Below the pieces are notes generated by a model, which was not told where the DNA came from, did no database searches, and saw nothing but the letters and a program-made list of their open reading frames with translations. From the sequence record NC_010105.1: a DNA stretch of 64,000 nucleotides; one strand, 5' to 3'. This DNA comes from Escherichia phage JS98. Made by a program: the position numbers and the translations under genes. Shown piece after piece: positions 1 to 64,000 of the stretch (position 1 is the first letter of the stretch; each line of letters begins with the position of its first letter).

Positions 1-161
1 AGACGAGTTACTTCATATTTACCCAGTTCAGATTTTTTTGCTTCAATACGCGTTGCGGCTAGATTAGCAGCCTCTAGTGAAGAAAATTGGACCACTTGGG
101 AAGTATTCTGCCTTACACCACCTTGTGGGTGAGTAACAAAAACAATAAGAACATTATACAT
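1..161 (-). CDS. hypothetical protein, N-terminal part only (gene runs off left edge)
   Basis: ATG at 161-159 preceded by GAGGAAAATATT SD; frame open to position 1 (MYNVLIVFVTHPQGGVRQNTSQ...); absent from ORF track because no stop in window. Confidence 0.4.
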   Translation of the reverse strand, partial: MYNVLIVFVTHPQGGVRQNTSQVVQFSSLEAANLAATRIEAKKSELGKYEVTR

Positions 162-182
162 AATATTTTCCTCAGAGTAAAC

Positions 183-422
183 TTAAATTTCAGCAACGTA
201 ATCGTTATGCAATTCCCACATATCATCAGAATTATTCTTAATGATAGGAATTATCTCATTAGAGATTTCTTCTGCATAAGGGTCATTGATACAGTGGGCA
301 TCTTCAAAACGAACACCGTAATCAGACTTCTTATAGGCAAAGCCATAAATCTTTTTAAACTTAGCACGACTAATTCGTACCGGCTCATCAGACTTATCAG
401 ACAGCGGAGAGTAATACCACAT
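183..422 (-). CDS. hypothetical protein (79 aa)
   Basis: ORF track; ATG at 422 with GAGGAG SD 6 nt upstream. Confidence 0.55.
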   Translation of the reverse strand: MWYYSPLSDKSDEPVRISRAKFKKIYGFAYKKSDYGVRFEDAHCINDPYAEEISNEIIPIIKNNSDDMWELHNDYVAEI

Positions 423-466
423 AGTGTTCTCCTCATGTTGGTGTACGGTAATAGTATCACGGTTTT

Positions 467-796
467 CTAGAGTTGTACATCACTTCTACAATATTCTAAA
501 AATAATTTATCGTTGTCTACTGTATCCCAACGTCGCCAAGATGGATTCCAGACCAAAGCGTTGTCACCACAATCATTGAGCTTAAAATGGTCATAGTACA
601 TAGCTATGTGTCTAGTCTCGTCACCAGAGAACCCTAGTATAGGCTCGCCGTGGGTATGATACATATGATGGTGCATTGAGAGGTCGCATTTATAAAACAT
701 CTCACGTTTACCACGGACGAACAAGAAAGCTTGCCCATTCATATAGAATTCTTTATCCGTTTTCAAAAGGTATTTGAATACTGAATCTTTATGCAT
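467..796 (-). CDS. hypothetical His-rich protein (109 aa), possible metal-binding
   Basis: ORF track 467-811 trimmed to ATG 796 (GGAGGA SD); contains SMHHHMYHTHGE cluster. Confidence 0.55.
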   Translation of the reverse strand: MHKDSVFKYLLKTDKEFYMNGQAFLFVRGKREMFYKCDLSMHHHMYHTHGEPILGFSGDETRHIAMYYDHFKLNDCGDNALVWNPSWRRWDTVDNDKLFLEYCRSDVQL

Positions 797-826
797 AAGT
801 CCTCCTACCACATCCTTGTGGTTAAA

Positions 827-1054
827 TTATTTTCCTAACGAAATACGAGTAGGTTTTTTGCCAAAATATTCTTCATAAGAACCATCTAAACGACCTGCTT
901 TAGACCGACAATACGAATCGTACTTTTTGTAATAAGTCATCTCAGTATTATAACGCGGGTGTCTATCGGCCATAATAATACTTAACGGCCAACCTTTGGC
1001 ATAATCACGAAGACCGTTTATTTTACGAATGTATCTTTTCTTTAATTTTAGCAT
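827..1054 (-). CDS. hypothetical basic protein (75 aa)
   Basis: ORF track; ATG overlaps the terminal Cys codon/stop of the upstream paralog (tcATGCtaa), suggesting translational coupling. Confidence 0.45.
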   Translation of the reverse strand: MLKLKKRYIRKINGLRDYAKGWPLSIIMADRHPRYNTEMTYYKKYDSYCRSKAGRLDGSYEEYFGKKPTRISLGK

Positions 1055-1272
1055 GAGCTCGGGTACCAGATTTTACCATCGGGACGAGCAACGAAGGTGC
1101 GACCAGCTTCTTCGCCGTAACAAGAGCTATTCAGCCAATCTTCAAGACGAACTTCACCATCGTAATCGTCTAACTCAACACCAAAACTTTGAGCAGAAGC
1201 CATATCTTTTACTTTCTTATACAGGGCAGCCAGTTCAAGAGCAGCTTTTTCTAATTCATCAATATCAGTCAT
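1048..1272 (-). CDS. small acidic protein, C-terminal W-x-S-S-Cys family, paralog 5 (74 aa)
   Basis: ATG start; ends ...GKIWYPSSC-stop; stop-TAA-GGA junction forms SD of next gene. Confidence 0.7.
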   Translation of the reverse strand: MTDIDELEKAALELAALYKKVKDMASAQSFGVELDDYDGEVRLEDWLNSSCYGEEAGRTFVARPDGKIWYPSSC

Positions 1273-1282
1273 TTTTTATTCC

Positions 1283-1492
1283 TTAGCAAGACATAGAGGA
1301 GCTAAACCAGAAACCTTCACCTTCTGGGATACCGTAGTCATCACGGACCCATTCGTAATCATCATATTCCGGACTAGAAGCCGGAATATATTCTTCGCCA
1401 CCAGCGTGGAAGTGCTGACCTGTTTCGTCAGCCACGGACTGGCCTTTACGTACTAATTCACGGATTTGTTTTTCGATTTCATCAATAGTCAT
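1283..1492 (-). CDS. small acidic protein, C-terminal W-x-S-S-S-x-x-Cys family, paralog 4 (69 aa)
   Basis: ATG start; ends ...GFWFSSSMSC-stop; TAAGGA junction. Confidence 0.7.
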   Translation of the reverse strand: MTIDEIEKQIRELVRKGQSVADETGQHFHAGGEEYIPASSPEYDDYEWVRDDYGIPEGEGFWFSSSMSC

Positions 1493-1501
1493 TTTATTAC
1501 C

Positions 1502-1699
1502 TTAGCATTCGTAAGAGGATGATACCCAAGAGGTACCACTAATAGTAATACAACCGTTATAAAGCGTGATATGTCGTTCTAAGTCACGAACACCATCGAT
1601 ATAGATATCAGCTTCTTCGCGTTCTTCTTTACAAATCTGGATAACGTTTTCAATAGCTGCGGCGGCAGTACGGATTGCACAATCTAATTCACGAGACAT
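1502..1699 (-). CDS. small acidic protein, C-terminal W-x-S-S-S-x-x-Cys family, paralog 3 (65 aa)
   Basis: ATG start; ends ...TSWVSSSYEC-stop; TAAGGA junction. Confidence 0.7.
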   Translation of the reverse strand: MSRELDCAIRTAAAAIENVIQICKEEREEADIYIDGVRDLERHITLYNGCITISGTSWVSSSYEC

Positions 1700-1708
1700 A
1701 ATATTTCC

Positions 1709-1990
1709 TTAACATTCAGAAGAAGAGGACACCCAACCACCATTTTCCAGGTCAGTTGTATAGTCATGAGTATTAACAATAGCCCATTCAGGATGACCAT
1801 CTTCTTCCCAATGGGCAAGGTCAGCTTTCAAGGCACCAGGAGAATAATAGTCACCGCCCATACCGCGAGCAGGGTATATATTAAAATGAGTCTCATATTT
1901 GTCTGCAATTTCCTCGGCACGACGAATAGCTTCATGAATTTCTTTTACTGCGGCCAGAAGCTCTGGGTTGTTATGATTATCATTCATCAT
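1709..1990 (-). CDS. small acidic protein, C-terminal W-x-S-S-S-x-x-Cys family, paralog 2 (93 aa)
   Basis: ATG start; ends ...GGWVSSSSEC-stop; TAAGGA junction. Confidence 0.7.
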   Translation of the reverse strand: MMNDNHNNPELLAAVKEIHEAIRRAEEIADKYETHFNIYPARGMGGDYYSPGALKADLAHWEEDGHPEWAIVNTHDYTTDLENGGWVSSSSEC

Positions 1991-1999
1991 AGCTTTTCC

Positions 2000-2290
2000 T
2001 TAGCACATTGCTGAAGAGGAGACCCAGGCACCAACTGTAACGACACCGTTTTCAACTTCACCGCCATTGTTTTCAATTTCATCTTTAAACCACTGGGAGC
2101 ATTCATAACCAACAGGGTAGTATGTACGTCCTGAGCCATAATCACCTGTTCCGAATTGAATACCATACTTATCGGCAATAGCTTCACATTTGTGTTCGAT
2201 GATATCCACTTTATTCAGAAGAGCATAGATAGCCTTTTCTGCAGATTTCTCGTCGTTGTATTCAGGGATTTCAATTTCAATTTTATTCAT
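2000..2290 (-). CDS. small acidic protein, C-terminal W-x-S-S-S-x-x-Cys family, paralog 1 (96 aa)
   Basis: ATG start; ends ...GAWVSSSAMC-stop. Confidence 0.7.
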   Translation of the reverse strand: MNKIEIEIPEYNDEKSAEKAIYALLNKVDIIEHKCEAIADKYGIQFGTGDYGSGRTYYPVGYECSQWFKDEIENNGGEVENGVVTVGAWVSSSAMC

Positions 2291-2640
2291 GATTTACATT
2301 CCTTAATAAAGGTTTCAAGGTCATTACGGTTGGTTTGTTTTACATACTCATTATAATTAGCCATCTCTAAAGCATATCTCTTACGGATGGGAGCATTCAA
2401 AGCATTTGTATGGCAAATATCATACACGAGAGGGATAAAATAAGCCACGACGGCCGGAGCGATTATCATATAGAAACCCATCTCAATAGGCATGACTCCT
2501 TCGATTGCAGCCATAACTGTGGTCATTACCAGACCAACCAGACCGCCGAGCATACCTGTGACAATTCCCGTGAATAAGGAAATAGCAATATCATATTCAG
2601 CCAATTGATAAACATGCGATGAAAGACTAGGCCGTTCCAT
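2287..2640 (-). CDS. small integral membrane protein (about 117 aa, 3 predicted TM helices)
   Basis: ORF track start 2676 is TTG; ATG at 2640 with AGAGG SD; hydrophobic stretches ISLFTGIVTGMLGGLVGLVM, MGFYMIIAPAVVAYFIPLVY. Confidence 0.55.
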   Translation of the reverse strand: MERPSLSSHVYQLAEYDIAISLFTGIVTGMLGGLVGLVMTTVMAAIEGVMPIEMGFYMIIAPAVVAYFIPLVYDICHTNALNAPIRKRYALEMANYNEYVKQTNRNDLETFIKECKS

Positions 2641-3169
2641 TTTGAACCTCTTTAGCGTATTCACGGCATTCAGCAATAAAACGATTAAGCTTCCGTTGTT
2701 GTTTACGACTTTCTAATGTGTACTCAGCAGTTAAGATACCAAGCTCGGCTTTATCATAATTTTTAATATCGGTGTAAGATGGCCGACGGTCGACCATTCC
2801 AAATACATCACCATTTTCTAAAGCCACATAGCATACTAAATGGTAATCATCGTCTGCCATATTAAGAAGCACACAATCATTGCTCTCATTTAAAGAATAT
2901 ACTGAATAACGTAGTCCAGCGAATTCCACTCGTTGAATAGCCAGATTTACGTCAATAATTTCCAAAGCATCTTCAAAAGAAAGGTCTTCAGCTAAAGCAA
3001 AAATAAAAGGTAATTTGGTAGTATCGCCACGGCTAGATGTTCTGCTTAAGAAATCGTTTGAATAGCCTAGGTCTTGGCGAATTCTATAAAGAACTGAATT
3101 GGTTTCATGGGAAAGACCACTATTTTTAAACCAATCAATATTTGATATAAGGTTATCATATAAACTCAT
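2627..3169 (-). CDS. hypothetical protein (180 aa)
   Basis: ORF track; ATG with strong GGAGGAGAGGAG SD. Confidence 0.6.
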   Translation of the reverse strand: MSLYDNLISNIDWFKNSGLSHETNSVLYRIRQDLGYSNDFLSRTSSRGDTTKLPFIFALAEDLSFEDALEIIDVNLAIQRVEFAGLRYSVYSLNESNDCVLLNMADDDYHLVCYVALENGDVFGMVDRRPSYTDIKNYDKAELGILTAEYTLESRKQQRKLNRFIAECREYAKEVQNGTA

Positions 3170-3192
3170 AATATTCTCCTCTCCTCCAAATA

Positions 3193-3210
3193 GGGAGACC
3201 GAAGTCTCCC
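3193..3210 (-). terminator. hairpin terminator
   Basis: GGGAGAC-CGAA-GTCTCCC stem-loop after gene 3218-3811. Confidence 0.45.
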
Positions 3211-3217
3211 GGTAACA

Positions 3218-3811
3218 TTACTTAAGTGAATTAATGTAGTCTTCGATATCGGCTGAAGTCGTGTCCATTCCAACTTGTGGGCCTTTAAACGTTTCTACAC
3301 GCAGCAGAGTATCTTCAATATCAATCTTAGTCAGTGCAGCTATTTCAACCACATCATCGGCAGTAGCAATACCAAGGGCGGCCATATTACGAGTTTCACG
3401 GATGTACTCGAGCTTAACAGCCAGTTCCTGACGAGAGTCATCAAGTTCCTTGACCTTCAGTTTAATTTCATTACGCATTTCGATATAATCGTCAGCTTTC
3501 TTACGAAGTTGAGTGGCTGTACGACGATAAAGGAGGCCGAGTTTAGCATGTACCTGAACATCGGCGCCTTCGGCAATCAGTTTACGAATTTCGCGTTCTT
3601 TAGAAGCAGCCAGTTGGTCTTTTTCATTTGCCAATGCACGAATGCGTTTTTCTTCATTCACAGACTTAACATGAGCAGTCTGGAGTTCGGTAATTTTATC
3701 AATCAGGGTAGAAGCAGCTTTAGTATACTGGTCTTCGATTGACAGGTTCTGAGTCATTGCGGTACCCAGTTTAGAACGGATGAACTCAACAATTTTCTTT
3801 AAAGTATTCAT
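3218..3811 (-). CDS. coiled-coil protein, possibly PspA/IM30-like (197 aa)
   Basis: ORF track 3218-3886 trimmed to ATG 3811 (AGGAAA SD); heptad-rich sequence; own early promoter at 3855-3884. Confidence 0.55.
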
Positions 3812-3854
3812 AGTATTTCCTTCAGTCGGTTGGTATTTTGTAATCCATGAGGAC

Positions 3855-3884
3855 ATTATACCCTGTCCTCTGAGGGTTGTAAAC
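3855..3884 (-). promoter_or_regulatory. sigma70-type early promoter GTTTAC-N18-TATAAT
   Basis: Minus-strand GTTTAC (3884-3879), 18-nt spacer, TATAAT (3860-3855). Confidence 0.5.
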
Positions 3885-3887
3885 ATT

Positions 3888-4286
3888 TTATTTCATTTTA
3901 GCGAGGCAGATTTCATTGGCTTCCCATTGAGCTTGCTTAATAATAGCTTTGGATACAGGAACCTTTTGACCATAAGTTTTTGACGTTGAGAGAACAATAT
4001 ATTTGTTTGCCTCATTATGCCAACCTAGTGATTTTTCGCCATGACTACCTTTAACCACAGCTGACACCTCAACAGAGCAACCACCATCAGAAATCTTGGT
4101 TTCTACAATCCATTCATTTCTCTCGGCAGCTTCAATTTCCGATCTCCTTTTTTCTTCATACATGGTGGCCCAATCGGTTTTTGCCAAGTTGAAAGCAAGA
4201 GCTTTCTCTAATTCTTTGGCAGCTTTTTGTTGTTCAGGTGTTAATGAATTATATAACTCTTGCATTTCTTTATCTTCGATATTCAT
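3888..4286 (-). CDS. hypothetical protein (132 aa)
   Basis: ORF track; ATG with GAGGAG SD. Confidence 0.6.
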
Positions 4287-4343
4287 TATGTTCTCCTCAA
4301 ATTACGGGCTCATAATATCTCAATCATGGGCCCATGTAAACAA

Positions 4344-4607
4344 TTATTTCATATTATTGAAATAATCTTCTGCATTAAAATCGTTATCATGGTAAACTTT
4401 GGTAGACGTTTTGGCGTAGCCTTCAGCTGAGAACATATTAATCACAACTTTAATTGTATACCACTGTCCATCTTCGTTACCCATTACTGCATAGGTTTCA
4501 TACACTGGGTGTTCAGGACCGATAACCTTAATATCGTTAACAGTAGCACCAAATTCTTCAGGAACGCATTTCATAAAGAAATTAAACAATTCACCATAAT
4601 TATCCAT
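4344..4607 (-). CDS. hypothetical protein (87 aa)
   Basis: ORF track start 4622 is GTG; ATG 4607 with AAGGAG SD; early promoter immediately upstream. Confidence 0.55.
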   Translation of the reverse strand: MDNYGELFNFFMKCVPEEFGATVNDIKVIGPEHPVYETYAVMGNEDGQWYTIKVVINMFSAEGYAKTSTKVYHDNDFNAEDYFNNMK

Positions 4608-4628
4608 TTTACTCTCCTTCACACTGTT

Positions 4629-4671
4629 GTTTTGATAGGTCTATAGTATCATGTTTAAAGGAGGTGTAAAC
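4629..4671 (-). promoter_or_regulatory. early promoter with conserved downstream box
   Basis: Minus strand GTTTAC-N17-TGaTACTAT followed by conserved AGACCTATCAAAAC. Confidence 0.5.
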
Positions 4672-4706
4672 AACTTTGTGAAATTATTTTTAGTTTAAAC
4701 CCCCTA

Positions 4707-4728
4707 AAAGGAGACCAAAGTCTCCTTT
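4707..4728 (-). terminator. rho-independent terminator
   Basis: AAAGGAGAC-CAAA-GTCTCCTTT. Confidence 0.5.
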
Positions 4729-4730
4729 CA

Positions 4731-5348
4731 TTATTTACGGGTCTTTTCGAACTGTGCTGCGTCACCTGCAAGGCGGCGGGCTTGACGAAGTTTGTTATCA
4801 ATTTCTTCGTGCATAGGCTGGGTATACTTAAGGCCTTCAACCGTCAGGTAAAGACGATAGAGGTCCGGGGTATCTAGGTTGTTAATGTGCTGCCCATTAC
4901 GAAGGGCGTTGAATTCTCGAACGAGTTGTTTAGTTTCGGATTCGATTTCAGAAACCAAAGAAGCCAGCTGGTTATATTTTTTAACAATAGTGCTGGTGTC
5001 GAACTTGATTTTAGGTTTAGGAGCTTCTTTTACAGGCTCTGCTTTAGGTGTAGGTTTCGGCGCTGCAACTTTGGTCTGAGCCGCGGGTTTAGAAACAGGA
5101 GCTTTAGCTGGTTTAGCAGGCTTAGTAGAGCCACCGGCTACGATATCTTTAAAAGCTTTGGAAGCTTTGTAATATTCTTTCTGGCTACTAGTATCAAAAC
5201 CATACATATCATAAACGTTTTTAAAGAACTCGGTAGTGGTTTTAGTCCCGGAAATTTTATCATAAGCAGCTTGCCACATATCTTTAGTCATGCGCACGCC
5301 GGCTTCATTCAGAACGCTTTCGTTCAAAAATTCATTGTAAGTTTTCAT
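4731..5348 (-). CDS. internal head protein (IPIII-like) with capsid-targeting sequence
   Basis: N-terminus MKTYNEFLNE matches T4 IP capsid-targeting sequence MKTYQEFIAE; Pro/Ala/Lys-rich basic segment; late promoter TATAAATA upstream; hairpin terminator downstream. Confidence 0.65.
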   Translation of the reverse strand: MKTYNEFLNESVLNEAGVRMTKDMWQAAYDKISGTKTTTEFFKNVYDMYGFDTSSQKEYYKASKAFKDIVAGGSTKPAKPAKAPVSKPAAQTKVAAPKPTPKAEPVKEAPKPKIKFDTSTIVKKYNQLASLVSEIESETKQLVREFNALRNGQHINNLDTPDLYRLYLTVEGLKYTQPMHEEIDNKLRQARRLAGDAAQFEKTRK

Positions 5349-5376
5349 TATTGTTTCCTGTGTTAATTAACTTATC

Positions 5377-5384
5377 TATTTATA
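5377..5384 (-). promoter_or_regulatory. late promoter TATAAATA (IPIII-like gene)
   Basis: Exact motif on minus strand immediately downstream of terminator hairpin. Confidence 0.55.
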
Positions 5385-5390
5385 CAAAAA

Positions 5391-5412
5391 GGCCCAACCT
5401 TTCGGAAGGGCC
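5391..5412 (-). terminator. rho-independent terminator (repeat copy 1)
   Basis: GGCCCAACCTTTCGGAAGGGCC; U-run on minus strand. Confidence 0.55.
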
Positions 5413-5417
5413 GTAAA

Positions 5418-5972
5418 TCAGTTCTTGTAGAACCGGAACGGGTTCACGTGGAAGGCCAACATAGCTTTAGGGATTTTACGAGACAAAAGACTCTTAAGCT
5501 TCCAGCCACAGTACACGCGAAGGTAAAATGTGATTCCGCCGACCTTAAGATAAGGAACTGAAGCAAATACACCCCAGGCGTCATCATTCCACATCCACAA
5601 CCAACCATGGTGAGCTTTATCAGGAGAACCTGATTCTACGTCAGGATTACCACGATAATGGAATTCCGAGCTACAATCACGGCCTAGTTTATGATAAGCA
5701 AAGTTATAAGCTTTATTTCGCCATAGCCAAGCTACTCTCTGGAGATAAACACCACCAGGCATTTTCCTGATTTTAGCCCAACGTTTAATATGACCTTTAT
5801 CGCCGTCAATTGGATTATCGTATGTCATCATCCAATCAAAACCGTATGGCAATTTACCAGTCTTTTTATTATGAAAAGGAACCACAAAAGGCGCAAGGAT
5901 AACGGCTAGAACCATAGAGATAAAATCTAGTGGGACCAACAGAATCCAACTCAAATATTTTAAAAGTTTCAT
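5418..5972 (-). CDS. membrane-anchored protein (184 aa), late-expressed, unknown function
   Basis: N-terminal hydrophobic helix LSWILLVPLDFISMVLAVILAPFVV; Trp-rich C-terminal domain; AGGAAA SD; TATAAATA late promoter upstream and identical hairpins on both flanks. Confidence 0.6.
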   Translation of the reverse strand: MKLLKYLSWILLVPLDFISMVLAVILAPFVVPFHNKKTGKLPYGFDWMMTYDNPIDGDKGHIKRWAKIRKMPGGVYLQRVAWLWRNKAYNFAYHKLGRDCSSEFHYRGNPDVESGSPDKAHHGWLWMWNDDAWGVFASVPYLKVGGITFYLRVYCGWKLKSLLSRKIPKAMLAFHVNPFRFYKN

Positions 5973-5998
5973 ATTATTTCCTAAGTTAGTTTACTGTA

Positions 5999-6006
5999 TA
6001 TTTATA
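5999..6006 (-). promoter_or_regulatory. late promoter TATAAATA (membrane protein gene 5418-5972)
   Basis: Exact motif on minus strand immediately downstream of terminator hairpin. Confidence 0.55.
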
Positions 6007-6013
6007 CAAAAAA

Positions 6014-6035
6014 GGCCCAACCTTTCGGAAGGGCC
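6014..6035 (-). terminator. rho-independent terminator (repeat copy 2)
   Basis: Identical 22-nt hairpin; U-run on minus strand. Confidence 0.55.
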
Positions 6036-6205
6036 TTTAACCTAGGGTAACCTTGTCGGGGTTCCACCTGCTAGGCAAGTGTTCTGTGCGCCGTTTCAGC
6101 TGTGAGATAAGGGACTTTAAGAGGAACTCATGTACTCCTTAAAGTCGGGTCTTATTCAGGGAACTTCAGTCCGACGACTTACCGGTAGCGACCCGGTTTC
6201 TTGTT

Positions 6206-6281
6206 TGGTCGAGACAGTAGGGATCGAACCTACGACCTACGGTTTAGAAGACCGTTGCTCTTCCTTCTGAGCTATGCCTCG
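6206..6281 (-). tRNA. tRNA-Arg (anticodon UCU)
   Basis: Cloverleaf readable: acceptor CGAGGCA/TGTCTCG, anticodon stem ACGGT/ACCGT with loop CTTCTAA, T-arm GGTTCGATCC, 3' CCA encoded. Confidence 0.75.
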
Positions 6282-6285
6282 TATT

Positions 6286-6360
6286 TGGCGGACATGCATG
6301 GATTCGAACCATGGACCAATTGATTAACAGTCAACTGCTCTACCGCTGAGCTACACATCC
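6286..6360 (-). tRNA. tRNA-Asn (anticodon GUU)
   Basis: 5' GGATGTGTAGCTCAGCGGTAGAGC..., anticodon loop CTGTTAA, T-arm GGTTCGAATCC, 3' CCA encoded. Confidence 0.75.
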
Positions 6361-6364
6361 AAAT

Positions 6365-6438
6365 TGGTGGCCCTGGGTGGAATCGAACCACCATCCAGCG
6401 ATTATGAGTCGCTCGCTTGACCGTCCAGCTACAGGGCC
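6365..6438 (-). tRNA. tRNA with CAU anticodon (Met, or Ile if lysidine-modified)
   Basis: Acceptor GGCCCTG/CAGGGCC, anticodon stem AGCGA/TCGCT with loop CTCATAA, T-arm GGTTCGATTCC, 3' CCA encoded. Confidence 0.75.
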
Positions 6439-6443
6439 TTAAT

Positions 6444-6710
6444 TTAAATTACAAATCCAGCAGGAGCATTATCGTCTTTAGCCATGTGCTGAATTGTATG
6501 ATAAGTCATTTCTTCAGGAGCAACCAGATAAGCCGCAGCATTAACTAGTGGAATTATTTTTGGTTTAGCGAATGTGCTATCGGCAATTGCCATAAAGGGC
6601 TCGCCGTCGGTCTCAACTTCGCCAAATTGGCATTCATATGAAATAGAACAACGTTTAGTAGTTGTTGTCTTGGTTTCTGGGTCATAAAAAGCTAATTTTA
6701 ATACTAACAT
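6444..6710 (-). CDS. hypothetical protein (88 aa)
   Basis: ORF track start 6716 is GTG; ATG 6710 with GAGGTG SD. Confidence 0.55.
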   Translation of the reverse strand: MLVLKLAFYDPETKTTTTKRCSISYECQFGEVETDGEPFMAIADSTFAKPKIIPLVNAAAYLVAPEEMTYHTIQHMAKDDNAPAGFVI

Positions 6711-6839
6711 AAACACCTCAAATAAAATTAAGTAAAGTAAGTTTGATTAATAGACCTTGTCTATTATGAAAGGCTCTTTGAGGGAAGAACCTTTGGTAAT
6801 AGAGGGTATTAATGATAGAGTAATAATATCACATAATTC

Positions 6840-7316
6840 TTAAAGCATATCAAGTGCTTTCACATCAGGGATTTTAATTTCTTCTTCAATAATATACAGC
6901 TTAACGTAAGAAATTACACGGATGAAATCACCATCATATTCACAAGCCATACCAAGGAGCTCAGTAAGGGCTTCATTCAAGTAGTATTCTTCTTCGTCAT
7001 CGTTCAGCAAGGCTTCTAAGTCTTGGATACCGAGGACTTTATCTAAAAATTCAGGAGTCAATTGGCCTGATTTTACACCAGATTCAATGTGGGCAATAAC
7101 CAGATGCTTAACTACGTCCCATTCCGAATTACCACATTTATCCGGGTTGTTGCAATGAGAACCATGGAAAAGTTCTAGGATATATTTGTACTGTTGGATT
7201 TCATGTTCTTCTACGCCAAATACAGTCTGGGTTTTATAGTTATCGCCATCATTTTCCCAGGTTTCAATTTCAATTGCATAACCTTTAGGGATAATTTGTC
7301 CGAATTTAATATTCAT
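6840..7316 (-). CDS. hypothetical protein (about 158 aa)
   Basis: ORF track start 7325 is GTG; ATG 7316 overlaps upstream stop (ATGA coupling). Confidence 0.55.
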   Translation of the reverse strand: MNIKFGQIIPKGYAIEIETWENDGDNYKTQTVFGVEEHEIQQYKYILELFHGSHCNNPDKCGNSEWDVVKHLVIAHIESGVKSGQLTPEFLDKVLGIQDLEALLNDDEEEYYLNEALTELLGMACEYDGDFIRVISYVKLYIIEEEIKIPDVKALDML

Positions 7317-7603
7317 TGTGGCCACATATTAATGTAATCAAGTTTAATAGAAGCAATTTTCAAAGGATTTTTAAAGATGTCATATTCGACCAACCCATTT
7401 TCATTTGCCGTATAAAAAGTAAAGTTAACAGAATTATAGCGTTGGCTGTTAACTTTGAGTTTAACATCGCTTGAACTACGGCCAATATTAACCTGTTGAA
7501 CATCAAGCACAGCATCTTTGCCGTAATTTCGAATCAACAACTCAGCTGCAACCTGATCGGATTTATAGCCATTCTCTGGATTAGTAACCTTAACGTATAA
7601 CAT
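7313..7603 (-). CDS. hypothetical protein (96 aa)
   Basis: ORF track; ATG start directly after upstream stop. Confidence 0.55.
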   Translation of the reverse strand: MLYVKVTNPENGYKSDQVAAELLIRNYGKDAVLDVQQVNIGRSSSDVKLKVNSQRYNSVNFTFYTANENGLVEYDIFKNPLKIASIKLDYINMWPQ

Positions 7604-8005
7604 TTAACCCTCGTCTACAATAGTGTGGGTATTGGCATTAACAATCTGCCACCAGCCAAAACGATTAGAACCGTAAAGAGGCTTATTCTCGTTTTCTTTA
7701 ATGATATCGCGCAGTTCATCTTCAGAGAAGGCTTTAGCGATTAAATCAGTATACCCACCGCGTGGATAATAATTATCACCCGCAAACAAAAGGAAATTTA
7801 CCTTTCCGGAAGGAACATATGCTTCCTTAGGATACTTGTTTCCTGCGTGGTCGACAACTTCAATATAACGGTAAGGAATATCAGTACTTTCAACCCATTG
7901 CCATGCTGCTGCAGGGGATTCAAAAGCATCAACACCTAAACGATTATCTTCATCTTTAGACGGATTATTTTCGTAATCCGCATATACATAATATTCAACG
8001 TTCAT
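7604..8005 (-). CDS. hypothetical protein (133 aa)
   Basis: ORF track; TAATG overlap with upstream gene. Confidence 0.55.
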   Translation of the reverse strand: MNVEYYVYADYENNPSKDEDNRLGVDAFESPAAAWQWVESTDIPYRYIEVVDHAGNKYPKEAYVPSGKVNFLLFAGDNYYPRGGYTDLIAKAFSEDELRDIIKENENKPLYGSNRFGWWQIVNANTHTIVDEG

Positions 8006-8190
8006 TATTCACCTTTAGAGATTTTATCCATAACGAAAGAGATTGAACCAATTAAGAATGCCACTACTAAAGAGATTGTATTCTCGGAAGTTGTAAGCAA
8101 ATCCAACATGAATCCTGCAAACATACTAAAGCCAAAAGCAGTAACGGCGGTCAGTGCAGTAACATTTCTAATTAATTCACAACGTTTCAT
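8005..8190 (-). CDS. small membrane protein (61 aa, 2 predicted TM helices)
   Basis: ORF track start 8202 is TTG; ATG 8190 with GGAGAA SD; early promoter upstream. Confidence 0.5.
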   Translation of the reverse strand: MKRCELIRNVTALTAVTAFGFSMFAGFMLDLLTTSENTISLVVAFLIGSISFVMDKISKGE

Positions 8191-8212
8191 TTTATTCTCC
8201 AATCACTCATTT

Positions 8213-8257
8213 GTTTTGATAGGGCTATAGTATCATCAACTAAAGCCCGTTGTAAAC
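8213..8257 (-). promoter_or_regulatory. early promoter with conserved downstream box
   Basis: Minus strand GTTTAC-N19-TACTAT-AGCCCTATCAAAAC. Confidence 0.45.
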
Positions 8258-8259
8258 AA

Positions 8260-8553
8260 TTATTTTGTAATTTCTTTGATTTTAGAAACTACTTTATCTT
8301 TGGTAAGACCGGAAAAAGTCTTATATTTTGTAAAGTGGATATCATCACCAAGATTAATATAATATTTCTTTTTAACCGTATTGAATGCTATACTAACAGG
8401 TTTACCATTTACTGTAATAGTAATTTGCTGAGCCTTATCAACATCACCTGAGCCAAAGGCTCTTTTAATATCGCTACTAATATCGGCCATAGCCGCTTTG
8501 TTAATGGAATACAAATCTGTCGATTCTTTGATAAATTCTTGATAAGTTTTCAT
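8260..8553 (-). CDS. internal head protein (IPI/IPII-like) with capsid-targeting sequence
   Basis: N-terminus MKTYQEFIKE matches T4 IP capsid-targeting sequence; position next to 57B corresponds to the hypervariable ipI locus of T4-like phages. Confidence 0.65.
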   Translation of the reverse strand: MKTYQEFIKESTDLYSINKAAMADISSDIKRAFGSGDVDKAQQITITVNGKPVSIAFNTVKKKYYINLGDDIHFTKYKTFSGLTKDKVVSKIKEITK

Positions 8554-8578
8554 TTTTTGTTTCCGTTAGGTTGGGTTT

Positions 8579-8621
8579 GTTTTGATAGGGCTATAGTATC
8601 ATGCCTATAGACCTTGTAAAC
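8579..8621 (-). promoter_or_regulatory. early promoter with conserved downstream box
   Basis: Minus strand GTTTAC-N17-TGaTACTAT-AGCCCTATCAAAAC. Confidence 0.5.
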
Positions 8622-8632
8622 ATCTTTTTAAA

Positions 8633-9516
<884 letters not shown>

Positions 9517-9524
<8 letters not shown>

Positions 9525-10278
9525 TTTTATTTCCTAATAATTTATCAATAGTAGTGTATAGTTCAGAAAGAGTGCCGTTATTTTCAACAACAACGTCACC
9601 AGGTAAAATTGGTAGACCCGCTTCAGTGATGTGCGAGTCTTGTACTTGACCGGTTTCAGCGCGAACTACATGAATAATCGTAGCACCCATCGCTCTGAGC
9701 GAATCAATTTCATGTGTTTGACGAACATCAGGTACGACATAGTATTTCGCATCAGAGTATATTTTATCAAAATAGTCTAAAGCGAACAACTTAACCCAAT
9801 ACATCTTATCAAATTGGTTAACAATAATATCAGTCCCAAGGGTCTGCATGAGACGACGTACTGACCAATTGTTATTTTTATTTATTACTTCAAATAGCTG
9901 GTCTTTTGTTTCTTCAGACAGATACTGGACCGGGGTAAGACCATAATGATATGCGGTAAGAACATCAATTCCTGGAATAGGAAGGATATTATTCAGTTTA
10001 ACAATAGCATGTTCAAAAATATCAACCACATCATATGGTTTTAAAGGAAGGATTTCTTCACGGTCGTAACCGATACCTTCAAAACAGTTAAAATCAAGTT
10101 TAGGCATATAACTACGGTCGAATACAGGGTCATCAGATATGTATTCATAAGCTTCAGCCAGATACTTTTTAATAGGACCAGCGAGTTGGAATTTTACGGA
10201 ATCCATATTCTCAATTACATAGTTAGCAACGGTATCCTTACCGCTACGTTTGATTCCTACAATTGATATTAGTTTCAT
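9517..10278 (-). CDS. 1: gp1 deoxynucleoside monophosphate kinase
   Basis: P-loop GIKRSGKDT; size and synteny with T4 gene 1. Confidence 0.8.
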
Positions 10279-10868
10279 TATTTTCTCATAGATGGATGCA
10301 TAGACATACGAGCCACACGTTGTTCGGCATACGAATCAATTTGTGGACGACCTGTAACTATTGTACCATCTATTTCTACAGCAAACGATTTGAAGTTGAA
10401 TGTTGCTGTAGCGATTATCGCAGGGTCGGAATCTTCTTTATAAGAGTACTGAATCTCGGAAAGGTCGGATGGCCAACCGCCGTAGTAATGAATGCTCATT
10501 ACGATTTTCTGTTTGTTGTTATCAAGAATGTGGAGGGTGATAGCCTCAGGCTGGCCTTTAGGATGCCAGGCTTCTGAATCATGGGTTACATAGTTGTTTA
10601 ATGACAGCATCCACTTATAAACGTCAAGCCATGATTTCAATTCACGGTCTACAAGAAAGTTCACAATCAACGGGTCGAATTCTACTGTAGAACCTGGCAT
10701 CTTAGCACGGTGTATGCCCTGGGTCGATCCTGGGACGTCTGAGACCGGAATATGGATACCAGGTAGTGTTACATCTTGCACGTTTAATTTGAATGCCTGC
10801 GTCATTCCTGCGTCACTAACCTCTAAGATAAAGTTGGTAGTGTTAGTTTGGTTAAATAAACCGTTCAT
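10278..10868 (-). CDS. 3: gp3 tail tube terminator/sheath stabilizer (start uncertain)
   Basis: Synteny (between 1 and 2); ORF track start 11006 overlaps gp2; ATG 10868 has AGGAAT SD, ATG 10805 would give 175 aa as in T4; a 9-bp inverted repeat (tagccagtg ... cactggcta) lies in the 10869-10953 gap. Confidence 0.6.
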   Translation of the reverse strand: MNGLFNQTNTTNFILEVSDAGMTQAFKLNVQDVTLPGIHIPVSDVPGSTQGIHRAKMPGSTVEFDPLIVNFLVDRELKSWLDVYKWMLSLNNYVTHDSEAWHPKGQPEAITLHILDNNKQKIVMSIHYYGGWPSDLSEIQYSYKEDSDPAIIATATFNFKSFAVEIDGTIVTGRPQIDSYAEQRVARMSMHPSMRK

Positions 10869-10953
10869 ATGATTCCTATATTGCTTAAGTCCTAGCCAGT
10901 GTATAATGGTCCTAGGTCTGTTCCATTCAATAACTGGCTGGGATAATAGATTA

Positions 10954-11781
10954 TTATGCGTTCTTCCATACTTTCTGAGCTGAGTAACGCTTACCTTTAG
11001 ATACAAATTGCTGAAGCGGAAGCATGACTACATTAGCCCAATCAGAAGGTTTTATCTCTACTAAAGGACCCTTGATATTTCCAGGGATATAAGCCTTAAT
11101 CATCACGTCAGCGCCAGCGAATCCTTTTACCTTACTCCAATCGATTTTTAATTTAGTCGAGTTCGTAATGGTAGGCGTACTCGCGTATTGCTTCAGCAAT
11201 TCTTCTAGAAATTGCTGGCGTGCTTTAGGCGGAATATAGTGTAAGTTCAACCCGTACATCAGATTATGCTTACCAAGCCCAAGATAAATGATTAAAGGAT
11301 ATTTGTCCCAGTAGGGTAATGTGTCCTTGTGTTTAGCATCATAGATATAAGCATAAAGCTTACCAGGAGATGGTTTAGATACCTGGTGTCCACGAATTCC
11401 TTTCTTTAATGTTTCTGTAAACCATTTAGCTGATTTATTGTTTACAGCAGCGCCTTCGTTAGCAATCTTATCACGAATACTCTTTCTAAAACTATTCACC
11501 AAAATTAATTGACGCTCAGCTTTGGTTAATTTATTGCCAGGTTTCTTCTGGAGTTTTTCGACCTGTACAGCAGTTTTAATTCGACTCGAGTATCGAGACA
11601 TCGCAGATGTAAAGCTAGAATACTTAATGCCTTTATCTTCAGCGAATTTCTTAGCCGAGACGCCTTTGGCCTTAGCTTTGGCATATTCAACACCTAAAGC
11701 TATCCATTGTTGCTCTGAACGAGTAGGCTTAGAACCTTTTGTGGTTTCAGTGGCCTCATTGATGTAGGAAAATATACTCAT
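10954..11781 (-). CDS. 2: gp2 DNA end protector protein
   Basis: Synteny and size (275 aa); ATG 11781 overlaps gp4 stop (ATGA). Confidence 0.75.
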
Positions 11782-12227
11782 CCTTTCCATCCTAATTTTT
11801 TCAGTGAGTTTTCAGTTATCAATCTAAAATTGATTCCCATTTTATCTGCTGTAGCTTTAGCAGCTTTCCATTTATCTTTATTTACACTCCATGTATAATG
11901 TTCGTTGATATATCTCTTTTTAGCGGCTGTAGTCATTTTAGCAGGAGCCGCTGGAGGATGGGTTTCTTTAAAAGGTTTGACTTCAAAAAAGAATTGTTGG
12001 CCGTTATCAAACTTAACCCAGAAGTCCATAAAATATCGACGTTTCTTTCCATCAGCATTACTAAAATACGGAATAACTACCTCTTCAGAGTTCCATTGGA
12101 CTACGTTAGGATGATTGTCAAGCCAACGCATGAGCCATGCTTCCCATGAGGAACGATATTGGATTTTCTTCCAGTCACCTTTATATTTTTGTAAGTTGGT
12201 AGGTTTAAATTTCCCTGAGTAAGCCAT
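11778..12227 (-). CDS. 4: gp4 head completion protein
   Basis: 149 aa, synteny with T4 gene 4; GGAGG SD. Confidence 0.8.
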
Positions 12228-12238
12228 AGTTGCCTCCT

Positions 12239-12246
12239 TATAAATA
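12239..12246 (+). promoter_or_regulatory. late promoter TATAAATA (gene 53)
   Basis: Exact TATAAATA about 28 nt upstream of ATG. Confidence 0.6.
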
Positions 12247-12273
12247 TTAATATTATTTATACTCGGAGGCCCT

Positions 12274-12876
12274 ATGCTCTTCTCATTTTTCGATCCTATC
12301 GATTACGAATCAAAAACAGTCAAGCCAGATTCCGGCTCATTAACAAATGCCGATGTATTGAGCGTGCCGATGACTGATATATTTAGAAATTATAAAGAAT
12401 ACTTTGATAGAGTGGCTAAAAATTATACACTAAAAACTTATTATATCAATGGAGCCCCGCGTCCGGAAGAATTAGCCCATCTTCTTTATGGCAATGTCCA
12501 ATTATATTGGGTTCTACTGATGTGTAATAATATATACGACCCGTATTATGGATGGATTACCGGCCAAGAAGCCGCCTACCAAGCAGCCATCCAAAGATAT
12601 TCTACTGCTGGTGGAAACCAGGTCCTTTACCATGTAAACGAAAAAGGCGAGAAATTCTGGAATCTTGTCAACACACCGGAAAATCCGTATACTTGGTATG
12701 ATAAAGGCGATACAGAAAAACGCTATCCTCAATACGAAGGCCCATTGGCCGCAGTAGATATTTACGAGGATGCTATTCGCAAAAATGAATATAAGCGCGA
12801 AATAAAAATTATAGACCCTAATGATATTGAGTCTTTTATTTCTGCTCTTATTCGTGAAATGGAGAAAGCCCTCTAA
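12274..12876 (+). CDS. 53: gp53 baseplate wedge subunit
   Basis: Sequence closely resembles T4 gp53 as recalled (MLF.FFDP..., TDIFRNYK); late promoter TATAAATA at 12239-12246. Confidence 0.85.
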   Translation: MLFSFFDPIDYESKTVKPDSGSLTNADVLSVPMTDIFRNYKEYFDRVAKNYTLKTYYINGAPRPEELAHLLYGNVQLYWVLLMCNNIYDPYYGWITGQEAAYQAAIQRYSTAGGNQVLYHVNEKGEKFWNLVNTPENPYTWYDKGDTEKRYPQYEGPLAAVDIYEDAIRKNEYKREIKIIDPNDIESFISALIREMEKAL

Positions 12877-14618
12877 TGATTAACATGTCTGATAATTTAA
12901 GTTGGTTCGTCGGTGTAGTTGAAGACCGAATGGACCCACTCAAACAGGGCCGAGTACGCGTACGCGTCTGGGGTATGCATCCATATGAAAAAGTACAAGG
13001 TCCTGTAAAAGGCCTTCGTACAGAAGATTTACCATGGATGTCGGTATTAATGCCTACATCTTCTGCCTCTGTTTCAGGTATCCAAACCGCTATGACTGGT
13101 ATGGTCCCAGGTACACAAGTTTATGGCCATTTTCTTGATAAGTGGAAATTAAACGGGCTTGTCCTCGGCACATATGGTTCAGCTTCAAAACAAAAGGCAA
13201 ATCCAAACGAAGGTTTTAGTGACCCAACAGGACAGTATCCGCTTTATTTAGGTAATGATGCCGCTGCACTAAACCGAGGCGGTGAAGTTGGATATGATGC
13301 CACTTCTAACGTAATACAAGATGCAAACACTGATGTAGGTATTAATCCTGACGGTTTGGATTTAAGCCAAGTTAAGCCTGATGATAATCCTAATTTCACA
13401 ATAGAAAACATGCTTCATCGTGATGAGGGTCTTCGTCTGAAGGTATATTGGGATACCGAAGGATATCCTACCATAGGTATAGGTCACCTTATTACTCCAC
13501 AACCTATTAGAGATATGAATCAGATAAACAAAATATTATCTAATCAAATAGGTCGAGAAGTTAAAGGTAACCCTGGTGCAATATCAATGGACGAGGCTTC
13601 TAAGTTATTCCAAGAAGACCTTAAAAAAGTTCAAAACGATATAGGCCGGCATAGTGTTGTAGGTCCTGTTTACAATAAAGAAAACCGTTCAAGACAAATG
13701 GCTCTTGAAAACATGGCTTTCCAAATGGGTTTAGGTGGACTTGCTAAATTTAAAACGATGCTCGGTGCAATGTTAGTCGGAGATTATAAGAAAGCATTTG
13801 ATGCCGCTCGTGATTCTGTATGGTTTAACCAAACTAAAGGCCGTGCCTCAAGGGTATCAATGATTATCCTTACAGGTAATATGGAATCATACGGTATTAT
13901 GGCCCCTAAAGAAAGAGAATTTAATGGCCGTTCTTATAGGATGATTCAAACCTTTGCAGCCCCTACAAATTCTGACCCTGCCGACCCGTGGACTCCGGAA
14001 GATACAAGGATTCTTTTTAAAGAACCTGATTCTAGTTATAAAGGCGAATACCCATATGTCCAAACCATGCAAACTGAAGGCGGGCATATCCAAGAATTCG
14101 ATAACACCCCAGGGCAAGAACGTTACCGATTAATCCACCCTACAGGTAGTTATGAAGAAGTCGCTCCTGACGGACGTAAAACTTCTAAGACGGTAGCCGA
14201 CGGGTATTATATGACCCAAGGCGATTCTAATACTTATGTTGGTGGTAATAATAAAGTCAATATAGGTGGCGATGAAACCTATTATAATATGGCAAACGTT
14301 CGACGTCAAACTGACGGTTCTGAAAGCATCCATATTCGTGGTAATGAAACCAAAACGGTAGAAGGCGACGGGACCCTTATTGTTAAAGGAAATGTTACGG
14401 TTATTGTTGAAGGCAATGCTGATATAACTGTTAAAGGTGATGCAAAAACCTTAGTCGAAGGCAACCATGATTATACAGTAAATGGAAATGTTAAGTGGTC
14501 GGTAAACGGAAACGTCGATATGACTGTTGCCGGTAATTGGTCTGAAACTATGTCGACTATGAGTTCTATTGCGTCCGGTCAATATACTATTGATGGTTCG
14601 AGGATTGACATTGGCTAA
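12876..14618 (+). CDS. 5: gp5 baseplate hub subunit and tail lysozyme
   Basis: OB-fold N-terminus, lysozyme domain motif EGLRLKVYWDTEGYPTIGIGHL, C-terminal beta-helix repeats (VEGDGTLIVKGNVTVIVEGNADITVKGDAK). Confidence 0.9.
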   Translation: MINMSDNLSWFVGVVEDRMDPLKQGRVRVRVWGMHPYEKVQGPVKGLRTEDLPWMSVLMPTSSASVSGIQTAMTGMVPGTQVYGHFLDKWKLNGLVLGTYGSASKQKANPNEGFSDPTGQYPLYLGNDAAALNRGGEVGYDATSNVIQDANTDVGINPDGLDLSQVKPDDNPNFTIENMLHRDEGLRLKVYWDTEGYPTIGIGHLITPQPIRDMNQINKILSNQIGREVKGNPGAISMDEASKLFQEDLKKVQNDIGRHSVVGPVYNKENRSRQMALENMAFQMGLGGLAKFKTMLGAMLVGDYKKAFDAARDSVWFNQTKGRASRVSMIILTGNMESYGIMAPKEREFNGRSYRMIQTFAAPTNSDPADPWTPEDTRILFKEPDSSYKGEYPYVQTMQTEGGHIQEFDNTPGQERYRLIHPTGSYEEVAPDGRKTSKTVADGYYMTQGDSNTYVGGNNKVNIGGDETYYNMANVRRQTDGSESIHIRGNETKTVEGDGTLIVKGNVTVIVEGNADITVKGDAKTLVEGNHDYTVNGNVKWSVNGNVDMTVAGNWSETMSTMSSIASGQYTIDGSRIDIG

Positions 14619-14628
14619 TATTTTACCT

Positions 14629-15150
14629 ATGAGCACAGATTTAGGAGACTCCATGGAAGGAGCCTCAATCGATGTTACGTTTACCGCTCAATTAGAAACA
14701 AACGAAACATTAGTTGAAATAAATATAACAGAATATGAGCCAACAGAAGGCATTATTGTCGATGGGGCTCGTTTATACGGAACCTATGAATCGGTATTCG
14801 GATTTTCTGAAGATGCGTTAAAATATCGATTAGGCGATGAATTTAAAACAGCAGGTTCATGGAAAGATTTACCAGAGGACAAGAGCACTCAATTATACCT
14901 CTGGAAAGCCCCTGGTAATCTTCAGAAGACTTTTTCCTATACCGTCACATTAATCTATGACTTTCAGGAAGAGTCATCAGGAGGTGATACAGGGAGCTCA
15001 GGAGGAAGTAATTCTAGAGCCGGTAACGAAACAGACCCTCCTCCAGCACCAGTAAGAAAAACTCTTACTAAGGTTTATACCAAGGTTATAGTGGGTAATT
15101 GGAGCAAATGGGCTAATCAACTCAGAGAATATGTATATGCGAGGCCATAA
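14629..15150 (+). CDS. 5.1: gp5.1-like protein
   Basis: Position between 5 and 5.4; ORF track start 14569 overlaps gp5, first ATG after gp5 stop used. Confidence 0.55.
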
Positions 15151-15443
15151 TGTCGGGCTTAAGTTATAACCAATGCGTAACAGCAGGTCATGAAGCATGG
15201 CCTCCTACAGTAATAAATGCCACCCAGGGTAAAGTATTTACAGGCGGTATTCCTGTATTAGTCGATGGGGACCCAATAACTCCTCATACAGAAATTAAAA
15301 AACCATATGAAACCCACGGTGGGGTAACCCAACCTAGAACATCAAAGGTATATGTTACAGGCAAAAAGGCTGTCCAAATGGCAGACCCTATTTCGTGCGG
15401 AGATACAGTCGCACAAGCCTCATCTAAAGTATTCATAAAATAG
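15150..15443 (+). CDS. 5.4: gp5.4 PAAR-repeat spike tip protein
   Basis: 97 aa as in T4; synteny; PAAR-like. Confidence 0.8.
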
Positions 15444-15451
15444 GAATTAAA

Positions 15452-17410
15452 ATGGCTACTCCTACGAATTACCAATTAACAAGAACCGTTAACGCTATCC
15501 CAAAAGTATTTGTGGGAGCTACGTTTGAAGAAATTAAAAAGAATATTATCGATTGGCTTTCCAGCCAGGAAGAATTTAAGGATTACGATTTCGTTGGTTC
15601 TCGAATGAATATCCTTATTGATATGCTTGCTTATAATACTCTTTATATACAGCAATTTGCTAACACAGCTTTATACGAGTCTTTTATAGGAACGGCAAAC
15701 CTTCGTTCTTCGGTTGTCCAAGCTGCACAAGATAACGGATATCTTCCTAGTTCTAAATCAGCGGCAAAAACAAGTATTATGTTGACCTGTACTCAGGCCC
15801 TGAATGAAAAGAATATTCGTATCCCACGTGGTACTAAATTCTTGGCCTATGCTCGTGATACTTCAGCAGACCCGTATGCTTTTGTTACCACGGAAAACGT
15901 TATTGCCGTACGTGATGTTAATAACCAATATCTCCCTATTGTATCTTTAGCACAAGGTCGTATTATTCGTACCGAACTTAAGTATGACCCTAAAACTCCT
16001 ATTCTTATTCGTGACCCGGATATTGATAGACAAGAAGTTAAACTTTATGTCGATGGTGCAGAATGGACTAACTGGACTAATAAATCCATGGTTCATGCTG
16101 GTAGTACATCAACCATTTACTATATGCGTGAAACCGTAGATGGTAATACTGAATTCTTCTTTGGTGAAGGCGTTGCCGAAAAATCAGTTGCGGGTGGTGT
16201 ATTAGAAGCTAACTATATTGGTGGTTTAAAACCTGTTAAAGATGCTACCATTGTTATAGAATATCTTCGTACCGACGGTGAAGTTGCTAACGGAGCAGTG
16301 GACTTTAGTTATGCGGATTCTTTGGCATATATTACGGTTGAAAAAATTACAGAAAACTATGATGGGAACCCGGATTATGTAGGTGCTGATGGTGGTGGTG
16401 ACCCTGAAGATATCGAACGTATTCGTGAACTGGCTGTAGTTAAACGCGAAGCCCAGATGCGTGCCGTAACTGGTACGGATTATGATACATTCGTTTCAGA
16501 ACGATTTGGTTCTATTGTACAAGCAGTACAAACATTTACAGACCCAAATAAACCAGGTTACGCCTTTGTTACTATTAAACCTAAATCAGGATTGTATTTG
16601 ACTGCGGTTCAACGTGAAGATATCCAAAATTATCTTTCAGAATTTAACTTGGCGCCTATTACTCCTTCGGTTATTTCTCCAGACTACTTGTTCTTAAAGC
16701 ATAAAATTAAGGTTTCATATGCACTGAACAAATTACAGGAATCCGAACAATGGCTAACGGCTCAAATCCTTTCCCAAATAGACCGTTATTATATTAACGA
16801 AGTTGAAATATTCAACCATGGATTTGCCAAGTCTAAAATGCTGACTTATATTGATAATGCAGACCACAGTATCCTTGGCTCTTCGGCTACGGTAACAATG
16901 GTTCGCGAGGTATTAAACTTCTTCAAAACACCTGAAGCGGGTATTAAATACTATAATCAATACACCAACCGTTCTGTAACTTCTAGTGAATTTGAGTTCG
17001 TCCCAACAAACGTATCGGATGATATTAAATCTTATAACGTACGTATTGTTGCCACAGATAAAGACGAACGAGGCGATGGTAAAATGGTTATAGGTCCTTT
17101 CCGTCCAGGTGATGTAATTGAAAACCAATACATCCAACCTTATACCGGAGATGACTTCGATAAAATGGCAGCTCCTGCAGACCAATCGGTCTACTATGTT
17201 ATTGGCGAAATTGATTATTACTCAGACTTTATTTTCTGGGATATCGCCGCAATAGGCCTTACTTCCGACCGTTTTGAAGTCCAGTCTATTGAACTTTATG
17301 CAGGACCAGACCAAGACAACATCTTTACCAAAGACGGTTCTTTAATCGTATTTGAAGATGACCTTCGTCCTCAGTACACAACTATAGAGTTGGAACCAAT
17401 TACAATATAA
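15452..17410 (+). CDS. 6: gp6 baseplate wedge subunit
   Basis: 652 aa, synteny. Confidence 0.85.
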   Translation: MATPTNYQLTRTVNAIPKVFVGATFEEIKKNIIDWLSSQEEFKDYDFVGSRMNILIDMLAYNTLYIQQFANTALYESFIGTANLRSSVVQAAQDNGYLPSSKSAAKTSIMLTCTQALNEKNIRIPRGTKFLAYARDTSADPYAFVTTENVIAVRDVNNQYLPIVSLAQGRIIRTELKYDPKTPILIRDPDIDRQEVKLYVDGAEWTNWTNKSMVHAGSTSTIYYMRETVDGNTEFFFGEGVAEKSVAGGVLEANYIGGLKPVKDATIVIEYLRTDGEVANGAVDFSYADSLAYITVEKITENYDGNPDYVGADGGGDPEDIERIRELAVVKREAQMRAVTGTDYDTFVSERFGSIVQAVQTFTDPNKPGYAFVTIKPKSGLYLTAVQREDIQNYLSEFNLAPITPSVISPDYLFLKHKIKVSYALNKLQESEQWLTAQILSQIDRYYINEVEIFNHGFAKSKMLTYIDNADHSILGSSATVTMVREVLNFFKTPEAGIKYYNQYTNRSVTSSEFEFVPTNVSDDIKSYNVRIVATDKDERGDGKMVIGPFRPGDVIENQYIQPYTGDDFDKMAAPADQSVYYVIGEIDYYSDFIFWDIAAIGLTSDRFEVQSIELYAGPDQDNIFTKDGSLIVFEDDLRPQYTTIELEPITI

Positions 17411-17437
17411 GCCTCTTCGGAGGTTTAAGGAGATTTA

Positions 17438-20400
17438 ATGTCTGTACAAGCGCCTTATGTTACTAGTCTGAGAATTGATAAGCTCTCGGCTAACCATGTG
17501 AGCATTCTTTGGGATGACGTAGGCGCCAACTTCTATTATTTCGTAGAACTGGCCCAAACGAAGGATGCGGGTGTAGAAATTCCCGACGATAGATTATTTT
17601 GGAGAAATTTAGGTTACACCCCTAATAACGAATGGTTTGAAGAGGCATTCATTTCTCCTAATTCATTTTATAAAATGCGAGTTGCGGTAGCTGCTCAGGG
17701 GTTTGAGCAGTCTGAGTGGGTTTACACTGAAGAATTTGAAACTTTCTCTACCAACGCATATACATTTGAGCATATGCGCGAATTCACGTTGTCTAATAAA
17801 TTTATTGAAGAAAAATTCACAAAAAATAATCAGAATTATGTGAACTTTAATACTGATGCCATTATGGCTTCCTTAATGACGGAAGATTTTAACTTTACGC
17901 CGGCGTATTCGCATTTGTCATCTATATCAAATTATGTTTTAAAAGCCGACCGATTCCATGAAATCCAAGGAAGCATTCAAGCAGTTTGTAAAGACCCTAG
18001 ACGTTCTATTTTAATGGAACTTGGTGGAGTTCTGTATCTTTTAGAAAGATTCCAAAGCACAGCTAAAGTTTCTAATGATAAAGGACAAAACTGGCACTAT
18101 ATTAGATTGTTTAACGATAGAGTGGGTAATCCAGTATCTAGAACGGCTCATTACCAAACAGAAACTACTACATACGTACTAGGTTATGACCAAATATTTT
18201 ACGGGCGTAAATCAAGTGATATTAGATGGTCTGCTGATGACGTTCGCTTTAGTTCTCAGGACGTAACATTTGCTAAAATCGGTAGTGATATAGACCTTCC
18301 GTTTGAAATAGAAATATTTGGGTCATACGCAAAACTCCCATTGCCTATTTCCACTATTGCCGAAGCTATGTGTGCTTCTGACGATTTCATTTATGTTGCG
18401 GGTAGAGACAGAGTTTATAAAGCAAAAACATCAGAGGCCCCTATAGACACTGACCCTAGCTCACCAACTTACGGCGAGAAGATATTTGAAAGCGGATATT
18501 CAACTATAACAGGGAACCCTAAAGCTGTTTGCTATAAATTAGATTCTATCCAAGGGCATACGTTTGCTTTAATTACAGGTGAAGTTAAAGAAGAAAAAAT
18601 GGACCCTACAGTAGAGGCTAATGTAATTGATTCTGAATCTAAAGGTGTCTATTGGTTGGATGTAGAAACAGATACTTGGACTCGCGTATTCGGAAATACT
18701 GAAGAAGAACGTCGTCGTATAGAGCATGGTTATACTAGCATGTCTACAGATGGCGAAGAGTTATTTTTCAGTTCAAGCAACTTTAGATATGAAGTAGAGG
18801 TTGATTCTGAACTTCCTTGGAAATATCCTGAAATTGTTACTTCGGCTGTTAAATACGTTAAAGACGAACAGTGGATTCATAATAAGCATTATTTGATGAT
18901 GAGCTTTAGGTCTAACTCTAAATCAGATTTTAAAGAATTTAAACCAGGTCGTATGGCTTATTATGCTGAACCATTCTTCAGTTGGTCACGTCGTGATGGA
19001 ACCCGTTCTTGGATTACTACAGGTGACCATGCGATGGTTGTTTATAACGATGCTTTGTATCAGAAAATAATCGACCTTAATAGTGGTTCATCGCCGGAAC
19101 GTATTGTTCACGAGATTTGGAATAAAGGATTTTGCAAAGTTACATCCCCTAATATCGAATTTAATGGCTTTAAAAAATATTCCTCTGGTATGATGATTCA
19201 CAAATCTACAGGTGAATTAGTTGGTTATTTTGAATTCGACTATCGTGTGCGTGATGAAGTCCGTGTTATTTGGAAGCCTAAAGAAATTATGTTTACGGCA
19301 GAGCTCCAAAACCAAGAGCATGAAATTCCATGGGCCCCTAAAGAAGAGACCGGCGAACAAGACCCTGATTTGAAACCGTTATTGGTCAAAATGGTTCCGG
19401 ATAGTTATTTACTCCAAGATTCCAATTTTGAAAAATTCTGCGAATATTATCTACAGTTTATTAGTGATGGTTCTGGCACTCATTATAATAATTTGTTAAA
19501 CCTTATTCGTAATCAGTATCCTCGTGAAGAAGACTCATGGGAATACCTATGGTCTGAAATTTATAAACGTAATATCTATTTGTCAAAAGAAAAACGCGAC
19601 GAAGTTGTTAGATTTTTCCAAGCTCGTCAGTCTGATTTTTGGTCAACTAAAGGTACTGAGGCTTCATATAAATTCCTGTTTAAATTGCTTTATAATGAAG
19701 ATGTCGAAATTGATATCGAGTCCAAGAACTCTATCGAATATGATATCATCGTAGAATCCGACAATATCAGTGAAGATATCGTAGGCCAAACAATTTATAC
19801 TCCTACAGGAAGAAGTAATGTTACTTATATAGAACGAAATTACAAAGATGGTAAATTGCAATGGCGTTTAACCATTCATAATCTTTTAGGTCGTTTTATA
19901 GTCGGTCAGGAAATCAAATCTGAACGTACTTCATTTAAGGGTATGATTGTTCAAGGCGTTCGTGGTAAAGAGCTTTTGAGTAACAATATCGATTATATCA
20001 ACCGTAACCGTTCTTACTATGTGATGACTATCAAGTCTAATCTCCCGACCTCTCGTTATCGCAATGACGTTTTGAGATTTGTTCATCCGGTAGGTTTCGG
20101 CTTTATAGGTATAACTTTGCTTTCTATGTTTGTTAACGTTGGTTTAACACTAAAACATACAGAAACCATTATTAATATCCTTAAGAACTATAAATGGGAC
20201 TCAGGTTTGCCATCTGAATGGTACGATAGAGTTGCTGTAATAGGTTTTGATGGTAATATAGAACGAGACCCTCGTACAGGTGCTCCGATGTACAACGTTG
20301 GACCTAAAGCAGGTGAACCGTTTGATATTCCTGCCGATTATGATGCAGAAAATGATTTCTCTGTATTCCAAGGTCAATTACCACACGAACGTATTAAAAA

Positions 20401-20533
20401 GCATAGTCCATTGTTTGACCAAAGTGCTGTGACTTTTGCCAATTGGCGTGCACTGGTTGATAAGCGTCTTAAAGACGATATTGGAAATCCTAGAGACCCT
20501 AAAGTTCCAACTCAGGTAAAAATTAATGATTAA
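17438..20533 (+). CDS. 7: gp7 baseplate wedge initiator
   Basis: 1031 aa (T4 1032), synteny. Confidence 0.85.
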   Translation: MSVQAPYVTSLRIDKLSANHVSILWDDVGANFYYFVELAQTKDAGVEIPDDRLFWRNLGYTPNNEWFEEAFISPNSFYKMRVAVAAQGFEQSEWVYTEEFETFSTNAYTFEHMREFTLSNKFIEEKFTKNNQNYVNFNTDAIMASLMTEDFNFTPAYSHLSSISNYVLKADRFHEIQGSIQAVCKDPRRSILMELGGVLYLLERFQSTAKVSNDKGQNWHYIRLFNDRVGNPVSRTAHYQTETTTYVLGYDQIFYGRKSSDIRWSADDVRFSSQDVTFAKIGSDIDLPFEIEIFGSYAKLPLPISTIAEAMCASDDFIYVAGRDRVYKAKTSEAPIDTDPSSPTYGEKIFESGYSTITGNPKAVCYKLDSIQGHTFALITGEVKEEKMDPTVEANVIDSESKGVYWLDVETDTWTRVFGNTEEERRRIEHGYTSMSTDGEELFFSSSNFRYEVEVDSELPWKYPEIVTSAVKYVKDEQWIHNKHYLMMSFRSNSKSDFKEFKPGRMAYYAEPFFSWSRRDGTRSWITTGDHAMVVYNDALYQKIIDLNSGSSPERIVHEIWNKGFCKVTSPNIEFNGFKKYSSGMMIHKSTGELVGYFEFDYRVRDEVRVIWKPKEIMFTAELQNQEHEIPWAPKEETGEQDPDLKPLLVKMVPDSYLLQDSNFEKFCEYYLQFISDGSGTHYNNLLNLIRNQYPREEDSWEYLWSEIYKRNIYLSKEKRDEVVRFFQARQSDFWSTKGTEASYKFLFKLLYNEDVEIDIESKNSIEYDIIVESDNISEDIVGQTIYTPTGRSNVTYIERNYKDGKLQWRLTIHNLLGRFIVGQEIKSERTSFKGMIVQGVRGKELLSNNIDYINRNRSYYVMTIKSNLPTSRYRNDVLRFVHPVGFGFIGITLLSMFVNVGLTLKHTETIINILKNYKWDSGLPSEWYDRVAVIGFDGNIERDPRTGAPMYNVGPKAGEPFDIPADYDAENDFSVFQGQLPHERIKKHSPLFDQSAVTFANWRALVDKRLKDDIGNPRDPKVPTQVKIND

Positions 20534-21530
20534 TTCTACAGTAGTTTATCGTTCTATTGTTACTTCAAAATTTAGAACGGAAAAAATGTACAACTTTTAC
20601 AGAACAATAGGTGATGGCGAAGACCAGAACACTATGTATGTATCTTTCGGAAGGGCCCGACCATGGGCCGATAACGAAAATGACCCTGGTTTTGCACCAC
20701 CCTATCCTGTAGATGATTCTGAAGGCGTAGAAGACGTCTGGACCAACATGATGGGTTGTGTTAAGGTTTATAAGAGTATGCTGGATTGTGTTGTCCCACG
20801 CAAAGACTGGGGTGACACAACTTATCCTAACCCATTTACTTTCCAGATCGGCGAAATTGTGGTAGCGAATAGCCAGCCACAAAACCGTACTGATGTAGGT
20901 GCCGGGTGGATGGTTTATCGTTGTGTAGATATTCCTGAATCAGGTACATGTTCTATTTTGTCCCTTGATAATAAAACCGAGTGTATTAAACTTGGTGGCA
21001 AATGGACTTCAAATGTGCAATCAGTTAAAGCCCCAGCAGGACAGGGTGATACGGAAGGTATGGTGGATACTGGTGATGGATATCTCTGGGAATATTTGTA
21101 TGAGATTCCACCTGATGTAAGTATTAACCGATGCACTAATGAATATATTGTAGTTCCATGGCCAGAAGAAATTGCTGAGGACCCAGAACGTTGGGGATAT
21201 GAGAATAACCTCACTTGGCAACAAGACGATTATGGATTAATTTACCGTATTAAAGCCAATACTATTCGCTTTAAAGCATTCTTAGATTCGGTTTATTTCC
21301 CTGAATTTAGTTTGCCAGGCAACAAAGGTTTTAGACAGCTTTCGATAATTTCTAACCCGTTAGAAGCTAAAGCTCACCCATCCGATCCGATCATTAAAGC
21401 CGAAAAAGAGTATTATGATGTTATAGACCTCTCCCGCCACTCCGGTGAAATGATTTATATGGAAAACCGTCCTCCGGTTATTCGTTCCATGGACCAAACA
21501 GAAGAAATTAACATTGTCTTCGAATTCTAA
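20526..21530 (+). CDS. 8: gp8 baseplate wedge subunit
   Basis: 334 aa as in T4, synteny. Confidence 0.85.
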   Translation: MINSTVVYRSIVTSKFRTEKMYNFYRTIGDGEDQNTMYVSFGRARPWADNENDPGFAPPYPVDDSEGVEDVWTNMMGCVKVYKSMLDCVVPRKDWGDTTYPNPFTFQIGEIVVANSQPQNRTDVGAGWMVYRCVDIPESGTCSILSLDNKTECIKLGGKWTSNVQSVKAPAGQGDTEGMVDTGDGYLWEYLYEIPPDVSINRCTNEYIVVPWPEEIAEDPERWGYENNLTWQQDDYGLIYRIKANTIRFKAFLDSVYFPEFSLPGNKGFRQLSIISNPLEAKAHPSDPIIKAEKEYYDVIDLSRHSGEMIYMENRPPVIRSMDQTEEINIVFEF

Positions 21531-21531
21531 T

Positions 21532-21557
21532 AAGGGCCGCAAGGCCCTTTCGGGTTT
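21532..21557 (+). terminator. rho-independent terminator after gene 8
   Basis: GGGCC-GCAA-GGCCC followed by TTTCGGGTTT. Confidence 0.55.
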
Positions 21558-21591
21558 AATAAATACAGTATATCAATAATGAGGCATACCT

Positions 21592-22452
21592 ATGATTAAG
21601 CAAACTGGTAAAGAACTAATTGACGTCGGTGAAATTGGTAATGCCAGCACCGGCGACATTCTTTATGACGGCGGTGTTAAACTGAACACTGACTTAAACA
21701 ACATCTATAATACTTTCGGCGACCAACGTAAAACAGCTTTAACCGGCGAATTGACCGGCCAGAAATTACACGCTACAGGGTATTATCAAAAATTTGGTGA
21801 TATGGACCAAGCAAGCTCGGTTGATTTAGGCTCTTTGGTGGATATCGATGCTTCTAGCGGTTCTATCGTATTAACCACTGTAAAGGGTGCAGTTGGTGAA
21901 GGAATTGAGATTATCAACTCTAACGGAAGTATTTCATCTACTAACTATCTTGAAATCCGTATATTAGATACTTTTGCAAGTCATCCTACTTCAACCCTGC
22001 GTATTGTAACCCCTTATACCCGAGTTCTTTTATGGTGCGTATCGGATACAAACGGTGTTGCGGTATGGGATTATTCAATTGAAAGCATGTTTGGTGATAA
22101 ACGAGTTCCATTAAATAAGACATATAATATATCTTCTGTCGCTCGTGATATCCCGGTGGTTTATTCAGGTCAGTATTCATTGGTCAAACTTTTAGTTACT
22201 GCAGTGAATGCCAACGAAACCATTTACAAAGCTTCAGAATATCTTGTGTTTATCGACAACCAAGCTAAAAAGATTTATTCCACTGAATACGCAGTTATTA
22301 AACGTGGACAAACTTCAGATGATGACGAAATTTATTCTCTAGATTTTAAATTCGATACATCAAACTATATTATCGCGACCGCTTCTTCTGTCAATCCTAT
22401 GAGGCTTGCAATTAAGGTCGTAGAAACCCAAACTATTGGAGTTCCAGTATAA
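21592..22452 (+). CDS. 9: gp9 baseplate wedge tail fiber connector
   Basis: 286 aa, synteny. Confidence 0.85.
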   Translation: MIKQTGKELIDVGEIGNASTGDILYDGGVKLNTDLNNIYNTFGDQRKTALTGELTGQKLHATGYYQKFGDMDQASSVDLGSLVDIDASSGSIVLTTVKGAVGEGIEIINSNGSISSTNYLEIRILDTFASHPTSTLRIVTPYTRVLLWCVSDTNGVAVWDYSIESMFGDKRVPLNKTYNISSVARDIPVVYSGQYSLVKLLVTAVNANETIYKASEYLVFIDNQAKKIYSTEYAVIKRGQTSDDDEIYSLDFKFDTSNYIIATASSVNPMRLAIKVVETQTIGVPV

Positions 22453-24263
22453 TGAAACAAGACTTAAAAGTAGGTTCCGCTGTTGATGACGGGTCCGGTG
22501 ATTACCTGCGTGCAGGTGGTCTTAAAATTAATAACAACTTCAATGAGCTTTATTACCAATTAGGCGACGGCAATAACCCACATGCCGCAGGCGCTTGGAA
22601 ACAACATTCTACTGAAGACGGTGCTTTGTTGAATGCCGTAATGGGCCATAGCTATACCCTTAATACCCAGGGTGGGCGTATTAACGTCCAGCTTCCTAAA
22701 GGCTCTCCTGAAGAATATAACTTTGTTATCCGTGTACGTGACGTGTATTCTTCATGGCAAGCTAACCCAGTAACCTTAATCCCTGCCACAGGTGATACCA
22801 TTAAGGGTTCAGCTACTCAAGTTGAAATTGCTCGCAACTTCTCTGACCTTGAATTGGTTTATTGTGCGCCTGGTCGTTGGGAATATGTTGAAAATAAGCA
22901 AGTAAACCGTATTCCAAATAACGACCTTGCTACCGTAGCAACTAAACAGTTTATTGCAACTGAAGGTCAAACAGATTTTCTAGATGTTTTCCCTGGCCTT
23001 TCTTACAACGTAGCAAGTTTAAGCGTTTCACAACGTGGTAACAATTTGTTCTATGGTGTTGATGATATTTTTGATGCTGCTACCGCAGAGTTTGGTTCTC
23101 CAGGTGCTCAACCAGGCGAATTGGTTGCCTTGAATGGTAAGGACATTCGTTTAAAATATCCATGCGAAGCAGGTGATACTGTTATTATCAAATCGTATAA
23201 TGACGGACTTGCCCAATGGCGCAGTTCTTATAACCGCCGTGATATAACAATCAAAAGTTCAGAATTGACTAAAGACGTTTCTGTTCCTGGCTCTTCTTTC
23301 GTGGGTGATTTGAGTACTTCACATGTTATATCAGCAGCTGATTTGAATATTTCCGTTAACAGTCCTATCAACCCAAATGCTTGCCAAGTCATGCTTAATA
23401 GCACATTACTTCATCAAGCTGGTACTGCTGGCCTTCCTTCGTTTTATTGTGAAGGTGCCGACGGACGTACTGCTACCGAGTGTTTTAATGCAGGTGGGCA
23501 ATGGACCCAATCTAAATCAGACTATATTTTTAATTTGACCCCTGAAGATAAGATTGAATCCATCGAATTTGGACGTGACTTTGAACATGGTGATATTCTT
23601 ACGGTAATTTGGTATAATAACGATATCGGCACCACCATGGAAATTGATGAGATTTTGGATTATACCAATAACATCTATATTTCTAAAGGCCCTTCTATTG
23701 ATATATCAGGCCAGGTTCGTATCACTGATGTAGATAATCCTTTTGCACCTAACGTTGAACCTGTCGCCCCATCTAATATTACAATAGATACAGCATCGAC
23801 ATTTTTTGATTTAATTTACCCTGTAGGAACCATCTATGAGAACACGGTGAACCCTAATAACCCTAAAACTTATATGGGCTTTGGTTCATGGAAGCGTTTA
23901 TCTGATGTGTTCTTGGTAGGTTGGTCTCCTGACGCTGGTTCTTTGTTTAATGCAAATAATAACGACCTGGATTCAGCGGGTGTTCCACAATCAACTGCAG
24001 GCGGGACTGGTGGTGCTCATGTGGCTAATTTGAAATATGAGAATATCCCAGAACTTAATACAGATGATAAAGTCCTTATTGCTGATAACGATGGCCCTAT
24101 TTTTGTAGGTGGATGTTTAGTTGACCCTGATTCACAAGGACCGGCTTATACAAAATATCGTGAAGATAAAGCCAGTATTAATAAGGCTCAAGGGACCACT
24201 CCTATCCCGGTTAATACTCTACCACCATACTTAACTGTTCATCGCTGGATGAGGATTGCATAA
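22452..24263 (+). CDS. 10: gp10 baseplate wedge subunit and tail pin
   Basis: 603 aa, synteny. Confidence 0.85.
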   Translation: MKQDLKVGSAVDDGSGDYLRAGGLKINNNFNELYYQLGDGNNPHAAGAWKQHSTEDGALLNAVMGHSYTLNTQGGRINVQLPKGSPEEYNFVIRVRDVYSSWQANPVTLIPATGDTIKGSATQVEIARNFSDLELVYCAPGRWEYVENKQVNRIPNNDLATVATKQFIATEGQTDFLDVFPGLSYNVASLSVSQRGNNLFYGVDDIFDAATAEFGSPGAQPGELVALNGKDIRLKYPCEAGDTVIIKSYNDGLAQWRSSYNRRDITIKSSELTKDVSVPGSSFVGDLSTSHVISAADLNISVNSPINPNACQVMLNSTLLHQAGTAGLPSFYCEGADGRTATECFNAGGQWTQSKSDYIFNLTPEDKIESIEFGRDFEHGDILTVIWYNNDIGTTMEIDEILDYTNNIYISKGPSIDISGQVRITDVDNPFAPNVEPVAPSNITIDTASTFFDLIYPVGTIYENTVNPNNPKTYMGFGSWKRLSDVFLVGWSPDAGSLFNANNNDLDSAGVPQSTAGGTGGAHVANLKYENIPELNTDDKVLIADNDGPIFVGGCLVDPDSQGPAYTKYREDKASINKAQGTTPIPVNTLPPYLTVHRWMRIA

Positions 24264-24928
24264 TGACTTTAACTGAAATGAAAAGCGGGTTAAAATCCCG
24301 CTTAGCTGACTATTTGGAATTATCTTACACCAGTGACAAGCCTACTGCTGTTGCTGACCAACGACCTATCGGTGGGCCTTCTGCAAACCAAACCCAGAAG
24401 GGTGTTTATTTTCCTACAGTCCAAAGTGCAATAGATGATATTGCATTTAGAACAGAGCTTCCTGTGAACTCTGTTATTATTACCACAGAAAACAGAGCAC
24501 CTGGATTTATCCAACAATCTGATAAAATTACATTCACCGGTTCTATTTCTTCAGGCGGCGAACTTGGAGACCCGGTTATTATTAAAGTGTTTGGACTTCC
24601 TGTAGAGGTCTTAGTTGGTGATTCATCTGTATTGGTTGCATCTAAAGTAAATGATGTATTTTTAGACGCCATTGCTAATAGCTATATTTTAGCCGAAACA
24701 GCTATTGACGCCTTAGACCAATCTACCTTGAATATTAAATACAATGACTATCAGAATCATATTTTTTCACCATATAAACAATCGGGTTGTACAATTTCCC
24801 ATACTATAGTCCAGCAGCCAAGGGCCGGATATGGTAAGTGGGAATACTTAGGTAACTCTACCCAATCGTTAGCAGGTGGTACAGTTAACGGCACGATTCC
24901 TTTATATTACTATAAGAGATTATATTAA
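24263..24928 (+). CDS. 11: gp11 baseplate wedge subunit and tail pin
   Basis: 221 aa, synteny. Confidence 0.85.
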   Translation: MTLTEMKSGLKSRLADYLELSYTSDKPTAVADQRPIGGPSANQTQKGVYFPTVQSAIDDIAFRTELPVNSVIITTENRAPGFIQQSDKITFTGSISSGGELGDPVIIKVFGLPVEVLVGDSSVLVASKVNDVFLDAIANSYILAETAIDALDQSTLNIKYNDYQNHIFSPYKQSGCTISHTIVQQPRAGYGKWEYLGNSTQSLAGGTVNGTIPLYYYKRLY

Positions 24929-26454
24929 TGTCAACAAACACACTAAAACACATTAGTGATAAATCGGAATTCAAATCATTCGACCCTACTGGGTCGAATT
25001 TCCCGCCTGATATTACTAATGTTCAAGAAGCATTGGCGGCTATTTCATTAATCGGTGTCACGGGTAATGTTCCTTCAGCCACAGAAACATCCCAAGGTAT
25101 TATTCGTCTTGCCACAACACAAGAAGTAATGGATGGGTTGGATGCTTATAGTGCAGTGACTCCAGCAACTTTAAAAGCACGTTTAGATATTCCTACTCAG
25201 GCAACAGAAACTTATGTAGGTATTACCCGTTATGCTACTAATGCTGAAGCTATAGCAGGCACAGAGCCCCAGGCTGCAATCGTAGCAACCTCTTTGAAAG
25301 CGGTAATGGATTATACATTTGAGAACCGTTTATCAACAGAGAACACTACAGGCGTTATCAAGATTTCAACTACACCTGCTGCATTAGCTGGTACCGATGA
25401 TACCACAGCAATGACCCCGCTTAAAGTATCTCAAGCAATTGGTGCGGCCACAGCAGCGTTACCGGTTTATTCTACGGCAACGACCACAAATGAAGGTTTG
25501 GTTCGTTTAGCTACTAATGCTGAAGTTGGCAATGGAAGTCTTTCGGTAGGTATTGCTATTTCTCCAGCCGGATTAGCCACATTAACTTCCACCGAAGCCA
25601 GAAGTGGTATTATTAAACTCGCAGGTTGGGATATGGTATCTAATGGTACTGACCATACTGCCGCTGTTACTCCGGCATCTTTGCTAGCTCGTACAGGTAA
25701 TACAGGACGAATTGGCTTGGTGCGTTTAACTACTACAGTAGGACAAGGCGATGGTAATACGGCCCTGGCTTATAATGCTAACGTTATTTCTACTTCAGGT
25801 GGTGAAATATGGGGTACTTTAAACGTTAATGGCGCATTACGTCGTAATGGTGTTGATGTTGTTACCCATGACCAATTATCAGATAGCGTTCCAGTAGGTA
25901 CTATTTGTATGTGGGGTGGACATGAAGGTAATATCCCAGGCAAATGGCGAGCTTGTGTAGGTGGGACTTATACTGGTGGTGCATATTTAAATGCTGTTGG
26001 TGGACGTTGGGGATGGTGGGGTGCTATTCCAGATTTCCGTGGATTGTATCCTCGCGGCGCTAACATGGTTGGTGGATATTCTGAAGGTGAAGTTAACCCA
26101 CATATTGCCGGTAACCGAGGAGAAGACGGTAAAGGTAAAGCCCGTTTAGGTAACGGTGTAGGTTCGTTCCCACAATCTTCTGTTCAAGCCCAAGCATTAC
26201 GTTATCATAAACACGCCGGTGGTTTTGGTGAACATGATAACTATGGTGCTTTTGGTAACACCGCTAACTCTGGGTATGTTGGTACTCGTAAAGGACTTGA
26301 CTGGGATAACCGTAGTTATTATACTAACGAAGGGTTTGAGACCACTGAACCTTGGAACCGTGATGGCCATACCACACTGAATAGTGAAGGACTTATTGCA
26401 AATGAAACACGTCCTTGGACAATGTCCGTTCTTTTTATTATTAAAGTAGAATAA
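24928..26454 (+). CDS. 12: gp12 short tail fiber
   Basis: 508 aa, synteny; internal repeats of about 40 aa (ATNAEAIAG..., ATNAEVGNG...). Confidence 0.85.
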   Translation: MSTNTLKHISDKSEFKSFDPTGSNFPPDITNVQEALAAISLIGVTGNVPSATETSQGIIRLATTQEVMDGLDAYSAVTPATLKARLDIPTQATETYVGITRYATNAEAIAGTEPQAAIVATSLKAVMDYTFENRLSTENTTGVIKISTTPAALAGTDDTTAMTPLKVSQAIGAATAALPVYSTATTTNEGLVRLATNAEVGNGSLSVGIAISPAGLATLTSTEARSGIIKLAGWDMVSNGTDHTAAVTPASLLARTGNTGRIGLVRLTTTVGQGDGNTALAYNANVISTSGGEIWGTLNVNGALRRNGVDVVTHDQLSDSVPVGTICMWGGHEGNIPGKWRACVGGTYTGGAYLNAVGGRWGWWGAIPDFRGLYPRGANMVGGYSEGEVNPHIAGNRGEDGKGKARLGNGVGSFPQSSVQAQALRYHKHAGGFGEHDNYGAFGNTANSGYVGTRKGLDWDNRSYYTNEGFETTEPWNRDGHTTLNSEGLIANETRPWTMSVLFIIKVE

Positions 26455-26463
26455 GGGTAAAAA

Positions 26464-28719
26464 ATGATTAACAAATTGGAACTTAGTGAGTTACCATTTG
26501 TTGACGGCGTACCTGATGCTCCTCAAAAGCGTATCCAATGGATACGCGAGGGTGATTGTATGTCTGCAGCAAAAACAAAATACGGCAATGAAGGTAATTT
26601 GAACGCTGCTGCTTTAGGAGTTCAGAAAAACGTAGAAGCTCTTGATGCCAACGATTTAAAAACTGCTGATAAAGTTAATGAGCTTATAGAAAACGTTAAT
26701 AATATCAATGACGCTTTAGAAATGTCAACAGATATTTCTATCATTCAACAAATAGAGAAAAACCGTGTTGATATTGTAGACCTTAAAAAAGTCACCGAAG
26801 ATACAACAGAAAAATTAGACACCTTAACAACCAATTTTGATTTCTTGCGTGAAGATGTTGGATACCATGACCCTTTACAAGACGGCCCATATTTAACTGT
26901 ACGTGAAAATATTGTTCTTCTTAAAAATGAAATTGGTCACTATGAGGACCAGGATATAAACGGTAATCCTTTACCTCCGGGTGAAACTAGTGAAGCCACT
27001 GGTATAAAACGCCGCATCATGGATAATACCACTGAATTGGTGGACCACCGTCTTCGTATTGATACCCTTGAAAGAAACTATGAAGATTCTGATGTTGGGC
27101 AATTAGGTATTAAACTAAATGAAATTCGTGCCGAATTAGGACCACATTCTGATACGGTAGGTAAACAACCCGCTTACACCCGAATTTCAGTATTAGAAAC
27201 GGCTGCAGTTAATTTTAATACGGCTATTGACGAAATTAAGGATAATATTGATTTCTCTGGTATGCCTATAAAGGACCGAGTAACTACTTTAGAAAGCAAA
27301 ACCTTTACCTTAGAAAATTCAGTTAACGTTGATTTAAAACCTAGAGTAACTTCTATAGAAACTCAAATCGGTTCTGAGTCTGCACCAGCATCTATTAATG
27401 GACGTTTAAGTGGGCTTCGTACTGATGTAAATGATTTAAAAACCGTTGTTGGTAATAGTTCTAGTGAAGGGCTTCGTTTCCAGGTTTCCGATATTAATCG
27501 ACGCCTTGGTAGTGAAGTGTCTCCTGCAGCTGGCACTATTAATAAGCGTTTGAATGATGTTATTATTCAAGCAAACCAATCTACCTCATCCATCCAGGAT
27601 ATTCAGGTAGAAATTGGTAACAACCAATCCGGTATAAAAGGTACTTTGCTTAAGCTCACAAATAAGGTTGACGGAACGAACCCTAACGGAGCTACCGTAG
27701 AAGAACGTGGTCTTATTAATGCGGTTACTTCTTTAGAAACCCAGATGCAAGGTAAATTAGGTGACGCGCCTTCTGATGGTAAACTCTATGCACGTCGAAA
27801 TGCGGCATGGGCTGAAGTTGTTAATAATTCCACAGAAATAGAAACTGTTAAAGCCGATTTGGTTGTTACTAATGGTAAAGTGACCGCTTTAACTTCTAGA
27901 GTAGATGATAACGATACTTCTATTTCATCTCTTAATACTCGCACCACTGCTCTAAATACTTCGGTTGGTGAGATTAAAGCCGATATAGTTACTATAAAGG
28001 CCAAAGATGTTGAACAGGACGGTCGTTTAACTTCTTTGGAAGAGGCTGATGTTACTATTAACGGTAAAATTGCTGCTCTTGAAACTAAGACAGATACCAC
28101 TGATGATGATGTCACAGCACTGGCTTTAGACGTTTCTTCTTTAGAGAACCAATTGACTCCTATAAAAGCCGATATTACCAAAAACAAAGGTGATATTGTT
28201 GCCTTAACTGGTCGAGTGGCTTCTACTGAAGGTGAAATTACCGCAATTAAAGTTGATACAGCCAAAATTGCTCCTTTAACAACTAGAGTTACTACGGCAG
28301 AAGGTAAAATCACTACTTTAGAAACAGGGCTTGCCGCTGTTAAAGTCGAATCCGATAAAGTAGCAGGAATCAATACCCGCCTTGGCACTGCAGAAGGTGA
28401 CATCGGAACACTTAAAACAGGGTTGGCTGAAGTTAAGGGTGAATCCGATAAAGTAGCAGCTATAGATACCCGTTTGGGTGTTGTTGAAGGCGAAGTTGGT
28501 ACTCTTGAAACAGGTTTGGCTGCTGTTAAAGTTGAATCTGATAAAGTTGCTGACTTAGGAACCCGTTTAACCGCTGCCGAAGGTAAAATTACAGCCTTAG
28601 AAACAGAATTATCTAAACGTCCACCGGTGGCTCCTGCCGCAGACGGACTTCCGTATGTTCTGGTTGATAACGCATGGGTATTATTGTCTGATTTTGTGAC
28701 TTTAAACTCAGCACCATAA
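26464..28719 (+). CDS. wac: fibritin (whisker/neck protein Wac), extended
   Basis: Long coiled coil; C-terminal foldon-like DGLPYVLVDNAWVLLSDF; 93-bp tandem repeats near 3' end. Confidence 0.85.
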   Translation: MINKLELSELPFVDGVPDAPQKRIQWIREGDCMSAAKTKYGNEGNLNAAALGVQKNVEALDANDLKTADKVNELIENVNNINDALEMSTDISIIQQIEKNRVDIVDLKKVTEDTTEKLDTLTTNFDFLREDVGYHDPLQDGPYLTVRENIVLLKNEIGHYEDQDINGNPLPPGETSEATGIKRRIMDNTTELVDHRLRIDTLERNYEDSDVGQLGIKLNEIRAELGPHSDTVGKQPAYTRISVLETAAVNFNTAIDEIKDNIDFSGMPIKDRVTTLESKTFTLENSVNVDLKPRVTSIETQIGSESAPASINGRLSGLRTDVNDLKTVVGNSSSEGLRFQVSDINRRLGSEVSPAAGTINKRLNDVIIQANQSTSSIQDIQVEIGNNQSGIKGTLLKLTNKVDGTNPNGATVEERGLINAVTSLETQMQGKLGDAPSDGKLYARRNAAWAEVVNNSTEIETVKADLVVTNGKVTALTSRVDDNDTSISSLNTRTTALNTSVGEIKADIVTIKAKDVEQDGRLTSLEEADVTINGKIAALETKTDTTDDDVTALALDVSSLENQLTPIKADITKNKGDIVALTGRVASTEGEITAIKVDTAKIAPLTTRVTTAEGKITTLETGLAAVKVESDKVAGINTRLGTAEGDIGTLKTGLAEVKGESDKVAAIDTRLGVVEGEVGTLETGLAAVKVESDKVADLGTRLTAAEGKITALETELSKRPPVAPAADGLPYVLVDNAWVLLSDFVTLNSAP
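28276..28608 (+). repeat. 93-bp tandem repeat (about 3.6 copies) inside wac
   Basis: Units start at 28321, 28414, 28507; encode 31-aa repeats GLA(A/E)VK(V/G)ESDKVA..TRLG..EG..GTL.T. Confidence 0.7.
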
Positions 28720-28720
28720 T

Positions 28721-28742
28721 AAAAGGGCTTCGGCCCTTTTTT
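28721..28742 (+). terminator. rho-independent terminator after wac
   Basis: AAAAGGGC-TTCG-GCCCTTTTTT. Confidence 0.6.
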
Positions 28743-28744
28743 GC

Positions 28745-28752
28745 TATAAATA
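28745..28752 (+). promoter_or_regulatory. late promoter TATAAATA (gene 13)
   Basis: Exact TATAAATA right after the wac terminator. Confidence 0.6.
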
Positions 28753-28773
28753 CGGTTATTAGAGGAATAAAAC

Positions 28774-29709
28774 ATGGCAAGTGAATCATATAACCCTAAG
28801 CAACTCAAGGACGCTATTCTGCGCCGCCTGGGTGCACCGATTACAAATATTGAAGTAACTACTGACCAAGTATATGATTGCATCCAGAGGGCTCTAGAGC
28901 TCTACGGCGAATACCATTATAACGGGTATAACAAAGGTTATCAGGCTTTTTATATCGGCCATGACGATGAAGAAAAATTCCGTAATGGCGTATTCGACCT
29001 TAAAGGACGTAATATATTTGCAGTAACACAAATTTTGAGAACTAATGTAGGTTCTTTAACATCTATGGACGGGCAAGCAACTTATCCATGGTTTACAGAT
29101 TTTGTACTAGGTTTGGCAGGTATTAATGGTGGTCTTGGGTCTTCATGTAACAGCTTTGGACCTAATGCCTTCGGCGCTGACCTTGGTTATTTTACACAAT
29201 TAATGCAATATCGTTCTATGATGCAGGACCTTTTGGTTCCACTGCCTGATTATTGGTATAATGATGCCACTGAACAATTGAAGGTAATGGGCAACTTTGT
29301 TAAAGGCGACTTTATTGTAATTGAAGTTTATACCCGTTCATTTAATGGCGTTGATTCCATGGTCGGGAATACAGCAGGATATGGATACGCTTCCGGTGGC
29401 TGTGACGAAAATGAATGGAGTCCTGGGGCTATTTGGGACAATCCTGCACGTCGAATTTCAGGAATGAGAGCTGGTGAGGACCTTGGACTACAAGATGGTG
29501 CGTATAATAACCGTTGGGTCAAAGATTACGCTACGGCATTAGTTAAAGAGGTCAATGGTAATATTTTAGCCAAACACCAAGGTATGCAATTAGCTGGCGG
29601 AACCACTGTAGATGGCATTCGATTGATTGAAGAAGCTCGTTTAGAAAAAGAACGTCTTCGCGAAGAATTAGATTTGCTCGACCCACCAACACCTATTTTA
29701 ATTGGATAA
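28774..29709 (+). CDS. 13: gp13 neck protein
   Basis: 311 aa, synteny; late promoter 28745-28752. Confidence 0.85.
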
Positions 29710-29711
29710 TT

Positions 29712-30485
29712 ATGGCTACTTTCGATTCGAGTTTATTTGCTAAGCTGGAAAATAACACCGGCTATGCTAACACGAACGAAACTGAAATAATGAACCCTTT
29801 CGTCAACTTTTATCGCCATGAGAACACTCAAACATTGGCTGATGCTTTAGTTGCTGAGTCTATTCAAATGCGTGGTATCGAGCTTTATTATATACCACGC
29901 GAATACGTTAATCCTGACCAGCTATTTGGCGAAGACCTTCAGAACAAATTTACTAAAGCCTGGAAGTTTGCGGGTTATTTGGATTCCTTTGAAGGTTATT
30001 CCGGTGACAATACTTATTTCAGTAAGTTCGGTATGATGGTTAATGATGAAGTAACAATCACAATTAACCCTAACCTTTTTAAACATCAATGCAACGGTAC
30101 TGAACCTGTTTCAGGTGATTTGATTTATTTCCCAATGGATAACAGCCTATTTGAAATTAACTGGGTTCAGCCTTATGACCCATTCTATCAAGTCGGTACA
30201 AACGTCCAGCGTCGCATTACTGCTACCAAGTTCATTTATAATGGTGAAGAACTTCGTCCTGAATTACAGAGAAATGAAGGCATTAATATTCCTGAATTCA
30301 GTGAGCTTGATTTAATGCCTGTTAAGAATATTGATGGGTTGGCTGATATCTCTGATATCCAATATGAAGAGGTTAATGAGATTAATGCTGAAGCGGCGGA
30401 ATTCGTACACCCTTATGTAGTGATTAACGGTAGAGGAGAAGATGCTCCTCCTACAGCATTTGATGATGCTTTTTTAGATGATTAA
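29712..30485 (+). CDS. 14: gp14 neck protein
   Basis: 257 aa, synteny. Confidence 0.85.
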
Positions 30486-30492
30486 ATAATAC

Positions 30493-30514
30493 ATGGCGCA
30501 TCCCGCGCCATTTT
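30493..30514 (+). terminator. hairpin terminator after gene 14
   Basis: ATGGCGC-ATCCC-GCGCCAT-TTT. Confidence 0.45.
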
Positions 30515-30524
30515 AGGAGGTTTG

Positions 30525-31387
30525 ATGTTTGGACATTGGTATAATAGTTCGCTACGTCGCTATATTGTTTTGATGGGTGATTTATTTTCCCATGTTCAAG
30601 TAGCACGTCAAAGAGAAGATACAGGGCTTAAATTTATTAAGGTTCCTATTACGTATGCTTCTAAAGAAAGATTTATGGCTAACTTAGGTAAATGGACGGC
30701 AGTACAGAATATCCCAAATCCTAATATGACGCCAAAAGAAAGGGCTGAACAAAAAGCTAAGGTGGAAACTGTTCTTCCACGTATGAACCTCCAAATGGTT
30801 GACATGCTTTATAACTCACAATACAAAACAGCTCTTCAAAATAGAACACAAATTCAATTTGAGAATGGGGACCCTCGTAAACGAGTCAGCCAATATTCTC
30901 CTACTCCAGTAAAAATGATTTTTGAACTGGGTATTTACACTAGAACTCAAGATGATATGTTCCAGATTGTGGAACAAATTATGCCGTATTTCCAACCTCA
31001 CTTTAATACAACAATTACCGAACTCTATACAAACGAAATTAAATTTGACCGTGATATTCGTATTGTGTTCCAATCTATAGCAATGGACGAACAATTAGAA
31101 GGCGATACCACTTCACGTCGTCGCTTAGAATGGTCTATGATGTTTGAGGTTAACGGATGGCTATATCCTCCTGTTAAAGAAATGGAAGGCGAAATCAAAA
31201 CCATTTATCTTGATTTCTTTGCCAACTCTAAAGAACTCGCTCCTGAAGGTAATTTTGAATCGGTTGATAGCGAAGTAGTTCCTAGAGGTGTAGAAGAAAA
31301 AGAATGGGACGGTAAGTCCATTCAAACGTATTCACAAGATATTCCGGTGCCTGTTGAACCAGAACCTCCAGCACCAAGGAGAAACCC

Positions 31388-31391
<4 letters not shown>
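30525..31391 (+). CDS. 15: gp15 tail sheath stabilizer and completion protein
   Basis: Close match to T4 gp15 as recalled (MFG..YNSS.RRY..LMGDLFS); ORF track start 30522 is TTG, ATG at 30525 with AGGAGG SD. Confidence 0.85.
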
Positions 31392-33698
<2,307 letters not shown>

Positions 33699-33730
33699 AT
33701 AACAATAAAGCATAACCAAGAGGATTCAAA

Positions 33731-35713
33731 ATGGCTTTATTATCACCGGGCATTGAGCTCAAAGAAACGTCCGTACAGAGTACTGTCGTTCGTAACGCAA
33801 CGGGTCGTGCAGCGCTGGTTGGTAAATTCCAGTGGGGCCCTGCTTTCCAGGTAACTCAGATTACCAATGAAGTTGAACTGGTTGATTTGTTTGGAGGTCC
33901 TAATAACGAAGTAGCAGATTACTTTATGTCTGGTATGAACTTCCTCCAGTATGGTAACGACCTTCGTACAGTTCGTGTCGTTAGTCGCGAATTTGCTAAA
34001 AACGCATCTCCTATCGCTGGTAATATTGAAACCACTATTACTACGGCTGGTTCCAACTATGCTGTAGGCGATAAAATTAATATTAAATATAACCAAACTG
34101 TAGTCGAATCTGAAGGTCGTGTGACTTCTGTAGATACAGACGGTAAAATTCTTTCTGTGTTTATTCCGTCAGCAAAAATTATTGCTTACGCACGTTCTTT
34201 AAACCAGTATCCTACCCTAGGCCCGGCTTGGACTGCTGAAGTTACTTCCGCCTCTTCGGGTGTTTCTGGTACTATTACCGTAGGTAAAATTGTTACGGAT
34301 TCCGGTATTCTTTTGACTGAAGCCGAGAATAGTGAAGAAGCTATTACTTCTCTTGAATTCCAAGCGGCCCTTAAGAAATTTGCTATGCCAGGCGTAGTGG
34401 CCCTTTATCCTGGTGAAATTGGTTCTACTCTGGAAGTAGAAATCGTTTCTAAAGCAGCTTATGAAGCTGGTTCTTCTAAAATGTTGGATGTTTATCCTGG
34501 TGGCGGTACCCGTGCTTCTATTGCCAAGGCAGTATTTAATTACGGACCTCAAACAGATGACCAATACGCAATTATCGTTCGTCGTGATGGCGCTATCGTA
34601 GAATCCGTCGTACTTTCTACCAAAGAAGGTGAAAAAGACGTTTACGGTAATAACATTTATCTTGACGACTATTTCGCTAAAGGTACTTCTAATTACATCT
34701 ATGCGACCTCGTTAAACTGGCCGAAAGGATTTAGTGGTATCATTAATCTGTCTGGTGGTATTTCCGCCAACGATAAAGTTACTGCAGGCGATTTGATGCA
34801 GGGTTGGGATTTGTTTGCCGACCGTGAAGCACTCCATATTAACCTGCTTATTGCTGGTGCTGTTGCTGGTGAAGGCGATGAAGTGGCTTCTACTGTTCAG
34901 AAACACGTTGTGAGTATTGCTGATGAACGTCAGGATTGCTTAGCATTTATTTCTCCTCCTAAAGGTCTGTTGGTTAACGTTCCACTGACTCGTGCAGTAG
35001 ATAACCTTATCGACTGGCGTACCGGTGCCGGTACTTTCGATGCCAACAACATGAACATCAGTACCACTTATGCCGCTATTGATGGTAATTATAAATATCA
35101 ATACGACAAATATAACGACGTAAACCGTTGGGTACCACTGGCTGCCGATTTGGCTGGTTTGTGTGCACGTACTGATGATGTGTCTCAACCTTGGATGTCT
35201 CCTGCCGGTTATAACCGTGGTCAGATTCTTAACGTTCTGAAATTGGCAATTGAACCACGTCAAGCACAACGTGACCGCATGTACCAGGAAGCTATTAACC
35301 CGGTTGTTGGTTTTGCTGGTGGTGATGGTTTCGTATTGTTTGGTGATAAGACTGCAACTAAAGTTCCATCTCCGATGGACCACATTAACGTTCGCCGTCT
35401 GTTCAACATGCTTAAGAAAAATATCGGTGATGCCTCTAAATATAAACTGTTTGAATTGAACGATAACTTCACTCGTTCAAGCTTCCGTATGGAAGTTTCT
35501 CAGTACTTAGATGGTATTAAGGCACTTGGTGGGATTTATGAAGGACGTGTGGTTTGTGATACTACAGTGAACACCCCTGCGGTTATCGACCGTAATGAGT
35601 TTATTGCTAATATCTATGTTAAACCTGCTCGTTCTATTAACTACATCACGTTGAACTTCGTTGCAACGAGCACTGGTGCTGATTTTGATGAATTGATTGG
35701 ACCTTTAGTATAA
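33731..35713 (+). CDS. 18: gp18 tail sheath protein
   Basis: 660 aa, synteny. Confidence 0.9.
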   Translation: MALLSPGIELKETSVQSTVVRNATGRAALVGKFQWGPAFQVTQITNEVELVDLFGGPNNEVADYFMSGMNFLQYGNDLRTVRVVSREFAKNASPIAGNIETTITTAGSNYAVGDKINIKYNQTVVESEGRVTSVDTDGKILSVFIPSAKIIAYARSLNQYPTLGPAWTAEVTSASSGVSGTITVGKIVTDSGILLTEAENSEEAITSLEFQAALKKFAMPGVVALYPGEIGSTLEVEIVSKAAYEAGSSKMLDVYPGGGTRASIAKAVFNYGPQTDDQYAIIVRRDGAIVESVVLSTKEGEKDVYGNNIYLDDYFAKGTSNYIYATSLNWPKGFSGIINLSGGISANDKVTAGDLMQGWDLFADREALHINLLIAGAVAGEGDEVASTVQKHVVSIADERQDCLAFISPPKGLLVNVPLTRAVDNLIDWRTGAGTFDANNMNISTTYAAIDGNYKYQYDKYNDVNRWVPLAADLAGLCARTDDVSQPWMSPAGYNRGQILNVLKLAIEPRQAQRDRMYQEAINPVVGFAGGDGFVLFGDKTATKVPSPMDHINVRRLFNMLKKNIGDASKYKLFELNDNFTRSSFRMEVSQYLDGIKALGGIYEGRVVCDTTVNTPAVIDRNEFIANIYVKPARSINYITLNFVATSTGADFDELIGPLV

Positions 35714-35838
35714 TCTATTATCCCAGGCTGTAATATAAAGAACCTAAAACCATTATACCATGTGTTTGGTTACAGCGTACATCACGTAGAATTGCGCCTG
35801 GGAGTGATTAACTATCAGGAATATGATTTATCAACTGT

Positions 35839-35846
35839 TATAAATA
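35839..35846 (+). promoter_or_regulatory. late promoter TATAAATA (gene 19)
   Basis: Exact motif in the 18-19 intergenic region. Confidence 0.55.
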
Positions 35847-35898
35847 AATTAATCAGAACGTTCCTGGTGTGGCCAGGAACTGACTTATGAGGCATCCC

Positions 35899-36390
35899 AT
35901 GGAGTTGACAGATATCACTCGTGCGTTTGAGTCAGGTGACTTTGCACGCCCTAACCTTTTCGAAGTGGAAATTCCATTTCTTGGTAAAAACTTTAGCTTT
36001 AAATGTAAAGCAGCACCTATGCCGGCAGGCATTGTAGAAAAAGTACCGGTTGGCTACATGAACCGTAAAATTAACGTAGCTGGCGACCGTACGTTTGATG
36101 ATTGGACCATTACCATTTATAACGATGATGCCCATGACACCCGTCAGGCAATTGTTGATTGGCAAAACCTCTGCCATGGTATGACCAATGAAATTACAGG
36201 TGCAGCACCTGCAGAATATAAGAAACAAGCAGTTGTTCGTCAGTTCCATCGTGACGGTAAGACTGTGACTAAAGAAGTTACAATTTATGGCTTATGGCCT
36301 ACTAACGTTGGTGAAGTCCAGATGGATTGGGATTCAAACAACGAGGTAGAAACTTTCGAATCTACGTTCGCTATCGATTGGTGGGAATGA
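35899..36390 (+). CDS. 19: gp19 tail tube protein
   Basis: Matches T4 gp19 as recalled (TRAFESGDFARPNLF...); second ATG chosen (GAGG SD); ORF track starts at 35887. Confidence 0.85.
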   Translation: MELTDITRAFESGDFARPNLFEVEIPFLGKNFSFKCKAAPMPAGIVEKVPVGYMNRKINVAGDRTFDDWTITIYNDDAHDTRQAIVDWQNLCHGMTNEITGAAPAEYKKQAVVRQFHRDGKTVTKEVTIYGLWPTNVGEVQMDWDSNNEVETFESTFAIDWWE

Positions 36391-36391
36391 G

Positions 36392-36399
36392 TATAAATA
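36392..36399 (+). promoter_or_regulatory. late promoter TATAAATA (gene 20)
   Basis: Exact motif. Confidence 0.6.
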
Positions 36400-36447
36400 G
36401 AATTATAAAGGAGCTTCGGCTCCTTATCCCATTCATCGGAGACTCTA

Positions 36448-38022
36448 ATGGCAAACTTTAATACAATATTAAGTTTTCTTAAGCCATGGGCTAATGAAGA
36501 CGAAAAAGAATATAAACAACAAATTAATAACAATTTAGAGTCTGTCACTGCACCTAAGCTTGATGATGGCGCTCGCGAAATTGAAACCCAAGAGCAAAAT
36601 ATTCCTTATAACGCTCTTATGCAACAAATGTTTGGTAGTAATGAGCCTGAAGTTAAAAACACCAGGGAACTCATTGATACCTACCGTAATTTGATGAACA
36701 ACTATGAAGTCGATAACGCAGTTCAAGAAATTGTGTCTGACGCTATTGTCTACGAGGATGATAAAGAAGTAGTTGCATTAAATTTAGACGGGACAGATTT
36801 CAGTCAATCAATTAAAGATAAAATTTTGGCTGAATTTAGTGAAGTTTTGAATCTTTTAAATTTCCAACGTAAAGGCACTGACCATTTCCAACGTTGGTAT
36901 GTAGACTCGAGAATATTCTTTCATAAAATTATAAACCCTAAAAAAATGAAAGATGGCGTACAAGAGCTTCGACGCTTAGACCCGCGCCAAGTCCAATATA
37001 TTCGTGAAATTGTTACACGTATGGAAGATGGTGTTAAAATTGTAGATGGGTACCGCGAGTTTTTCGTTTACGATACTGGTCATGAAAGTTATTGTGCTGA
37101 TGGACGCATTTATTCAGCCGGGACTAAAGTTAAAATTCCTCGTGCTGCTGTAGTTTATGCACATTCTGGATTATTAGATTGTTGTGGTAAAAACATCATT
37201 GGCTATTTGCAACGTGCTATTAAGCCTGCAAACCAGCTTAAATTGATGGAAGACGCAATGGTCATCTACCGTATTACACGTGCTCCTGACCGTCGTGTGT
37301 TTTATATCGATACAGGTAATATGCCTTCACGTAAGGCTGCAGCACAAATGCAACATATCATGAACACGATGAAAAACCGTGTGGTATATGATGCTTCGAC
37401 CGGTAAAATTAAAAACCAGCAACATAATATGTCAATGACTGAAGACTATTGGTTGCAACGTCGAGACGGTAAAGCGGTAACAGAAGTTGATACCATGCCT
37501 GGCGCCACAGGTATGAGTGATATGGATGACGTTCTTTATTTCCGCACAGCACTTTATCGTGCACTGCGTATTCCAGAGTCACGTATCCCTAGTGAATCTA
37601 ATTCAGGCGTTATGTTTGATGCCGGTACAGCAATCACTCGTGATGAGTTGAAATTTGCTAAATGGATTCGACAGCTCCAAAATAAATTTGAAGAAATTTT
37701 CTTAGACCCATTAAAAACAAACCTCATTCTTAAAAAGATTATTACAGAAGATGAGTGGGAAAGAGAAATAAATAATATTAAAGTTACGTTCAACCGTGAT
37801 AGCTATTTCAGTGAAATGAAAGATGCGGAAATCATGGAACGCAGAATCAATATGCTAACGATGGCTGAACCATTTATTGGTAAGTATATTTCACATCAAA
37901 CGGCTATGAAAGATTTCCTTCAGATGACTGACGAAGAAATTAATCAAGAAGCTAAGCAAATTGAAGAAGAGTCTAAAGAGGCTCGTTTCCAAAACCCAGA
38001 TGAAGAAGAAGAGGATTTCTAA
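36448..38022 (+). CDS. 20: gp20 portal vertex protein
   Basis: 524 aa as in T4; late promoter 36392-36399. Confidence 0.9.
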
Positions 38023-38297
38023 TGGAAGATTTAATCGAAGCTATTAAATCAAACGACCTCGTAGCAGTTCGTAAAGCAGCAGGCCCGCTTATCGAATCTC
38101 GAGTAGCCGCTTTGATTGAAGCCCGTAAAGCAGAAATTGCTCGCTCCGTTATGATTGAAGGCGAAGAAGCCGATAAAGATGACGAAGACGAAGATAAAGA
38201 CGAAAAATCCGATAAAGCAGATAAGAAAGACAAAAAAGAATCTGACGATGCGGATGAAGGTGATGACGACGATGAAGACGACGAGGACGACGAATAA
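38022..38297 (+). CDS. 67: gp67 prohead core protein (acidic)
   Basis: Small protein with poly-Asp/Glu C-terminus; synteny. Confidence 0.75.
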
Positions 38298-38725
38298 TGT
38301 TCCTTATCCCTGATGATTACGAATTAACTCTAGAAAGCGTAGAGGCCAAAATTCCAGAAGCACAGGGACGTTTTGCTACTCTTTCTGAAGCCCTCGAGAA
38401 AAGCGATATAAATAATCTTGTAGAGAACATGATTGCTGATGGTGATATCGATACAGCTATCGCCATTGCCTCTTTAAATGAAAATATGGCTCTTAACGAA
38501 TTTATCGTTAAGCATGTCTCTTCTAAAGGTGAGCTTACTCGTACTAAAGATATTAAAACCCGTCAACGCAACGCTTATCAAACGACTGGGTTGTCTAAAG
38601 CAAAACGCCGTCAGATTGCTCGCAAAGCGTCTAAAACCAAACGTGCTAACCCGTCTACTCAAGTACGTGCTGAACGTAAGCGTAAGAAAGCTCGTTCTAA
38701 ACGTAAAGCCTTTGGACTTAACTAA
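38297..38725 (+). CDS. 68: gp68 prohead core protein
   Basis: 142 aa, basic C-terminus, synteny. Confidence 0.75.
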
Positions 38726-39360
38726 TGAAACCTGAATTGCTCATCGAACATTGGGGACAACCAGGTGAAATTATCGATGGGGTTCCGATGTTGGAATCTC
38801 ATGATGGAAAAGATTCTGGACTTGCCCCGGGCCTTTATATAGAAGGCATATTCATGCAAGCCGAAGTGGTTAACCGTAATAAACGCCTTTATCCAAAACC
38901 TATTTTGGAAAAAGCTGTTGCTGATTATATGGCAGAACAGGTTGCTACTAAACAAGCTTTAGGAGAATTAAATCATCCGCCTCGTGCTAACGTCGACCCT
39001 ATGCAAGCCGCTATTATTATTGAAGATATGTGGTGGAAAGGTAATGACGTTTATGGACGTGCTCGTATTATTGAAGGCGACCATGGTCCTGGTGATAAAC
39101 TAGCTGCTAATATTAGAGCCGGTTGGGTGCCTGGTGTTAGTTCTCGTGGTCTAGGTTCTTTAACCGAAACCAATAAAGGATATAAGCGTGTAAACGAAGG
39201 TTATAAATTAACCGTCGGTGTTGATGCAGTATGGGGTCCATCTGCTCCTGATGCTTATGTAACTCCTAAACAAATTACAGAATCACAAACGGTAGATACC
39301 GATACCAGTGCCGATGACGCCTTTATGGCTCTCGCAGAGGCCATGAAAAAAGCGTTATAA
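38725..39360 (+). CDS. 21: gp21 prohead core scaffold protein and protease
   Basis: 211 aa, synteny. Confidence 0.85.
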   Translation: MKPELLIEHWGQPGEIIDGVPMLESHDGKDSGLAPGLYIEGIFMQAEVVNRNKRLYPKPILEKAVADYMAEQVATKQALGELNHPPRANVDPMQAAIIIEDMWWKGNDVYGRARIIEGDHGPGDKLAANIRAGWVPGVSSRGLGSLTETNKGYKRVNEGYKLTVGVDAVWGPSAPDAYVTPKQITESQTVDTDTSADDAFMALAEAMKKAL

Positions 39361-39363
39361 ATA
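39356..39363 (+). promoter_or_regulatory. late promoter TATAAATA (gene 22)
   Basis: Exact motif overlapping gp21 stop. Confidence 0.6.
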
Positions 39364-39390
39364 TTATTATCTAAACAACAGGACTACAAA

Positions 39391-40206
39391 ATGCTTAAAG
39401 AACAACTGATCGCCGAAGCACAGAATATTGATGCTTCCGTTGCTCTTGACAGTATTTTCGAATCAGTTAATATTTCTCCGGAAGCAAAAGAAACTTTCGG
39501 CACTGTATTCGAAGCTACCGTCAAGCAACACGCCGTTAAACTGGCTGAATCTCACATCGCTAAAATCGCTGAAAAAGCGGAAGAAGAAGTTGAGAAAAAT
39601 AAAGAAGAAGCTGAAGAAAAAGCTGATAAGAAAATCCAAGAAGCTGCCGGTCGTTTCCTTGACCACGTCGCTAAAGAATGGATGGCTGAAAACCAGCTGG
39701 CTGTTGATAAAGGTATTAAAGCCGAACTGTTCGAATCCATGTTGATGGGTATGAAAGAACTGTTTGTTGAACACAATGTGGTTGTTCCAGAAGAAGCAGT
39801 GGATGTTGTTGCTGAAATGGAAGAAGAACTCCAAGAGCAGAAAGATGAAACCGCTCGTCTGTTCGAAGAAGTTGGTAAGCGTGATGCATATATTAATTAC
39901 GTACAGCGTGAAGTTGCGTTGACTGAAGCAACTAAAGACCTGACTGAATCTCAGAAAGAAAAAGTTAGTTCTCTGGTAGAAGGCATGGATTATTCCGATG
40001 CATTTGGTAAAAAAATTGGCGCTATCGTTGAAATGGTTAAAGGCCAGACTGACGTTGAAAAACCAATCACCGAAGCCGCTATAAATAAAACTGAAGACGA
40101 TGCTGCAGCACTGAATTATATTTCGGAAGCAGTTGAAGAAAAAGGCACTAAGCCTACCCTGTCCTTCGCGGACCTGTCTGCAATCGCAGCATCTCGAATT
40201 TCTTAA
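39391..40206 (+). CDS. 22: gp22 prohead core scaffold protein
   Basis: 271 aa, Glu/Lys-rich coiled coil; late promoter 39356-39363. Confidence 0.85.
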   Translation: MLKEQLIAEAQNIDASVALDSIFESVNISPEAKETFGTVFEATVKQHAVKLAESHIAKIAEKAEEEVEKNKEEAEEKADKKIQEAAGRFLDHVAKEWMAENQLAVDKGIKAELFESMLMGMKELFVEHNVVVPEEAVDVVAEMEEELQEQKDETARLFEEVGKRDAYINYVQREVALTEATKDLTESQKEKVSSLVEGMDYSDAFGKKIGAIVEMVKGQTDVEKPITEAAINKTEDDAAALNYISEAVEEKGTKPTLSFADLSAIAASRIS

Positions 40207-40227
40207 TTTAATAAGGTTATACAACAC

Positions 40228-41787
40228 ATGAAAAAGAATGCATTAGTTCAAAAATGGTCCGCTCTGCTGGAAAACGAAGCTCTTCCTGAAATCGTTGGTG
40301 CTTCTAAACAAGCTATCATCGCTAAAATTTTCGAAAACCAGGAACAAGACATCCTGACTGCTCCAGAATATCGTGACGAAAAAATCTCCGAAGCATTTGG
40401 TTCTTTCCTGACTGAAGCTGAAATCGGTGGTGACCACGGTTATGATGCTACCAATATCGCAGCTGGCCAGACTTCTGGTGCTGTAACTCAGATTGGGCCG
40501 GCAGTAATGGGTATGGTTCGTCGTGCTATTCCTCATCTGATTGCTTTTGATATTTGTGGTGTTCAGCCTCTGAATAACCCTACCGGTCAGGTATTTGCAC
40601 TGCGTGCAGTATATGGTAAAGACCCTATCGCTGCAGGCGCTAAAGAAGCTTTCCATCCGATGTATGCTCCGAACGCTATGTTCTCTGGTCAGGGTGCTGC
40701 TGAAACTTTCGAAGCACTGGCTGCAAGCAAAGTTCTGGAAGTTGGTAAAATTTATTCTCACTTCTTCGAAGCTACCGGTTCTGCACACTTCCAGGCTGTT
40801 GAAGCTGTAACCGTTGATGCAGGCGCTACTGATGCCGCTAAACTGGATGCTGCTGTTACCGCTCTGGTTGAAGCTGGTCAGCTGGCTGAAATCGCTGAAG
40901 GTATGGCTACTTCTATCGCAGAACTTCAGGAAGGTTTCAACGGTTCTACCGATAACCCGTGGAACGAAATGGGCTTCCGCATCGACAAACAAGTTATCGA
41001 AGCTAAATCTCGTCAGCTGAAAGCAAGCTACTCTATCGAACTGGCACAGGACCTTCGTGCAGTACACGGTATGGATGCAGATGCTGAACTGTCCGGTATC
41101 CTTGCTACCGAAATTATGCTCGAAATCAACCGTGAAGTTATCGATTGGATTAACTACTCTGCACAGGTTGGTAAATCTGGTATGACCAACACCGTTGGCG
41201 CTAAAGCTGGTGTGTTTGACTTCCAGGACCCGATTGATATCCGTGGTGCTCGTTGGGCCGGTGAGAGCTTTAAAGCCCTTCTGTTCCAGATTGATAAAGA
41301 AGCAGCCGAAATCGCTCGTCAGACCGGTCGTGGTGCTGGTAACTTCATCATCGCTTCCCGTAACGTAGTTAACGTACTGGCTGCAGTTGATACTTCTGTA
41401 AGTTATGCAGCTCAAGGTCTGGGTCAGGGTTTCAACGTTGACACAACCAAAGCAGTATTTGCCGGTGTTCTTGGTGGTAAATATCGTGTTTACATCGACC
41501 AGTATGCTCGTTCCGATTACTTCACCATCGGTTATAAAGGTTCCAACGAAATGGACGCAGGTATCTACTATGCTCCGTACGTTGCGCTGACTCCGCTGCG
41601 TGGTTCCGATCCGAAGAACTTCCAACCGGTAATGGGCTTCAAAACTCGTTACGGTATCGGTATTAACCCGTTCGCTGACCCAGCTGCTCAGGCGCCTACC
41701 AAACGTATTCAGAATGGTATGCCTGACATCGTTAACAGCCTCGGTCTGAATGGTTACTTCCGTCGCGTATATGTTAAAGGTATCTAA
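40228..41787 (+). CDS. 23: gp23 major capsid protein
   Basis: 519 aa (T4 521); synteny; codon usage of a highly expressed gene. Confidence 0.9.
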   Translation: MKKNALVQKWSALLENEALPEIVGASKQAIIAKIFENQEQDILTAPEYRDEKISEAFGSFLTEAEIGGDHGYDATNIAAGQTSGAVTQIGPAVMGMVRRAIPHLIAFDICGVQPLNNPTGQVFALRAVYGKDPIAAGAKEAFHPMYAPNAMFSGQGAAETFEALAASKVLEVGKIYSHFFEATGSAHFQAVEAVTVDAGATDAAKLDAAVTALVEAGQLAEIAEGMATSIAELQEGFNGSTDNPWNEMGFRIDKQVIEAKSRQLKASYSIELAQDLRAVHGMDADAELSGILATEIMLEINREVIDWINYSAQVGKSGMTNTVGAKAGVFDFQDPIDIRGARWAGESFKALLFQIDKEAAEIARQTGRGAGNFIIASRNVVNVLAAVDTSVSYAAQGLGQGFNVDTTKAVFAGVLGGKYRVYIDQYARSDYFTIGYKGSNEMDAGIYYAPYVALTPLRGSDPKNFQPVMGFKTRYGIGINPFADPAAQAPTKRIQNGMPDIVNSLGLNGYFRRVYVKGI

Positions 41788-41802
41788 TATACACCTTATT
41801 AT

Positions 41803-41825
41803 GGGAGACTTCGGTCTCCCATTCT
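41803..41825 (+). terminator. terminator after gene 23
   Basis: GGGAGAC-TTCG-GTCTCCC followed by T-rich run. Confidence 0.55.
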
Positions 41826-41835
41826 TGTTTCTATA

Positions 41836-42102
41836 CTATGCAATCTTAACACGACGGTTGATGATATCACGGAAGTCAATACGATTTTCTTGGATTTTCA
41901 GCCAGTTACCAGATTTGTCTTTGGTATGGGTAGAGTATTCACCGTTCCACCAGAAGTCGGTAGCATAAGCCATGGCTTCGTATTTCTTAACTAGTGCATT
42001 CACTGCATTACCGTTAGGATTGGAACCATATTTTTCTACCAGGGCTTTGATGTCTTTATCAAGAGCGGAAAGAGTAGTACGAATAAAGTTTAACTTGTTC
42101 AT
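41836..42102 (-). CDS. hypothetical protein (88 aa) between genes 23 and 24
   Basis: ATG 42102 with GAGGAG SD (ORF track start 42117 is an upstream in-frame ATG); early promoter upstream; occupies the position of segD in T4. Confidence 0.55.
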   Translation of the reverse strand: MNKLNFIRTTLSALDKDIKALVEKYGSNPNGNAVNALVKKYEAMAYATDFWWNGEYSTHTKDKSGNWLKIQENRIDFRDIINRRVKIA

Positions 42103-42117
42103 TTTTAATCTCCTCAT

Positions 42118-42161
42118 GTTTTGATAGGTCTATAGTAACATGTGATAACCTTGCTGTAAAC
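42118..42161 (-). promoter_or_regulatory. early promoter with conserved downstream box
   Basis: Minus strand GTTTAC-N18-TACTAT-AGACCTATCAAAAC. Confidence 0.45.
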
Positions 42162-42167
42162 AACTTT

Positions 42168-42175
42168 TATAAATA
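42168..42175 (+). promoter_or_regulatory. late promoter TATAAATA (gene 24)
   Basis: Exact motif. Confidence 0.6.
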
Positions 42176-42203
42176 AACATATACCCTCAATAAGGAAAGC
42201 GCA

Positions 42204-43484
42204 ATGGCAAAGATTAACGAATTACTGCGCGAGTCAACAACTACTTCTAGCAACTCATTGGGTCGCCCTAATCTTGTTGCTTTGACCCGTGCTACAACCA
42301 AATTGATTTACCGTGATATTATTGCTGAACAACGTACTAGCCAGCCTATTGCTGCATTGTATGGTGTCAAATATCTTACTCCTGATAATGAATTTAGCTT
42401 CCAAACTGGTGCCGTTTATGGCGGTGAAGTTGGTTCTAAAGACCGTGAAACTATCCCAGAACTCACAGATAAGGCCCAGGCTATTGCCAAGGGTGAATAT
42501 TTCAAGTATCAGAACATAGTTTATAAGGCTCTTCAAGCAAGCCCACTCGCATCCACTAGCGCTACAGAATTGGCTGAGGCCCTTCAAGAAGGTTTGGTGT
42601 CATTAACATGTCGTCTGGTTCCTGATGCGGCTCACACAGAGAAATTCGAAGCAGGTGATGTTGAAATTAGTAATGCAGTATTCCAGGTTAATAAATGGAA
42701 CGCACCTGTTAAGTCTCGTAAACTTAAAACCGCTTTGACTGTAGAACTAGCCCAAGACATGGAATCCAATGGCTTTGACGCCCCTGCGTTCTTAGAAGAC
42801 CTTTTAGCCACTGTAATGGCTGATGAAATCAATAAAGACGTACTACAATCCTTGATTACCGTATCTAAACGTTACAAAGTAACTGGTGTATCTGATAATG
42901 GTATTATTGATTTGTCCTATAATTCCGCCCCAGAAAGTGCACGTAAATTATATGAAATGGTTTGTGAGATGAATTCTGAAATTCAGAAAACCACTTCTTA
43001 TTCAGGTACGTTTGTTGTCGCATCTAGTCGTGCTGCTGCTATGCTCGCTGGTTCAGGTTGGTTGAAACATAAACCAGAAGATGAAGCTTGGCTCCCAGAA
43101 ACTGCTTACGGTTATTTGATTAATGGATTGCCTGTATTCTGTGATGTTAATAGTCCTTTAGATTATGTTATCGTAGGCGTTAAAGAAGATTACGGCGGTA
43201 ATGAAGTAGTTGGTTCTATTTTCTATGCTCCATATACCGAAGGTCTGGATTTAGACGACCAAGAACATGTTGGTGCGTATAAAGTTATTGTAGACCCTGA
43301 TAGTTTACAACCGGCTATTTCTCTGATGGTTCGTTATGCACTTTCAGCAAACCCATATACCGTTGCTAAAGATGATAAAGAAGCTCGTGTTATAGACGCA
43401 ACTAATATGGATTTAATGGCAGGTCAGAGTAACATGTCTTATCTGCTTGGTGTTAAACTTCCTCCGATTATTTACGAGGCATAA
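42204..43484 (+). CDS. 24: gp24 head vertex protein
   Basis: N-terminus MAKINELLRESTTT.SNS.GRPNLVALTRATTKLIY matches T4 gp24 as recalled; late promoter 42168-42175. Confidence 0.9.
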   Translation: MAKINELLRESTTTSSNSLGRPNLVALTRATTKLIYRDIIAEQRTSQPIAALYGVKYLTPDNEFSFQTGAVYGGEVGSKDRETIPELTDKAQAIAKGEYFKYQNIVYKALQASPLASTSATELAEALQEGLVSLTCRLVPDAAHTEKFEAGDVEISNAVFQVNKWNAPVKSRKLKTALTVELAQDMESNGFDAPAFLEDLLATVMADEINKDVLQSLITVSKRYKVTGVSDNGIIDLSYNSAPESARKLYEMVCEMNSEIQKTTSYSGTFVVASSRAAAMLAGSGWLKHKPEDEAWLPETAYGYLINGLPVFCDVNSPLDYVIVGVKEDYGGNEVVGSIFYAPYTEGLDLDDQEHVGAYKVIVDPDSLQPAISLMVRYALSANPYTVAKDDKEARVIDATNMDLMAGQSNMSYLLGVKLPPIIYEA

Positions 43485-44768
43485 ATGAAAAAGATTAATG
43501 CATTAATACAAGAATCAACTTTGACGGCGGCCAACCAGGTCGCCCGTCCTAATCTTCTTTCATATACCCAGGCAACTAATAAAAGAATTTTTAAAGCCCT
43601 TGTTGCTGAACAAAAAACTACTCAACCTGTTGCAGCATTATATGGTGTCCGTGTTTTAAACCCAGACGATAAAATGACTTATCTCGGCGGAGCCACTTTT
43701 GCAGGCGAAATTGGTATGTTCGAACGTAAAAACATTCCTGAGTTCACCGATAAAGACGAAGCATATGCTGTTGGCGATATGTTCCAATTCGAAAGTGTGG
43801 TTTTCAAGGTATTAGAAGCTTCTCCGTTTGCAGGAACAACTGAAACCGATTTGAGTGAAGTTATTTCAGAAGCTATTGCCGCGGGCCATATTCGTATGAT
43901 GTCTGATGCAGCCTTTACCAATAAATTTGAAAAAGGTCATCCTGAGATTGCTGAAGCAGGGTTCCGTATTGATAAGTGGCAGACTGAAGTTAAATCGCGT
44001 AAACTTAAAACTTCTTTGACTGTGGAACTGGCCCAGGATTTAGAATCCAACGGGTTTAATGCACCGGACTTTATAGACAATATTTTGGCTATTCAAATGG
44101 CTGAAGAAATTAATAAAGACGTATTACAGTCCTTAATTACAGTAAGTTCTCGTTTTAAAGTCCAAGGAGTTTCTGAGAAAGGTGTCTTGAACTTAACAGA
44201 CCCACAATACGATAACGCCCAAGACCGAGCACGTACCTTGTATTACTATATGTGTGAAATGAATTCTGCTGTTCAACGCCAGACTTCGTTTGCAGGTACT
44301 TATGCAGTAGCTTCTTCTCGCTGCGCTGCTATTTTAGCTGCATCCGGTTGGGTTGAGAAAAAAGAAGACCAAGACGAATTAGCTTATGGCGTATTAAAGA
44401 ACGGTCTACCACTTTATGCTGATATGAACAGCCCGTGTGATTATGTTATTGTCGGTGTAAATGCTCAGATGGGTGAAGGGCAGACGGTCGCATCTTTGTA
44501 TTATGCGCCTTATACGGAAGGGCTCGAAGAGGTTGATGATGAAGGTGATACTTCAGTAGGTGAATTCAAGGTTATTGTAGACCCGGATTCATTGCAACCT
44601 ACCATATCTTTATTGGCTCGGTATGCATTGACTGCGAATCCTTATACCGTCGCTAAAGACGACAAAGAAGCTCGTATTATTGATGGTGCGGATATGGACA
44701 AAATGGCTAATCAAAGTCAATTGAGTTCTTATCTTGGTGTAAAACTTCCTCCATTGGATAAAAACTAA
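43485..44768 (+). CDS. gp24 paralog (second head vertex protein-like gene)
   Basis: 427 aa, alignable along full length with the upstream gp24 but diverged (MKKINALIQESTLTAANQVARPNLL...). Confidence 0.8.
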   Translation: MKKINALIQESTLTAANQVARPNLLSYTQATNKRIFKALVAEQKTTQPVAALYGVRVLNPDDKMTYLGGATFAGEIGMFERKNIPEFTDKDEAYAVGDMFQFESVVFKVLEASPFAGTTETDLSEVISEAIAAGHIRMMSDAAFTNKFEKGHPEIAEAGFRIDKWQTEVKSRKLKTSLTVELAQDLESNGFNAPDFIDNILAIQMAEEINKDVLQSLITVSSRFKVQGVSEKGVLNLTDPQYDNAQDRARTLYYYMCEMNSAVQRQTSFAGTYAVASSRCAAILAASGWVEKKEDQDELAYGVLKNGLPLYADMNSPCDYVIVGVNAQMGEGQTVASLYYAPYTEGLEEVDDEGDTSVGEFKVIVDPDSLQPTISLLARYALTANPYTVAKDDKEARIIDGADMDKMANQSQLSSYLGVKLPPLDKN

Positions 44769-44789
44769 AAAGGGACCTTACGGTCCCTT
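44768..44789. terminator. bidirectional terminator between gp24 paralog and rnlB
   Basis: AAAGGGACC-TTAC-GGTCCCTTT with A-run and T-run flanks. Confidence 0.55.
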
Positions 44790-44796
44790 TGTCGTC

Positions 44797-45801
44797 TTAT
44801 GACACTAATTCAATCCATACGGCTCGTAAGGTATCTTTTACGCACTCAACGAGCTGCTTTTTAACTTCAACAGGATTTTCGGCATCAGTTAATTCTAATT
44901 CTTCACGGGCAGCTTCTTCAAGGATATCTTGAACTGTCAAGCCCATTACCTTTCCAAAATCCTTTTTAGATACTTCACCAATCTTACTGATGACATTATT
45001 AATGCGGTTAACAGTCACATAATCAGTGAATTGCCACATCAAATCCATATCATCTTGGGATAAAACCACTGCAGCTTTAATAGGCTTATCAGACTTTTTC
45101 TTCTCGCTGAATTTAGAGTTCTTACATTTAATCGCTACACGATTTCCATTAGGAAGCCAGGTAGGAATATCAGGTTTAAGTACAAAGCCTTCAGCCGTGA
45201 ATACTTTACCTTCTACCTTAGGAATAAAGTCTGTCGAGTTTGCAATAGTTAAGCCAGCGTTATCCACCGCAAAATTGTAATCTGGGATAACAGAATCAAA
45301 ATCATTAGGAAGTTTAATAAGGTCTTCAAAGCTACCAGTAGCCAAACATGGAGCTACCTTAAACTTATGGATAATACAGAAGGCTTCCATCAATGTATCG
45401 GTTAGAACAGATTCAGTGCCATCTTCCTTAGTAACTCGGATATCGAACACATAAAAGTCTTTATCACCGTAGTCCACATTCTTCTGGATACCTGGCCCAG
45501 CTAATTCGCCATAAATCTGGTATGACTGGTAATTAATCGATTCAATTAGATGTTGAACAGATTTAATAGAATCAGCGTAGTTCTTGAGTACAATTTCATA
45601 ACCATAGAAATCTTCAGCAGGGAGGATAGGGCCAGTGCGCTTGGCGCATGTGACTGCGTCACGTTCTATGATTAAACTAAAGTTGGTTCCATGAATCTTC
45701 TCACGTGCTACCCATTCACCACCAGTCAAACCGTTAGTACGGAGTTTTTCGATAAACTTACTGTTGTAGTGGTTTTCGAGACTGCTATATTTCTTGAACA
45801 T
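44797..45801 (-). CDS. rnlB: RNA ligase 2 (RnlB)
   Basis: 334 aa; near-identical N-terminus to T4 Rnl2 as recalled ([20 protein letters not shown]...); adenylation motif KIHGTN. Confidence 0.9.
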
Positions 45802-45915
45802 AAATCACCATAATAAATATAATTAAATAGAAGAGCTAGTAGTCTTCTGTCACCAAGCCAAATGGTTTAACGGAAGGACCTAGACCCATTATAACACACC
45901 TAAATTTAAAGCATA

Positions 45916-46125
45916 TTAATTTGAACTAGAACGCGCTTTGCGCCGAACCTTGTTGTTCAATCTTTTACGATAAACAATCTTTTCTTTCGCTTTAAATTTG
46001 GCCTTGGCTTGTTCTACATCAACCCATGCTTTGGCCATGTCCTTAGCGGTCCCGCCCATTTTTTTAGCAATTTCTATAAAATTCAACCCAGATTCGTGTA
46101 AAAAATGTACTTTAACCTTATCCAT
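45916..46125 (-). CDS. small basic protein (69 aa), possible DNA-binding
   Basis: ORF track; ATG; Lys/Arg-rich C-terminus; position of T4 24.2/24.3. Confidence 0.5.
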   Translation of the reverse strand: MDKVKVHFLHESGLNFIEIAKKMGGTAKDMAKAWVDVEQAKAKFKAKEKIVYRKRLNNKVRRKARSSSN

Positions 46126-46229
46126 AACAATTCTCTCGTTGAGTCGGTAAAACTCATCTTAACATAGAATTTTTAACTTGTAAACAGGAATTTTGTACTT
46201 TAATGCAAAATGGGCCTTGCGGCCCTTAA

Positions 46230-47078
46230 TTAATAAACGTAATCGTATATAATACCAGCTTCTAAAGCGGTGCGATGAATAATTCGTCCATTACGAGATT
46301 CTTGTACATCAACCTCCGGATAATCGGTAATCATTTTTTGAAGTGTATATCGGTGCAAATAATACGGGCTATCTGGGTCATCAGTTTTCCAGTCTTGTCC
46401 GGCAAGAGTCATTTTCTGAATTTCATCCATAACCCACCAACCACACCAGATATAAGCTGAATTACGTACTGGCAATGGATGAACGTAAGGTAATTCGCCA
46501 TCTGGAACAGGTGCGACTTTAGCTGTGACTGTTACATTACCAGTTTTTGTGACAGTTGCCTGGTTATAATCTGTAGCAGATACAACAACAGAAACTTCAA
46601 TTAACTGGGAACCTTCGGCGCTTGTGTCGATTGCTAAAGTATCCGTGGTGCCAACTACAGGAGAACCGTCTTTCTTCCAAGAATAGGCAAAAGTAGCACC
46701 AGCAGGCGCACCGGCTACAGTAGCTTTAAAAGAAGCCGGAGTTCCTTCAGGAACATTAATTGATTCTGGGGTTAATGTAACAGAAACACCTGACATTGTT
46801 TTATTCTGGATAGTTAAAGTTGTCTCAGCCTCAGCAGTTTCCGGTTCACCGTCTGCCGGAGTGGTAGTTGCAACAACTTTAATAGTCTTACTGCCTGCTG
46901 GACCAACAGCGACATAAGCCATTGCTGCAGTTACAGAAGATTGAGGAACGCCATCAACGGTCCAGACAAATGATTCGGTACCTTCAGCTGCAGCACCGGA
47001 ACCAGTCGCAGTGAAATTGGTTGTTGCTCCAATAACGGCCGTAGCCGCCAAAGGAGCAATATCTACGGTATAAGCCAT
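46230..47078 (-). CDS. hoc: Hoc head outer capsid protein
   Basis: Thr/Val-rich beta-rich N-terminal part followed by Trp-rich C-terminal module (AYIWCGWWVMDEIQKM); synteny next to inh. Confidence 0.75.
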   Translation of the reverse strand: MAYTVDIAPLAATAVIGATTNFTATGSGAAAEGTESFVWTVDGVPQSSVTAAMAYVAVGPAGSKTIKVVATTTPADGEPETAEAETTLTIQNKTMSGVSVTLTPESINVPEGTPASFKATVAGAPAGATFAYSWKKDGSPVVGTTDTLAIDTSAEGSQLIEVSVVVSATDYNQATVTKTGNVTVTAKVAPVPDGELPYVHPLPVRNSAYIWCGWWVMDEIQKMTLAGQDWKTDDPDSPYYLHRYTLQKMITDYPEVDVQESRNGRIIHRTALEAGIIYDYVY

Positions 47079-47087
47079 AATAAACCC

Positions 47088-47759
47088 TTATTTTAAAGTG
47101 ATAAAAGATGAGTTACGAGTTTCTCGTACTAGAACAGACCCATTACGATTGATGTAATAAATCAAGCTGAATAGCGTTTGGTGTGCGGTAGGATGTTGGA
47201 AACTGGTTGGACGTTCTTTCCAGTCCGGAGTCTCAGAAATCCACTGATAAATCCACCATGGAACAGTACAGAATCCAGGGTTCTTACCGATAAGCAAAAG
47301 ATTAGGACTGAAGTTTTCGGGTAAAGAGAACACAGGTTTTTCCGATTCAATAACCTTGGTTACAGCCTCTTTGAATTTCTCTTCGACAAACGGGACATCC
47401 TCTTCAATAATCTCTACCTTAGGAAGTTCGGCTACCTCTATTACTTCAACAACCGCCTCAGGAGCATCGAACAGCACGGTTGCTTCTTCTTTAGCTGGTT
47501 CTGCACCTTCGATAAAATCGTTATCACCGGTGAGTTCGTCAGCAGCATCAATCAAATCAGAAATAGACAAACCTTCGGTTTCTGGGAGTGGTTCGTCAGC
47601 CAAGGCTTTAAGCCCTTCAGAGATATCGATAATCAAATTATCAAACGAACGGGTTTTCTTAAGTTTTAAACCGAACTGTTCGCCGTATTCGATTAACTTA
47701 GCTTTAGCTTCTTTTTTATCTTCGAGTGCACGAAGCTCTTCAATATATTGAGTATCCAT
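47088..47759 (-). CDS. inh: Inh, inhibitor of prohead protease gp21
   Basis: 223 aa acidic protein; synteny between hoc and uvsW; late promoter on minus strand at 47793-47800. Confidence 0.7.
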   Translation of the reverse strand: MDTQYIEELRALEDKKEAKAKLIEYGEQFGLKLKKTRSFDNLIIDISEGLKALADEPLPETEGLSISDLIDAADELTGDNDFIEGAEPAKEEATVLFDAPEAVVEVIEVAELPKVEIIEEDVPFVEEKFKEAVTKVIESEKPVFSLPENFSPNLLLIGKNPGFCTVPWWIYQWISETPDWKERPTSFQHPTAHQTLFSLIYYINRNGSVLVRETRNSSFITLK

Positions 47760-47778
47760 AATTAGTCTCTTGTTGGTG

Positions 47779-47800
47779 TATAAATATAGTTATATTTATA
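47779..47800. promoter_or_regulatory. divergent late promoters (plus for uvsW, minus for inh/hoc)
   Basis: TATAAATA on plus at 47779-47786 and on minus at 47793-47800. Confidence 0.55.
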
Positions 47801-47814
47801 ACTGAGAATTACTT

Positions 47815-49311
47815 ATGCAAATTCAAGTACATTTTGATAATTTTAGTCATGTCCGTATCGAGTGTGATGAATCTACATTCTACGAACTCAGAGACTATTT
47901 TAGCTTTGAAGCTGATGGGTATAAATTCAACCCTAAATTTCGTTATGGGCAATGGGATGGACGTATTCGTCTTCTGGATTATAACCGTAAACTGCCTTAT
48001 GGACTTGTTCCTCAAATTAAAAAGTTCGCTGAACAATTTGAATATTCTCTGTGGATTGACCCACGTATTCTTGAACAGGAAGATATTTCTCGTGAAGATT
48101 TTGACTCATGGGTAGCTTCTCAAGAAATTTATTCAGGGTCTACCAAGATTGAGCCTCATTGGTATCAGAATGAAGCCGTATACAACGGCCTGACAAAACG
48201 TCGCGCAATTCTGAATTTACCTACATCCGCAGGTAAATCATTAATCCAGGCACTCCTGAGTCGATATTACGTTGAGAACTATGAAGGTAAAATCCTTATC
48301 TTAGTTCCTACTACTGCACTTGTCGACCAGATGATTAATGACTTCATTGATTATCGTTTGTTCCCTAAAGATGCTATGCTTGGTATTCGTTCAGGTACTG
48401 CTCGTGATTCCGATGCAATGATTTATGTTTCAACTTATCAAACGGCTATTAAACAACCTAAAGAATGGTTTGCTCAGTTTGGTATGTTTATGAACGACGA
48501 ATGCCATTTGGCAACAGGTAAATCAATTTCTACTATCATCGAAGGCCTAACCAATTGTATGTTTAAATTCGGTTTGTCTGGTTCTTTAAAAGATGGTAAA
48601 GCCAATTTAATGCAATATATGGGTTTATTTGGTGATGTGTTTAAGCCAGTATCCACTTCGCAGTTAATGGAAGAAGGACAGGTTACAGACCTTAAAATCA
48701 ACAGTATTTTCCTTCGGTACCCAGACGAATTCACTGTTAAGATGAAAGGTAAAGATTACCAATCAGAAATAAAGGTCATTACTAAGGCTACTCGTCGTAA
48801 TAAATGGGTTGCTAATTTAGCTGTTAAACTCGCTAAGAAAGAAGAGAACGTATTCCTGATGTTTAAAAACATCGAGCACGGTAAAACTCTTTTTGAAATG
48901 GTTAAAGAGCAACATAAAGAAGTTTATTACGTATCAGGTGAAGTTAATACCGAAACGCGTAATGCTCTGAAAGTAATGGCGGAAAATGGTAAGGGTATTA
49001 TTGTTGTGGCAAGTTATGGTGTGTTCTCTACTGGTATTTCCGTTAAGAACCTTCACCATGTTGTATTTGCTCATCCGGTAAAATCCAAAATCATTGTACT
49101 CCAGACAATCGGTCGTGTACTCCGTAAACATGCTTCTAAATCAACAGCACAAGTTTGGGACATTATAGACGACATGGGCGTTAAGCCTAAATCAGCAAAT
49201 GCTAAAAAGAAATATGTTCATTTGAATTATGCATTAAAACATGCCTTAGAACGTATTCAACGTTATGCTGACGAGAAATTTAATTACGTAATGAAACAGG
49301 TGGATTTATGA
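47815..49311 (+). CDS. uvsW: UvsW DNA/RNA helicase
   Basis: Near-identical to T4 UvsW as recalled (HWYQ, LNLPTSAGKS, DECH box); late promoter 47779-47786. Confidence 0.9.
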   Translation: MQIQVHFDNFSHVRIECDESTFYELRDYFSFEADGYKFNPKFRYGQWDGRIRLLDYNRKLPYGLVPQIKKFAEQFEYSLWIDPRILEQEDISREDFDSWVASQEIYSGSTKIEPHWYQNEAVYNGLTKRRAILNLPTSAGKSLIQALLSRYYVENYEGKILILVPTTALVDQMINDFIDYRLFPKDAMLGIRSGTARDSDAMIYVSTYQTAIKQPKEWFAQFGMFMNDECHLATGKSISTIIEGLTNCMFKFGLSGSLKDGKANLMQYMGLFGDVFKPVSTSQLMEEGQVTDLKINSIFLRYPDEFTVKMKGKDYQSEIKVITKATRRNKWVANLAVKLAKKEENVFLMFKNIEHGKTLFEMVKEQHKEVYYVSGEVNTETRNALKVMAENGKGIIVVASYGVFSTGISVKNLHHVVFAHPVKSKIIVLQTIGRVLRKHASKSTAQVWDIIDDMGVKPKSANAKKKYVHLNYALKHALERIQRYADEKFNYVMKQVDL

Positions 49312-49535
49312 AGTCCTTTAAAGAAGTTATCTATGAAGCCTCTATCGAGAGCTTCATGTCTAAAATTAGTTCCTGTCAGACCATGGAAGGTCTGGAGGAA
49401 TTAGAGAAGTATTACAAAACTCGTAGTAAGGAAGCCGAACTTCGTGATTCGGATGATATCAGCGTACGCGATGCATTGGCTGGTAAGAGAGCCGAATTGG
49501 AGTCGATGGACGACGAGGAAGAGGAAGATTTCTAA
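49308..49535 (+). CDS. uvsW.1: UvsW.1
   Basis: 75 aa with acidic C-terminus; ATGA overlap with uvsW. Confidence 0.75.
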   Translation: MKSFKEVIYEASIESFMSKISSCQTMEGLEELEKYYKTRSKEAELRDSDDISVRDALAGKRAELESMDDEEEEDF

Positions 49536-49543
49536 ACAAAAAG

Positions 49544-49565
49544 GGCCCAACCTTTCGGAAGGGCC
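49544..49565 (-). terminator. rho-independent terminator (repeat copy 3)
   Basis: Identical 22-nt hairpin after the uvsY operon; U-run on minus strand. Confidence 0.55.
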
Positions 49566-49595
49566 AATAACCATAAAATGGCTATACACACTAGA

Positions 49596-49763
49596 CTAAA
49601 GTAATAATTGTGTTTCGTTCAGCTGTTCTTCAGTGTTTTCCGTAACAGGCATGCTTTGAACGTAATTATAACATGAACCCGGATGAACCGGACCTTTTTC
49701 TGTTTCAACAACCAATGCAGCATCGATTGGAGTTTTACAGACAACGCAAATCTTATCTGACAT
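49596..49763 (-). CDS. small Cys-rich protein (55 aa), uvsY.-2 position
   Basis: Hand-translated: MSDKICVVCKTPIDAALVVETEKGPVHPGSCYNYVQSMPVTENTEEQLNETQLLL; AGGAGA SD; below ORF-track size cutoff. Confidence 0.5.
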   Translation of the reverse strand: MSDKICVVCKTPIDAALVVETEKGPVHPGSCYNYVQSMPVTENTEEQLNETQLLL

Positions 49764-49791
49764 GATTGTCTCCTTAGTTTAACTTACATAT

Positions 49792-49890
49792 CTATTTATT
49801 ACTTGCTAAAGCGGCATTAATGAATTCTTGGAGAAGTTTCATCTTATTGGCATCTACTTTAATGGGTTTGGTATTTTTAGTACGTCTCAT
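49792..49890 (-). CDS. small basic protein (32 aa), uvsY.-1 position
   Basis: Hand-translated MRRTKNTKPIKVDANKMKLLQEFINAALASNK; TAATG overlap with uvsY stop. Confidence 0.35.
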   Translation of the reverse strand: MRRTKNTKPIKVDANKMKLLQEFINAALASNK

Positions 49891-50324
49891 TATTTGCCAG
49901 CCTCAAATTGTCTCATTTCATGCATGGTCTTAAGGTTAAAACCTCGCGCCTTAATAGCATCCAGTGCCGAACTACAAAAGTCCTGTAATAAAGCCCAATA
50001 CTGGATTGATGTATCTATTTTAATCACGCTAGAATCTGCGGCCATTACAGTCTTTAATTCTGACTTCTCGTATTGGTCCATACAAACCTCATCACCAGGC
50101 TCTCCACGTCCCGTGTAGAAATCTAATCGCTTCTTAAGAGAGGTCTTTTTCTGGATTTCTAATCGCATTATCTCTTTCTTACAATTCGTATACAGCCTTA
50201 GCCATTTGCTGTGCAGCAAAACGTTATTCTGTACTTCATACTGTAAACGAGTCCCATCAATCTTTAAATCTTCATCCAAAGCATCTTGGAATGATTCCAA
50301 TTTATATTCAATCTCTTTACTCAT
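49890..50324 (-). CDS. uvsY: UvsY recombination mediator protein
   Basis: Matches T4 UvsY as recalled (TRLQYE..NNV.L.SKWL, RGFNLKTMHEMRQFEAGK); ATG 50324 with AGGAAA SD (ORF track start 50357 is further upstream). Confidence 0.9.
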   Translation of the reverse strand: MSKEIEYKLESFQDALDEDLKIDGTRLQYEVQNNVLLHSKWLRLYTNCKKEIMRLEIQKKTSLKKRLDFYTGRGEPGDEVCMDQYEKSELKTVMAADSSVIKIDTSIQYWALLQDFCSSALDAIKARGFNLKTMHEMRQFEAGK

Positions 50325-50355
50325 CGCATGTTTCCTGTGTAATAACCATAGGACC

Positions 50356-50382
50356 ATTATACACTATTCATTTGAACAGCAA
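50356..50382 (-). promoter_or_regulatory. candidate MotA-dependent middle promoter for uvsY
   Basis: Minus strand TTGCTGTTCA about 14 nt upstream of TATAAT in the 25-uvsY intergenic region. Confidence 0.3.
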
Positions 50383-50772
50383 TTAACCACTCTGTGAGAG
50401 CTGGATTCTAATTTGCTCTAATGTATCCGGGTCATCAACAATACTAAACTGGACGGTTACTATAATAGAGTTGTCATCATAAACAGGGGTAACGCCTACG
50501 GCAAGGGCAGAAATTCTAGGTTCGAAGTTCCGCACAGCGGAAACTATATTACGCTTAATGGTATCCGTAATTAATGGGGTGATATTCTCAAATAGTTGAT
50601 TACTGATATCACAACCAAATTCAGGCATAAAAGGGCGAGAACCTTTACGAGTAGTAATAATGCCTAACAAACTATTTTTTACTGCACGGGCCCCTGTAGC
50701 TTTAGCGACGTCTCTATTCCAAGACGTCCTCATTTCAGGGTCTAAATCTGAATACATTTTATCGATATTCAT
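50383..50772 (-). CDS. 25: gp25 baseplate wedge subunit
   Basis: Matches T4 gp25 as recalled (LLGIITTRKGSRPF.PEFGCD). Confidence 0.9.
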   Translation of the reverse strand: MNIDKMYSDLDPEMRTSWNRDVAKATGARAVKNSLLGIITTRKGSRPFMPEFGCDISNQLFENITPLITDTIKRNIVSAVRNFEPRISALAVGVTPVYDDNSIIVTVQFSIVDDPDTLEQIRIQLSQSG

Positions 50773-51395
50773 TACATCACCTTAAAGAACTCTTTAAGTC
50801 CCTCAATAACGTGGACGGTATGCTCACCACATTCACAAGAAATAGGTATGGCCAAAATAGGCTTAGGGGCGACTAGAGCATCATAAATTTCTTTTACATC
50901 TTTTTCTGTTATCACAGAATAAAGGTCGTCTAGTTCCGCATCACTTAAATCAGAAAGAAGAAGCTTTTCGCCTGCAGAAGTTAAAATATAATCGATACAT
51001 CCTGCAACCATCATAGCCCTATTTTTGTCTTCAAAGAGCTTAGGATATCTGAACACTATTTTAAAGTTGCCGAAGTCCTTAATAATATCAGGCTCTTTAC
51101 CTAATGTAGCGCGAGTTAACGTCATAGGGACAATCTGTGAGCGACCACAACTACAAACCCACTCACGTTCTATATTCACTTCAGCTAGTGAATGGGCCCA
51201 CAGGTTTATCACCAGGAGCTCAGATTCTTGCTTGTTTAAACCACGAGCATCTGTGCAATTCAAAATGAGTTCATTGATAAAGGGCTCTATTCTGTCTTCT
51301 AATTTAGCTTGGAGCAAGTCCTTATACTCTCTGAGGGTAAATGCTCTGCATTTTATGGTCTTGTTTTTAATTTTTACGTCAAAAGTATAATTCAT
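50772..51395 (-). CDS. 26: gp26 baseplate hub subunit
   Basis: 207 aa, synteny; minus-strand late promoter 51414-51421. Confidence 0.8.
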   Translation of the reverse strand: MNYTFDVKIKNKTIKCRAFTLREYKDLLQAKLEDRIEPFINELILNCTDARGLNKQESELLVINLWAHSLAEVNIEREWVCSCGRSQIVPMTLTRATLGKEPDIIKDFGNFKIVFRYPKLFEDKNRAMMVAGCIDYILTSAGEKLLLSDLSDAELDDLYSVITEKDVKEIYDALVAPKPILAIPISCECGEHTVHVIEGLKEFFKVM

Positions 51396-51413
51396 TGTCT
51401 TCTCCTTTAAGCT

Positions 51414-51425
51414 TATTTATAAATA
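51414..51425. promoter_or_regulatory. overlapping divergent late promoters (minus for 26/25, plus for 51-27-28-29)
   Basis: Sequence TATTTATAAATA contains TATAAATA on both strands. Confidence 0.55.
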
Positions 51426-51445
51426 CATCAATAAGAGGATACCCT

Positions 51446-52198
51446 ATGGCTAATATAGTACGTTGCGAAATGCCTGATGGAGTCCACCGATTTAAACCTT
51501 TTACAGTAGCTGATTATCGTGATTTTATTTTGATTCGAAATGATATGAATAATAAATCACCTGAAGAGCAAAAACAAATTTTAGATGAGTTACTGGAAGA
51601 ATACTTTGGTGAGTACCCTGTGTCATGGCGCCCATACATGTTTATTGAATTGTATACGTCATCTCTCGGCAAGACCAAAATTCCTATCCGATACACTTGC
51701 AGTAAGTGTGAAAAGGATAAACAAGTCTTATTCAATTTGAAGCAGGCCAAGTTAGATAACCCTACAATTGAAGTGGCTGGCTTGAAACTAACATTCAAAT
51801 TTCCGGAAATAGAATATCACGACAAATCTGAATTGATTTTGAACACCCTCCAAACAGTAGAAGATGAAAATGGGACCTATAATTGGACTGACCTTTCTGA
51901 AGAAGACCAGTTAGCCGTAATAGATGCTATAGACTTATCTACTTTAGAGGATATAGTCAAACAAACAAGCCCTATTCATTTCGAGCTCAAATACGGGTGC
52001 TGTAATCGTAGAACAATTACATACACTGACATTTTAGAAGTGTTTAAACTTATAGTCAATCCGGATGAGATATTTTTATTTTACCAAATAAACCATTTAC
52101 TGGTAAAGAACAATTATTCATTAGAAAGCATTATGCAGATGATTCCAATTGAACGCGGCATTGCTTTGTCTTTGGTTGAAAAGGACCTTAAGAAATGA
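51446..52198 (+). CDS. 51: gp51 baseplate hub assembly catalyst
   Basis: ORF track 51395 start trimmed to ATG 51446 (AAGAGGA SD), giving 250 aa; plus-strand late promoter 51418-51425. Confidence 0.75.
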
Positions 52199-53364
52199 GT
52201 TCAAAAACTATGCAGCGTGAAGGCTTTCCTAATATTAGTATACGCCTTTACGAAGATTATGACGCCTGGTTAGAGCATCGTTTTGTTGAACTAGGCGCGA
52301 CATTTACTACCCTAACAATGCGAGATGGTCTTTATGGTAATAATGAAGGATTGCTCCAGTTTTATGATGCAAAAAACCTTCATACTAAAATGGATGGTGA
52401 ACAAATTATCCAAGTTTCTGTTAAGAATGCCAACTCGGAACGTACCCAATCAAGAATTTACGGAAGTAAACACTTTGCAGTAGGGGTGGATTCTAAGGGC
52501 GACAATATCATAACAATACAACTCGCCCCTATCCACTTTTTAGAAAATCTTAAATTCGGACGTATGTTCTTCCCTAGTGTTCAAGAAACATTAACCGAAA
52601 TGATTGGGGTTATTTATCAAGACCGACCACTCCTTGCACCTCCATTGAACGGGATAAACGTTTATGTTCCTAATGTTCCTTGGTGTGATTCTATGGACAG
52701 ATATATGGAATTTGTGCGAGAAGTAGGTATGGCTGTTGAATCCGATAAATTTGTATTTGTCTGGGAAGATATAGATGGTATTTCTATCATGGACTACGAA
52801 TTTATGGTTAATCAAGAGCCTATCAATTTTGTGGTTGGCGAGCCTCGTTTAATAGGCCAATACGTTCAAGATATGGATACTCCTATTGCATTTGATTTTG
52901 AGTGGTTAACTAAAGCCAACCAACATACCCGAAAACCGTACGAAAATGCTACAGTATATGCCCATTCGTTCCTAGATAAAAACGCCACACGAATTACTTT
53001 TGGTGATGGGCAAAACAGTATATTGGTTTCTCGTTCAGGTGGATATTCTGATTATACCTACCGAAACGGGTTTGAAGAAGCTGATAGATTGGTTACTATG
53101 GCCCAGTATGATGGGTACGCTCATTGCAAGGTATATGGGAACTTTGAATTAACTCCGGGTGATAAGATTAATTTCTACGACCCTAAAAACCAGTTCCAAT
53201 ACGATTTTTATGTAGACGAAGTTATTCATGAAGTGAGTAACAATACATCAATTACAAACCTTTATATGTTTACTAATGGTAAGCCTATTAAGATTGAAGA
53301 GCCACCGAAGGTTAAAAATGAACTTAAAACTGATACTCCCGATCAAGAAAATAACGCTGGGTGA
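52195..53364 (+). CDS. 27: gp27 baseplate hub subunit
   Basis: 389 aa, synteny, ATGA overlap with gp51. Confidence 0.85.
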
Positions 53365-53839
53365 TAAAGAGATTTCCATTCCTAAATTGGGTCTTAAACA
53401 CCAAAAATTGGTTAAAGATGAAAAAGACCCTTATAAAGCTCTTCATATATTAATGAGTTCCATTTATAAGGGTTTAACTGCAGCCGAAACCGATTTCGCT
53501 GCTCTTCATCTTTTAGAATTCAACGGACGGCTAAAAGAAAAGGTAACTAAGGATGGGTTTACGTATAACCTAAATGACCTTTATATCTGCCAACGTCTTG
53601 AATTCCAATTCCAAGGTAAAACATTTAAATTTAAATCACATGAACCGTTCCAAACATTTGGTCCTGTTGATAGTGTATTACAATCCCTTTACCTTGGGGA
53701 CGATGTACCAGATTTTCTGGATATGCCTGCCTTTGTTGCTACATGGGCCGACGATATAACTTCTACTGTAGCTATCCCTGGTCCTAATGGTCCTATTAAA
53801 GGATTGCTTAAAATCATGGATATCTTAAATGAAGAATGA
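53318..53839 (+). CDS. 28: gp28 baseplate hub distal subunit
   Basis: ATG 53318 overlapping the gp27 3' end; synteny. Confidence 0.7.
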
Positions 53840-55565
53840 ATCTAATCAGAATAGTTTTCGTCGCAATAAACTGATTGAAGAAATGGCTCCTCAGCGTCGT
53901 GCTGAGGCGCTAGCCCAAACCCAGAACGACGAATTAGGAAATATAACAGAAGCTTTATCAGAAACCCAGGCGGCGTCTGAATTGCTCTCTGAAGTTGTTG
54001 AAACAAAGTCTAATCAGATTATTAATTCTATAGACCGAGTAGATAAAAGTGTTCAAGATGTTGTCGCCGGAACAGAATTAACGGCTGAAGCTATATCAGA
54101 GCAAACCCAACAATCTAAAGCTCTTTCGGATGCATTAAACGAAAAGATTAATAAGCTTTCTAATATGTTGGAGGCTAAATTCTCTGGTATTTCTATTCCG
54201 CCGGAAGGGAGCTCGTTAAAGGTTATTGAAGACTCTATTCCTGAAGAACCTAAGGCTGAAACTCCTAAAGTTCCTGCTGTTATTGAAGATATTCTTCCGC
54301 CTGAAGATAATAAACCTGACGCTGAATTTGTACCAGAGCCTCCTAAAAATTCGGATGAAGGTAAAGAAGGTGATAAGTCTTCTCTTTCCGATAAAATCGA
54401 AGCCCTTACAAAAATAACCGAAAAAGGATTTAAAGCTTCTATAGGCGTCGCTGATAGAATTTCAGGTATGCTTTTTAAGTATACTATTACTGCCGCCGCT
54501 GAAGCTGCTAAACTCGCCGCAGGCCTAGCCCTTTTAATATTTGGTATAGATGCTATTCGTGTATACTTCCAATATTTCATGGACCAATTTAATGAAGGAT
54601 GGAAAAAATTTAACGATAAGTTTAAAGAGTGGGGACCCGTACTTGAAGGCTTAATGACCTGGGCCAAGAATGCTGAAGCTATGTTTAGCGAAAGAAATTG
54701 GCTAGGTCTGGCTGAAGCTATTATTCGCGGTATGGTTAATCTTACCAAAAATATGGCACAACTGTTAATGCTCGGTATTTCTAAATTGATTTCTGCTATT
54801 TTAAGTAAAATACCGGGTATGGGTGATTTGGCTGAAAACGTAGAGGCATCCGCTTTAATGTCGTATCAACAAAATACCGGAGCCACTTTAGATGACGAAG
54901 ACCAAACTAAAGTAGCCAAGTACCATGATAGACGTTCAGCTGAGGCTTTAGAAACAGCCGAGAAAATGAATAAGAAGTATAAGGGTAAACCTGAGCTTAT
55001 AAACCAGGCAGAGAAATACGGTAACCTTACTAAAGAACAAGCCGACCAATTACGCGCTGGTGGAATTGACACAAGCTTCCGTGACCTCCCTGAAGAAGAA
55101 CGTTTAGAGTATTTTAAGAAACGTGATAAAGCCCAGGCTGATATTATTCGTTTAACTCAAACCGCCGATAATATAATGAAGCCTGATTCTAAAGATATCG
55201 AAAATGCCAAGGCATTTAAAGCGGATATCGAGAAACAATTGGCTGACCCTATTATGGCTAAAGGTGGAGCACCTAAGGACCTTAATATCCAGCAATTACT
55301 TGATAAGATGAATAAATCTTTAGAGAAATTTAATGAAGCTGAAAAGCCTAAACCTGCTTCTGTAGCGGAATCTCCTGAAAATACTCAGGTTAAAAAGGTT
55401 GACGAGCAAATGAGAGCAAAGGAAAATGCTAAATATAGTCAGCAAGCTCCAACTCAAATAAATCAGCAAACGAATATCAAGAAAACGAGTAAGACTAGTT
55501 ATAATTTACCACCACAGTCTTCCACTCCTGCTCCTGGTATGCGTCAAGCTACTAAAGTTAATTAG
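53829..55565 (+). CDS. 29: gp29 baseplate hub subunit / tail length determinator
   Basis: 578 aa, synteny. Confidence 0.85.
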   Translation: MKNESNQNSFRRNKLIEEMAPQRRAEALAQTQNDELGNITEALSETQAASELLSEVVETKSNQIINSIDRVDKSVQDVVAGTELTAEAISEQTQQSKALSDALNEKINKLSNMLEAKFSGISIPPEGSSLKVIEDSIPEEPKAETPKVPAVIEDILPPEDNKPDAEFVPEPPKNSDEGKEGDKSSLSDKIEALTKITEKGFKASIGVADRISGMLFKYTITAAAEAAKLAAGLALLIFGIDAIRVYFQYFMDQFNEGWKKFNDKFKEWGPVLEGLMTWAKNAEAMFSERNWLGLAEAIIRGMVNLTKNMAQLLMLGISKLISAILSKIPGMGDLAENVEASALMSYQQNTGATLDDEDQTKVAKYHDRRSAEALETAEKMNKKYKGKPELINQAEKYGNLTKEQADQLRAGGIDTSFRDLPEEERLEYFKKRDKAQADIIRLTQTADNIMKPDSKDIENAKAFKADIEKQLADPIMAKGGAPKDLNIQQLLDKMNKSLEKFNEAEKPKPASVAESPENTQVKKVDEQMRAKENAKYSQQAPTQINQQTNIKKTSKTSYNLPPQSSTPAPGMRQATKVN

Positions 55566-55567
55566 GA

Positions 55568-56662
55568 ATGATAATGAAAGTAAAAGAAATTGACATTGAC
55601 GTAGCCTCCTTATTTAAAGGAGGTTCAAAAACCTCCGCGGGCCAATCTAAAGCTAAACCGGCCCAAACTACGGTAACTGCCCAGTATCCGGCCGAAAGGG
55701 CCTCCGGCAATGATACCTCTACAGATATGGTGTTAAACGATTTATATAAAAATGGATTACTTTTTACGGCATATAATTTTAGCTCTCGCGTATCACCTGA
55801 TTTACGTAACGACCGCTCAAGCCAAATGACCAAAAAGTTTTCAAAAGCTGCAGGTAAACTTACCAGTAATACTGGAGGGTTCAGTGCTGTTAAAAACCTG
55901 TTTAGTAACAACTCTAAAGGAGTTAAATTTGATAGCCAGGCTTTAGCCAATATTTTGCTCCCTCGTTCTAAATCTGATGTTGATTCGGTTACGCATAAAT
56001 TTAATGATGTAGGCGAATCATTAATTACTAAAGGTGGTGGTACTGCTACGGGTATTTTGAGTAACGTTGCCAGTACTGCTGTATTTGGTGCATTGGAATC
56101 TGTAACTAACGGTGTAATGGCCGATTCCGGTGAGCAAATATACACAACCGCACGTAGTATGTATGCAGGACCAGATAACCGTACTAAGGTATTCACTTGG
56201 GAAATGACCCCTAGAAACGCCCAAGACCTTATTCAGATTATTAAAATATACGAAATCTTTAATTACTATTCTTATGGTGAAACAGGCAACTCTGCCTTTG
56301 CCGGTGAATTAAAAGAGAAGATTGATACTTGGTACCGTTCCACATTTAAAAAAGAAGCTATTGATAACTTTGACGGCAAGCTATTAGGAGAAGGTATCAC
56401 AAGTTTCCTTTCTAATGTTATTGTGGTAAGTAACCCAACTATTTGGTATATTCGAAACTTTGGTAATACAAGTTCATATGACGGACGTGAAGATATTTTC
56501 GGACCGTGCCAAATCCAAAGTATACGATTTGATAAAACTCCCGACGGACATTTTAATGGTTTGGCTATTGCTCCTAACTTACCATCCACGTTTAGTTTAG
56601 AAGTTACTTTCCGTGAAATCATTACTTTGAACCGTGGCTCACTTTATACGGAAGGATTCTAA
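55568..56662 (+). CDS. 48: gp48 baseplate tail tube cap
   Basis: 364 aa as in T4, synteny. Confidence 0.85.
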   Translation: MIMKVKEIDIDVASLFKGGSKTSAGQSKAKPAQTTVTAQYPAERASGNDTSTDMVLNDLYKNGLLFTAYNFSSRVSPDLRNDRSSQMTKKFSKAAGKLTSNTGGFSAVKNLFSNNSKGVKFDSQALANILLPRSKSDVDSVTHKFNDVGESLITKGGGTATGILSNVASTAVFGALESVTNGVMADSGEQIYTTARSMYAGPDNRTKVFTWEMTPRNAQDLIQIIKIYEIFNYYSYGETGNSAFAGELKEKIDTWYRSTFKKEAIDNFDGKLLGEGITSFLSNVIVVSNPTIWYIRNFGNTSSYDGREDIFGPCQIQSIRFDKTPDGHFNGLAIAPNLPSTFSLEVTFREIITLNRGSLYTEGF

Positions 56663-57615
56663 TGTATACTTTACAAGAATTTCAAAACCAGGCAATTAAT
56701 ATTGACCTACAAAGGAATAACCTGTTTAGTGTAGTATTTGCTACAGTTCCTTCTTCTAAATCCCAAGCGCTCCTCGACCAGTTCGGTGGAGCTTTATTTA
56801 ACAATATCCCGTTGAATACCGATTTGTTTGGAATTACCCAAGGAGATTTAACCCAAGGTGTTACGACATTAGTGACAGCGGGCACTCAGAAGTTGATTCG
56901 TAAGTCAGGCATAAGTAAATATCTGATTGGAGCTATGTCATCCAGGGTTGTGCAGAGCTTACTAGGTGAGTTTGAAGTCGGAACTTATCTTATGGATTTT
57001 TTCAATATGGCTTATCCTACGGCGGGTCTTTTAGTCCATGCCGTTAAAATTCCGGATAATACTTTGAACTATGAAATGGATTTGAACCACAACTCGCCTA
57101 ATATCAAAATTACCGGAAGAGAATATTCCCCATTGGTATTAAGCTTCCGTATGGATTCTGAAGCTGCTAACTACCGTGCTTTTAATGATTGGGTCAATAG
57201 TGTCCAAGACCCTATTACACAATTAAGAGCATTGCCTGAAGATGTTGAAGCTGACATCCAAGTCAACCTTCATTCTCGTAATGGATTGCCACATACGGTG
57301 GTAATGCTTAATGGATGTGTTCCTGTTAGTGTTTCATCGCCGGAATTATCCTATGATGGTGATAACCAAATTGCTTCGTTTGATGTTACATTTGCTTATA
57401 GAAGTGTGCAGACAGGTGCAGTTGGTAAACAAGCTGCTTATGAATGGCTGGAAGATAAAGTCCTTAAAGGCGTAGCAGGTATAAGTGAGAGTAACTCATT
57501 AAGTGCTTCTGTAGCTAAATTAAGCCGACTTTCAGGAGCTTCTAGTGGATTGACCGGATTGGTTAATACATTTGGTGGGCGTGCTATTAATAATGGAATA
57601 TCCAGGTTGCTATAA
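56662..57615 (+). CDS. 54: gp54 baseplate tail tube initiator
   Basis: 317 aa, synteny. Confidence 0.85.
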   Translation: MYTLQEFQNQAINIDLQRNNLFSVVFATVPSSKSQALLDQFGGALFNNIPLNTDLFGITQGDLTQGVTTLVTAGTQKLIRKSGISKYLIGAMSSRVVQSLLGEFEVGTYLMDFFNMAYPTAGLLVHAVKIPDNTLNYEMDLNHNSPNIKITGREYSPLVLSFRMDSEAANYRAFNDWVNSVQDPITQLRALPEDVEADIQVNLHSRNGLPHTVVMLNGCVPVSVSSPELSYDGDNQIASFDVTFAYRSVQTGAVGKQAAYEWLEDKVLKGVAGISESNSLSASVAKLSRLSGASSGLTGLVNTFGGRAINNGISRLL

Positions 57616-57616
57616 C

Positions 57617-57643
57617 AAAAAAGGAGAGCGTAAGCTCTCCTTT
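57617..57643. terminator. bidirectional terminator between gene 54 and minus-strand genes
   Basis: AAAAAGGAGAGC-GTAA-GCTCTCCTTT. Confidence 0.55.
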
Positions 57644-57649
57644 AGGGGT

Positions 57650-57940
57650 TTATTTACGGAACGAAATGAAACCTGCTGCTGTCATTAATGGCTGCTTTTT
57701 AACAAAGACCGTAATAGAAATAGGAGCTTCAGATTCAAGCTGGCCGGTTACTACACCATTAAAGATATTTTCAGTTTGTTCGGGTTGTGAAAAATTTTCA
57801 ATTGGACGTAAGTCGAACTGCTTGTCTTCGCCGAAAACTCGACGTAATTCATTACCGACTGCACTGTCGAACTCTTCAGAAGCAGGGATAACGTTTTCAA
57901 CTACCAGTTCTTGACCGTTAAAGCGGAATGCAGATTTCAT
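57650..57940 (-). CDS. hypothetical protein (96 aa), alt.-1 position
   Basis: ATG with GAGGAG SD; early promoter upstream at 57969-57998. Confidence 0.55.
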   Translation of the reverse strand: MKSAFRFNGQELVVENVIPASEEFDSAVGNELRRVFGEDKQFDLRPIENFSQPEQTENIFNGVVTGQLESEAPISITVFVKKQPLMTAAGFISFRK

Positions 57941-57954
57941 AATGTTCTCCTCAT

Positions 57955-57998
57955 GTTTGTGTAAGGTAATAGTACCACATCCTTGTGGTGTTGTAAAC
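57955..57998 (-). promoter_or_regulatory. early promoter (diverged copy of the conserved box)
   Basis: Minus strand GTTTAC-N18-TACTAT-TACCTTACACAAAC. Confidence 0.4.
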
Positions 57999-60124
57999 TA
58001 CATTTTGAATTTATTTGGTAAAGAAGAGATGTCCAAAGATGCAGCAAGGATTTCCATAGCCTCATTACTTTCTGAAACAGATTCTGAAACTAGGAATTCT
58101 TTAAACCCGTTCATCAATTTAACTTCACCGGTTTCCATCAGATGGTCACCATCGTAAACGGACTCACTGAGTTCTGAAGGAGATGTCACTGTAGCTTCCA
58201 TAAGGTATTTGTGAGATACTCTATCATTCATAGCAAAAGCCGCTACTTTATCAACCTTCAACAATAATCCTCGCGGAAGGATAATTTCTGCTTCTTCGGA
58301 ATATTCTGTAAGGTCACCAGGAGCGATAACTTTAACTGCTTCAGCACCTCGAATAACCATACCGATTTCAGCAATCCTGTCTGCAGGGCCTTCAGGTGCA
58401 ATTGGATTACCGAACTCGTCTTCTTCCCATTCTACCTCTTCATCATCAACTTCGCCTACATCAGATGAACTACCACTGGCTAATTTAAACAACTCATCAG
58501 CGGAGGATAAAGAACCTTCATCACCAACAAAAACTGCTTGGTTGTCGAGGGCCATATAATTTTTACCAAATTCGCCAAAGATATTAGGCTTTAATGAAGC
58601 AGACACAAAGTTCTTAAAGTAAAATGTTTTGTTATCAATATTATGGCGCAGAATTTTGTATGGTAAATCCTGACCACGATACAAAATAGTACCCTTAGGA
58701 AGTTTAATACCCTTGGTAAATGCTGAGTCTAAATCCTTAATCAATTTAATAGCTGTTGTATTGTTTTCGGATTCAGGTTTACCTAAAAGGAATAAGTTCA
58801 TAGGAGCATATTCAGCCGCACAATATTCAATAATGGCATTGCTTTCGTCTTTGGTCAAGCCCTTAGGTTTAATGAGCTCGCCTGAATAAGCATATGCATC
58901 GCTAATAGAATCGTTAATCAGTTTATAAACGGCTTCCATAGCGAAAGCAATTCGGGATGCTTTCTCTGAAGGAGACCCCTGAAAACGGGCACTCAGGTTA
59001 TTAACAATTCTCTTAATAATATCCAGACTATTGGTAGTATTGATTTGAGAAAGGCCACTTAAAAGTCTATCGACTTCCGTATTAAAAAATGCCATATTAT
59101 TAGAGTAAATTTCAAACCCTTGTTTATCTCTATTAGCATAATTTAGTTTAAATTTACTATCAGTCATTAAAGCGTGCGTGAGAGCAATGGTGTATCTAAA
59201 GTTGGCAAGGTCCTCACTCTTAGATTTAAACTGAGAGGCCTGACGCATTTTAGTAATAGCACCTTTTTTAAAGTTCTGACTAATCTGCTCAATACCTTCG
59301 TTCTCAGGGCCTTCGGCCGAGTGAACAGGGACAGAAGCTTCAAACTCGTTATAAACCTGCAATTCTTTAGGTGATAAAGTTTCAGGTTCGGCAGTAGAAT
59401 ACTGCGCTGCTGCAGCCATACGACGGGAAATCTTAGTACGAGAAATAACAGCCTTATCGGTACGTTTCTCTTCAACCTGTGCAATAGATGCTGCTACGGC
59501 TTCGACCTTACTTACAGCCTGGCCGGTTTTCTTAGAAACATAAACTTCACCGACTTTAGACTCAACCTTGGTATAAAGGTCCGCATCAATTTCAGGCATA
59601 CCCTTGATATCTTCGATATTAGTGCCACGACGTGCTAAAAGAACGTATGTATGTTTACCACTAAACTGGAACATATCATCGACAACTTTAAACTTACCAC
59701 CGGTACGGGCCATCGCCAAACGAGCTAATACACGCTGAACAGTAGGGCCTTTACCTTTCATTTTCTTGGTAGGGAAACGGAATAAAACCGCATCCATTTT
59801 AAGTTTATTTACTTGTTCGTATATCGTATCGAAAATAGTATTCAATGTACCAAGTGGGTCGGAACCAAGGCCACCTTTGAGTTCAGCCGGGGCACCCTTG
59901 CTCGACAAACTCATTAAAATAACATGGACATATTTGTCGCCTGGCTTAACCATTTTAATAGCGTCTCCTTGAGACGCATAAGATACCATACGAGCAACCA
60001 GGTTATCGTTACCCGGTGCATGGATAGAGAAAATCTGTGGAATACCGGAACCCGGTTTAAGATTTGTTACTGGATAGTTTTTAGCGGAATCACTATCAAA
60101 AACCTCGTTTAAATTTTCCATCAT
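57998..60124 (-). CDS. Alt-like ADP-ribosyltransferase, paralog 1 (708 aa)
   Basis: N-terminal half alignable with downstream paralog; C-terminal ART-like elements YRG, SAS, E-A-E before IILPRGLL; position of alt in T4. Confidence 0.75.
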   Translation of the reverse strand: MMENLNEVFDSDSAKNYPVTNLKPGSGIPQIFSIHAPGNDNLVARMVSYASQGDAIKMVKPGDKYVHVILMSLSSKGAPAELKGGLGSDPLGTLNTIFDTIYEQVNKLKMDAVLFRFPTKKMKGKGPTVQRVLARLAMARTGGKFKVVDDMFQFSGKHTYVLLARRGTNIEDIKGMPEIDADLYTKVESKVGEVYVSKKTGQAVSKVEAVAASIAQVEEKRTDKAVISRTKISRRMAAAAQYSTAEPETLSPKELQVYNEFEASVPVHSAEGPENEGIEQISQNFKKGAITKMRQASQFKSKSEDLANFRYTIALTHALMTDSKFKLNYANRDKQGFEIYSNNMAFFNTEVDRLLSGLSQINTTNSLDIIKRIVNNLSARFQGSPSEKASRIAFAMEAVYKLINDSISDAYAYSGELIKPKGLTKDESNAIIEYCAAEYAPMNLFLLGKPESENNTTAIKLIKDLDSAFTKGIKLPKGTILYRGQDLPYKILRHNIDNKTFYFKNFVSASLKPNIFGEFGKNYMALDNQAVFVGDEGSLSSADELFKLASGSSSDVGEVDDEEVEWEEDEFGNPIAPEGPADRIAEIGMVIRGAEAVKVIAPGDLTEYSEEAEIILPRGLLLKVDKVAAFAMNDRVSHKYLMEATVTSPSELSESVYDGDHLMETGEVKLMNGFKEFLVSESVSESNEAMEILAASLDISSLPNKFKM

Positions 60125-62212
60125 TTACCCTTGGATGAATTTTTCTGGTATGCCATAGAGGTCTATGCATGAAGCCAAAAGAGGCAGTACGTCAAACCGT
60201 GTAGATTTAACAAATGAATCAAAAGATACAGGGCTTTCGGAAGTATCGAAGTCATCTTGGTATACGACCAACTCACCAGTTTCCATTAGTACGTCACCAT
60301 CATACACTACAGATTCTTGAAGCTCATCTGATGTCATAACTTCAGCTTGAATAAATTTATTGTTAGACACCGCCCCAGAACCAGTATTGGCTGATGCATC
60401 CACGATTTTATCTATTTTTACAAGTAGCCCGCGTGGTAAAATTATTTCCTTTTCGTTGGCATGCATGCTTAATTGGCCAGGATAAATCACGTTAACCTTA
60501 TGAGCGCCACTAATAGCCCAGCCAACATCAACACGGATTTGATCCGGTGCATACATATGTGTACGCACTTGACTAGCCGAGATGGTAACGCCTTCGTCAT
60601 TATTATCAATGTTTAATTCTTTTCGAACATCATCGGAAGCAAGACCAATAGCCGCATTCTCTTTAAAGCCACCAAAAATGATTGGAGCCAATGAGGTTGA
60701 AACATAGTTTCTAAAATAGAATACCTTATTTTTAACTAATGCTTCGTAGATAGGCGCGCGCAAAGATTGTGCTCTATAAACCATTATTCCTTCAGGTAAA
60801 CGGTCACCATTTTTAAAGGCAGAATCCATTCCATCAATAGCACGTTTAACTTCGCTTTCGTCCAAAACTTCATAAAAGCCCGGTTTATAACGGCCAAGAA
60901 GGACATTGTTAATATCAATATAAGCTGAAGAGGCGTATTCTCTGATAGCTCGTTTTTCTGCAAGTGTATATTGTTTAGGGTCTCGAGATGTTGTTATATT
61001 AAGAATTTCTCTAGTTGATTCTATAGCGTATGTATACATTATCTTAGACAAGAATGAAGACTTACGTTGTTTCCATACTCTTTCACTGTTTTCATTCAAT
61101 ATCTCTTTTTCCAAATGGAAATTGTCTTTTCTATAATCTTCAAACCAATCACTTTTAATAGATTCTGCGATTTCATTAGCAGCTTCAACAAAGGCGGCTA
61201 AAGCTTTAACTGACGTGGTTTTTTCATTTTTAATTTTTTTGACAAATTTTTCTAAAGAAGAGTTAATTTTATCACCGTAAGAAACTTCATCCGCAAATTT
61301 AAATGAATCATCCATAGTATTATAAATTTTAAAATCAATAGCCGTAGCCAGCTTATCCTTAGCTGTTTCGGATGATAATGATAATTCAACTTCGGCTGCT
61401 TGTGGAATTAATTCCGCCGTAGCAGGCGCACTGAACTCATTGGCAGTTTGTTCATATTTCTGAAATAATTCACCTTCATTACGGTCTGCTTCTAATGACT
61501 GGCTTGCCGCAATCGCACGACGAGAAATCTTAGTCTTGGTTATAACCATTTTATCAGTGCGACGTTCTTCAACTTTAGCAATACTGCCGGCAATAGCGGT
61601 TTCTTTAGTAACCTGAGCGCCTTCTTTTTTAGAAATATAAACTTCACCAACATCAGAATCTACCTTAGTATATAATTCGGCATTAATTCCAGGCATACCT
61701 TTGATATCTTCGATATCAGCTTGTTTACGAACTACTAGGATATAAGTATGTTTACCGGTAAATTGGTACATGGCTGGAACTACTTTAAAACGTCCACCGG
61801 TTTTCTGTGCTACCAAACGTTGGATAATCCGTTGGACAATAGGTCCTTGTCCTTTCATTTTCTTGGTTGGAAAACGGAACATCACAGCATCCATACGAAG
61901 CTTTTTAACTTGTTCGAATACTACGTCGAAAATGGTATTAATAGCATCAATAGGAGTAGGGCCTAATCCACCTTTAAGTTCGGCTGGAGTACCTTTAGCT
62001 GATAAACTCATCAAAATAACGTGGGCATATTTATCACCTAATTTAACCTGTTTAATAGCATCGCCTTCAGAGGCATAAGATACCATACGAGCAACTAATT
62101 GGGATTCGGCGTCGCCAATCTTCCAAATCTGGGGTACTTTAAGTTTTGGGTTTAAGTTTACAGTAGGCAGGGTGCCTTCGGACTCAAACACCTCATTCAA
62201 TTGTTCGGTCAT
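60125..62212 (-). CDS. Alt-like ADP-ribosyltransferase, paralog 2 (695 aa)
   Basis: Paralogous to 57998-60124; C-terminal YRA, STS, E-K-E before IILPRGLL; GAGGA SD. Confidence 0.75.
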   Translation of the reverse strand: MTEQLNEVFESEGTLPTVNLNPKLKVPQIWKIGDAESQLVARMVSYASEGDAIKQVKLGDKYAHVILMSLSAKGTPAELKGGLGPTPIDAINTIFDVVFEQVKKLRMDAVMFRFPTKKMKGQGPIVQRIIQRLVAQKTGGRFKVVPAMYQFTGKHTYILVVRKQADIEDIKGMPGINAELYTKVDSDVGEVYISKKEGAQVTKETAIAGSIAKVEERRTDKMVITKTKISRRAIAASQSLEADRNEGELFQKYEQTANEFSAPATAELIPQAAEVELSLSSETAKDKLATAIDFKIYNTMDDSFKFADEVSYGDKINSSLEKFVKKIKNEKTTSVKALAAFVEAANEIAESIKSDWFEDYRKDNFHLEKEILNENSERVWKQRKSSFLSKIMYTYAIESTREILNITTSRDPKQYTLAEKRAIREYASSAYIDINNVLLGRYKPGFYEVLDESEVKRAIDGMDSAFKNGDRLPEGIMVYRAQSLRAPIYEALVKNKVFYFRNYVSTSLAPIIFGGFKENAAIGLASDDVRKELNIDNNDEGVTISASQVRTHMYAPDQIRVDVGWAISGAHKVNVIYPGQLSMHANEKEIILPRGLLVKIDKIVDASANTGSGAVSNNKFIQAEVMTSDELQESVVYDGDVLMETGELVVYQDDFDTSESPVSFDSFVKSTRFDVLPLLASCIDLYGIPEKFIQG

Positions 62213-62262
62213 AATAATTCCTCTTTAATAACCGTATTTATGCCATAAAAGGCCCGAAGGCC

Positions 62263-62433
62263 TTAAAGTGGTAGCAACGTACGATATACTTCGAATGTCG
62301 GGCCTTTTTCATAGCCGTCAAACACGTCTTTAAAATCGGCAAAAGCTATTTCATCCTCAAACTCTAGGATGATTTGAGAGGCCGCAGTGTTATTTGTGTT
62401 TGTTACAACAATTGTTTCTAAATAAGCTTTCAT
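62263..62433 (-). CDS. hypothetical small protein (about 56 aa)
   Basis: ORF track start 62475 is TTG and overlaps the ligase gene; ATG 62433 lies just after the ligase stop. Confidence 0.4.
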   Translation of the reverse strand: MKAYLETIVVTNTNNTAASQIILEFEDEIAFADFKDVFDGYEKGPTFEVYRTLLPL

Positions 62434-62434
62434 A

Positions 62435-63958
62435 TTATAGTCCAGTTTGAGACCAATCACCAAATACATCTTCAAATGTATCAGCTTCAGTTTTATCGAA
62501 ACGCCAACCTTTAATAATTGGAAGGAAAATACCTACAGTATCAGTACGTCCTTTAGAATGAACCCAACCATTACATTCACAGTCAGCAATACGTCCAATC
62601 AACTTACCTTCACGAGCTTGTTTCATAAGAAGTTCACGGTCTAAATCAGGGCGGTCTTCTAATGGAATCAACACCTTTTTACCTGATTTATCTTTCTTAT
62701 GGGTAGTATCTTTAAAGCCTGAGCCGCAGTCACTTGTAATTCGACGACAACGTGATACCAACTCGACACCGCCAAGTTTGTTAGGGTCCTTCGAGTGTTC
62801 ATAATAACCTACCACTTCTAAAGCGATATCGATTACTTCTTTGAACTTGATAAGATTCTTAGAACGGCGGTTTTCCCAGTAGGAGTCCATGTTCTTAAGG
62901 ATAATACCTTCCAGGCCTTGGTCGACATATTTCTTATAAACGACTTTAGCTTCGTCAAGATTATTGACCCATTGGTTTTCGATAGCTTCAACACGCGTTG
63001 TACCATGCAATACGACATTATGAGCAACCATAAGTTCTAAGGCAGTAAAGCGTACATCGTACTTATCGCCTTTAATTTTACCTTCGGAATATACGACATC
63101 CAATGGGACATAATCCCACGCCTGTAACACCATACCTGCTGCTTCGGTTGGGGTAATAGTTCCTTGAAGAGCCTTGTTAGCCAACCCGTTTGAAGTAGAA
63201 CGATCGGCTACGGTTTGGAATTCCTTGGCTTTACTTAATTCAGGAAGTTCCTCATCAAACATACTAAACAAATCATTAGATGCTTTAGGTTCTACTTTAG
63301 GAGTGTGGTAAACTAATTCGCCATCAATCATAACACCATTAGGATGGCGCTGTCGAGCTTCTTCGGTCATGGCCATTAATTCGGCCGCCAAAAGATTAAG
63401 CCCTTGGTATTCATTACCACCACGAGTAAGGAATGTTACGCCATCGTTACGAACTTCAGCAAAACAACGAGCACCGTCAGCTTTTAATTGGGCGAACGCG
63501 GGCCATTTAATATTTTTCTTAATCAAATCTTCATCATAAGAACTAGCCAACATTTGAGGTTGTTCAGGGATTAAACCTTTCCAAACCTTGTTAGCAATAG
63601 AAATCGATGCACCACATTCAAGGTCACGCATCATTACGCGACGTAATACCTCAGCGTCAGGACCCTTGGCATCAGCAATAATTTGGGCAAGCTCTTCAAT
63701 AGCAGCATTACCCGTAATCTTACGGGTGGCTAATGTGAACTCAGCGAAATCAAGAAGGTCTTCAAGTGTAATCATACCAAAGGATTGAGACGTAAATCCA
63801 GGTTCAGGCCACTTTTTAATACCGTAGTTCAGACGACGGGTATAAGCCATACGATATACACGTTTCAGAAGCTCGTTATCCTTTTCACGAGCAATAATAG
63901 CTTCTTTAGCTTTAGTAGAATCAATAGAAGCAATTTCGTTTAAAATATCTAAAATCAT
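62435..63958 (-). CDS. 30: ATP-dependent DNA ligase (gp30)
   Basis: 507 aa; adenylation motif KADGARC; synteny next to alt. Confidence 0.9.
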   Translation of the reverse strand: MILDILNEIASIDSTKAKEAIIAREKDNELLKRVYRMAYTRRLNYGIKKWPEPGFTSQSFGMITLEDLLDFAEFTLATRKITGNAAIEELAQIIADAKGPDAEVLRRVMMRDLECGASISIANKVWKGLIPEQPQMLASSYDEDLIKKNIKWPAFAQLKADGARCFAEVRNDGVTFLTRGGNEYQGLNLLAAELMAMTEEARQRHPNGVMIDGELVYHTPKVEPKASNDLFSMFDEELPELSKAKEFQTVADRSTSNGLANKALQGTITPTEAAGMVLQAWDYVPLDVVYSEGKIKGDKYDVRFTALELMVAHNVVLHGTTRVEAIENQWVNNLDEAKVVYKKYVDQGLEGIILKNMDSYWENRRSKNLIKFKEVIDIALEVVGYYEHSKDPNKLGGVELVSRCRRITSDCGSGFKDTTHKKDKSGKKVLIPLEDRPDLDRELLMKQAREGKLIGRIADCECNGWVHSKGRTDTVGIFLPIIKGWRFDKTEADTFEDVFGDWSQTGL

Positions 63959-64000
63959 TTTACCGTCCTTACAGTTTGTGTACTTCTATTATAAGCTACT

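Follow-up and report, generated by a model that had tools for sequence, protein, structure and literature searches.

The two tandem alt genes of Escherichia phage JS98 (NC_010105.1) are intact paralogues of T4 Alt, of the type carried by JS98/JS10-type Dhakavirus, whose products would probably be made late, packaged in the head, injected and used to ADP-ribosylate arginines on partly different host substrates. Alt, a mono-ADP-ribosyltransferase specific for arginine, becomes part of the prohead core, undergoes trimming by the gp21 protease and is injected with the DNA. Within the window, the 64,000-nucleotide stretch analyzed here, two adjacent minus-strand open reading frames of 695 and 708 amino acids lie exactly where an earlier note on this DNA had placed them; all features below are on the minus strand. 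The upstream gene, altA (60125..62212), encodes 695 residues, including Arg480, Ser505-Thr-Ser507 and Glu587-Lys-Glu589, and its JS10 orthologue is annotated alta. The downstream gene, altB (57998..60121), encodes 707 residues from its second ATG, including Arg482, Ser507-Ala-Ser509 and Glu610-Ala-Glu612, or 708 (57998..60124) if the first ATG (60122-60124) is used. The spacer-free TAA-ATG junction described earlier exists in the window but is not conserved, as the first ATG is window-specific: the sequence is TAA-ATA-ATG in JS10 and KIT01 and TAA-ATC-ATG in T4. The conserved, annotated altB start is the second ATG (60121), leaving a 3-nt spacer after altA. Gene order is as in T4, namely gene 54, alt.-3, the alt genes, alt.1 and gene 30. 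The pair has direct orthologues in the Dhakavirus genomes JS10, JS98, MN04 and IME08, where the genes already bear the annotation Alt RNA polymerase ADP-ribosylase, and the locus region is 99.1% identical to MN04 in nucleotide sequence.

The two products are clearly paralogous, with 41% identity over their full length (BLASTP, E 7e-152), far above chance. Both contain the N-terminal motifs that had been pointed out (LVARMVSYAS.GDAIK.VK.GDKY.HVILMSLS.KG.PAELKGGLG and FRFPTKKMKG.GP) and the ADP-ribosyltransferase (ART)-like elements YRA/YRG, STS/SAS and EKE/EAE, the last immediately preceding IILPRGLL. The proposed division into a conserved N-terminal third and a diverged remainder also stands, with 65% identity in residues 1-235, 17% in the middle region, 36% in the ART domain and 39% in the C-terminal tail. 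Judged by sequence, both are Alt-like ARTs with R, S-x-S and E-x-E catalytic residues. The ART family PF03496 scores 65.0 and 100.1 bits for the two proteins (cutoff 23.4), covering residues 411-625 of altA (60338..60982) and 419-649 of altB (58175..58867), and the Alt-like family phrog_802 aligns over positions 1-674 of 674 (altB, E 8.9e-252; altA, E 1.2e-257). Precomputed domains of homologues comprise PF03496 and PF26846. The R-S-E triad is intact in both copies when aligned with T4 Alt, ModA and ModB; the invariant columns are R480/S505/E587/E589 in altA, R482/S507/E610/E612 in altB, R478/S503/E574/E576 in T4 Alt and R72/S96/E163/E165 in ModA. The R, S-x-S and ExE elements are retained in 65 of 66 family members. 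Both proteins share with T4 Alt (gpAlt, NP_049811) the genome position, length class and domain order, that is, an N-domain, a helical middle, an R-S-ExE ART domain and a C-terminal tail. They differ from it in overall identity (44% for altA and 35% for altB, with 16-24% in the middle region), and altB differs further in its S-A-S motif and an acidic insert.

The earlier note had taken a single Alt, as in T4, for the baseline, and this does not hold. T2 and T6 have two full-length tandem copies (697 and 685 aa), and alt.-1/alt.-2 of T4 is a remnant of the second copy. Two or three copies occur in most sampled Tequatrovirus rows and in the Dhakavirus genomes examined, with three-copy loci in KIT01, UGJNEcP3/4 and WG01, relatives of the two-copy locus in the window. 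Two copies are thus an old, common state, not a peculiarity of the JS98-type phage. The T2/T6 pair has the same tandem layout and a TAA-ATN-ATG junction, and its second copy belongs to the altB type: identity to altB is 45% in the middle, 59% in the ART domain and 58% in the tail (17%, 35% and 37% to altA), both end in KFKM, and a shorter acidic insert lies at the same place as that of altB. This comparison indicates that the A/B split predates the divergence of Tequatrovirus and Dhakavirus. It also indicates that an internal deletion removed most of the B copy in T4, shrinking the gene to two short open reading frames; the junction and 3′ end are conserved, and the altB 3′ end is kept in alt.-2. 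The model phage for Alt, T4, is in this respect atypical, with a modest bearing on how far T4 results can be generalized.

The duplication is old, with saturation of synonymous sites between the two copies in all regions (pS 0.65-0.76), and both copies are under purifying selection. The N-domains of the pair have a dN/dS of 0.20. Comparing altB with its orthologues in JS10 and KIT01 gives 0.00-0.07, and the protein is 99-100% identical to JS10 altB despite 3-5% nucleotide divergence. With both reading frames intact, neither copy looks like a pseudogene. The N-domains track phage lineage rather than paralogue type, with 65-68% identity between paralogues in one genome and 42-46% between genera. 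Recent gene conversion was considered as the source of this similarity and is ruled out, as synonymous sites in the N-domain are saturated too (pS 0.65). The lineage-wise co-variation therefore stems from ancient conversion or exchange, or from co-evolution.

The suggestion that the two enzymes have different targets, possibly including defence proteins, is plausible, because identity is no more than 17-36% in the catalytic region and its neighbours and because T4 Alt reportedly modifies MazF (PMC10286901, citing Alawneh 2016). Once injected, both proteins would ADP-ribosylate arginines of host proteins, and their substrate sets would differ at least in part, given the strong divergence of the helical middle, the ART loops and the acidic insertion specific to altB. 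The target sets could overlap heavily, because T4 Alt is already promiscuous. A redundant or dosage pair serving the same main purpose (modification of RNA polymerase alpha along with the other usual targets of Alt), its divergence caused by drift or by evasion of host factors able to inhibit ADP-ribosylation or undo it, is unlikely. The identical catalytic motifs of altA and altB would fit such a pair, as would the viability of T4 with one functional copy of a non-essential gene (PMC9026906), the loss of the second T4 copy and the recurrence of truncated copies (P0121; split and short forms among BFVD matches). However, types A and B each persist as a separate lineage in two genera, purifying selection on altB is strong, and divergence in the middle region and ART loops far exceeds that in the N-domain.

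An AF2 model of altB (pLDDT 77, pTM 0.72) was confident around the motifs of the ART core (pLDDT 85-96) and has a C3/VIP2-type ART fold, similar to C3, Vis and Certhrax. The best Foldseek matches of the catalytic domain in the PDB were Vis, Certhrax, C3bot and CDTa (E 1e-6 to 1e-4). Neither a sequence search nor an N-domain profile returned a solved Alt structure, and Foldseek gave only generic R-S-E toxins. For altA, the assignment of the ART domain comes from sequence. The C3-like/VIP2-like toxins, iota included, share the ART fold and the R / STS / ExE arrangement, and the ExE form accompanies arginine-directed transfer in this clade, to which the assignment follows PMC5512222. The toxins are only ~12-18% identical to the Alt proteins and lack their large N-terminal and helical regions; they rely on secretion or a binary-toxin partner, whereas Alt is delivered by the phage head. 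In altB, the ART domain is interrupted by an acidic, predicted-disordered insertion of 67 residues (58376..58576, aa 516-582; 19 D/E versus 3 K/R) between S-x-S and the strand before the ExE loop. This insertion, modeled with pLDDT <50, and the S-A-S in place of S-T-S, found in 2 of 66 family members, could be read, together with decay of the equivalent T4 gene, as signs that altB is enzymatically inactive and serves as a structural prohead-core component or is a decaying copy. We consider this very improbable: R482, S507, S509 and E610/E612 are all there, active T4 ModA also has S-A-S, the core around the motifs is the confidently modeled part, and the intact reading frame shows the near-identity to JS10 altB and the dN/dS of at most 0.07 given above.

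Incorporation of both proteins into the head would depend on packaging handles, for which the likely candidates are the N-terminal domain, which is conserved, the terminal propeptides, or both, because (L/I)xE motifs are kept exactly where T4 Alt is cut. The N-terminal domain spans residues 1-235 of altA (61508..62212; an alpha/beta domain, AF2 model pLDDT 88) and 1-238 of altB (59408..60121). T4 Alt is cut by gp21 at ITE-6 and LTE-619 (PMC5694885). In the alignment, ITE-6 corresponds to LNE-7 of altA and LNE-6 of altB, both within this domain, and LTE-619 to LQE-633 and LSE-653. Cleavage at the latter sites would release predicted C-terminal propeptides of 62 aa in altA (60125..60313, including the stop codon) and 54 aa in altB (57998..58162, ending in KFKM and then the stop). 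The positional conservation of these predicted motifs at both ends is suggestive only, because such motifs are short and number 8-11 per protein. That the N-domain is a second enzyme, a GNAT-like acyltransferase making Alt a two-headed effector with an activity common to both paralogues, is hardly credible, as the structural resemblance is weak and no significant profile or structural match to the GNAT family was obtained. BFVD matches show the N-domain fold again at the N-terminal end of other large phage proteins whose enzymatic domains are unrelated. If this lead, weaker than the effector-array reading given below, holds, the domain would be a general head-delivery module. A sequence search for fusions of the N-domain to other effectors yielded just P0121 and P0122, both truncated Alt-like proteins; the search apparently favours matches of similar length and is uninformative on fusions.

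Comparison among phages indicates that the middle and ART regions together behave as a cassette flanked by the conserved N-terminal domain and C-terminal propeptide, and that this cassette has been swapped within genera as well as between them. In altA the cassette covers the helical middle region and the ART domain (60325..61470, ~aa 248-630; hits at 78% coverage). Its nucleotide identity to JS10 is 40-80%, while the flanks are 88-100% identical, and the breakpoints are sharp, near codons 245 and 630. At the protein level, the window altA matches JS10 altA at 98% in the N-domain, 36% in the middle, 60% in the ART domain and 97% in the tail, so the two carry different cassettes; that of the window is common to KIT01 copy 1 at 98-100%. 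T4 and T6 Alt differ in the same manner (N-domain 100%, middle 32%, ART 64%, tail 94%), and the ART domain of JS10 altA is 94% identical to that of T6 alt while the N-domain is 46% identical. The 66-sequence family alignment holds 36 discordant pairs, in which the N-domains share 90% identity or more and the ART domains less than 70%. Recombination between conserved flanks has thus repeatedly exchanged this segment. Searched exhaustively among 1.84 billion entries, the altB middle-plus-ART region yielded 89 representatives, almost all as long as Alt, and these gave no evidence of a non-Alt origin of the cassette.

We tentatively suggest, at somewhat less than even odds, that the T-even alt locus is a polymorphic effector array. 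The lineage-specific N-domain and the C-terminal propeptide would double as packaging/gp21 handles and as homology arms for recombination, and the helical-middle-plus-ART ‘warhead’ would be swapped within and between genera and multiplied to 1-3 copies, diversifying the host proteins, possibly defence proteins, that are modified at injection. Polymorphic toxin systems likewise join a conserved N-terminal module to a catalytic warhead that varies through recombinational exchange. In contrast to those systems, no immunity genes or orphan ART cassettes lacking an N-domain were found at the locus, which holds only full-length alt copies, each with its own N-domain, and the small conserved alt.-3 and alt.1; the alt warheads are moreover all variants of one ART family, not unrelated toxins.

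The tandem pair itself is already known, as the JS10 record names alta and altb and some relatives have three copies, and being annotated and published it changes nothing for specialists. Alt paralogues have been described in two papers (2006, 2026), the later of which holds the idea of expanded targets, and speculation on different targets of Alt paralogues is in print (PMC13600099). The present analysis adds the old age of the duplication, the gp21 motifs at both ends of both copies and the cassette behavior. A literature search found no expression, virion-proteome or enzymatic data on Alt from Dhakavirus; nor, within a limited scope that does not prove absence, did it find work on alt cassette mosaicism or Dhakavirus virion proteomics. 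The exchange pattern offers a concrete, cheap experimental handle that would turn the long-vague purpose of Alt into a comparative question.

Signals around the locus suggest that altA and altB would be made late from one transcript. Upstream of altA lies a late-promoter-like box, CATAAATA (62235..62242), which differs at one position from the T4 late-promoter box TATAAATA. JS10, KIT01 and MN04 also keep it, and it stands where T4, T2 and T6 have a perfect TATAAATA upstream of alt. Adjacent to it, after alt.1, the hairpin GGCCTTCGGGCC (62251..62262) is identical in T4, T2 and T6 and forms the conserved terminator ahead of alt; such a terminator is noted in PMC1524935. A separate altB promoter was considered and rejected: no TATAAATA occurs within altA ahead of altB, one-mismatch sites are not placed ahead of altB, and a sigma-70-like scan was at background (14 found versus 16 expected). 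The presumed altA-altB-alt.-3 transcription unit ends with the alt.-3 homologue (57650..57940, 96 aa), and a terminator-like hairpin with a 10 bp stem and a T run (57620..57643) lies between alt.-3 and the convergent gene 54.

The minus-strand genes altA (60125..62212, 695 aa) and altB (57998..60124, 708 aa from its first ATG) are neighbors. The earlier note had described them as adjacent paralogues of the Alt-like ADP-ribosyltransferase type, and both this observation and the basic identification are correct. BLASTP aligns the two proteins over their full length with 41% identity (E 7e-152), and every motif quoted in that note is found in altA/altB. Identity is 65% for residues 1–235, falls to 17% in the helical middle region and reaches 36% and 39% in the ART domain and tail, respectively. 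Both proteins score above the PF03496 cutoff of 23.4 bits (65 and 100 bits), and the PHROG profile 'Alt-like RNA polymerase ADP-ribosyltransferase' covers both end to end. We infer activity, packaging and a difference in targets: most likely, both proteins would be made late, packaged in the head, processed by the prohead protease gp21 and then injected, and would act as arginine ADP-ribosyltransferases with packaging modules in common and different substrate-recognition parts.

The locus occupies the position of alt in T4, with 29, 48 and 54 on the plus strand, followed on the minus strand by alt.-3, altB, altA, alt.1 and the DNA ligase gene 30. Over the surrounding 4.9 kb, identity is 99.1% with Escherichia phage MN04 and 91–97% with other JS98/JS10-type phages (Dhakavirus, Tevenvirinae). 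The tandem pair has been annotated and published before. The JS10 record names the genes altb and alta, both are annotated as NAD(+)--arginine ADP-ribosyltransferase in MN04, and KIT01, UGJNEcP3/4, WG01 and others have three alt copies. Nolan et al. 2006 listed alt paralogues in RB49, 44RR (where the duplicate is full-length) and T4, as alt.-1/alt.-2 (PMC1524935), and a 2026 paper reported two Alt-like paralogues with 43% identity and proposed an expanded target range (PMC13600099). What the present analysis adds is evolutionary: the pair is ancient, one copy was lost in T4 and the warhead cassettes, each a middle region plus ART segment, recombine.

The R-S-E triad, which the earlier note had wanted checked by alignment and structure prediction, is retained in both copies. 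When the two proteins are aligned with T4 Alt, ModA and ModB, the invariant columns hold the catalytic Arg, the Ser that opens S-x-S and the two Glu of E-x-E, corresponding to R480, S505, E587 and E589 in altA and R482, S507, E610 and E612 in altB (T4 Alt R478, S503, E574 and E576; ModA R72, S96, E163 and E165). The substitutions Alt 'E577A' and ModA E165A abolish catalysis (PMC11404850); an in-frame ATG upstream is consistent with Alt being numbered one residue higher there. altB has S-A-S instead of S-T-S, as does active ModA. The AlphaFold model of altB (input alignment of 66 sequences, pLDDT 77, pTM 0.72) is composed of an alpha/beta N-domain (18–196), a long helical region (205–417), an ART domain (424–646) and a partly disordered tail. 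Its ART domain resembles Vis, Certhrax, C3bot and CDTa in Foldseek (E 1e-6 to 1e-4), while a sequence search for a solved Alt structure had no detectable match. Between S-x-S and the strand preceding the ExE loop, altB carries a 67-residue acidic segment (aa 516–582, 19 D/E versus 3 K/R) that is predicted to be disordered. In the alignment of 66 Alt-family proteins, one member has D for the catalytic Arg and SET for STS with ExE intact, and is probably an inactive ART.

The TAA-ATG abutment of the two genes does exist in the window, where the junction reads ...CAAGGGTAAATGATGGAA, but the relatives read otherwise, with TAAATAATG in JS10 and KIT01 and TAAATCATG in T4. The in-frame extra ATG directly behind the altA stop (60122-60124) is a window-specific A-to-G change, the relatives having ATA or ATC. 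Because the JS10, KIT01 and T4 junctions lack this first ATG, the second (60121) is the conserved, annotated altB start, giving 707 aa and a 3-nt spacer; translation probably does not begin where the 708-aa reading has it.

Synonymous sites between altA and altB are saturated in all regions (pS 0.65–0.76), so the duplication is old, and recent gene conversion is ruled out as the source of the N-terminal similarity. Purifying selection maintains that similarity instead, the N-domain dN/dS being 0.20. Neither copy looks like a pseudogene, a possibility that had been raised, and altB has a dN/dS of 0.00–0.07 against its JS10 and KIT01 orthologues. The N-domain fold may be an N-terminal module common to different effectors. 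In Foldseek searches of viral models, the model of altA residues 1–239 (window 61496-62212) matched truncated or split Alt proteins and large uncharacterized proteins of unrelated myoviruses, the latter with E 1e-5 to 1e-8, TM 0.45–0.6 and 10–18% identity. Carriers include Vibrio phage VP-1, Dickeya phage RC-2014, Shigella phage MK-13, Erwinia phage phiEa2809 and Agrobacterium phage Atu_ph07, and zeta-toxin and deaminase domain are among the labels.

The single Alt of T4, taken as the baseline in the earlier note, is misleading. T2 and T6 each have two full-length tandem alt genes (697 and 685 aa). Their second copy is 45% (middle), 59% (ART) and 58% (tail) identical to altB, versus 17%, 35% and 37% to altA; it is of altB type, shares the KFKM ending with altB and carries an acidic insert where altB does. 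For T4, the genome record itself remarks that alt.-1 and alt.-2 derived from a duplicated start of alt. In a comparison of T4 NC_000866 5040-5460 with window positions 57940-58030 and 60100-60150, the junction of alt and alt.-1 proved homologous to that of altA and altB. At its 3' end, the alt.-2 region finishes with 19 nt, TTCAAAATGTAGTTTACAA, that exactly match the altB end (K-F-K-M-stop) and downstream sequence. This match at an altB-type stop rules out a merely duplicated 5' part; since the 5' junction and 3' end both match, alt.-1/alt.-2 are what an internal deletion left of a full second alt gene of altB type. A tblastn search with the N-domain found 1,742 places in 1,200 phage records, with two places in most sampled Tequatrovirus rows. 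T4 is the exception, having lost one Alt copy. Alt genes seem to have lost their catalytic half repeatedly, the T4 second copy being one case. Truncated or split Alt genes retaining the N-domain are seen in other phages, as a 371-aa protein on a metagenome contig and BFVD matches of 211–484 aa.

Several comparisons indicate that warhead cassettes recombine. Identity between window altA and JS10 altA is high at both ends (N-domain 98%, tail 97%) and low between them (middle 36%, ART domain 60%). Counted in bins of 90 nt, nucleotide identity falls from 94–100% to 40–80% between ~61,470 and ~60,325 and returns to 99%; this span runs from ~codon 248 to ~codon 630, the latter edge adjoining the predicted C-terminal cut site. 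The same cassette is 98–100% identical to KIT01 copy 1, yet the N-domain DNA is just 90% identical. T4 and T6 Alt have the same breakpoints (N 100%, middle 32%, ART 64%, tail 94%). Because the ART segments of JS10 altA and T6 alt are 94% identical in protein (87–94% in nucleotides) while their N-domains are 46% identical (42–64%), this segment represents an inter-genus transfer. In the set of 66 family proteins, N-domain identity of 90% or more goes with ART identity below 70% in 36 pairs, and identity of the ART domain correlates with that of the middle region at r = 0.90 and less well with that of the N-domain (r = 0.62). N-domain similarity follows phage lineage, at 65–68% between same-genome paralogues and 42–46% between genera. 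The middle copy of KIT01 (4526-6571), whose N-domain is 89% like altB and tail 63% like altA, has a cassette with at most 20–40% identity to any other type examined; the third copy of such phages is chimeric. We did not find a published description of alt cassette exchange.

T4 Alt is a prohead-core protein present at ~40 copies per head (PMC9026906), which gp21 cleaves after ITE-6 and LTE-619 with loss of 63 C-terminal residues (PMC5694885); in the T4 Alt sequence, the last residues of ITE and LTE are indeed 6 and 619. At the aligned positions, altA has LNE-7 and LQE-633 and altB has LNE-6 and LSE-653, and the mature masses predicted from these putative cuts are 69.9 and 71.1 kDa. The hairpin GGCCTTCGGGCC upstream of altA has identical counterparts in T4, T2 and T6. 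Behind it, the late box TATAAATA of these three phages is replaced by CATAAATA, a variant kept in JS10, KIT01 and MN04. No late box was found ahead of altB, and a terminator-like hairpin lies 3' of alt.-3. These features, the hairpin and box variant before altA included, suggest a single late transcript, altA-altB-alt.-3. Late-promoter boxes TATAAATA occur 18 times in the window versus 7.7 expected, and three pairs on opposite strands, back-to-back or overlapping (12239-12261, 47779-47800 and 51414-51425), suggest divergent late promoters.
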